64,000 bases of DNA from Fimbriosthenelais zetlandica (GCA_977030845.1 OZ365118.1:23498001-23562000); one strand, 5' to 3'; shown: positions 1-64,000, counted from the first letter of the stretch. Made by a program: numbers and translations. Notes: a model not told the origin generated them from the letters alone.

Positions 1-3000
1 GCTGGCAGATCTTCTGTAGTTGTCTCTGTAGCCGCTGGTGGCGCTCCTGTAGCTCCAGTAGTTTAGCTCTGAATAATAAAGAACATGAGAAACATGAAAA
101 CAAGGTGAGAGGTAGAGGGCAGGTGATGGAGGGCTAAGACAGCTCATATAGAAGTCTCTGATATCTCTGCTACCATTTATATCTATGATCTCTATATATA
201 GTAGTCATGGAGACTGACCTGAGGGCGAGTTTGTTCTGTTTATTGTGCACGTCCTGCTTCCTCCGCACTACGTCCATCCACTTCTCTACTAACGCCTCGT
301 TACTAGACTCCTCTACAATAATCACATTCAATGAATGAATCAATGAATAAATCAATGAATGAATGAATGGATACATAAAGTCTTTATTCTAGACTCCTTC
401 AATAAACACAGCAATAAGATACTGACTACCATGATAGATAATGAACTAACTATCGCCATTAACTCACCTGAGTTTGGGTCTATGACTGACTGGCGGTGAC
501 GGAGGTTCTCTTCCATCTGGACGCCCTGTGTCTCTAGTTCTCGTTCCTCTGTCTCCATCTGTTCATACTCTTGCTGTATCTCATGACCCACCATCAGTCT
601 CATGCTGGTAGCTAGTGTGTAGTACCGTGCCCGGCGCCGTGTTTCCGTGCCGCTCTCACCGCCGGGTGGCGCTGCGGCCGCCGGGGCGTCAGGTGAACTC
701 AGATCCATCTGCTGAGTGTCCTCAGTTAGTTCATCATCAGACCTGTAACGAAACACCAAGACAGCTGTCAACTTCTGTCACAAAACACCAAGACACTGTC
801 AACCTCTGTCACAATACACCAAGCCACTGTCAACTTCTGTCACAAAACACCAAGACACTGTCAACCTCTGTCACAATACACCAAGCCACTGTCAACCTCT
901 GTCACAAAACACCAAGACACTGTCAACCTCTGTCACAATACACAAAGACACTGTCAGCCTCTGTCACAATACACAAAGACACTGTCAACCTCTGTCACAA
1001 TACACAAAGACACTGTCAGCCTCTGTCACAATACACAAAGACACTGTCAACCTCTGTCACAAAACACCAAGACACTGTCAACCTCTGTCACAATACACAA
1101 AGACACTGTCAGCCTCTGTCACAATACACAAAGACACTGTCAACCTCTGTCACAAGACACCAAGACAGCTGTCAACCTCTGTCACAAAACACCAAGACAG
1201 CAGAAAGCCCTGTCACAAAATAGCCTACCAGGACAGAAGACCATAACCTTGCCAGGTTGGCAGAGTTGAAAACTGACACTAAAATTAATATAGGGCTACA
1301 ATGTAGGTGGAACATGGAGGTCACTTACTCGTCTTCCTCGGCGACGGCTGATGCAGTAAAAGCTGAGGCCATGGCGGCCATGCCACCCATAGCCCGACTT
1401 AACATGGAGTGAGGGACGCCCTGCATGGCTGGAGATCCTCCCATCATACCTCCCATAGCCTGACTCACCGTGCATGGAGAACCTCCCATCATCATCTCAG
1501 GTGACACCATCTGAGCCATCTCTATAAGTAGAAATAGCAGTCATTAAAATACCAGCCATTAAACTAGAAAGAATCATTACAATACAAGCAGTCATCAGCA
1601 GATGGCATTAACCATGACCTCCCATATTGCCTCTAGTTACTCAAGTCTTCTTACCTTCCAGCGTCATGGTGTCCACCTCATCTTTCTGCACCTCATCCAT
1701 TGGTTCCCCTGGCATGTCCGGCGCCTCAGCCTGGGCTGCCGCCTCCTCTACCTTCTCCTCTACAGGAGCATGAAGCGGACACAGGAAGTAAACTAGAAAA
1801 TAAAACCAAAAAATAAAATGAGGAATAGAATGAGAAGAGAATAAGTAGAGAATGAGAGGTGAATGGGAGCAGAATAAGAGGAGAATGATAAGAGAATAAG
1901 AAGAGAATGAGAGTAGAATGAAAGCAGAATGAGAAGTTTTAATATAGAGCCAGACATACCTTGGCCATCACTGTCCTGCGCGTCATGGAAGGAATGCATC
2001 CAGAGTTGAGCGTCACAGATCATACAGTGGAAACATGAACGATGGAAGAAGAAGCCGCGAGCATTCTGACGCTGAGAGACGTAGAGACGATGATGACAGA
2101 TACAACACGTATCAGACGTGACGCCAGGCGGCGACACCGGCGGCTTCCCGTCAGGTTTATCCTGAAATAAAGGAGCAGGTATGAGGCATAAATTCACAAT
2201 ACAGGGCCCACCTACTGACTACAGATTACAGTGTAAGATTGAGCGCTGCTCTGACAGTAATAATAATACCGGATTTATATAGCGCCCTTTTCATGTATAA
2301 AAACATGCTCAAAGGCGCTTTACATAGAGTAAATTATAAAACATGTGAAAGTTTATAAAATTATAGAATAAAACACAAATAAAATGCCATAAACATGGCA
2401 AACAGTAAGAGAGAAAATAATTAAGAAAATCAATTCGAGTAAGATTTCTTAAAAAGGTGAGTCTTTAAACGGCTTTTAAAAGTGGCTAGTGTGTCAGTGT
2501 TTCTAAGATCCATAATCTCACTGCTGTCACTTACTGACTACAGAATACAGTGTAAGTTTCAGTAAGAGAAGGTTGTATTCTCACCGGTTCGTTATTCATG
2601 GCCTGCTGCAGGGCCTGTATACGTTTGGCTGCGATACCTTTACACTTGTCTAACGTGGCACTACGTGACAACCTCTCCATACGCTGCCGCGTCCGTGCTA
2701 ACTTCATACGCTGAGTAAATAAAGAGTAAAAATTAAACATAAAACTTCACAAATACAAGCAGGTACACGCCAGTAGATCTACGTGCCATGGGTCTATCAG
2801 AACGTACAAGAATAATACCACTAGACGTAACGTAACCCAGCCTTGTTACGAGCCTTACCTTCTCCGGCACCTGGGGTTGGGAGATCTTCACACGTTTCAC
2901 AGTCCGCTGTGCGAGCCTCGCCAACATGGCGGCTGACGAGAACTTACGAGCAAGCGACGAACGCTTAGGTTTCTTCTCTGCAGGCTCCACAACTGAAAGA

Positions 3001-6000
3001 CAGAACGTTTATAAATCAGAATAGAGACTTGAGAGTCCTACTTAATAATCACTGCCTACATCAGGCACCCACCCCCACCTCCACGCCCCACTCACCAGTA
3101 GCAGGCGTTTCCTTCTCCAGCTCTTGTTGTAGCTGTGTCAGGTAAGACAGTATGGCCAGGCGATCAGAACTCCCGCCACTCGCCAACAGTTCAGCTGACA
3201 ATGTCGCCTCAACACCAAAATGTTCAAAGATCAAATCAAACGCCTGAAAAACAAACAAACACATGTCAACCTGCCATAGCTCTCATGTAACACTGTGATG
3301 TGAGGAGTAAACATTCACTTGTCATTATTATGAGGAGATAGAGTAAATGTTTCTCACTCTTTGAATGTTGTTGACTGCATTATCTGGACTGACATATCGC
3401 ACGTCACTACAAGAACAAAAAGAAAACTCAGTAACAGAAATCTTACTGTAGAAGGCAAACTGAGGTCTGAAATACAAACAAAATACCAACAGAAAGAGGA
3501 CAGAGTAGAGAGTGAGAGCTGTACATACAGGAGTCCTGGACGGTAGAGGTGTAGGAGTGAGAGGAGAGCCAGGCCATTCCTCCACGAGGACGTCAGGTCA
3601 CGTACGTTAATGAGGTTAGATAACGGTTCCAGCCGCTTCTTATACCACTCCAACAGCCGCTTACGGTTCAACGTACCGTCTGTAAGACAAGGAGACGTGA
3701 GAGAAAGTCATAACATAAAACTCATAACATGATCTATTACAGGAGAGAAAGTCATAAAATAAACCTTATAACATGATCTATTGTAGGAGAGAAAGTCATA
3801 ACATAAACCTTATAACATGATCTATTAGAGGAGAGAAACTCATAAAATAAACCTTATGACATGATCTATTAGAGGAGAGAAACTCATAAAATAAACCTTA
3901 TAACATGATCTATTAGAGGAGAGAAGCTCATAAAATAAACCTTATAACATGATCTATTAGAGGAGAGAAACTCATAAAATAAACCTTATAACATGATCTA
4001 TTAGAGGAGAGAAACTCATAAAATAAACCTTATGACATGATCTATTACAGGAGAGAAAGTCATAACATAAACCTTATAACATGATCTATTAGAGGAGAGA
4101 AACTCATAAAATAAACCTTATAACATGATCTATTAGAGGAGAGAAACTCATAAAATAAACCTTATAACATGATCTATTAGAGGAGAGAAACTCATAAAAT
4201 AAACCTTATAACATGATCTATTAGAGGAGAGAAACTCATAAAATAAACCTTATAACATGATCTATTAGAGGAGAGAAGCTCATAAAATAAACCTTATAAC
4301 ATGATCTATTAGAGGAGAGAAACTCATAAAATAAACCTTATAACATGATCTATTAGAGGAGAGAAACTCATAAAATAAACCTTATGACATGATCTATTAG
4401 AGGAGAGAAACTCATAAAATAAACCTTATAACATGATCTATTAGAGGAGAGAAACTCATAAAATAAACCTTATAACATGATCTATTAGAGGAGAGAAACT
4501 CATAAAATAAACCTTATAACATGATCTATTAGAGGAGAGAAACTCATAAAATAAACCTTATAACATGATCTATTACAGGAGAGAAAGTCATAAAATAAAC
4601 CTTATAACATGATCTATTAGAGGAGAGAAACTCATAACATAAACCTTATAACATGATCTATTAGAGGAGAGAAACTCATAACATAAACCTTATAACATGA
4701 TCTATTGTAGGAGACTAGCAGCTGCCGTCTGACTACTCACCGTAAGCTGGGGTACGAGGTTTACGTGGCATGGGTTTAGGTTTAGTCGGGAGAACGGTCG
4801 GCACGCCAAGACCACGATCATACAGATGCTGAACTTGTTCTGAACTCAGCCGCTTGATTCTACCAAACTTAGGGCCATACCTGACATAGTGATAACACAT
4901 GAGAGAGTTAGAGTGATATAGTGATGTAGTAGGCTTATGAGTATTAGAGTGGCATAGTATGATAGTCACAGGATAATGGTGATAATGTGAGGTGTAAGCT
5001 TACCTAGTGCGGGGGTCCAGTGTATACTCTGTCAGTCTCATGTTTAGATTGTCAGGTTTAGTTTGTGACAGTAACTGTAGCACAGCTTCACGTTCAGCAA
5101 TCGCTTCCAGTGGTGAACATTCCCCAGAGAAGAGATTCCTCATCATCCAGGCGGCATCAAAGACGGAGAGGAAACCACGAGCACAGCCTGAACCAGTCGG
5201 CCAGAACGGCTACAACAGACAAACAGCATAGATATACAGAAAAAACACAGCCTGAACCAGTCGGCCAGAACGGCTACAACAGACAAACAGCATAGTTACA
5301 CAGAAAAACCACAGCCTGAACCTGTAGGCCAGAACGGCTACAACAGACAAACAGCATAGTTACACAGAAAATACACAGCCTGAACCAGTCGGCCAGAACG
5401 GCTACAACAGACAAACAGCATAGTTATACAGAAAAAAACACAGCCTGAACCTATAGGCCAGAACGGCTACAACAGACAAACAGCATAGTTACACAGAAAA
5501 AACACAGCCTGAACCTGTAGGCCAGAATGGCTACAACAGACAAACAGCATAGATATATATATATGCAGAGAGCAAATAACAAGAAAGAATACATAAATAT
5601 AGGTAAGATTTATATCAATGTCCACTGCAACGACCAAGAAAGAATACAGAAATGTGAGTGTGTCACCCACGATGGCCTCCACCAGGTGATACAGTGATAC
5701 AGAGTTACAGAGATACAGAGTTAACTCACCTCTATGAGGGTATCACCCACTATAGCCTCCACCAGCTGATACAGAGTTACAGAGTTACAGGAATACAGAG
5801 TTTACTCACCTCTATGAGTGTATCACCCACTATAGCCTCCACCAGCTGCCTCCCCTGACGCTCCTTGATGAGGCACGCATGCTCCGCCTGGTGGAGGTTA
5901 GTAAAATCAAAGATGGCCACGTCTTCTCTGTTCTGATGGTCGCAGGCGAACTGTGGGTCAGCCAGCTGGCCGTCAGTGGACAGGATAGCAGTGTCACGAG

Positions 6001-9000
6001 CGTATGACAGTAACAGGTGACGGTCAATGTTGGTGGGTGACAGCAGCTGCTGCGTGTCGGAAAAATCCTGGTGAGAAAAACAAGAAACTATAGGTCAAAA
6101 GATGAATACAGCTAGCAGTCTCTGTAAGGCTAGAACACCCCACTAACCCTAACCCTAAATCCTGGTGAGACAAACAAGAAACTATAGGTGAAAAGATGAA
6201 TAAAGCTAATGGTGACTTAACGTTAGAACATGGCACCAATAAGCCGCTCCAGGCCAGCATACAGTCTCCACTAACCTGCTTCAGCACGCCCTTCTTCAGC
6301 AGACTTTGCTTCCTGGCAGTCATCACAAAGTAGTGCGTGTCATCTTTGAAGTAAACAAAGTTTTCCAGCTCGATGCCGGCTCTGTCACGGAGGCCGTCAA
6401 AGAATGGTTGATTAAAGACGTAGAACAGTCCACCGATCTCCTCCACGGCGTTATCTGCCGCCGTGTTGTGGTTCACAAAGTTGGCCGTCACGGCGATGGC
6501 CAGCTTACCACGGAACTGCTTCCTGTTAAAATCTGCGAGAGCAAAGGAAAATAGCTATAACTTAGGGAGAAATGAGGCGATAGGGAATACCACGAGAATC
6601 AACAAATAGATTAAGTTACATACCCTAGACTGTATACCCGAGACTGATCAAAATCTACAGCAACATTATTACTTTACATCTACAGCCACTTTAGTCTACT
6701 AGTCTGAATCTCTAACAGGAATGAAGTCATCTCTCACCTATCAATGTGTTACGTTTACCATCAGCTCCTATGAGTACATCAAACTCCAGCTGACTGAGTT
6801 TCTCACTGAGTACCGCCCGACGCTCACCATCCTCCTCCAACACCGAGAAGCGAGCTCTCCACCCAACACCTGATAAATAAACACACATCAACCATCATCA
6901 TACAGGCCTCAGTTACCTCACTAATCTCATGTTAATTAGTAGGTGTACTCTCACTCATCCTATGTCAATTAGTAGGCTTCAATTTGTATTTATACTATTT
7001 TAATTAAAGTATAACAGTATCTTACCCTGATTCTCTGGTTCCATTAAGGCATCAAACTTAACAGGTGAGTAGACCTCCACACCCAGTACGAGCGCCACCT
7101 TGAGTAACATCTGCTGGACTGCCCGGATACCTGACATAATGAGAGAGAAGGTGAGTAGGTGATCAATGAGAGAGAGAAGGTGAGTAGGTGATCAATGAGA
7201 GAGAGAAGGTGAGTAGGTGATCAATGAGAGAGAGAAGGTGAGTAGATGATCAATGAGAGAGAGAAGGTGAGTAGGTGATCAATGAGAGAGAGAAGGTGAG
7301 TAGGTGATCAATGAGAGAGAGAAGGTGAGTAGATGATCAATGAGAGAGAGAAGGTGAGTAGGTGATCAATGAGAGAGAGAAGGTGAGTAGGTGATCAATG
7401 AGAGAGAAGGTGAGTAGGTGATCAATGAGAGAGAGAAGGTGAGTAGGTGATCAATGAGAGAGAGAAGGTGAGTAGATGATCAATGAGAGAGAAGGTGAGT
7501 AGGTGATCAATGAGAGAGAGAAGGTGAGTAGGGGACCAATGATAGAGAGAAGGTGAGTAGATGATCAATGAGAGAGAGAGAGAGAGCTGGGGTGATCAGG
7601 AGCAAGTAATGGGAACTAGTGGGGTGAGTATGTGATCAATGAGAGAGAGAGAGAGCTGGGGTGATCAGGAGCAAGTAATGGGAACTAGTGGGGTGAGTAT
7701 GTGATCAATGAGAGAGAGAGAGAGCTGGGGTGATCAGGAGCAAGTAATGGGAACTAGTGGGGTGAGTAGGTGATCAATGAGAGAGAGAGAGAGCTGGGGT
7801 GATCAGGAGCAAGTAATGGGAACTAGAGGGGTGAGTAGGTGGTCAGGGGGAAACAATGATAGAGCTGGGGTGAGTCGATGTTATAATCCAGCCAGCTGTC
7901 TATTATTGATCTTGACAATTTATAGGAATAATTCAGGCGTTCACGTACTTGCATGTTCCCGTGAGCCGCAGCAGAACTTGTTGTTAAATACCCGCGCACC
8001 GAGAGCTTTAAGATCAGCGATAACGAACGGCCAGAGATGGAGGACATTATTCCTGGTGATGTAGCTTCTCATCTCTACCACAACCGTCCTCATCCCCAGC
8101 AGAGCTGCTTCTATAGCCATCCTCAGCCCGCACGGCCCTGCCCCGACAATCAACACCTATAATAACCAATCAATACATAGATCAATAAACAAACCCAGCA
8201 GAGCTGCCTCTATAGCCATCCTCAGCCCGCACGGCCCTGCCCCGACAATCAACACCTATAATAACCAATCAATACATAGATCAATAACCTGTATGGTACT
8301 GTCCACTGCAACGACCAAGACAGAATACAGAAATATAGGTAAAATGTATATCAATGTCCACTGTAACGACCAAGACAGAATACAGAAATATAGGTTTAAA
8401 TTTCATAAGTGTCCACTGTATCGACCAAATAACAATAAAGTATTTACTCACGGTTTTGCCGGAGCAGGCCTTGCCGTCCTTGTAGGCGCTGCTGGCCACG
8501 CGTTTATCCAGGTTTCTCCACAGAGTCCGGGCCTCACTCAGGTTGATCCGCCCCCGACATGTCGAGTATATACTGCCAGCTTCAGGTGTCAGCTGCATCA
8601 CTCGCCTCAACTCCTCAAACTTTATCAACACATTCTGGAAGTTTGGCTCCCGACAGAACTCCCTGAACACGGTCTCCGGGTTTACCATGCCCACTGTCAT
8701 GTCAACCACGTCAGTCGACAACTTCTTCTTTTTCTCTAAAATAGAATTGTGAGAAATTATATAAATTATATGAGCAGTCCTGTCATCTGACACCACTGAG
8801 ATGTGAAGTTGGGTCTACTCAGACTTATAAAGTTTGGGAGGAAGTGATGAGGAGCCAACACTATCTCCATGCCAACCACTGACCACCGCCAGATGTTACC
8901 ATGGAAATAACCTTTGACCCGAGCAGATCCGGGACAAAGAGACAAACAAAGAAACAGGCACCCAGATACAGAGAGGAGGGATGAGTAGGCCTGTAATAAA

Positions 9001-10403
9001 GGCACCCAGATACAGAGAGGAGGGATGAGTAGGCCTGTAATAAAGGCACCCAGATACAAAGGGATGAGTAGGCCTGTAATGAAGGGGAGAGACTGAGGAA
9101 CGGGATGCAGGGTGGGGGATGGCATACGGAAGGATCAAGAAAAGGGTGGGGGATGGATTCGGTAAGGACCAATCTCGTTGGTAAGGACCAAGTGAAGTTG
9201 TAGTGTAGACATCTGTGTATACATGATAGAGGGTTGTGTGGGAGTATGGTATTGTATTTTTATACAGTCGTGTGTGTGTTGAGGTGTGTGGGTGGGGGTG
9301 GGTGGGTGGGTGGGTATATAGGACATGTGGGTCATTCATGACCTGAGATACATCACACATGTATACATTATTATACAGATCGACACAGAGAAGATATAAA
9401 TTATACAGGAATCACTAACTACCTACACACATACAGAACACATTAGATCCGGCCAGCGCCCTCCACCCCCCCACCCCCCTCCACCACTGACTTCCTTCAC
9501 ATCTATAGACTCTATATCTACTGTAAACATGAAGCCTAGCCTGGCTATAGACTATACAGATCTCTATCTCTACCCAGACCAGTCCTACCCAGACCCAGGT
9601 ACATCCACCTCCCCACCTCACATCACTGACTCACCTCCTGTCTCAGGCTCTGTCTGTCTCTCCTGTCTGTATCCCTGTTTCTGTCTGTATCCCTGTCTCT
9701 CCTGTCTCTCTCTCTCTCTGTCTGTCCACGTCTCTCACCCCCGGCTCTCACACTATTATAACCTGCTGAGTATGAGTCATTTCTACCTCTTCTAGTGGAG
9801 AGTTCCTCTCAAGCCTACCTCATCCTCTCAGTATGTATACATACATGTGTGTGTGGCCTGGAGGGTGTGGGGGGGGGGGGGTGGGAGGGGGTGAGTCTGG
9901 GTAGAGCTGTATGGACCTCTGTGTTTTAGATAATGTCCTCAGTTCATGATTTATCCGTGTGATCTGTAGTTTATATTGTATGATAATGACATATTGAATC
10001 ATGACATGACCTCCTCTCACCCCTCCTCCCCACTATAAGTCCACTATAGACCCAGTATAGGACCGTATATTAACTTTATTACAATCCTCACTAATCACTC
10101 CGGCCCTGAGGCCATCTGTATTAAGATCTGAGACAAAACAGAATGAAGGACCAGCTTATCCTTCTCAAAAATAAATCACAGATCAGCTGGACTGAGATGT
10201 CTCAGGTATAACTTGGTAAGAAATACCTTCAGGAACAATACGACATTAGGTGAAGACAAAGCATGTTGGATCCCCCATAGATCTACCAGCGAGTACAGAA
10301 TGAAGTATACATGATATGATGGTTTATACTCACTACGCGTTGCCAGGCGGTCGCGTAGATACGTGTTGTAGAAGTTCTTCACTGATGATCGTAGCGTCGC
10401 CAT
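1..10403 (-). CDS. MICAL: MICAL family F-actin monooxygenase (FAD monooxygenase + calponin homology + LIM + C-terminal bMERB-like coiled coil); 3' end runs off the window
   Basis: Phase-consistent exon chain (minus): 10334-10403, 8452-8735, 7949-8156, 7026-7130, 6738-6869, 6276-6532, 5810-6067, 5004-5209, 4741-4880, 3529-3679, 3358-3406, 3096-3243, 2859-2992, 2585-2710, 1960-2161, 1655-1792, 1329-1521, 468-742, 219-312, 1-68, all GT-AG. Motifs: [13 protein letters not shown] (GxGxxG), [45 protein letters not shown] domain [27 protein letters not shown]-x2-C...H-x2-C-x2-C-x2-C...CPLH, then coiled coil ([12 protein letters not shown]). The first coding exon (10334-10403) is less certain than the rest. 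Confidence 0.93.
757..1222. repeat. 31-bp tandem minisatellite in a MICAL intron
   Basis: Unit approx gacactgtcaacctctgtcacaatacacaaa; explains the repetitive ORF 615-1223. Confidence 0.9.
2257..2510 (-). mobile_element. 5'-truncated L2/CR1-clade LINE 3' end
   Basis: Minus strand 2510-2430 reads [26 protein letters not shown], a typical L2/CR1 ORF2 C-terminus; followed by tgtaaagcgcctttgag...aaagggcgctatataaat and a (tat)n tail, typical of L2 3' ends. Confidence 0.75.
3705..4710. repeat. 44-bp tandem minisatellite (about 1 kb)
   Basis: Unit aggagagaaactcataaaataaaccttataacatgatctattag. Confidence 0.95.
5182..5550. repeat. About 63-bp tandem repeat containing copies of a MICAL splice acceptor and exon start
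   Basis: cacagcctgaaccagtcggccagaacggctacaacagacaaacagcatag repeated; the first copy is the true exon start (PFWPTGSGC). Confidence 0.9.
7138..7850. repeat. 29-bp then about 62-bp purine-rich minisatellite
   Basis: gagagagaaggtgagtaggtgatcaatga units. Confidence 0.9.
10092..10127 (-). CDS. Candidate 36-nt symmetric (phase 1-1) cassette exon in the MICAL N-terminus ([12 protein letters not shown])
   Basis: ttttgtctcag acceptor and GTGAGG donor; frame preserved with or without inclusion. Confidence 0.35.
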
Positions 10404-10968
10404 GCTGACTCCTGCTTGGTTTCCTTCTCACGATTTTCTGCAAAAATTTATCAGAAGAATAAGTTTTAACTTTCGATGAGATGATGAGGCAATGAGAGAT
10501 GAATAGAGTTAGATGGTACATTAACCATCTGCCATCTTAGAATACTCTAAGCTACCATGTACCAGTATACTGATATAGTCTCCCTCATCCTCCCACTCCA
10601 GCCCTGGGACATCACCTCCCCTTACTGCACTCTTCCCTCTACCTTCCCTTCCCCCATATTACCCATCCCACTCCTCCCCACCTTCCCCCATCACCTGGTC
10701 ACCTGGTCACCTACCTGAAGCTTGGTCAGTCCTCCTGGTAGTCAGCTGGTGGACAGTCCTACACGTCTATACACTCACTCAGTGTCCGTCTATACATGAC
10801 CTACTGACCTACTGACCCAGTATGAGCTGTTAATGAGCTGGAATGAGTTAATCACTCCCCCATCACCGTCTGCTCCACCAGTAGCTGCTGCTCCACCTCT
10901 ACTCATGTCTGTCTGGAGCAGGTCTGGCCTCGTGGAGAGCTGCTCACTGGATCACATGGACTCCTCAG

Positions 10969-11190
10969 TATGGAACGCCATAGGGACATTCTGTATTTGA
11001 AGATATCTTCAAATGATTTAGAGATATCTTCAAATATTTGCAGATATCTTCAAATATTTGAAGATATCTCTAAATCATTTGAAGATATCTTCAAATCATT
11101 TGATTTAAAGATATCTGTAAATGATTTGAAGATATCTTCAAATGATTTAAAGATATCTTCAAATATTTGCAGATATCTTCAAACATTTGT
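10969..11190. mobile_element. Dispersed element built of palindromic atttgaagatatcttcaaat subrepeats (copy 1)
   Basis: Begins tatggaacgccatagggacatt...; a near-identical copy lies at about 17688-17846; the subunit is a perfect 20-bp palindrome. Confidence 0.6.
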
Positions 11191-11732
11191 AGATATTCTG
11201 TTATTAAAAAAAGACCCTGGTGGTCAAATCCGCACTTCCGGTGTCATGGCGGCCAGTTACCATATATCCAATGGAAGACAACCAGGAAGCAGCCTAGGTT
11301 GCGCTAGGCTGCATTTGCAGAAAATGTTACTAAAATCGGGCATAAAATCAGGAGTTTCCGGTTTTACGGGTAATTAGATCAACTGTTCAGGCAGGGAGTG
11401 AGAAGTTTTAATGTAGTTCTCTTATTTTCACTTAACTCAAGTTTAATATGTTCAATATTTATAATTAAAACATTACCATTTGTCTAAATATTCAATTTCA
11501 AACTCGCCTTATTTTTATCTATAAATGATTAATTCATTAGTTTGTCAGTAATTCTTTATTATTTAACAATGTCAACATTCGTTTTCCATAATCTTTGGCG
11601 AGCGTCCTGGCTTAGCTATAAGGGATTTAACAATTATTCCGGAATTCAGTAATCGTATAATTATATCACATACATTATATACATTTCGTACAGCGACGAA
11701 AACCTTCATTGAAGAGAGCTGTTTAAAGTTAA

Positions 11733-11784
<52 letters not shown>

Positions 11785-12615
11785 GATATATCTACATTCA
11801 CTGGTCGTTCTAACAACTAGGCCTAGATTTTACAAATTCGCATTATAGTTTCCACTATAAATTTACAATTATTTTTTTGTAAATATGTTCTATATGGGCT
11901 GGGGTGGGGGCGTGAGGGGTGGGGGGGGGAGGGGTGTCTGATCTAAAAGGCACGCGTTTAGGAAGGGCGTAAGGAGGTAAGCAGATAACATCCAAAATGG
12001 ATACGAGCACCACAAATATTCTGGGACATATTTGCTATTTCTACTATAAAGTTGGAAGTGCTTCCTGATATAGTGGTCACCTGGTCTGTACAGTCAGTCT
12101 AAATGCTCCACACCGTGCGATGGGTTAGTGTTTATTATGAGTTAATGTGTGTGTGTGGGTTAGTGGTTCTGTGTGTGTGTTAGTGGCTGTGGGAGTTAGA
12201 TTCAGAGCACGCAGAATGACTGTCAACATACCGGCTACGTCTACAACAGGAAGTACTACATGGAATGTGGATGAAATTGTCCAATTCGGTGGGTTGTAAA
12301 GCACTGGTAAAATTTTTTAGGGAAAATAAACCTAAGTGGGGTTGGTGATTTGGACCAGATCCGCCCCTGACTAGGTGGTGGTTCTTGATAAGATGGTTAC
12401 ATTCCATATGAAATTTCTAAATTGTTCTGCATACATAGTCGATTTTTAAGGATCTTTTAAAGTTTTGAAATTTCCATCGCCATGTTTTAAAACTGTCCTC
12501 ATAAGGAATGCTAAATGTTAGCGTTTGTCTATAATAAATGCTAAAATATTACTTTGTCGATAGTGTTCGGAAGTTTAAGGCTTTAGATTAATTTGATTTT
12601 TGATATATCATATAC

Positions 12616-14450
12616 GAGTTTAGTTCAGCCGTTGCCGCCAGGAGTACCCATCTCGTGTGTCAATCAGAGGACCACTCTCACACCGCTAGAGGTCACCACA
12701 CGCCCTGAAAACACAATAAAATTACTACACGAACCGAGCTAATTAACACTAGACAGGCAATGAATTACTACACGAACCGAGCTAATTAACACTAGACAGG
12801 CAATGAATTACTAGCAAATAGAGAGAAATGAGTACTAGAGTAATTTACAACTAAAATGTAAACCTACTCTTATACATTTGGAGCATGTACAATGACATGT
12901 ATACATACCTTGGTACCTTGAGTAGTTTCCATCCACAAGAGAAAAACTACAGCAGAACCAATATCACCATGGCAACAACAACCAACACATCCATATGGCA
13001 ACAGCCACCAATACCTGTAAAATCATACATTGATATATATATATATACATACAATTTCTTTTTAATTTCAAGTAACTTGCAAATTCAATTTTCAAAACAT
13101 TTGTATATTATAGCTACCACTTCACCTGGGTCTATTTCATAATAAATTAATAGGTAATAATGGATTATGACGCCCTACCTTGGTTACAGCATCGAACCCC
13201 ACCTTGGTTGAATGTGCCCCTCCCCCGGACCCACTCTACAGGGACTAATAATTAAAGGCGGTCCCGGACAATTTAAGGCGCAGAACGGGGACAATTTAAG
13301 GGGCAGAACGGGGACAATGTAAGGGGTATAACGGGGACAATTTAAGGGGCAGAACGGGGACAATTTAAGGGGCAGAGAAGGGCCACCAAGGAAGAGAAAG
13401 GGGGGGCCACAGAGTAGAGAAGGGGCCACAGAGACGAGAAGTGGGCCACAGAGAAGAGAAGTGGGCCACAGAGAAGAGAAGGGGGCCACAGAGAAGAGAA
13501 GGGGGCCACAGAGAAGAGAAGGGGGCCACTGAAGAGAAGGAGTGTAAAGGAGAAAGACTATAGGATGATAAAGATACAGGAGAAAGAGCATCAGATGCAG
13601 CACAGAAACTGGCGACACAGAAAGGCCACACATCCAACGTTAAACAAGGACAATACAGGACAATACAGAACTGTACAGAACTGTACACAGCATGGTACAC
13701 AGGACAAGACAACGTTACAAAAAACAGAATCATATAAGCACGTCAACAGTACAGTTGATTACTTGTTTTTAGATGAAAATTGTTACTTTAGAAATCATCA
13801 TCGTGTTCTACTTGTAATTGCTGATATTCTAAATTTTGTAAATGTTTAAAGTCTAATACGAAATGTTTCTGATATGTTAGATTTGTAATTCTTTACTTAG
13901 ATTATTTAAAATCAAGCCCATTAAATTTACATGGGATTGTCTTATTTAAAATTAAATAGCTGCAACATAAATGGATTAGTAACATTTTAATACAATATAG
14001 AGCAATAAACAGTTCAATTTATAATTTATACTTAAATTTAAAAATTTAAAATTCAAAATGATAGATGAAATTTGAAACTAGTAATTCATAATTTCATTTT
14101 AATTCTAATCACAGAATCTACAGTATAAACTACAGTATAAACTACAGTTTATGTTTTTATAAATTACTTCATAAAGTCAAAGATTGAAACGAAATGAAAC
14201 TTATTTTGATTAATAAGTCTCAACTTACCCGTGAGGGAAGTAAATTAACACGGGACAGAAATGAGACAAACTCGTGAAATGGGACAAACACGGGACGAGG
14301 AGGGGCGGTATCGATGAAAAACGCGAGGCCACGACATCCTCCCAACACAGAGAGAGGCAGCCTGAGATGGGAAGATGGGCCTGGGATGCTGGGCCTATAG
14401 GACAACGGGCCTATATCGGGCCTATATCGGACCAAATCGGTAAAACGTTA
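12616..14450 (-). other. Putative non-coding 5' exons of MICAL (about 14229-14450, 13179-13235, 12616-12704)
   Basis: Strong GTAAGT donor ending at 14228; ctgtag acceptor and AAG|GTAGGG donor at 13179-13235; tgttttcag acceptor at 12705; CpG-rich promoter-like region near 14400-14700; no long ORF. Confidence 0.3.
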
Positions 14451-16759
14451 AGCCAGGCGCTGTGCAAAGGCACAGTTAAACTATCGCGATAAGGCTACGA
14501 AACAGGCGACAAGAAATATAACTAAATTAAACCGTAAATTTTGAGATGAAAATTATCAAAGAAAGCAACGGTAAAGGATGGAACTACTAGACTTGATTAT
14601 ACACAGCCGAGTTAAGGTACACGCGGATTTAATGATGGTTTGAAACGCGGCGAAACAGGCGGGCAGAAGACGAGTTATCGTGCGATACGAACACGGCAAT
14701 GCGGTTTACTGTCGCAACATTAATATCGACATATTTAATATCATCTCAACGATGTATAGATCTATATGTATGTACACGGATGATAATTAAATATTTCTCT
14801 ATTGTGAATCTATCAGTAATGTTTGTGAACTCATTATCATGGTCGCTTCTTTGCGGATTGAATAAATATAAGATTTTTAGAAAAGGTACATAAAAAAAAT
14901 ATAGAAAAAAACCATTCATGTATTTGTATAGCAAGATAGTTGTCATGATCTGTATCAAGTATTAGAGGCCTGTTTCATAAATCTGGGTTAATATTATGAA
15001 ACAGGCCATGGTTTGTGTACGTTAAGGAGCTAATCTAGTCCTGGTCTAGTCTTGGGTCACCCCGCCCTCCTCCTCCCCCCAACCACAATAACCTCAAACA
15101 TGGGGAGAAGCTAAAGCACCATCAGCAGACCTAGCCTGACTAATTAGGATACGTTCAATTTTTAAATTTCCAAGTTGTATTTAAGCTTGGATTGGTGTGA
15201 AAATAAGTTAATAATTGTATCCAGAGTTTAACCCTTTGAGGCCCGTTTATCACCCAACCAACATCCTGACATCTGAGAGGGGATAGAGAGGGTTAACTAA
15301 ACTGATGGTGCTGGGTCCCTGACCTACTAGAGGGCCTGCCAGATAGATCCTAAATATCACAATACAAACAAAACAATTCACACAAAAACCTCTAAACTCC
15401 TGAAAATAAAGGGGAAAAAGAGCTGAAAATAAAACAATTCACATTAGTACGCCCTGGCAGGCCCAACTAGATGAACTGATGTAAAGTTTTGTACTCACAA
15501 ACCAGCTTCACAATCCAAGAATAATCCAGGCACATTTCACACACATTTGCCTTTTAACAGGCATTTTTGGCCATTTCACAAATTTCACATAATGGCATTT
15601 CACATATGCCTACTTGAGGCACTTTCACATATTTTAGCACTTTCACATTCCTGAAGCAAGATGAAGAACGGCAAGATTTCACAAGACAAGCATGTGTGGT
15701 GTGGGGGTTGGAGGGAGGTGGGGAAAAGGGGAGGAGGGTGGTGAGGAAAAGGGGAGGAGGGTGGTGAGGAAAAGGGGAGGAGGGTGGTGGGGAAAAGCGG
15801 GAGGAGGGAGGTGGGGAAAAGCGGGAGGAGGGAGGTGGGGAAAGGGGAGGAGGGAGGTGGGGAAAAGGGGAGGAGGGTGGTGGGGAAAAGCGGGAGGAGG
15901 GAGGTGGGGAAAAGCGGGAGGAGGGAGGTCTCAGTGCAAGGGGTGGGAGGGGGTGGGGTGGGGATTGGCTTGGGGGTCGGGGGTGGGAGGGGGAGAGGGA
16001 GTGGTGAGCCAGGGAATGAGGGGGGGGGGGCTGCCTGTGAATCTGAAGGTTGTGGTGATGACGTTGCTTTTCTATGGTGGTGGCACAAGCGATGGTGGCA
16101 GTAACGGTGGTGGCATGGGTGGTGGCAAGGGCCCGGTGGTGGTGGCCCAGGCCCTTCCTCAGCCGTAGAAGCCTAGTCAGTGATAGCTTCAACCCTGCCA
16201 ATGTCAGCTGAGGCCTGTCAATGGTAGCTCACAGCAGCTGTAGTGGAAATACTGCAGAGCTCCATCTCTTTACTGAAAAATAAATTATAGACGTTATAGA
16301 GCTACACAGTGGCCAGGTCATAGAATGCACGGACGTGGTCTGCTTTATACAAATTTCCAAAATATTTTGAAGTTTAATAAGCCTTTTATTTTCACCAATT
16401 TCATTTCTACAATGTATATACAATGTATTAATAATTGCGACATGAAATTGATAGAAAGTTTGGTGTTAAATTAATGGTGTATACACCAGGATTGAAATGT
16501 AATTAGAGGGAGTGACACTGTGCAGGCCGGCGGTGCTCAATGGTGCGGAAAAAACAAACGCCGGCCACACATCAACTAACACAGTCAGACCTGAAAACAC
16601 AGTAAATAAATGAATATAAATGAAACCTACCTTATACAGAGCCTTCTGTGCCTCATCCACTTGGCGTGTTTTAATTATTGAGGAAGTTGAGTTGGTTTTT
16701 ACGGCGCTGTGAAGGTTGAGGTGTATATATATAGAGTGGGAGTGGTTTGGGAAGCAAAC

Positions 16760-17071
16760 ATTGGCGGGAAACTTAAGCTGTGGTCCAATGGAGAATGGCG
16801 GCTCTCAATGCCTCAAGTCTTGACATAATCCTCTCCAAAACACTTTCACTGGACTTGGGAAATCACGAGATTTCTTTTCCATAAAGGACTGTTCTAAAAA
16901 CGCCAGGTACGCTGGGTCGGTACGGTTCTTGAAACCCGATCCTTCCACTGCTGCCATAGTGGTCAACCCGGGTCAATTCAATGTCACAATCACCTGTAGG
17001 CCTGTACACCTCGATCCGTGTGGCTGGTAGTGAATAAAACCACATTTGGAGCAACGACCTAAATTAGGCGT
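16760..17071 (-). pseudogene. Possible degenerate retroelement (DIRS-like) ORF1 N-terminus with a CxxCxxxHxxPxGxxC motif
   Basis: Frame from ACG at 17071: PNLGRCSKCGFIHYQPHGSRCTGLQVIVTLN*PGLTTMAAVEGSGFKNRTDPAYLAFLEQSF...; a shifted frame gives SESVLERIMSRLEAL (coiled-coil-like). The family call is from memory of the motif only. Confidence 0.3.
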
Positions 17072-17687
17072 GGATATATATGAAGTCCAAGGGAGTAATA
17101 TCCCATTAATCCAAATAAAATAATTAGTGAGAGCATATATATATATATATGTGTGTGTATGTAGTGGACACAGCGGGGGTCACTAGTGGACTGCCTGCGA
17201 GGTGGGGACAAGACAACAGTCGGCTTCCTAGCAACCAGGTGGTCAGTGCAGCGGACTCCAGGTGGCGTATACCCCCATAGCCTCCAAGCTATATATATAT
17301 ATTTTTTTATTTAGAATATTTATACAGCCAAGCTAGAGTTTGCTAGGCTCACGGGGCAAATGGTTAATATATATATATAGAGAGTGGCCAGGGTGAGGGG
17401 AGGGGGGGGGGGGAGATCAGCTGACCGGTCAAACTTACCGCCATAAACCAGATGACACCTGTAAACAGTGGGAGTGAGCTTCTGTATGGAAGGGCTCCAC
17501 TACGCCACCTAGCCGCTCTACATGGTACTTCCTCTGTGAGACTCAAGCTGCCTGAGTACAGTGCTGCCTAGAGTGGCAGCTCCATGAACTAACCTGCCTT
17601 AACAAACATTTTCCTCCTTCGTGTCACTCTGTTCCGATGACGATCAGAACTACAATCTTCAGTCCTCATAGATGGCTGTCATATAAT

Positions 17688-17846
17688 TATGGAACGCCAT
17701 AGGGACATTTATTCTGTATTTGAAGATATCTTCAAATGATTTAGAGATATCTTCAAATGATTTAAAGATAGCTTCAAATATTTGCATATATCTTCAAATA
17801 TTTGAAGATTATCTTTAAATCATTTGAAGATATCTGTAAATGATTT
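17688..17846. mobile_element. Dispersed palindromic-subrepeat element (copy 2)
   Basis: Same tatggaacgccatagggacatt start and gaagatatcttc subrepeats as 10969-11190. Confidence 0.6.
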
Positions 17847-18496
17847 ACACATCTACTCTACCTACAACCATCACCACACAATCACACAGCAACCATCACC
17901 ACACAGGACAATCACACAGCAACCATCACCACACAGGACAATCACACAGCAAATACACTCACAAATACTACTTTAAGAGTACTCAGTGTTCACTGGATGA
18001 TTTAATAACAATAATCACGACAAACCGCAGTAAAATATCAACAATATGTAAAGTCTATAATATATATCTCTATTCTATTTTTTCTCTATTCCCGGCACAT
18101 CAGACAGTCTTTTAGGTCCCTCAGAGAGTTCTATCTCTATTCTCAGTCACTCTAGTAGCATGAGAACACATCAATATAATAATGTATATAATATATATAG
18201 TATATGGCCTGACGCTTGGTGCTCCATGTCATAAATAGTCAAGAGTTGTAGTTATAGTTTAGTCAGTTGAGCTCTATCCCAGGCGTCAATATAGGCGTCA
18301 GTATAACTGAGACCCAGGCGTCAATATAGGCGTCAGTACAGCTGAGACCCAGGCGTCAATATAGGCGTCAGTATAACTGAGACCCAGGCGTCAGTATAGG
18401 CGTCAGTACAGCTGGGAGCCGGGCGTGAGTATAGGCGTCAGTACAGGCGTCAGTACAGCTGAGACCCAGGCGTCAGTATAGGCGTCAATATAGGCG

Positions 18497-20177
18497 TCAG
18501 TACAGCTGGGAGCCGGGCGTGAGTTTGCCCGTTTTAATGAGGTCTATATCGGTGTGGAATCGCACGCCCATGGAGGCGGGCGTGCATGTGACGCGCGGGA
18601 AGAAGATGTTCTCATACACGATGGCCTTCTTACTGGCACGCCAGTTCACGTCGCCATGCTTCACGAACACGTCGGTTCGCCGCGGGTTCGCGATAGCTCC
18701 GGGAACTTGTCGGAAGGTGGTCGGGTAAAGTCCACTCTCTATACGACCATCAGACGTGAAGCTGACCTGAGGTAAGAGGTTCAACTTGTGACCCAGGGTG
18801 GTCGAGTGACGGGGCAGGCGGGACGGGTGGTGGGACGGGTGGTGGGTGGGGGAGGCAGCTGGGCTGAGAGGTCGACTGGTGTGAGGGAATGAGGGAGACT
18901 TATTGAGGTCTGGTGATGAGGGTTGAGTAGAGAGGTAATGACTGCGAGTTGACGGGCTGACTCGGTGTTCAGGTGAGGTGCTGGGTGTACGGGGGCCGCC
19001 AGCCTTCTGCTGGAGGTGGGGGGTGGGGAAGCTGCTCGGGGGATGGTGGGGGGCATGGTGGGGGGCGGGGAAGCTGCTCGGGGCATGTCGGGAGGTGTGG
19101 ATGACGTCCTCAGACAGACTCCTGGTCGTCCCGAGTCCATCCTGACGAGTATAACCTCGACGATCAGCAAAAAACATGAGCTGACCACGAGCCTCGTCAA
19201 TATCTGTAACAGAGAAGGAGGAGATGAACAAAGACATGCTTGGTCGTTAACAGAGAACAAAGAGGAGATGAACAAAGACATGCTTGGTCGTTAACAGAGA
19301 ACAAAGAGGAGATGAACAAAGACATGCTTGGTCGTTAACAGAGAACAAAGAGGAGATGAACAAAGACATGCTTGGTCATTAACAGAGAACAAAGAGGAGA
19401 TGAACAAAGACATGCTTGGTCGTTAACAGAGAACAAAGAGGAGATGAACAAAGACATGCTTGGTCATTATAGCGGCTACCACCCTCCCCCACCCTACAAG
19501 ACTATCACTGTAACAGAGAGAACAAAGAGATAAACAAAGCCTGGTCATTAACAAAGATAAGATTTATAAAGACATGCTTGGTCGTTACAGCGGCCACCAT
19601 CCTCCCTCATCTTACAAGATCACCCTACATTATAATGTATTTATTTTTTACCTTTCTTGGTGGGTAGTGAGTTGCGGAGGTCGGTTTTTGATCGTCGGAG
19701 CTGGCCCCAGATTGGGAACTTGTCAAGTTGTAGTTTGACGGTTGTTGAGGGGACGGGAGGAGAGACGAGGCCGACCCGGCGGTTATGATACATCCCCCTA
19801 AAGTCAGACATCCCCCTAAAGTCAGACAGCGCCTCCAGCGGCCGGCGGTCCTGACGGGGGCTGAGGAAGAACGTACGGTCATAGTGGGCCTTCATGGGGT
19901 ACTGGCCTGCCGAGCTGGGGTACTGGCCTGCCGAGCTGGGGTACTGGCCTGCCGAGCTGGGGTACTGGCCTGCCGAGCTGGGGTACTGGCCTGCCGAGCT
20001 GGGGTACTGGCCTGCCGAGCTGGGGTACTGGCCTGCCGAGCTGGGGTACTGGCCTGCCGAGCTGGGGTACTGGCCTGCCGAGCTGGGGTACTGGCCTGCC
20101 GAGCTGGGGTACTGAGCTGCCTCGCCCGTGTCTGAGAGTTCCTCATTTCTGACTGGCAGTTGTGTCTCGCTCATCAT
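18497..20177 (-). CDS. Uncharacterised 410-aa protein with an N-terminal (YPSSAGQ)10 array, a Pro/Ser/His-rich middle and a globular-looking C-terminus
   Basis: Exons 19652-20177 (AAG AAA G|GTAAAA) and 18497-19203 (ctctgttacag|AT), phase 1-1, 1233 nt total, ends ...TGKLTPGSQLY*; the true start could lie further upstream. Confidence 0.7.
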
Positions 20178-20455
20178 GAAGGTAGTATCATGAAGGTAGT
20201 ATCATGAAGGTAGTATCATGAAGGTAATATCATGAAGGTAGTATCATGAAGGTAATATCATGAAGGTAATATCATGAAGGTAGTATCATGAAGGTAGTAT
20301 CATGAAGGTATTATCATGAAGGTAGTATCATGAAGGTAGTATCATGAAGGTATTATCATGAAGGTATTATCATGAAGGTAGTATCATGAAGGTATTATCA
20401 TGAAGGTATTATCATGAAGGTAGTATCATGAAGGTAGTATCATGAAGGTAATATG
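20172..20455. repeat. 14-bp tandem repeat abutting the predicted start codon
   Basis: catgaaggtagtat units; first unit overlaps the ATG at 20175-20177. Confidence 0.9.
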
Positions 20456-21136
20456 GTGTAGAGGAGCAGGTTTACGTAATCCACAGATTTTAAGGAGATG
20501 ATGCCTTATCAGGCTCAGCACCCCACTCTATCCATGTGTGGGGTTCAGTGTGTCTGTGTGGGGTGTTGGTTGTTGGTATCCTCCTTGTTAAATGTTTGTA
20601 GATGATTCCTCAGTGATACATGCACCTACTGCTCCTCATGTAATGTATGAGCTGTAAACATAACTAGAAACATTGATACAATAAGCTCTACATGTGATTA
20701 GACCTGCCACTCACTCACTCACTCACTCACTCACTCACTCACCAGCTAGATCCTCTCAGGATTCCTGGCTGAGATCCATGGCTCATGGCTGAGTTCTCAT
20801 AGTTAGTAGCAACTCAGAGCTTAACAAGGTGATCCGTGTAAGCTTATTATAATCATTGTAACAATCATACACACTACTAAAACAACTGGCCTTATATCAA
20901 CTTATATCAACAAACCTTATTCTATTTCTTTCTCTGTAAATATAGACCCTTATGTGCATTGTGATGTCTGTAGATGAGTTCATTCATTTATTCATTGCAA
21001 TAAAGTTACTTCATTCATTCATCCATTCATTCATTCAAACCGCACTGGCCCATGACTCATATTATTAAGGAGAACATTGTTACATGTACATCATCCCAGA
21101 ACTTCCTATTCCAGTTAAAGACAAGTCATTGACGTA

Positions 21137-21345
21137 GATGAGGTCTAATGTTAGATCAGGTCTAATGTTAGATCAGGTCTAATGTTAGATCAGGTCTAAT
21201 GTTAGATGAGGTCTAATGTTAGATCAGGTCTAATGTTAGATCAGGTCTAATGTTAGATCAGGTCTAATGTTAGATCAGGTCTAATGTTAGATCAGGTCTA
21301 ATGTTAGATCAGGTCTAATGTTAGATCAGGTCTAATGTTAGATTG
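21137..21345. repeat. 17-bp tandem repeat
   Basis: gatcaggtctaatgtta units. Confidence 0.9.
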
Positions 21346-22092
21346 ATTAGGAGGAGAAGTTAGAAGAAGAAGGAGACTTAGATCAAACCTTATCAAACGG
21401 CACTAGCTCACGACTCATATTATCAACGAGATTCATTTTTACATTTAAACTTCTCAATCAAGTACTGCACAATGTAAAACACCAGACATGGACATAGAGT
21501 GTGTGTGACGTTAGAAGGTTTAGATACAATGTTAGAATGAGTTAGCTGAAGGAGAGAGACTAGTCTTAGAGTGAGGTGAGAGGTGAAGGTGGCCTTAATG
21601 TTTGACAAAGACCAACAATCAGATTAGTCCAGGCTTAGAGCAGGCAGCGTTCATATTAAAGTGGAGTGCTGGCTGGAGGCCAGTATTATAATCTACCTGC
21701 CTACCACAGTAGAGACTTAAAGTACAGTGTACACTTACTATAGCGACATGCAATAAATACACTATAACGATACCACAGCATAACAAGACCTACAGTAGAC
21801 CCTTACTATAGCGACATACAATAAAACTTCACATTAATGAAACATCTACAGTAGACCTTTACTATGACACAATGATATCTACAGAAGGTCCTCATTATAA
21901 CGTCATACAAAAACAGAATAATTTCAATAAAGAAGACGTTCATTTATAAGGACAAATTGTAGTAGAATCCAGTGTAAGCTCACATTTAACTGTATCTATA
22001 TATGCATGTATGAAGGGAGGGACCTGTCCTCTATAGTTCAGAGAACCAGAGAGAATCGGAGCATTAAGATGTACGAGTATTCTGATCGTGTC

Positions 22093-22116
22093 TATAAATA
22101 GACTGTGGGATTCCCA
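22093..22116 (+). promoter_or_regulatory. TATA box with an adjacent kB-like site upstream of the TNFR-like gene
   Basis: TATAAATA at 22093-22100, GGGATTCCC at 22107-22115, about 100 bp upstream of ATG 22204. Confidence 0.45.
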
Positions 22117-22203
22117 AGCTGAATGACCCACTCGTCACAGGCCTTACACACGGGATCTCACGAGGAGAGAATGGTGGGCTTCAGTCCAGGCTTCAGTCCA
22201 GGT

Positions 22204-25200
22204 ATGAAGATACTCTGGTCACTCCTGCTGCTGACCATCCGTGTACAGGTGAGCTGAACCTTTAATTACAGGTAGATGTAACAGGTGAGAGGGGTAGAGG
22301 GGTAGAGGCGAGGTAGGAACAAGTTGTGTTTTGTTGTGGGATGGGTAGGTATGAGTGTTGGGGGATGGGCTATAGGTATGAGTGTTGTCGGGGGGATCGG
22401 TAGGGATAATTGATCATATAGTAAATACGCCTCTTCACAAGGTGGTCCTCTAAGCCTATATTGTCTACTGGACTAACTTAGTTGTATAAACCAAGTTATA
22501 TAAGGTCTGACTGGGGACATCTCATGTTAAACTAGTCCGTTATTATAGGTGACTCATCATCACGCTATCTGTGCCAGTTATTAGACACTGATTATTGAGG
22601 CGTATATTACACGGAGGTCTAACTATACACCATATATGGTTCTCTATATATGTACATCATTCATGGTTCTCTCTGTCACCCGCATTATAAAGGCCTGTAA
22701 GGAGCAGTGGTTGACATGTTGTTTCGGGAAGTTTGAGTACATACAGGTTCATGGTAACCTATAATCAGCCAGTATTAGACATGCTGATAAAGGATCTATA
22801 CGCTGATAGCGTGTCCTACATCTGGCTGGCCCGGTAACCTCACCGCGTCATCACCGCGTCCCGTGACGTCATGACAGGGGCATCCCCTGATACAGACGTG
22901 AAAGTGAGGCTGGGGAATTCCCAAATACAAACAGGTGGAAACTATTGACCACTATTCTATGTTTGTACTCTCTTACCCTGATTTGGGTCGTCAGATTCAA
23001 AATAAAACAAAATAAACTTTCAAATTAATTTCATTGATATTTTTTCAGGGGGTGTCGGTGTCGGATGCCATCACAGGGCCTGATTCCTGTACTAGCAAGT
23101 GAGTAACTTGGGTGTTCATGGTCTTATAATAATAATAAAAATAAAAGTGAATAAAGGACTGAGATTTAAGATCTGAACAGCCACACCAGTCTTACTAGCT
23201 CTCTTATCTTTACAGACAATTCTACGATTACAGTGAAGGCAGATGTGAGACGTGTAAAAGTTGTCCTAAAGGTTTGGGACGAAGCAACTTTTACTATAAC
23301 GATGATTGTATTCAATCAAACCCGCAACCCATCAATGGGACCAAACTGTACCTGCACTGTATCCAGACTGTCTCAGTACCAGTATGGCCGCCCATACCGG
23401 TACCGGTCAGATCTACAGGTGGAGCGGGACTGACAGAGCCACCAGGTGAGTGAACACATGCACCAAGCTACCCACCAACACAAACTACCCACCAACACGA
23501 ACTACCCACCAACACAAACTACCCCCCAACACAAACTACCCACCAACACAAGCTACCCACCAACAAGAACTACCCCCCATTCTAACTATCCAACATTCAA
23601 TAAAATACCCACCATTCTAACTATCCAACATTCAATAAACTACCCACCATTCTAACTATCCAACATTCAATAAACTAACTACCCACCATTCATTCATTCA
23701 AACTAATTGTTGTATTTATAGGGAATCACACGACGTCTCCGCCATCAGTGAAACTGTCTAAAGTGGAGACGCTGCCCGCGTCCCACACCCAGACGTACGT
23801 CATGGTGTCTGTGGTGGGGGGATGTCTGACGTTAGTCGTCGTCATGTTAGCTTTATACATATATAGACGGAGGAGGAGACGACCCAGACCTGTAACACCA
23901 GACATAGAGAGTATCCAGCCTGATCCCAGACAACTCTTCACCCTCCATCAGGCTCCCAGTAACCCAGTCAGGCAAGGTGAGTACCCTCCATCATCCCAGC
24001 AACCCAGTCAGGCAAGGTGAGTACCCTCCATCATCCCAGTAACCCAGTCAGGCAAGGTGAGTTGCTACACTCCTGGGTTTAGACTCCAGGTTTAGTTGAC
24101 CTCCTGATTTAGTTTAAGCTCCTGGCTCTTGGTATGGTGTAAACTGCTGATTTGATGGTTGAGCTCCTGATTTGGTGTAAACTTCTTGGTTGAGCTCCTG
24201 ATATGGTTTCTGTTATTGATGATGGTTGAGCTGCTGGTTTTGTCTCTGTCATTTTTGATGTTTTATGTCCAGGTGATGATGTGTATTTTTGTTGTTATTT
24301 TTGATCCAGGTGATGACGTGTTTTTTTATTTTTGATGTATCCAGGTGATGATGTGTTTGTTATTTTTGATGTATCCAGGTGATGATGTGTTTTTTGTTAT
24401 TTTTGATGTATCCAGGTGATGATGTGTTTGTTATTTTTGATCCAGGTGAGGACGTGTCCCTGTCCTGTCTCTGTCATGACACCTCCCTCATCACCTCGTT
24501 CTCTGTCCGCTGGTTCCATCCCGCCACTCAGCGGAATCTCTTTGGTTCTCAGACAGAGATTAAACGTATCCACCGGTTAGACGGGGGGACGTACGACGTC
24601 CACATCCACGGACGCTACGTCAACACTAAACAGTTCACGGTCCAACTGAGTCTGGATGTAGAGGTGGAGACGGGCGGAGAGGCGACAGAACATGCGGCAT
24701 TCACAGCCAGCGCTCTACAACATGGTAAATAGTCATACTATATTCAACACAGATCACATTGACAATAGTCAACACAGATCACAGTTTTCTCTCTCTCGTT
24801 TATCAGCAGCAGGTAATGGTTTGCTTGCGGTCGAGCACGGTCCAGACGCGGTCGAGCATGGATCAGATGCGGTTGAGCACGGTCCAGATGCGGTTGAGCA
24901 CGGAGAGGCGGCTGGGGGGCAGGCCTTGCTTCCCGTAGAGCACGAGGACTCAGTGGAACCGCTGGCCGCACCCGAGATGAACCCGGAGACCGCAGTACCG
25001 CACATCCTGCCCAGCGGAGGTACGTTACTCTACTCCATGTTAATATGTCCATGATAGAAGCCAGCTGTCTGTATAGGCATCATCAGCTGTATGTATAGGT
25101 ATAGGCCTATATTTCACCTCACGTTTCCTTCCATTCATTTCAGCTGAAGCTCCCATGGCTTTGATTATAGCAGCGTATGAAAATCATCTCCCCATGAGCC

Positions 25201-26831
25201 ATCCAGGTCAGTCTTACATTCAGTCTTACTGACATGGTCTTACTGCCATGGTCTGACTCCATGCCCATTGTTGACTTGGTGTTGTAACAGTGAATCATTG
25301 TTGACTTGGTGTTGTAACAGTGAATCATTGTTGACTTGGTGTTGTAACAGTGAATCATTGTTGACTTGGTGTTGTAACAGTGAATCATTGTCGACTTGGT
25401 GTTCTAACAGTGAATCATTGTCGACTTGGTGTTGTAACACTGAATCATTGTCGACTTGGTGTTGTAACAGTGAATCCTGTTTTCAGATAAGGTGTGTAGT
25501 CTGGCGTTGAAGCAGCTTGTAGAGAGGGAGGAGAGTATGGTTCAGCTCGCCATCCTGCTCGACCCCTACAACACGCTGCTGAGGGCATTCGCTCTCTCCA
25601 AGGCCCACATGACCTACCAGGAGATCAAGTTTGTAGAGTAAGTCATTCATGTTAGATTCAGAGTAAGTCATTCATGTTAGATTCAGAGTAAGTCATTCAT
25701 GTTAGATTCAGAGTAAGTCATTCATGTTAGATTCAAAGTGGATCTAAGTCATTCATGTTAGATTCCTACTGACGGGAGGTGGCACCTCCTGGTGGTCATA
25801 TAGCACACCTGATCAGATAACCAGGTACTGTAATATTGGCCATCTTATATAAGGTACACTGCTTGTTACAGGTACTGTACTCGGGGTGAGGGGAATGCTG
25901 TGCGGGGATTCCTGAACTACATCACGGAGGTAAAGAATCAGACGCTGTTTGTGTATGACTTACTTCACTTCATGCTCAGTCATAACTTCCCCAAGACGCG
26001 GGAGACCATCAATATACTATACTACACTCACCAGGACTGCCAGGCCTGCCTCAAGCTGTTCACGTATGTACCACTAACCAGCCTTCATTATCTCATCCCC
26101 GCCATCATTCCTACCCCCCTGTCTACTGTCAGTCATCATTCCTACCCCCTGTCTACCGTCATTACATCATGTGTTATTTGAATCTTGCAGGGATCATTGT
26201 TCACCTAGTAACGTTACAGAGTATCGTTATGTTGTACACTGGCACAGCTCGGTACAGCACCAAGCCTGTACCCAGACACTGTACCACCTCCTCAACATCA
26301 GCAGGCACAGTCTGAGCTTCAGGGAGACTATGAGGGTTCAGCTCGAGCCGACCCCCGACATCTGGCGCGATATCGGCCGGGTGCTGGGCGGATTTACCAA
26401 ATACCTGCTAGATTACATAGAGTAAGTACACAACAATATACATTACAATGTAGACAAGAGCCTCCAGCTGAAAATCATACATCAACTGGAGTAATCAAGA
26501 TTATGAGCTGGTAATCACCCCATAATAATGGCTCTATTTGCTGATTTCTCATGTTGTTGAGTGGGCCTCCTTGTTCATTTGACCGATTTCTCATTTTCTG
26601 TCTTTCAGACATCATTACAGCAGCCCCAGGGGTAATCTGAGCGTGACAGCGTCAGAGAAAGTCCTGGAGATGTTGGCAGCTACCTACCCACACCTCAAGG
26701 TGGCAGCACTGGTCGACTGGCTGGTCGCAAAGAGACACAATAACGTGGTGGATAAAATCTACACATCCCACATAAACTGTCAACACTGTCAAAACATTAG
26801 TCACCCTCTCATGATGCCATCATTTACATAG
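22204..26831 (+). CDS. TNF-receptor-like type I membrane protein (643 aa): signal peptide, Cys-rich module, TM, cytoplasmic Ig-like domain, two death-fold-like domains
   Basis: Exons 22204-22248, 23049-23098, 23216-23445, 23722-23976, 24446-24724, 24807-25019, 25144-25206, 25487-25637, 25872-26063, 26191-26421, 26609-26831 (1932 nt, all phases consistent). MKILWSLLLLTIRVQG signal; CTSKQFYDYSEGRCETCKSCPKG Cys-rich domain; TM VMVSVVGGCLTLVVVMLALYIY followed by RRRRRR; GEDVSLSC...VRWFH...DGGTYDV Ig motif; IWRDIGRVLG...LKVAALVDWL...HNNVVDKI death-like. Confidence 0.8.
22864..22922 (+). promoter_or_regulatory. CRE + kB motif cluster in intron 1 of the TNFR-like gene
   Basis: TGACGTCA 22864-22871, GGGGCATCCCC 22877-22887, perfect palindromic GGGAATTCCC 22913-22922. 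Confidence 0.45.
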
Positions 26832-39502: not shown

Positions 39503-40489
39503 GGTGCCACCTACACGCCACGCGGGGAACTAGACGCCGGGAACTACAGCTCACTCCTCACCTCCCTCCTCACACCTGGTGGTAGAGAGAAGAACCGTGT
39601 TATAATGGCGGACAGGGGGAGACAGAGAGAAGAAACATTATAATGGTGGACAGGGGGAGACAGAGAGAAGAAACATTATAATGGTGGACAGGGGGAGACA
39701 GAGAGAAGAAACATTATAATGGCGGACAGGACGAGACAGAGAGAAGAACCATGTTATAATGGCGGACAGGGGGAGACAGAGAGAAGAAACATTATAATGG
39801 CGGACAGGACGAGACAGAGAGAAGAAACATTATAATGGTGGATAGGGGGAACAAGGGGGATGGGAGAATGGTAGCATCATGTAAATTAACAAGAAAGCAT
39901 CAAGAAAGCAACAAGATAACAAGGCATTGTTGATGATTCATGCATTAGTTTCACCAACGAGTATTGGTGAATTGGGAATTGGGGTTCACATTTCTATTAA
40001 ATTTTCCCTTAATTTTCGTTTTTCTCAAGCTTAAGTTTTAACTATAATCTTGAGGGAAGCAGCAAGACCTGAGCTGAACTGGGTGAGAATAGTGATAATA
40101 GAATCAGCAGGCATCCCTCCATTATCGGCAGGCAGCCCTCCATTATCGGCCATGTTGGCTATGCCATCCACCACACTCTCACATGAATGGAATTTTAACC
40201 ACGCGAGTTACTACTTTAGAGCTATAAACCATGAGGTATACTTGACGAGAAGTGGGCATCATGTGAGAGTATGTCAGACAAGTCTACTCTTATAGTGTAC
40301 ACAAACTAGACAGCCTCATACCTCATAGATACCCGACACAGACAGACAGACAGACAGACAGACACACAGACAGACAGACAGACGGGAAACCGCGGCCAGG
40401 AAAACAACATCCCGCTTCCCGGAAGTAAAGATGAGTTGACAATGACAGGCGGAGTCCCATTTACACAGTCTGCCTGCTGTATTTATAGT

Positions 40490-40940
40490 CACAGTCTGTG
40501 CTGAGAGTCTATGATTGCCAGGAGTCTGTGCTAGGAGTCTGTGCTGAGAGTCTATGATTGCCAGGAGTCTGTGCTAGGAGTCTGTGCTGAGAATCTATGG
40601 TTGCTAGGAGTCTGTGGTGGGAGTCTATGATTGCTAGGAGTCTGTGCTGGGAGTCTATGTTTGCTAGGAGTCTGTGGTGGGAGTCTATGATTGCTAGGAG
40701 TCTGTGCTGAGAGTCTATGGTTGCTAGGAGTCTGTGCTGGGAGTCTATGATTGCTAGGAGTCTGTGGTGGGAGTCTATGATTGCCAGGAGTCTGTGCTGA
40801 GAGTCTATGGTTGCTAGGAGTCTGTGCTGGGAGTCTATAATTGCTAGGAGTCTGTGCTGGGAGTCTAGCTGTGCTAGGAGTCTGTGCTGAGAGTCTGTGT
40901 TATGAGTCTAGCTGTGCTGGGAGTCTGTGCTGAGAGTCTA
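40490..40940. repeat. Degenerate minisatellite (gagtctgtgctgggagtctatgattgctag)
   Basis: Direct inspection. Confidence 0.85.
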
Positions 40941-43241
40941 TGGTTGCTGGGAGTCTGCTCTCACCCCTCACCCCAGCCTGACTGATGGGCTATGCCGCTC
41001 TCTCTTGGCGGACATTTTTTCCTCACATTTCTCTCCTAAATCAGACCATTCATGTGTTTATCTGGCAGATGGCCAAGTGGCGTCGTAATTCCTCACAACG
41101 ACACCTGCTGGGCAATATCAAAAATAATATACTGACATATCTACACTGAGAACACATAGACGTGCCAGAAAGACAGGTACGGGCCAGAAAGCCAGGTACC
41201 AACTGATGGGGTGTGTTATAATGCACCTACAGGGCTGTTAAGTCATGTATGGGGCTGTCACAAGAACTGAGGGCCGAAACCTGAGGCCTGAGGCCTGAGA
41301 ACTGAGGCACAAGGCCCGAGAACAGAGGCCTGAGACGCCAGACGTGGGTTGACAGACCTGCCACCTCACATTACGAGGTCCTGTGAGTGAGAGACTGTTG
41401 TGAGAGATGACTTGGTCATTGAGCTGACAACCTCCCATCACCCACCACCACACACTATCACACGATGCTGGCACAGGTAGAAATGTTTATAAAACGACAG
41501 GTGTAAACAAGCTTCATTGTCAACGTGAAAACAGAGAGATGTAGGAGGAGAAGAGAGCGAGAGAGGAAGCGAAGGAGGGAGATGGAGAGAGGAGGGAGGG
41601 AGGGAAAGGGAGAGAGAGGTAGAGGGAAAGAGGTAGAGAGAGAGCAGAAAGGAGTGGAAAGGGGAGCAGGAGAAGAGATAGCAGGAAAGGAAACAAGGGG
41701 GACTATAGGGTAGGAGGAGAGTGCAGGGAGAGCAGATGTTGAGAGTAGCTCGGGGATTATATATTAGGGCAGGCTATGATGTGAAAGAAAACATGTGGCG
41801 TTGTTGAAATGGAGGAAAAGATAAGAAGGTTGAAATCCTGGAGCGGGGGATCCGGGAGTGGGAGATAAGGTTAGAGGAGAAGTTAGACCAGGCCATGTGC
41901 TGGGGTGGGGGGGGGGGGGGGGGTGTGGGGTGGGGGAGTGGGGGGGATGGGAGGTGCTGTCTGGTGGAATCAACTTCAGGTAGGGAGCTTCTGGCAGCCA
42001 GGTGAAAGGTAAAGGTGAGTTACATAGTACGGTATGTGGGCCGCTTCCTCTACCCTCACTAGAACCCAGCCCCGCGCCCAGCCTGCCTCACCCCACCCCC
42101 CACCCCCCACCCCCAGACACGCATGGTCATCCATCAACTCTCCACGTAACCAACAAAACACTCAAACTCATCATCACAGTTCTACACTGACTGTAAGCCG
42201 GAACTCACCTCAACTACTCCACAATCTCTACACTTATAGAATGCTTTACTACACTCTACCCGGATTCCTGCTCTAGACCCACATCCTGCCTCCCCCACAC
42301 CCTGAACAATATACACACACTATTAAACATCAATATTGAATGCTATCAATGCTCAATCCACTGCCCATGCTCTGGTCTGCTACCCATGCCCTGCACCCTC
42401 CCACACATTATACAAGTCACACTTCCCATCCATTTTTCAGTATAATATTAGTACCAATTCTCATATGAATTCTGCCAATGTTTTGGTGCTGCGTAGTAAT
42501 AAGGCAGGTTAGAGAAGTGCCAAACATGGCGGCTCCAAAAACCAGAATCAGGAAATAACTCCCCAACATCCGCACCAGCAGATCCCTGCACCAGCTGCAG
42601 ATCCCTGCACCACCGCCACATCTCCATTGTGACACGGATGGTACAAGCGTTATGACATATGACCACAGTAACTGAAGGTCAATCAAAGGTCACCCAACAA
42701 GGTCAAACATGTAGCAACAAAATGGTACGCCACTAGTAAAGGTCACACCACGGTGACAAAGGTCAAGATATCAAGATAAGGTCACCAAGGTACTGAAGGT
42801 TTAGACGTGGGTTTAGACGTGGGAATAGAGGCAGGGTCAGGGAGGCAATGTAATGAAGGGAGGCAATGTCAGGTACGGGGCCTGCGGGCTTGGCACACAC
42901 ACTTCTGGTGGTTCAGGGTACAATGACTAACAACAACCCTCACACGGTTAATCTGTGATATACGCAGCTATATCGATATAACCCGCTATATCGATATAAC
43001 CTCGCTATATGTGGTACCTGACTACATCAGTTAAATCTGGTAACCATAGTAACCTGGTGATGGGTGGAATCATGGTTGTCATGACAATCTGACGGGGTGA
43101 GATGAGAGCGAGGCTGACGTGTGTTGATTGGTCTGTGAACATCGCACCTCTCAACCAATCACAGCCGACTCCACTCATTCTATTCCGCTCCACTAGGTGG
43201 CAGGCCAAGGTGCTTGTGTACGGAGGGCACTTCCTGTAGGC

Positions 43242-43657
43242 NNNNNNNNNNNNNNNNNNNNNNNNNNNNNNNNNNNNNNNNNNNNNNNNNNNNNNNNNNN
43301 NNNNNNNNNNNNNNNNNNNNNNNNNNNNNNNNNNNNNNNNNNNNNNNNNNNNNNNNNNNNNNNNNNNNNNNNNNNNNNNNNNNNNNNNNNNNNNNNNNNN
43401 NNNNNNNNNNNNNNNNNNNNNNNNNNNNNNNNNNNNNNNNNNNNNNNNNNNNNNNNNNNNNNNNNNNNNNNNNNNNNNNNNNNNNNNNNNNNNNNNNNNN
43501 NNNNNNNNNNNNNNNNNNNNNNNNNNNNNNNNNNNNNNNNNNNNNNNNNNNNNNNNNNNNNNNNNNNNNNNNNNNNNNNNNNNNNNNNNNNNNNNNNNNN
43601 NNNNNNNNNNNNNNNNNNNNNNNNNNNNNNNNNNNNNNNNNNNNNNNNNNNNNNNNN
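43242..43657. other. Assembly gap (N run)
   Basis: Run of n. Confidence 1.
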
Positions 43658-46600
43658 CAGGGCAAGGACTGGGGGCAGGGGGCTGGGGGCTGGGGGCTGG
43701 GGGCTGGGGGCAGGGGGCAGGGGCAGGGCGAGGATTAGGGGCAGGGACAGGGGGCAGGGTTACTGTATGGGAATTTTTTGGGCTGGGGTTGTTGGGGCTC
43801 TGGCTGGTTTAGTGTATGAGATTGGGGCGGGGGCGGGGGCGGGGGCGGGGTATTTTACTGTACATGAGAGTTGAAGCTTGGCTTGGTAGCTTGGTACGTG
43901 TGGGATGAAGCTTGGCTTGGTATGTGAGAGGTTTTGAAGGCTATAGTAGTGTAATCACTAGTAAAGTTCACTTCCTGCTCGTCCTGGCCCCCTACCCCTG
44001 GCCTCCTGGCCCCCTACCCCTGGCCTCCTGGCCCCCTACCCCCGGCCTCCTGGCCCCCTACCCCTGGCCTCCTGGCCCCCTACCCCCGGCCTCCTGGCCC
44101 CCTACCCCCGGCCTCCTGGCCCCCTACCCCTGGCCTCCTGGCCCCCTACCCCTGGCCTCCTGGCCCCCTACCCCTGGCCTCCTGGCCCCCTACCCCTGGC
44201 CTCCTGGCCCCCTACCCCTGGCCTCCTGGCCCCCTGCCTCTAACCACTGATAAGCAGTGAACGCTGTGATTATTTACGAGTCGTGATCGCTGCTCCCCCT
44301 GCTGGATGAATTACCCACTACATCTCCAGCTTCCTACAGCTTTACTGGTTATAATACGGCTTACAGGCTACAGCCAGGTAAGGTGGTGAGATGAAGTGAG
44401 GTTATGTAGGTCACGGAATGAGGTCAAGACGTCTGACCTTGATTCAAGGTTAATAAGTAGGTGAGTGTGTATGGTTGTCATGGTAAACAGGAGTAAGATT
44501 AGGAGACGCGGCCAGGTGTGGGTACACCTGGTGGTGTGGTGGGGGGGTGGGGGGGGTGGGGTGGGGGCCGGGGTGGGGGCCGGGGTAGGACGGGAGCGGG
44601 ACATGGAGAAGGAAAGCAGTAACAGGAGGTGGAATACGCGGGGAAGAGCATCTTATCTACTGATAGAACATCTCAACAAAAAACACACAAATCTACATTC
44701 CTTACATTCATAACACCAACACTTCCCGTCCCCATGTACAGGGCTGGCTGGTCCCACACAGGGCTGGCTGGTCCCACACAGGGCTGGCTGGACCACAGGC
44801 CTGGTCCCACACAGGGCTGGTCCCACACAGGCCTGCAGGTCATTACTGATCATTAGTCTACCCCCAATTCCTGCTATCAGGGCAAATACAAGCCATGCCA
44901 TCCATCCTCGGTCAGTTCTAGGTCTTTACAGATGAGCAAAATGATCCAAATAATCAGCTCATCAACTCATCAGCCCAGCGATCCTCAACTAAACCTCAAT
45001 CAACATGCCATCAATCCTCTATAGAACCTCAATAAAACACTTAACAGATACTCAGCATCTTGCTGTGGCTGAGAGGCTCCCCCCATCCACCCAGCCCCCC
45101 CCCCCACCCCCGACCCACCCCCGCCCACCGGACAACCCTCTAACTGAGCCCAGGTGCAGGATCTTACAAACTGTGAGCTAAAATCCACAATCACAAAGAG
45201 ACAAAAAATCACATCAATCACAACAAGAGGAGAAAAAGAACTACAGCCTTCACAACTAGAAGGCAAGACGGAGTTAGCTGAGTGGGGATATACTATAGTC
45301 CTACAATACTGAGTAAACCCAGAAACTTAACAGTCCTACAATACAAGATAAACCCAGAAACTTAACAGTCCTACAATACTGAGTAAACCCAGAAACTTAA
45401 CAGTCCTACAATACTGAGTAAACCCAGAAACTTAACAGTCCTACAATACAAGATAAACCCACAAGATTACATGACAGTTATGTAATTTTTAAATGTAGGT
45501 CAATTGAGTGCAATGTGGTGTAATTGGTAGCTTCAGGCTTGAAGCATATAATTAGAATGATCCCAGACGCACACAATATCATTATAATAATGCGGTCAAT
45601 TGGCAACATAGCAGGGGAATGGACGTACAAATATAGGATTTTTTCATATAAAAAAGTATAAATTTAATATAAATTCACATTCAGATAGAAAATAGTCAGA
45701 ACTAAAGGCAATAAAACGCTTGAGCCTAGCCTGAGGGCCCCAGCCTGAGGGCCCCAGGCTGAGGGCCCCAGCTATAGTACTATGTTAATTCAGTATTGAT
45801 GAGGACTACTGGACCTACCTGCCAGCCACCTCCCTCCTCCTGCTCCTGCCATCACCATGGTAACCGTCTTCCTCCATGGTGTAACAGTGAGGGTGGTGGG
45901 TGATGGGGGTGGTGTGTGGGTGATGGGGGTGGTGTGTAGGGTGATGGGGTGTGTATAGGTCTATGGGTCTCTCTATAGTCAGTCTATACACCTCTCTGTG
46001 ATTCTAACCTTCACGTCCTCCTCCTACCAGTACATCCAGTATCTACCATCCCACCTCTACCAGTACCAGCGTCTCTCTCACCTGCCTCCTCTACTCCTCC
46101 TCTTATACCCACATCTTCTCTACCTCCACAATAGAGAGTTCCTCCTGTCAGACCACCAGGGGGAGTGAGTGTGAGCGGGGAGGGAGTGAGTGTGAGCGGG
46201 GAGGGGTGTAGGGACGGTGGAGGAGTTCCTGCTCTCTCTACCAGAGAGCGCCACTCTATAGGTTAGTACCACACTTCTCCACCAGATGCCAGCACACTCA
46301 GTCCCCATCATGGGACTTTTTGTCACGTATCAGAGTGGTCTTCCTCTCCGCTAGAGATGAATGAGACATGTTGGACAGATTGAGAGACAGGTTGGGACAG
46401 AAAATACAATCTATAACTAACTTCTCATATCGTTTAGCATTAATAAACCATGTTGGCCTGCAGGATATTGCTTGATGTGAGCAGGAGAGTGGATGATAGT
46501 AAGGGATGGGTAGAGTAAGAGGGGAGTACGGGCAAACTCCCTGCTACATACTGATGACTTATAGAGCTACTCTGAGCTGGTGGGGGTGATGAGCAGCTGC

Positions 46601-47165
46601 TGCTACTGCTACTGGTGGAGCACGAGTAGGGGAATCAGCAGCAGGAGGAGAGAGAGGCAGGAGGAGAAGCAGGAGGAGAGGGAGGGAGAAGTGTACATGT
46701 GAAGATGCGGATTGGGAGCAGCAGTAAGCATACCACCTTCTCCACGTGTGGCCCTAATCTCTCCCACTGTCCTCTCTCCCTCACTCTCCCTCACCACATC
46801 AGATGCTGGCCTGCATGCTGCAAATCGTACACATGCTGCGCTCACCACCAATACCAACCTCTCACTATTAAACCCTGGACAGACGGGACAGGCGGGACAG
46901 GCGGGACAGGCGGGACAGACAGAGACAGGCAAAGACAGGAGGAGCAAGGACAGGAAGGGACAGGAAGAGAAGATCCCAGGGCAAGGGAGCAGCAGCTAGA
47001 GAAGGAGCAAGAGGTGGAGGAAGGGAAGTAGACTTGCGGGAGGAAGGGAAGTAGACTTGCGGGAGAAAAGGGAGTAGACTTGCGGGAGCCAGGAACATAT
47101 GCACAGGATTATGCAGGAGTTGGGACCAAGACTAGAGAGTAGGACGAAATAGAGCTGGGAACAGT

Positions 47166-47226
<61 letters not shown>

Positions 47227-48227
47227 GGGGGAGGGCGGGGGGACGGGGGCAGGGTGGGGGCAGTGAGGAGCAGAGTGAATGGTAACAGATTTAGGGCGGT
47301 AGGTTAGAGTGAGGAGACTGTAGCAGGTAATCTGTAACACCTCATGAACCATGTTATAACATCTCTCCATCACTCCATCACACGGCTATCATACATCACT
47401 TCATGGTTTATAAACCCCCTGATCACCTTTATTACAGACAGACACTCGGCCACAAGCTGCCACTAACGTGAGAGGTGGACCATAATAAAGGTAAGTCACT
47501 CATATATAAGTTCATTAGTGTATAGTGAGCTGCTCCTCTCACTGTACCTGCTCCTCTCACTGTACCTGCTCCTCTCACTGTACCTGCTCCTCTCACGGTG
47601 CTCCATACAAAACATTCCATACTTATACATGTATACACCAGGCCAGATGGACTGAGAGGGAGGCTGAGGGAGAGAGGGAAGGAGGGACAGAGGGGAGGGA
47701 GAGAGAGGGAGAAGGAAGGATGAGAAGAAGGGATGAGAGGGAAGGATGAGAGGGAAGGATGAGAGGGAAGGATGAGAGGGAAGGATGAGGGGGAAGGATG
47801 TAAGGTAGTGAGAGAGATTGCTATTTGAGCTCACTCACTCTCTGCCCCTACAGGTATGAACCTGGGGCCTTGTATCATGGAGTTTACTGAGTATCATTGT
47901 AGGCGTACAGTAAACCATTATCACATGCTTCATGTAGTGGTTCTGGGCTTTAAGCAGGGTTCACTGTAATGTAAGGTGCGTACTGGATCTGGGGTTTCAC
48001 TAATTTAATGTAACTAGTGGATCTCGGGTTTAGGGTTTAATGTGCTCACAGCGCCAGGGTTTAATGTGCTCACAGCGCCACCTGTGAGTTATAGCGGTGA
48101 TCACAGCTGTCATGTGACCATGTTGCTGTCATGTGACCATGTGGAGTAACTTGGTTAACGGTGTAGCTCATACATGATGCAGCGACATCACGAGGCGACA
48201 AGGCGAAACACATTCATCAAAAATATA

Positions 48228-48790
48228 TAAAGCTAGAGATGCTAGACACTCCCTTAATATAAAGCTAGAGATGCTAGACACTCCCTTAATATAAAGCTAG
48301 AGATGCTAGACACTCCCTTAATATAAAGCTAGAGATGCTAGACACTCCCTTAATATAAAGCTAGAGATGCTAGACACTCCCTTAATATAAAGCTAGAGAT
48401 GCTAGATACTACCTTAATATAAAGCTAGAGATGCTAGATACTCCCTTAATATAAAGCTAGAGATGCTAGATACTACCTTAATATAAAGCTAGAGATGCTA
48501 GATACTCCCTTAATATAAAGCTAGAGATGCTAGATACTACCTTAATATAAAGCTAGAGATGCTAGATACTCCCTTAATATAAAGCTAGAGATGCTAGATA
48601 CTACCTTAATATAAAGCTAGAGATGCTAGATACTACCTTAATATAAAGCTAGAGATGCTAGATACTCCCTTAATATAAAGCTAGAGATGCTAGATACTAC
48701 CTTAATATAAAGCTAGAGATGCTAGACACTCCCTTAATATAAAGCTAGAGATGCTAGACACTGCCTTAATATAAAGCTATAATAATAGAC
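48228..48790. repeat. 32-bp tandem repeat
   Basis: aagctagagatgctagacactcccttaatata units. Confidence 0.95.
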
Positions 48791-49324
48791 ACTCAACTTG
48801 TACTATAAGGACAGTAATCCTACAATATAAGGACGGTATTATAGGTGAAGTTATCGGGGTTTTGTAGGGGGCAACCTTCATTAGGCACCAGATGCTGACA
48901 TATTCTCATTACCTCCCCCTCCCTCATTATATCCCACCCCCTCATTATCTCCCCCCCCCCTCATTATCCCACCCCCTCATTAACAGGGTTTTAATGAGGT
49001 GTAGAATGAAGCCACCTAGACCAGTAGTATAGGAGAAGGCCTCTATCTACAGGCACTGGGCTGTAGTAGCCCCCGATCTGCTATAAATGAATGCTCCCCT
49101 CACTGAGCCCGGGTAAACAGATTGCTCCCTGTCCGCCTAGTCACCGTGACAATATGCTGGAGCATGCTCGGCGAGTCACGTGATCATAGCTAGCGGCCCA
49201 CGTGATCATAGCTGGTGATGACCCGGGGGCACCAGCTATTATTCTACCCCGGGGGTGGGGTAGGGTGGAGCACGGGCTATTATTCTACCCCGGGGGTGAG
49301 GTAGGGTGGAGCACGGGCTATTAT

Positions 49325-50280
49325 TCCACACACCAACCTCAATCTGCCCCACCTACACACCCACACACCAACCTCAATCTGCCCCACCTACACACCAACC
49401 TCAATCTGCCCCACCTACACACCAACCTCAATCTGCCCCACCTACACACCCACACACCAACCTCAATCTGCCCCACCTACACACCCACACACCAACCTCA
49501 ATCTGCCCCACCTACACACCAACCTCAATCTGCCCCACCTACACACCAACCTCAATCTGCCCCACCTACACACCAACCTCAATCTGCCCCACCTACACAC
49601 CAACCTCAATCTGCCCCACCTACACACCAACCTCAATCTGCCCCACCTACACACCCACACACCAACCTCAATCTGCCCCCTATCACACCCCCACACCAAC
49701 CTCAATCTGCCCCACCTACACACCCACACACCAACCTCAATCTGCCCCACCTACACACCAACCTCAATCTGCCCCCTATCACACCCCCTATCCTACATTT
49801 ATACAGTCTATAGTACACACTCACATGTAGTAGAGACACAGTAAACGGGATTCAATACCTGTGGAACTGCACTAGATCATTTAAAGACACATTCTAATAG
49901 AGATGACAGTAGCAACTTACACTAATTAACAGTACAATAGTAAGGTTAACTCACCTAGTCTGGTGTTGATACTGATGTCCTGCTATAAGTCTGCTGTCAT
50001 TCAGTTCTAATCCTTTCATTCATCTTGTATTTTTCAGCTGAAGTCACCAGCTAGTTGCTGCCTGCTTCTCTAACTGTCTCATGTCCACCACTGCCCTCTC
50101 TCATCACTCCATGTCCACCACTGCCCTCTCTCATCACTCCATGTCCACCACTGCCCTCTCTCATCACTCCATGTCCACCACTGCCCTCTCTCATCACTCC
50201 ATGTCCACCACTGCCCCCTCTCATCACTCCATGTCCACCACTGCCCTCTCTCATCACTCCATGTCCAGCCTCCTCTCATC
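49325..50280. repeat. Minisatellites upstream of the Patched-domain gene
   Basis: cacaccaacctcaatctgccccaccta (49325-49790) and 30-bp atgtccaccactgccctctctcatcactcc (50075-50280). Confidence 0.9.
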
Positions 50281-50310
50281 TCACTGAATGTCTCGTCTCT
50301 CAGCCTACAG

Positions 50311-53300
50311 ATGGGCGCCCTCTATGAAGATGTGGAGAAGTTTTTTGGTGACATTTTTGCGTTTTACGGCCGGTTTTTGGCCCGTTATCCCGTGGTGTTC
50401 ATCTTGTTGACGCTCTTCATATCGTCGCTGCTGGGGATGGGATTACTGAGTATGAAGTATGAGACTCATGTAGACAAGCTTTACACCCCGCTCGGCAGTC
50501 CCGCGTTAAAAGACCAGGCGAGGCTGGCGGAACTATTCCCTGAGAAAACCAGCAAGGCTTTCTACAGCCACCAGCAGCTCTACCTCGACACGTATGGCAG
50601 CATACTCATAGTCCCGGCACATCCCGGGGGAGATGAGAGGGAAGATGAGAGGAAAGATGAGAGGGAAGATGAGGGGGAGGAGGATGAGGATAGGCTGAAT
50701 GTCCTCACTGAGGACATCATCACAGACATACAGAAGTTATACAGGATGATAGAGAGCATCAGCCTGGAGAGAGATGACCAGGGGTTCCGGTATGAGGATC
50801 TGTGTGCCTCCCGCCAGGGTCGCTGTGTCATTGATGGTCGCCTCCTCCTGTCTCATCTATCCACCAACTCCTGTCTCACTAATAACGCCAGCTTCCCGTA
50901 CATACACGGAGTGGGAGGAGATGTAGAGGACCTCCATACCGTACTAGCCGGGATCCGCGTCGTTAATGGATGTATGACGGCCCATGCGTTCCGGCTCCGG
51001 TTTAACCTGCGTCATGACACGCCTCATCAGCGCAGCCTCGGATTACTCTGGGAGATTAACTTCCTCCAGCACCTCCACGACTTCCGGTCAGACGTGGCTA
51101 GCATCTCATACTCAGCCTCTGAATCTCTGGACATTGAGCTGACAGAGAATGTCGGGGAGGACACTAAGTTTTTTGGTATCACAGTGTTTATAATGGTGCT
51201 CTACTCGACGTTCGTCAGCTCGGGAGGTAACTGGGTGTCAACTCGTGCTCTACTCGCCCAGGCGGGACTCGTGGCTGCTCTACTCGCGATACTCGCGTCA
51301 TTCGGCATCCTCAGTCTGTGTGGACTCACGTTTGTGGACATCTGTGGCGTCATGCCCTTCATGGTGCTGGGTGAGTAATGGGTTACATGCCCTTCATGGT
51401 GCTGGGTGAGTAGTGGTTACATGCCCTTCATGGTGCTGGGTGAGTAATGGGTCTGGAAAGGTAGAAGCGTTCTGGAAAGTAATACATTTTAAAATTTTAG
51501 GTAATAACTTATCTATTATCACAGGTGTAGTGATTACATCTGTGGTATAAATTATATGCCTGTATTTTTGATTACAGGTGTGCTCTATCCTTGATTACAG
51601 GTGTAGTATAAGTGACATACCTGTATATTTGATTACAGGTGTGGTCTATGATTGATTACAGGTGTAGTATAAGTGACATACCTGTATGTTTGATTACAGG
51701 TGTAGTATAAGCTATGTACCTGTATCTTTGATTACAGGTGTGCTCTATGATTGATTACAGGTGTAGTATAAGTGACATACCTGTACCTTTGATTACAGGT
51801 GTAGTATAAGTGACATACCTGTATGTTTGATTACAGGTGTAGTATAAGTGACATACCTGTATGTTTGATTACAGGTGTGGGCGTTGATGACATGTTCATC
51901 TTGATGTCAGGATGGAGACAGACTGATGTGAAGCTGGGGATTGAGGAGCGGATCTCTGAGACGTTCAGGTCGTCAGCCATCTCTGTGACCATCACGTCAC
52001 TGACGGACCTGCTGGCCTTCTGTATCGGTGCTACCAGCCCCTTCCTCAGTGTCAAGAACTTCTGTGTTTACACAGGTCAGTAGTCACACATAGTAGTTAT
52101 AGATGACTTCAGTCTGTAGCATAATAATGTTACTGAATATTATTTGTTATTTCAGGCGTGGCTGTCCTCCTGTGTTACATCAATCAGTTGACGTTTTTTG
52201 AGTGTTGTATTATTTGCCTCATTGAGTGTTGTATTTATTTGCCTCATTGAGTGTTGTATTATTCTCCATTACAGGCGTGGCTGTCCTCCTGTGCTACATC
52301 AATCAGTTGACGTTTTTTGAGTGTTGTATTATTTGCCTCATTGAGTGTTGTATTTATTTGCCTCATTGAGTGTTGTATTTATTTGCCTCATTGAGTGTTG
52401 TATTATTCTCCATTACAGGCGTGGCTGTCCTCCTGTGCTACATCAATCAGTTGACGTTTTTTGAGTGTTGTATTATTTGCCTCATTGAGTGTTGTATTTA
52501 TTTGCCTCATTGAGTGTTGTATTATTCTCCATTACAGGCGTGGCTGTCCTCCTGTGCTACATCAATCAGTTGACGTTTTTTGAGTGTTGTATTATTTGCC
52601 TCATTGAGTGTTGTATTTATTTGCCTCATTGAGTGTTGTATTTATTTGCCTCATTGAGTGTTGTATTATTCTCCATTACAGGCGTGGCCGTCCTCCTGTG
52701 CTACATCAATCAGTTGACGTTTTTTGGTGGATGTTTGGTGCTACATGCACGACGTGTGGAGGCGTCACGTCACACGGTCACGTGTATGAAGGTGACGTCA
52801 CGACGTCAGCTGGAGCAGGACGGTCACTCACGCGTGACGGTGGCGTGTTGTAGCGGGTCACCACCAGGTCACGCTGGTGAGGATGACAGTCTGTGTGAGA
52901 AGATCCCCAGCTCCTTCCTGCCCCGCCTGCTGCTCAAGTCGCCCGTCAAGCTGCTCATCATCATGTTGTTTATAATCTACATCAGTCTGTCTGTGTGGGG
53001 GGCGTCTAACATTAAGACGGGACTAAAGCTGGAGAATGTCGTCCCTGAACACTCCTACCTCCACCGCTTCATCCTCCAGGAGCAGCTCTACTTCCCTGAG
53101 CGAGGAGCTCACGTCATGTTCGTCGTGGAGCAGGTGGTCACGTACAGTGATCTGCACGTCCAGGAGGAGGTCAGCCACGTCTTCACTAAAGCCATCAAGT
53201 CCGGCTTCCTCGACCCTAACTTCCGTATCTCGTGGCTGGACGAGTATCTGGCGTTCTGCCGTGATCACGCCTACCTCAACCTTCACACCTTCCTCCCGGT

Positions 53301-54618
53301 GCTCCGTGACAAGTTCCTGCCCCTCCACCCGCAGTATGAGAATGACGTTAAGTTTAGTGAGGACGGGCGGGAGATCGTAGCCTCACGGTTCTACGTTAAG
53401 TCCATGTTACTGCAGGACTCGGAGGCTGAGGGTGATCTGATGATGAAGATGAGGGAGATCGCAGCTAACTCCAGCCTGCCGCTCGTAGCTTACGGCCCTC
53501 AGTTCATCTACTACGAGCATTACGTGTCTATATTAAAGAACACGCTGCTGGCGGTGGGCGTGGCGCTGCTGGGGATGCTGTTTGTAGCTCTCATGTTCAT
53601 CCCTCATCCTATAGCCATCACGTGTGTCACCCTCACCATGGTAACCATTGTACTCGGTATGTTTGGTTTCATGCATTTCTGGGGTTTAGCTCTGAGTGCC
53701 ATCACTACGGTACAGATCATCCTCAGTGTGGGCTTCTGTGTCGACTTTACGGTTCATATCAGCCACGCCTTCATGACGGCTACTGGTAAGAACCGCAATG
53801 AACGTGTCATGGCCGCCCTGGAGAAGGTAGGCGTGCCCATCCTGAACGGGGCGGTCTCCTCTATACTGGGCATCCTCATGCTAGCCTTCACCAGCTCTTA
53901 CGTCTTCAAGTCATTCTTTAAAACCATGCTGCTGATCATCGTGCTCGGAGTAGCTCACTCCCTCCTCTTCCTCCCCGTCCTCCTGTCCTTTGTTGGACCT
54001 CGCAGGACTAACAAGCCTCGTGTATTTGTGCCCATCAAGTCCAGCTCCTCCCCGGGTGGTCGCATCCTCAACAACATGATGAATAATTATAGCATGGATC
54101 CCTCCCTGGCCTACCACCACCCCCCGCCGCCTGGACAGCCTGAGGTAGGCCTACATGGGGAGGCTATAGAGCTGTCAGTATTACAGGTACCCCGTACTGA
54201 CGGTACGGTACCGCGGGGTGACAGTACCGGCCTCCTCACGGTACCTCACACCACCTCCACACCCTCCATGTTGGAGGTACCCCGGGATAACTCCGCCCCC
54301 GCCCTGCTCAACCTCACAGACATTGAGATGATTGACAGTACTGGTGCTGACACCAGCGGCGGTGGGCGGGCCTCCACACTACCACGTGTACATCACGTCA
54401 TCATAGAACGCCCCCCGACGGAGGAGATACGCCTCTCACAGTATATACCACGCCCCCAGCGAACTCCCAGCCCCCTGCTCTCTAAACCACGCGTAGAGAG
54501 GCGGGACAAACAGAGCAAGAGGGCGGAGTCGGACTGTATGTGGGCGGCACTGACTGGACGTGGTCAGCAGGAGGGGGAGAAGGAGGAGGAGAGGAAGAGA
54601 AGTAAACCTTCCTCCTGA
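50311..54618 (+). CDS. Patched domain-containing protein (PTCHD3-like, RND/sterol-sensing superfamily), 1065 aa
   Basis: Exons 50311-51370, 51875-52075, 52682-54618 (3198 nt). YEDLCA...CVIDG luminal loop; SSD with GVGVDDMFI (GxxxDD) and TITSLTDLLAFCIG; second half with SVGFCVDFTVHISHAF and FKSFFKTMLLIIVLGVAHSLLFLPVLLS. Confidence 0.92.
52156..52681 (+). repeat. Four decoy copies of the exon-3 acceptor plus first 45 nt of exon, embedded in a tandem repeat
   Basis: cag|GCGTGGCTGTCCTCCTGTG(C/T)TACATCAATCAGTTGACGTTTTTTG at about 52156, 52276, 52419, 52538; only the copy at 52682 continues into the ORF. Confidence 0.9.
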
Positions 54619-54872
54619 TATGCTACCATCTATACGACTATACCACTATCTATATGACTATACCACCCGCTATATAATGACTATACCACCCGATATATGA
54701 CTATATACCTTCTATAATTATGACTATTTTTGGAGATATTATCTATGGCGTATTTATGAGATGTTTTTCATGTTGTTTCATGGTTTTATTTGTTACCACT
54801 TGTTCAGGATTATCGTATTTTATGGAGATTTTCTATCCCTATGTTTGGGGAGTATTTTATATAGTGTTTAAA

Positions 54873-55467
54873 CATGACAGAGATGGCCATGTCCCGGTCT
54901 GCAGCCAGTCATGACAGAGATGGCCATGTCCCGGTCTGCAGCCAGTCATGACAGAGATGGCCATGTCCCGGTCTGCAGCCAGTCATGACAGAGATGGCCA
55001 TGTCCCGGTCTGCAGCCAGTCATGACAGAGATGGCCATGTCCCGGTCTGCAGCCAGTCATGACAGAGATGGCCATGTCCCGGTCTGCAGCCAGTCATGAC
55101 AGAGATGGCCATGTCCCGGTCTGCAGCCAGTCATGACAGAGATGGCCATGTCCCGGTCTGCAGCCAGTCATGACAGAGATGGCCATGTCCCGGTCTGCAG
55201 CCAGTCATGACAGAGATGGCCATGTCCCGGTCTGCAGCCAGTCATGACAGAGATGGCCATGTCCCGGTCTGCAGCCAGTCATGACAGAGATGGCCATGTC
55301 CCGGTCTGCAGCCAGTCATGACAGAGATGGCCATGTCCCGGTCTGCAGCCAGTCATGACAGAGATGGCCATGTCCCGGTCTGCAGCCAGTCATGACAGAG
55401 ATGGCCATGTCCCGGTCTGCAGCCAGTCATGACAGAGATGGCCATGTCCCGGTCTGCAGCCAGTCAT
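54873..55467. repeat. 37-bp highly homogeneous tandem array (about 16 copies) downstream of the Patched-domain stop codon
   Basis: catgacagagatggccatgtcccggtctgcagccagt units. Confidence 0.95.
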
Positions 55468-55522
55468 TAATCACGCAGCAGACTTTATATTTATCATCTA
55501 CTCTTCCACAATTGAGACTTAA

Positions 55523-57013
55523 GACGTTAGCAGAGGTCATGAGACGTTAGCAGAGGTCATGAGACGTTACCAGAGGTCATCCGACGTTACCAGAGGTCAT
55601 GAGACGTTACCAAAGGTCATGAGACGTTACCAGAGGTCATGAGATGTTACCAAAGGTCATGAGACGTTACCAGAGGTCATGAGACGTTACCAGGGGTCAT
55701 GAGATGTTACCAGAGGTCATGAGACGTTACCAGAGGTCACGAGACGTTAGCAGAGGTCATGAGATGTTACCAGAGGTCATGAGACGTTACCAGAGGTCCT
55801 CATGATGTGGTGTGAGGAATATTTGTCAATCTGTGATGTTGTTTTACTGTTATTTTACTCAGAATTAAAAATAAATGTTTTGATAAAAACCTGGAGGATT
55901 ATTTAGCTTTGTTATCCGCATTAGGACGAGCTCGTGTTGTGTAGAACAGACGCGAAGCCGCAGCGATTTAAGGAAATTACGACGAATGAAGAGAGAAAAA
56001 GAGAAGTCGACGTGACATTCACACTGTTTATTAAATATAAACAATAAGACCGTAATAGAGAGAGAGGTAGAGAGACAGTAGAGCTGGCCAGCCCCACCCC
56101 TCCCCTACCTCACAATATAAACAATAAGACCGTAATAGAGAGAGAGGTAGAGAGAGAGTAGAGCTGGCCAGCCCCACCCCTCCCCCCCCCTACCTCACAA
56201 TATAAACAATAAGACCGTAATAGAGAGAGAGGTAGAGACAGAGAGAGCTACTGGTGTTAGCTCCATCTCTCCCCTACCTCACAATATAACAGAAACCGAC
56301 CAGAGAGCCTGAGGCAGGCCTGAGGCTGAGGCAGGCCCAAGCCTGAGACATGTCACAGTCAATAAATACAGGCTGCTTCTACACAGCACATCTTAACATT
56401 ATCAACAAAATTACTACAGCATAATCAAAAACCCAGGCTCACTCTCCTAAACCCAGGCTTACTCCTAAACCCAGGCTCACTCTCCTAAACCCAGGCTTAC
56501 TGTCCTAAACCCAGGCTCACTCTCCTAAACCCAGGCTGACTCTCCTAAACCCAGGCTCAGTCTCCTAAACCCAGGCTCACTCTCCTAAACCCAGGCTCAC
56601 TCTCCTAAACCCAGGCTCACTCTCCTAAACCCAGGCTCACTCTCCTAAACCCAGGCTCACTCTCCTAAACCCAGGCTCACTCTCCTAAACCCAGGCTCTC
56701 TCCTAAAAATGCAGCTGATACATCACATCCACAAATAAAAAACTTTACAGGAAAATATCATGAAATGTTTCCAACCAATATACATCCATGGTAACAACAA
56801 TAGCAATGGTAATAGTTTATAAGTGTACAGAAAAACAGTCACCAGTCAAGCTAGGAGCTGTTATAGCCAGCCAAGACAGACAGACAGACAGAGCCAGTCA
56901 CCCCACAGTCACCAGTCAAGCTAGGAGCTGTTATAGCCAGCCAAGACAGACAGACAGACAGAGCCAGTCACCCCACAGTCACCAGTCAAGCTAGGAGCTG
57001 TTATAGCCAGCCA

Positions 57014-57048
<35 letters not shown>

Positions 57049-57099
57049 GCCAGTCACCCCACAGTCACCAGTCAAGCTAGGAGCTGTTATAGCCAGCCA

Positions 57100-57130
<31 letters not shown>

Positions 57131-57200
57131 GCCAGTCACCCCACAGTCACCAGTCAAGCTAGGAGCTGTTATAGCCAGCCAAGACAGACAGACAGACAGA
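55523..57200. repeat. Cluster of minisatellites between convergent gene ends
   Basis: 20-bp gagacgttaccagaggtcat (55523-55800); 20-bp cccaggctcactctcctaaa (56430-56705); about 75-bp units with (gaca)n (56840-57200). Confidence 0.85.
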
Positions 57201-58710
57201 TATATAGACAAACAGACAGACTCAGTCACACCCACATCCATAGTGACAGTGACACCCATAGACATCATGACAGACAGAGACCCAAAGAAACCCGGTGACA
57301 CCCATAGTCAGATAGACACTCACCTATAGTGACACTTACAACTCTCTAACTGGATGGACAGAGATAGGGAGACAGACAGAGAGAGATGGAGGTAGATAAA
57401 TGGAGAGGTTGGGGAGATATGGAGAGATGAGAGGGACAGGAAAGAAGGCAGAGAGAAAGAGAGAGAATAGAGACAGAGAGGAAAGAAGGCAGAGAGAAAG
57501 AGAGAGAATAGAGAGGACGAGAGGAAAGAAAGCAGAAAGATATAGAGCTTCAAACAACCTGAGTAGAATATATAAAGGAAGAGAGGAGAGGAGGAGCCAG
57601 CTGGTTGTTGCTGGTTGCTGGTTGTTGCTGGTTGCTGGTTGTTGCTGGTGGTCTGAGAGACAGAAAACATGACTGACGACTACATGACTAGAGTTCCATG
57701 TACACACATCATATAACACCCATACACAGCCCGAATAACACCCACCCACCCCTTAATAACACCCATATACCCACCCCACCCACCCACCCACACAGCCAGA
57801 ATAACACCCATATACCCACACCCACCTCTTTATAACACCCATATACCCACCCCACCCACCCACCCACCCACACAGCCCGAATAACACCCACCCACCCCTT
57901 ATAACACCCACATCCCCCCTAATAACACCCATACACCCACCCACACCCCCCATAATAACACCCACACACCCAACAACGTCCAACACCTGGGCCTATGACT
58001 AGAGTAGGCAGCCACACTAAGACATAATGTGAGATTAATCTACTGAACACTTGGCGTACACAATGAGAAATAGCATGTTTATATGTGCCGGCCGCCACAC
58101 ATTCACTTCATGGAATGGAAAACGTCTGATTTATTATAGTGGACAACGGGGGCAACCATCAGCCGGGGGCAACCATCAGCCATCAGCCGGGGGCAACCAT
58201 CAGCCATCAGCCGGGGGCACGGGGGGGCACCTACACATCAGCCGGGGGCAACCATCAGCCGGGGGCGCGGGGGGCATGGGGGCACCTACACATTATACAC
58301 ACAGATTATCAACTGATAAATTACATGTCACGAGTCACTAGGACAGGCTGGTAACAACGTACAGACCTCACTCTCCCAATACTTCCTCCCTGTCCCTCTC
58401 TATTCCCTGTCCCCCTTCTCACCTTGTGCCCCCATCCCTGTTCCCCTCCCATCCCTGTCCCCCTCTCGTCCCTGTCCCCCTCTCTGTCCCCCTCTCGTCC
58501 CTGTCCCCCTCTCGTCCGTCCCCCTCTCGTCCCTGTCCCCATCCCTGTCCCCCTCCCATCCCTGTCCCCCTCTCTGTCCCCCGTCTATATATATAGAAGG
58601 TGATGGTTGCGAGCCGTTACCGGGCTGTTACCGCGGCCGTTGCCCGTTATGGAGGGAGGCTATATTGCCCTCATCTATTATAGTAACATTCACACATACA
58701 TTAACTGTTA

Positions 58711-61700
58711 TCATTTAGACTTGGCGGGAACTTTCTTGAAACACACGGCTACAAACTTGTGAGCCCCCTCGTCCTCGTACCCACTCACACACAGAGGGTT
58801 GAATTTTTTCTCAGCGGCAAAAAGGAAATCATTGAGGAGTCTGTAGGAGGACATGTCCACCTCGGAGGTGTAGTGGTAAGGCCCTGGGTTCGTCCATATG
58901 GTGGAGAAGCTCGTGCTCTCTCCATCCTCATACGCCTTCACGTACGCCAGTAAGTGGCCGTGGCGTGTGTGGCGTGCAAACTCCGCCAGGTACGCCTCAC
59001 TGGTGAGGCCTACTTTAGACCAGTTCCCGCCACTATCCTGCTTCTCATAGAGCGCGGCGACCAGATGCTGGCCCTCCACGCGCGTGACGGACTGCCGGGT
59101 AATAATGTAACCCTGCTCCTTTAACTTGCTCGTCTTCACCTGGAGCTGCTCTACAGGCAGACTGTGGTGCAGCTTCCATGGCGGGTCGCAGTGTTTGAGG
59201 AAGATGACGGCATAGTTCACCTCCTCACCCAGTAGGTACGAGTCAATGTGGCAGGGTCGGTAACCAACCACGGGGTAACGGTTCAACCACGAGGTGAGCT
59301 CAGACTCACTCAGTGAATGATGACTCACGTAATCCTGCTTATCTTTAATCCAGATGACGTTAAGGAAGGTCTCGTGTGTCACCTGGTATCCGTTAATCCA
59401 GTAGGGTCTGTAGCCCAGCGTTGTGAAGATGTTGTGATAGTTCTCATACACGCCGTGCGGCAGCTTCACGTTGATGACGTACTTCCGGTTGAGCGTCATA
59501 GCGTCGCCGTACTCTATGTCTATTTTCTTGACGCTACACCAGTCCTTGACTTTAGAGAGGGCGTAGCTGATGAGACTCGTGTAGTCGGAGTCGGGCGGCC
59601 AGTAGTTGGCCATGAATGACCAGGAGTAACCGTTACGATCCTGTACCAGACATGACGTAGCGCCATCTAACGTCCCGCCGTGCTCCCAGGACTTGCCGTA
59701 CCATGTCACGTCCAGCCCCAGGCCGTACCACGCGCTACCCTTGGCGTAGCTGGGTCGTGCTAACATCTGTTTAAACGTCTCTTTACGTATGATAGACTTG
59801 GGACCCGTACCGTCCAGGGCGTGTAGGAATGTGATGAGGTCGGTGGCGGACGCGATCCACCCGCCGTCTGCGTCTCCGTACTCCAAGGCGAAGCCACCGT
59901 ACGGTGAGGGGACGCGACCATGGCCCGGAAAGATGGAGTCCACGAATCCTACCCGCGGACTAGCGAAATACTCCACCTTAAACAGAGGAAATACTCCACC
60001 TTAAAGAGAGTCAGAAACTACCTTAAACAGGGCGAAATACTCCACCTTAAACAGAGGAAATACTCCACCTTAAACAGAGCGAAATACTCCACCTTAAACA
60101 GAGGAAATACTCCACCTTAAACAGAGCGAAATACTCCACCTTAAAGAGACCAAAATACTCCACCTTAAACAGGGCGAGAAACTACCTTAAACAGAGCGAA
60201 ATACTCCACCTTAAACAGGGCGAGAAACTACCTTAAACAGGGCGAAATACTCCACCATAAACTGAGTTATCATTGATATGATAACAGATAACAGATACGA
60301 GCAAATTACTCTACCTCAAACAGGCCAAATAAACCAAGTCAGGCAAAGCAAAGCAAAGCAAAGTAAACGAAGCAAACCAAAGAAAAGCAAACCAAAGCAA
60401 AATAAACGACACGAATCCACACAAATAAAGCAAAGTAATGAAAAGTCACACAAAGCAAACCAAACTAAAGCAAATCGCACCAAGTCACACAAAGCAAACT
60501 AAAGCAAATCACACCAAGTCACACAAAGCAAACTAAAGCAAATCACACCAAGTCACACAAAGCAAACTAAAGCAAATCACACCAAGTCACACAAAGCAAA
60601 GCAAACTAAAGCAAATCACACCAAGTCACACAAAGCAAAGCAAACTAAAGCAAATCACACCAAGTCACACAAAGCAAACCAAACTAAAGCAAATGACACC
60701 AAGTCACACAAAGCAAACCAAACTAAAGCAAATCACACCAAGTCACACAAAGCAAACTAAACCAAAATCACACCAAGTCACACAAAGCAAAGCAAACTAA
60801 AGCAAATCACACCAAGTCACACAAAGCAAACCAAAGCAACACGAAAATAAAGAGAAAGAAAAGTCGGTTTGTTTAAACGATACGGCGAGTAAAACAAAGC
60901 GACGGGCACGAGCAGCGTATAGCGATATAGATACATGTATAGTGATTTATTCCATGGTCAATTTAGTAGGTGGGCCATACTCCACGCTCTCAAGCCAATA
61001 CTCCACGCTCTCAAACTAATACTCCACGCTCTCAAACTAATACTCCACGCTCCCAGAACGAGGCGTAGTTCTCGTACTTGCTGCCAGAGTGCGGCAGTTT
61101 TGCGACATCACCATGACGTCATACCGAGACGTCCTCTGGCGGAACGGGAGAGAGTCATTAGTGACAAGCGCCGTGATGTTTTTTCCTCTAACAATTCATT
61201 ATTTTTAATACCTAACCTTAATAAAAGCAAATGAATGAAAGAATGTATTCCACTATCCAATCGTGTATTAAAAATTAAAGTGAGAAAAAAATGGGGGGCC
61301 TAATAAATCAATGTCAAGGTCGGACCCGATCGGATAAATTTCAAAATGGCGGATCGATCAACAAGGTTGTCAAGCAAGCCGAGACAATGTCGTGCAGATC
61401 TAAGGTAGATTTATTTCGGTAATTTCTTTTTAAAACGCCAAAATATCATTTAAAACTGTAGGGGACCATGGAATAAAAACAAAACGTCAGGGATGGGGGT
61501 GAACTCGAAGAAATTACTCAACTCGCCGGCAAAGCCGGCTCGTTGAGTAATGTCATCTCGTTCACCCCCATCCCTGACGTTTTGTTATAATATATACATG
61601 TATAGCGATATATATACATGTATAGCGATATAGATACAGTGATATATGATATAGTGATATATGATATATGATAGTGATATAGTGATATATAGATATAGTA

Positions 61701-64000
61701 CTCACCTCGTCTGGGTGCGCCTCGGCTTTAGGCGTCTTGCCGAGCCTCATTCTGGTGATACCTATAGGCTGTAGTAAACTCTGCATGTAGTCGGCGTACG
61801 TCTGACCAGTCACCTTCTCTATAACCCGACCCAACACCTCATACCCCAGGTTAGAGTAGGCGTGTCTCAGGCCTGAAATATATAATATACAAGGTTAGAG
61901 TACCCAACACCTCATACCCCAGGTTAGAGTAGGCGTGTCTCAGGCCTGAAATATATAATATACAAGGTTAGAGTACCCAACACCTCATACCCCAGGTTAG
62001 AGTACCCAACACCTCATACCCCAGGTTAGAGTAGGCGTGTCTCAGGCCTGAAATATATAATATACAAGGTTAGAGTACCCAACACCTCATACCCCAGGTT
62101 AGAGTACCCAACACCTCATACCCCAGGTTAGAGTACCCAACACCTCATACCCCAGGTTAGAGTACCCAACACCTCATACCCCAGGTTAGAGTACCCGACC
62201 CAACACCTCATACCCCAGGTTAGAGTACCCAACACCTCATACCCCAGGTTAGAGTAGGCGTGTCTCAGGCCTGAAATTTAAATAATAAAAATAAATATTT
62301 GAATAATAAAGTTGAGGTTAAAATACGCGTATCTAAGACCTGTAATAAAACCCAAGTTAGGATAGAATAGAATGTTACCATGTAGCATGTTACCATGTAG
62401 CATGTTACCATGTAGCATGTTACCATGTAGCATGTTACCATGTAGCATGTTACCATGTAGCATGTTACCATGTAGCATGTTACCATGGAGCATGTTACCA
62501 TGTAGCATGTTACCATGTAGCATGTTACCATGTAGCATGTTACCATGTAGCATGTTACCATGTAGCATGTTACCATGTAGCATGTTACCATGGAGCATGT
62601 TACCATGTAGCATGTTACCATGTAGCATGTTACCATGTAGCATGTTACCATGTAGCATGTTACCATGTAGCATGTTACCATGTAGCATGTTACCATGTAG
62701 CATGTTACCATGTAGCATGTTACCATGTAGCATGTTACCATGTAGCATGTTACCATGTAGCATGTTACCATGTAGCATGTTACCATGGAGCATGTTACCA
62801 TGGAGCATGTTACCATGTAGTCTACGTACCGGGTGTAAACTGTAGTTTGTGCGTCATCATGTACGCTATCAGCGTATGCTGGTCTACAGGATCATGTACG
62901 CCCATCTCTGTACCGATATGTCGCCAGAAGACGGGGTCGCCCACCTCCTCCCTGTCCCAGCCAGCCGAGTGCTGCAAGAGGTGACGAACTGTGATCCGCA
63001 ACAAACGGCGGTCACCTCGCGCCGGAGGGCTGTACTGGTACAGGAGGCCTGAAACGGGGAACAGAGGTTAAAACAGACAAACAGGGGGTGAAAACAGGGG
63101 ACTCTATTTGTAAGTGGACTGAGACTTCTATAATAAAGTGAGTATAGTGAGAGGCAGACAGACCTTTTGGACCGAACACCTTCTCGTTGAGGGAGATCTT
63201 CTTCTCCTCCACCAGTTTCATGATGGCCGTGGCTGTGAAGATTTTAGACACGCTGGCGATGCGGAACAAATGATGCGGACGTACACGTAAACCGTGACGG
63301 GCCCAGCCGTAAGCTGAAAGATGAGACAATGTTAGAGATAAAATAAAACTACTCCACACCGACCAGAACACAGCCGTACGCTGAAAATAACAATAGACAA
63401 GATTATAAATAAAACTACTCCACACCGACCAGAACACAGCCGTACGCTGAAAAAAACGAGGCACGAAGTTAGAGACAATAATAATGGTACTCACTGTGTG
63501 TGTATATTACATACTACTCACTTTGAGTGTATATATTATATTTGTACTCACTTTGAGTGTATATATTATACTACTCACTTTGAGTGTATTTAACTACTCA
63601 CTTTGAGTGTATTTAACTACTCACTTTGTGTGTGTATATTATTTTTGTACTCACTTTGAGTGTATTTAACTACTCACTTTGTGTGTATTTAACTACTCAC
63701 TTTGAGTGTATTTAACTACTCACTTTGTGTGTGTATATTATTTTTGTACTCACTTTGTGTGTATTTAACTACTCACTTTGAGTGTATTTAACTACTCACT
63801 TTGAGTGTATTTAACTACTCACTTTGAGTGTATTTAACTACTCACTTTGTGTGTATTTAACTACTCACTTTGAGTGTATTTAACTACTCACTTTGAGTGT
63901 ATTTAACTACTCACTTTGAGTGTATTTAACTACTCACTTTGTGTGTAGATGACCTTTCCGTCCTTGGCCAGGACGAGGCTGGCTCCCGGGATGCCTTGAT
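58711..64000 (-). CDS. Beta-lactamase-fold (class C / S12-like) serine hydrolase fused to C-terminal bacterial-tandem-repeat (BTRD1/polyglycine-hydrolase-repeat-like) units; 5' end off the window
   Basis: Exons 63938-64000, 63164-63313, 62830-63048, 61706-61872, 58711-59976, phases consistent. GIPGASLVLAKDGKVIY; FRIASVSK (SxxK); ITVRHLLQHSAGW; AYSNLGYEVLG (YxN); WEHGGTLDG; then about five 50-aa repeats (GYRPYWINGY...NVIW; GYRPCHIDSY...YAVIF; VKAYEDGESTSFSTIW; VSGYEDEGAHKFVAV). Confidence 0.88.
61478..61586. mobile_element. 109-bp fold-back palindrome (MITE-like) in an intron
   Basis: Perfect 27-bp arms aacaaaacgtcagggatgggggtgaac / gttcacccccatccctgacgttttgtt, inner attactcaac/gttgagtaat, centre gccggc-aaa-gccggc. 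Confidence 0.75.
62375..62820. repeat. 15-bp tandem repeat
   Basis: catgttaccatgtag units. Confidence 0.95.
63490..63945. repeat. About 23-bp tandem repeat carrying repeated splice-donor copies (AAA|GTGAGTA on minus)
   Basis: tactcactttgagtgtatttaac units; the first copy in transcript order is the real donor at 63937. Confidence 0.9.

What the first reader, a model, noticed from the sequence alone, without database searches (positions are those of the whole stretch)
22204..26831. TNF-receptor-like protein with a cytoplasmic Ig domain and two death-fold-like domains, each capped by HxxCxxC
Seen: a phase-consistent 11-exon CDS with signal peptide, one Cys-rich TNFR-type module, a TM helix with a basic stop-transfer, then on the cytoplasmic side an Ig-like domain (C at strand B, W at strand C, D-x-G-x-Y with the second Cys replaced, consistent with no disulfide), an (AVEHGPD)-type linker and two helical domains ending HQDCQAC and HINCQHC. 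Known: vertebrate TNFRs carry at most one death domain and no intracellular Ig, while death domain plus intracellular Ig is the MALT1 arrangement. Inference: a receptor with a built-in adaptor/scaffold module and possibly Zn-stabilised death folds, i.e. a non-canonical invertebrate death-receptor signalling design.
Basis: partly seen in the sequence, partly recalled or inferred. Interest (0 to 1): 0.78.

Follow-up and report, generated by a model that had tools for sequence, protein, structure and literature searches.

The report
Worm death-domain receptor with inner Ig
This reportedly annelid genome holds a single-copy 11-exon gene that most likely encodes a membrane receptor with a small TNF-receptor-like tip outside the cell and, inside, an Ig-like domain, an acidic repeat linker, an unrecognisable helical domain and one genuine death domain; no paper I found describes this arrangement, and no transcript or counterpart in another species could be found.

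Summary
The observation largely holds. All 11 exons have GT-AG borders and join into one open 643-codon frame. It encodes a signal peptide, one Cys-rich module, a single transmembrane helix with an RRRRRR stop-transfer, an Ig-like exon, four AVEHGPD-type repeats and two helical segments ending HQDCQAC and HINCQHC.

- **Second helical segment:** it is a real death domain. It scores 18.4 bits against a profile of 30 death domains from this genome, and none of 2000 shuffles reached that. hhalign gives 92%, and it is 33% identical to a Pfam-positive death domain elsewhere in the genome.
- **First helical segment:** it matches neither the death-domain profile nor the CARD profile. It resembles the second segment only weakly, but it shares the same intron position, the same phase and the same end motif.
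- **Ig-like exon:** three weak lines of evidence agree that it is Ig-like.
- **TNFR-like module:** only its first two thirds fit the TNFR family.
- **Missing evidence:** no sequencing run was listed and no relative of exon 5 turned up among 1.84 billion proteins, so neither the one-gene model nor conservation is proven. Zinc binding is speculation.

I rate it a new variant of a known kind (invertebrate death-domain receptors) and of moderate interest. The spliced protein could not be handed to Pfam or AlphaFold because it has no reference.

The parts
22093..22115 (+). TATA-like box (TATAAATAG, 22093-22101) and a 9-base kappaB-like GGGATTCCC (22107-22115), about 60-110 bases upstream of the start codons
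   Evidence: Read directly. Function is not tested; the 10-base kappaB consensus is not met here.
22171..22248 (+). Exon 1: signal peptide. An in-frame upstream ATG at 22171 would add 11 residues.
   Evidence: The hydrophobic core is LWSLLLLTI, and the donor is GTGAGC.
23049..23098 (+). Exon 2: start of the mature ectodomain, with the first Cys of the Cys-rich module
23216..23445 (+). Exon 3: the rest of the single Cys-rich module (C-x12-C-x2-C-x2-C, then C-x17-C with non-canonical spacing) and a Pro-rich stalk
   Evidence: Pfam TNFR_c6 E 0.063, 14.1 bits, profile positions 5-26 of 39. The own-genome CRD profile gives 16.5 bits over positions 1-26, with 0 of 2000 shuffles reaching it.
23722..23976 (+). 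Exon 4: stalk, the only TM helix (aa 134-156, bases 23796-23864), the RRRRRRPRP stop-transfer and the juxtamembrane segment. It is a phase 1-1 exon.
   Evidence: Kyte-Doolittle windows above 1.6 occur only at aa 131-139. Pfam gives weak TM-juxtamembrane hits. The donor lies in a 40-base repeat of 3 copies.
24446..24724 (+). Exon 5: Ig-like beta-sandwich domain on a single phase 1-1 exon. It has the strand-B Cys and the strand-C Trp; in D-G-G-T-Y-D-V the second Cys is replaced by Val.
   Evidence: It has no sequence relative among 1.84 billion representatives and is single copy in this genome.
24807..25019 (+). Exon 6: acidic, His-, Gly- and Ala-rich linker holding the four AVEHGPD-type repeats (21-base coding repeat at 24826-24903). 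It is a phase 1-1 exon with three NAGNAG-type acceptors.
   Evidence: 14 D+E, 0 K+R and 6 H in 71 residues.
25144..25206 (+). Exon 7: a 21-residue phase 1-1 exon leading into the first helical domain
25487..26063 (+). Exons 8 (25487-25637) and 9 (25872-26063): the first helical domain (aa ~392-488), a candidate degenerate death fold. It ends in HQDCQAC (26029-26049), followed after six residues by H-C in exon 10.
   Evidence: No signal against the Death or CARD profiles. Global alignment to the second domain gives z 5.6 with the motif and z 3.2 without it. The intron sits at the same aligned place in the same phase 2. The exon 9 model has three helices, pLDDT 56.
26191..26831 (+). Exons 10 (26191-26421) and 11 (26609-26831, including the stop). 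They encode a His/Cys-rich lead-in and then a genuine death domain (aa 544-621; bases 26342-26421 and 26609-26762). The domain ends in HINCQHC (26769-26789), followed by x4-H.
   Evidence: Own-genome Death profile: 18.4 bits, 0 of 2000 shuffles. hhalign: probability 92.3%, E 5.5e-7. 33% identity over 84 residues to the death domain at G000:C29:5977141-5977386, which Pfam calls Death at E 6.9e-8.
27808..27844 (+). The first two AATAAA signals on the + strand after the stop codon, implying a 3' UTR of about 1 kb. There is none on the + strand in intron 4 (23977-24445).

Best explanation
I read this as one single-copy gene for a lineage-restricted type I membrane receptor of the invertebrate death-domain-receptor kind.

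Outside the cell it carries one small TNFR-type cysteine module with the CxxCxxC signature, on a Pro-rich glycosylated stalk. Inside it carries, in order:
- an Ig-like beta-sandwich that has lost its disulfide;
- a flexible acidic His-rich repeat linker;
- a strongly diverged copy of the death-domain unit;
- a C-terminal death domain.

Proposed mechanism (inferred): ligand-driven clustering of the ectodomains brings the terminal death domains together. These then seed a homotypic death-domain assembly with cytosolic adaptors. Annelids have FADD and DED-caspases (PMC11463336). The diverged first unit and the Ig-like domain would act as a built-in spacer, partner or lock for the signalling domain, as the UPA domain does for the UNC5 death domain.

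The symmetrical phase 1-1 exons 4-7 suggest that the Ig and linker exons entered the tail by exon shuffling. The shared intron position and phase suggest that the two helical units arose by tandem duplication of a two-exon unit.

Shown: the gene structure, the single TM span, the partial CRD, the Ig-likeness and the identity of the second death domain. Inferred: that one transcript carries all exons, the topology, the fold of the first unit, the partners, and any metal binding by the H-x2-C-x2-C caps.
For: - Gene structure: an open 643-codon chain over 11 canonical GT-AG exons. Intron 4 is only 469 bases long, is made of tandem repeats, and has no AATAAA on the + strand. Phases match across it.
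- Membrane topology: one hydrophobic span only, followed by six Arg. The two N-x-T sequons that precede it are on the ectodomain side.
- CRD.
- Ig-like domain. The strand-F Cys is missing, which fits a reducing compartment.
- Death domain.
- Duplication of the helical unit: global alignment z 5.6, with 0 of 5000 shuffles reaching it, or z 3.2 (16 of 5000) without the motif. Both units are split in phase 2 at the aligned VE|Y and IE|H. H-x2-C-x2-C follows neither of the two domains' 30 best-scoring relatives in this genome.
- Background: single-CRD TNFR-type receptors are expanded in annelids, and some invertebrate ones carry death domains. This genome also has canonical CRD-plus-death-domain loci and a gene with two tandem canonical death domains.
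Against: - No transcript evidence of any kind; no run was listed.
- No relative of exon 5 in 1.84 billion representatives, none of exon 11 in the word-indexed search, and no paralogue in this genome. Conservation, and hence function, is therefore unproven.
- The first helical unit has no significant likeness to any death-fold profile. Its local alignment to the second unit is not significant (z 1.8).
- The boundaries used for the significant global test were chosen after looking at the sequences.
- The CRD is below Pfam's threshold and its second half has odd spacing.
- The Ig model is single-sequence and of middling confidence (pLDDT 69; Foldseek E about 0.01; VIA Z at most 7.5, which is within the range of common arrangements).
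Confidence: 0.55

Rival explanations
1. These are two neighbouring genes read as one. Exons 1-4 would be a short-tailed single-CRD receptor, with a stop 14 codons into retained intron 4. Exons 5-11 would be a separate cytosolic Ig-linker-helical-death-domain adaptor, starting at one of the in-frame ATGs in the repeat just upstream of exon 5 (ORF 24379-24732).
For: The ORF that contains exon 5 opens upstream with in-frame ATG ATG at 24382-24387. Reading through the exon 4 donor ends in a stop after 14 codons (ORF 23748-24020). Short-tailed single-CRD receptors such as Wengen and Grindelwald exist. No transcript joins the halves.
Against: Intron 4 is 469 bases of tandem repeats with no TATA-like box. 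It has no AATAAA on the + strand to end an upstream gene. The exon 4 donor (AAG|GTGAGT) and the exon 5 acceptor (pyrimidine tract plus CAG) are both strong, and their phases match. The upstream ATGs lie inside copies of a repeat that duplicates the acceptor, so they look like a by-product of that repeat.
Confidence: 0.17
2. This is a young, lineage-specific chimeric locus made by exon shuffling, with little or no function. It may be unexpressed or decaying, and its open frame is simply not yet broken.
For: It is single copy with no detectable relative anywhere. The first helical unit is degenerate. Minisatellite duplications straddle several splice sites and the stop codon, which is a sign of an unstable locus. 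The 1-1 phase exons are typical of shuffled modules.
Against: 643 codons without a stop across 11 exons, with ten good splice-site pairs, are unlikely to persist without selection. The death domain keeps the family's core pattern. The blanks on relatives are weak evidence, because eukaryote genomes cannot be searched here and one search is length-limited.
Confidence: 0.15
3. This is one gene, but the first helical segment is not a death fold. It would be a different helical, possibly metal-binding, module that shares only the H-x2-C-x2-C ending with the death domain. The protein would then have the ordinary single death domain.
For: There is no profile signal for Death or CARD. The local alignment to the second unit is not significant. 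Pfam finds nothing on exons 8 and 9. His is enriched 2.7-fold in this region.
Against: Collinear global likeness to the second unit. Same intron place and phase. Exon 9 is predicted as three helices of lengths that match helices 4-6 of a death domain, though at low confidence.
Confidence: 0.13

Closest known systems
Death-domain TNF receptors of the p75NTR/PITA type (several CRDs, TM, one cytoplasmic death domain), found across bilaterians including annelids
   Same: Type I topology, a TNFR-type cysteine module outside the cell and a C-terminal death domain inside. This genome has canonical examples, for instance four CRDs at C29:11139839-11140288 with a death-domain exon 3 kb downstream (for the family).
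   Different: Here there is only one partial CRD. An Ig-like domain, a repeat linker and an extra helical unit lie between the membrane and the death domain. The His/Cys caps are also absent from the canonical type.
Single-CRD invertebrate TNF receptors (Grindelwald and Wengen types), expanded in annelids; some cnidarian members carry a death domain
   Same: A single small CRD with a CxxCxxC signature, a type I membrane protein, and in some members an intracellular death domain.
   Different: None of the described members is reported with a cytoplasmic Ig-like domain or a second helical unit.
MALT1 (paracaspase): death domain, two Ig-like domains, caspase-like domain, a third Ig-like domain; cytosolic
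   Same: A death domain and disulfide-free Ig-like domains together in the cytoplasm (from general knowledge).
   Different: MALT1 has no membrane anchor. The order is reversed (death domain first), and it has a caspase-like domain, which is absent here (Pfam finds nothing). The resemblance is by analogy and there is no evidence of kinship.
ZU5-UPA-death-domain supramodule of UNC5, PIDD and ankyrins
   Same: A beta-sandwich domain placed before a C-terminal death domain in a receptor tail, where it holds the death domain in a closed state (from general knowledge). This is a possible model for how the Ig-like domain could work.
   Different: There is no ZU5 domain. The exon 5 model matches classical Ig domains, and UPA does not appear among the listed matches. 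A long disordered linker separates the beta-sandwich from the helical units.
Tandem death-fold modules (tandem DEDs of caspase-8 and FLIP, tandem CARDs of RIG-I-like receptors; in this genome a gene with two canonical death-domain exons at C29:5977141-5977982)
   Same: Two death-fold-type units in a row. The second unit here is most like the second death domain of the C29 gene (33% identity).
   Different: The first unit here is not recognisable as a death fold. Both units carry an H-x2-C-x2-C ending that the C29 gene and the other best death domains of the genome lack.

Membership tests
TNF receptor superfamily (Pfam TNFR_c6, PF00020) | A cysteine-rich domain matching the family profile above its curated threshold, with six Cys in canonical spacing | tested here: inconclusive
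   Exon 3 scores 14.1 bits against a cut-off of 29.4, covering profile positions 5-26 of 39. The spliced ectodomain scores 16.5-17.5 bits against a profile of 7 CRDs from this genome, over positions 1-26 only. None of 2000 shuffles reached that, but the best shuffle got 15.5. The C4-C5-C6 spacing (x14, x17) is not canonical.
TNF receptor superfamily | Type I membrane topology: signal peptide, ectodomain, single TM span | tested here: met
   Hydrophobic N-terminus, one hydrophobic span at aa 134-156 followed by RRRRRR, and two N-x-T sequons before it.
TNF receptor superfamily | Binds a trimeric TNF-family ligand | not testable with these tools
   It needs the ligands of this species and a binding assay.
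Death domain (Pfam Death, PF00531): second helical unit, aa 544-621 | Significant match to the family profile over most of the domain | tested here: met
   Profile of 30 Pfam-detected death domains from this genome: 18.4 bits, 0 of 2000 shuffles. hhalign: probability 92.3% over 83 columns. BLASTP: E 5e-6 to a Pfam-positive death domain. Pfam's own model was tried only on the separate exons, where it found nothing.
Death domain: second helical unit | Six-helix Greek-key bundle | not tested
   The domain is split over exons 10 and 11, and the spliced sequence has no reference to hand to the structure tool.
Death-fold superfamily: first helical unit, aa ~392-488 | Significant match to a death-fold profile (Death or CARD) | tested here: not met
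   -0.8 bits against the Death profile, with 656 of 2000 shuffles as good. hhalign probability is 0.2% against Death and 0.3% against CARD. DED and PYD were not tested.
Death-fold superfamily: first helical unit | Homology to a proven death domain (the second unit) by alignment and gene structure | tested here: inconclusive
   Global alignment gives z 5.6, or z 3.2 without the end motif, with boundaries chosen after inspection. Local alignment gives z 1.8. The intron position and phase are the same, and exon 9 is predicted as three helices at pLDDT 56.
Immunoglobulin superfamily: exon 5 | Ig-type beta-sandwich recognised by profile, fold or feature search | tested here: met
   V-set hit of 14.4 bits on strands E-F, below the cut-off of 26. 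The all-beta model has pLDDT 69. Foldseek's 50 best hits are nearly all Ig domains, at E about 0.01 and TM about 0.5. VIA's best Z is 7.5, mostly Ig. All of the ten best Atlas feature hits that carry a Pfam family are Ig families, at about 0.91-0.92 with recognition 2703. Each line is weak; together they agree.
Immunoglobulin superfamily: exon 5 | Conserved Cys(B)-Trp(C)-Cys(F) core with the intradomain disulfide | tested here: not met
   The strand-B Cys and strand-C Trp are present. The strand-F position reads Y-D-V, with Val in place of Cys. This is common in intracellular Ig domains.
MALT1-type paracaspase | Caspase-like protease domain next to the death and Ig domains | tested here: not met
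   No such exon exists in the chain, and Pfam finds no peptidase family on any exon.
ZU5-UPA-death-domain supramodule | ZU5 domain preceding the beta-sandwich and death domain | tested here: not met
   No ZU5 hit on any exon. Only a 37-residue juxtamembrane stretch lies between the TM helix and the Ig-like exon.
Structural zinc site (His/Cys cap) | Four ligands in binding geometry, conserved in relatives, with metal found in the protein | not testable with these tools
   Candidate ligands exist: H482, C485, C488 plus H495/C496 or C382; and H624, C627, C630 plus H635 or C519. There is no model of the whole domains, there are no relatives, and no chemistry was possible.

The most novel reading that the evidence does not exclude
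The tail is a self-contained signalling scaffold of a kind not described before. It would be a tandem of two death-type folds, each pinned by a His-Cys-Cys(-His/Cys) zinc site at the end of helix 6, coupled to a disulfide-free cytoplasmic Ig domain. The receptor would then carry its own adaptor and respond to metal or redox state as well as to ligand.
Probability: 0.12. Interest if true: 0.7.

Novelty: new variant of a known kind. Interest (0 to 1): 0.42.

Why it matters
Death-domain receptors outside vertebrates and flies are poorly known, and how extrinsic cell-death and NF-kappaB-type signals are wired in annelids is an open question. A receptor whose tail combines an Ig-like domain, a degenerate death-type unit and a true death domain would be another example of how freely these modules are recombined in invertebrate immunity. 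It would also offer a natural case for asking what a second, degenerate death fold and a cytoplasmic Ig domain do to death-domain assembly. If the His/Cys caps bind zinc, that would be a new way of stabilising or regulating a death fold. As things stand the gene is a single-species orphan without expression data, so its weight is limited.

Tried and rejected
- **Pfam on each exon separately.** It gave only sub-threshold TNFR_c6 and V-set hits and nothing on exons 8-11. This is expected for domains split by introns.
- **Pfam Death model over the whole genome.** It found 71 matches, none in this gene.
- **phmmer of exon 5 against 1.84 billion representatives.** The 9 hits are bacterial or phage repeat proteins that match a short G-G-T-x-x-V-x-x-x-G-R-Y stretch many times. 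I rejected them as spurious.
- **Word-indexed search with exon 11.** No candidate. The blank means little because of the length window.
- **PDB sequence searches.** Exon 11 and the related death domain L021 gave nothing useful.
- **Atlas feature search.** Exon 9 gave no usable hit. As a control, exon 11, which is half of the proven death domain, also gave only meaningless hits. The exon 9 blank is therefore uninformative.
- **BLASTP and MAFFT of exon 9 against exon 11.** No local alignment.
- **Genome-wide pattern for Y-[ST]-H-x2-C-Q-x-C.** 12 hits. This fits the roughly 7 I estimated by hand from base frequencies, but is more than the 3 hits of the tool's control pattern. None is in a death-domain-like frame, so no paralogue was found.
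- **Complex prediction with the exon 8 and exon 9 peptides as two chains.** No answer (score 0.00, chains poorly folded). This is not evidence either way.
- **Sequencing runs.** Two calls found the service busy and two listed no runs, so read laying could not be used.
- **kappaB-type sites.** Not enriched in the window.
- **Left out.** Pfam, PDB and AlphaFold runs on the spliced protein or on whole spliced domains were not done. 


Full report
**What is in the sequence**

Between 22204 and 26831 on the + strand I rebuilt the exon chain from the raw bases. Eleven exons, all with AG acceptors preceded by pyrimidine tracts and GT donors of the GTRAGT type, join into one frame of 643 codons ending in TAG at 26829-26831.

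- The only ambiguities are in-frame alternative acceptors at exon 6 (24807, 24810, 24813), exon 7 (25144 or 25150) and exon 11 (26609 or 26621). All 12 combinations stay open.
- Exons 4, 5, 6 and 7 all begin and end in phase 1, the classic signature of shuffled modules.
- The two helical units are each split by a phase 2 intron.

**Domain by domain**

*Signal peptide, stalk and membrane span.* The N-terminus is a signal-peptide-like hydrophobic stretch. The only hydrophobic span strong enough for a membrane helix is aa 134-156. Six arginines follow it, and two N-x-T sequons precede it.

*Cysteine module.* The module is C-x12-C-x2-C-x2-C-x14-C-x17-C.
- Pfam TNFR_c6 scores 14.1 bits on exon 3, against a cut-off of 29.4.
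- A profile I built from seven Pfam-positive CRDs of this same genome scores 16.5-17.5 bits against the spliced ectodomain.
- That match covers only the first 26 of 39 positions. None of 2000 composition-preserving shuffles reached it, though the best came close at 15.5.
- I therefore call it a partial TNFR-type module and not a proven one. Its CxxCxxC core is the signature noted for ligand-binding CRDs of invertebrate TNF receptors.

*Exon 5 (92 residues).* It is Ig-like by three independent but individually weak lines of evidence.
- A V-set hit on the D-G-G-T-Y region.
- A single-sequence AlphaFold2 model that is all-beta with six long strands, pLDDT 69. Its Foldseek hits are almost all Ig domains, led by an Ig domain of myosin-binding protein C, at E about 0.01 and TM about 0.5. 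Its VIA matches reach Z 7.5.
- ESM-Atlas feature hits that are all Ig families, at 0.92 with recognition 2703.

The second core Cys is replaced by Val. That fits a domain sitting in the cytoplasm.

*Exon 6.* It is an acidic linker with no basic residue. It holds the four AVEHGPD-type repeats, encoded by a 21-base tandem repeat.

**The two helical units**

Pfam sees nothing on the separate exons. I therefore collected 30 death-domain exons that Pfam's Death model finds in this genome, built a profile from them, and searched the spliced protein in a script.

The second unit (aa 544-621) is a death domain.
- It scores 18.4 bits, and none of 2000 shuffles exceeded 9.9.
- hhalign gives 92.3% probability over 83 columns.
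- It is 33% identical over 84 residues (E 5e-6) to the death domain at C29:5977141-5977386, which Pfam itself calls Death at E 6.9e-8.
- That C29 locus has two canonical death-domain exons in tandem.

The first unit (aa ~392-488) gives no signal.
- It scores -0.8 bits against the Death profile.
- hhalign gives 0.2% against Death and 0.3% against a CARD profile built the same way.

Its only link to the death fold is through the second unit.
- A collinear global alignment gives z 5.6 (0 of 5000 shuffles). Without the terminal motif it gives z 3.2 (16 of 5000). I chose the boundaries after inspecting the sequences.
- A plain local alignment is not significant (z 1.8).
- Both units are interrupted at the aligned VE|Y and IE|H by a phase 2 intron.
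- Both end in [YT]-[TS]-H-x2-C-Q-x-C, a motif that follows none of the other 30 death domains.
- Exon 9 alone is predicted as three helices, at low confidence.

My reading is that the first unit is a strongly diverged duplicate of the death-domain unit, with about two-in-three odds. Its fold was not shown.

**The His/Cys caps**

The motifs are real: H482-C485-C488, then H495-C496; and H624-C627-H629-C630, then H635. His is 2.7-fold enriched in this region compared with the genome's other death domains (p = 7e-5). Nothing further supports zinc binding.

**One gene or two, and is it used**

No public run could be listed for this stretch, so there is no transcript evidence.

In favour of one gene:
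- Intron 4 is short (469 bases), made of tandem repeats, and lacks a + strand AATAAA.
- The splice sites on both sides are strong and in matching phase.
- A TATA-like box lies about 70-110 bases upstream of the start codons, and the first poly(A) signals lie about 1 kb after the stop.

Against:
- In-frame ATGs just upstream of exon 5 leave room for a separate Ig-helical-death-domain adaptor gene.

Every exon I tested is single copy in the 447-Mb assembly. Exon 5 has no true relative among 1.84 billion representative proteins. Either the gene is lineage-restricted and fast-evolving, or this species and its close kin are missing from the library. Notes from other windows call the genome annelid; I did not test that.

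**Comparison with what is known**

- Death-domain TNF receptors of the p75NTR/PITA type occur across bilaterians, annelids included.
- Single-CRD Grindelwald-type receptors are most expanded in annelids, and some invertebrate ones carry death domains.
- Annelids have FADD and DED-caspases.
- The receptor-plus-death-domain core is therefore a known kind.
- What I found described nowhere is an Ig-like domain on the cytoplasmic side of such a receptor, a second degenerate unit before the death domain, and the His/Cys caps (literal full-text searches only).
- MALT1 and the ZU5-UPA-death-domain module are functional analogies. This protein is not a member of either family, because the caspase-like domain and the ZU5 domain are both absent.

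**Verdict**

I rate the finding a new variant of a known kind and of moderate interest. It is held back by three gaps: no expression data, no relatives, and no fold evidence for the first unit. The decisive computations need the spliced protein, which could not be handed to the tools here because it has no reference.

Noticed in passing
window 23940-24062, 24252-24441, 25635-25739, 26823-26894: Minisatellite duplications sit exactly on splice sites and on the stop codon. There are three copies of a 40-base unit holding the exon 4 donor, about five copies of a 34-base unit holding the exon 5 acceptor-like CCAG|GTGA, four copies of a 25-base unit holding the exon 8 donor, and two copies of a 35-base unit across the TAG. 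The extra donors would shift the frame, so they could create or disturb alternative splicing.
   Followed up: partly
window 22877-22922 (intron 1) and 22107-22115: All four matches to the kappaB consensus GGGRNWYYCC in the 64-kb window lie within 46 bases of intron 1 of this gene, including the palindrome GGGAATTCCC. A 9-base GGGATTCCC also sits just after the TATA-like box. The window as a whole is not enriched (4 found, about 10 expected), so this is only a lead for NF-kappaB control.
   Followed up: partly
L015 and L021 (G000:C29:5977141-5977982, minus strand): A gene with two canonical death-domain exons in tandem, about 350 bases apart, followed by a Pro-rich exon. Its second death domain is the closest relative of the death domain in the finding (33% identity). 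Its upstream exons were not identified.
   Followed up: partly
G000:C29:11139839-11143608 and G000:C25:26658455-26669447: Two canonical-looking TNF-receptor loci. One has four consecutive TNFR_c6 modules in a single 185-codon open frame, with a death-domain half-exon 3 kb downstream. The other has a CRD exon with a death-domain half-exon about 11 kb away. Several death domains of this genome seem to be split near Pfam position 37-44, about where the finding's units are split.
   Followed up: no
window 22171-22203: An in-frame upstream ATG in a good context (A at -3, G at +4), inside a 12-base tandem repeat. It would extend the signal peptide by 11 residues.
   Followed up: no
window 3846-4599 and 11731-11780: AATAAA occurs 133 times in the window against about 30 expected. 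The excess comes mostly from a 44-base-period array and an AATA microsatellite. Poly(A)-signal counts in this window are therefore inflated by repeats.
   Followed up: no
window about 29150-29440: A run of N (665 N in the window) lies among Pro/Gly-rich low-complexity repeats.
   Followed up: no
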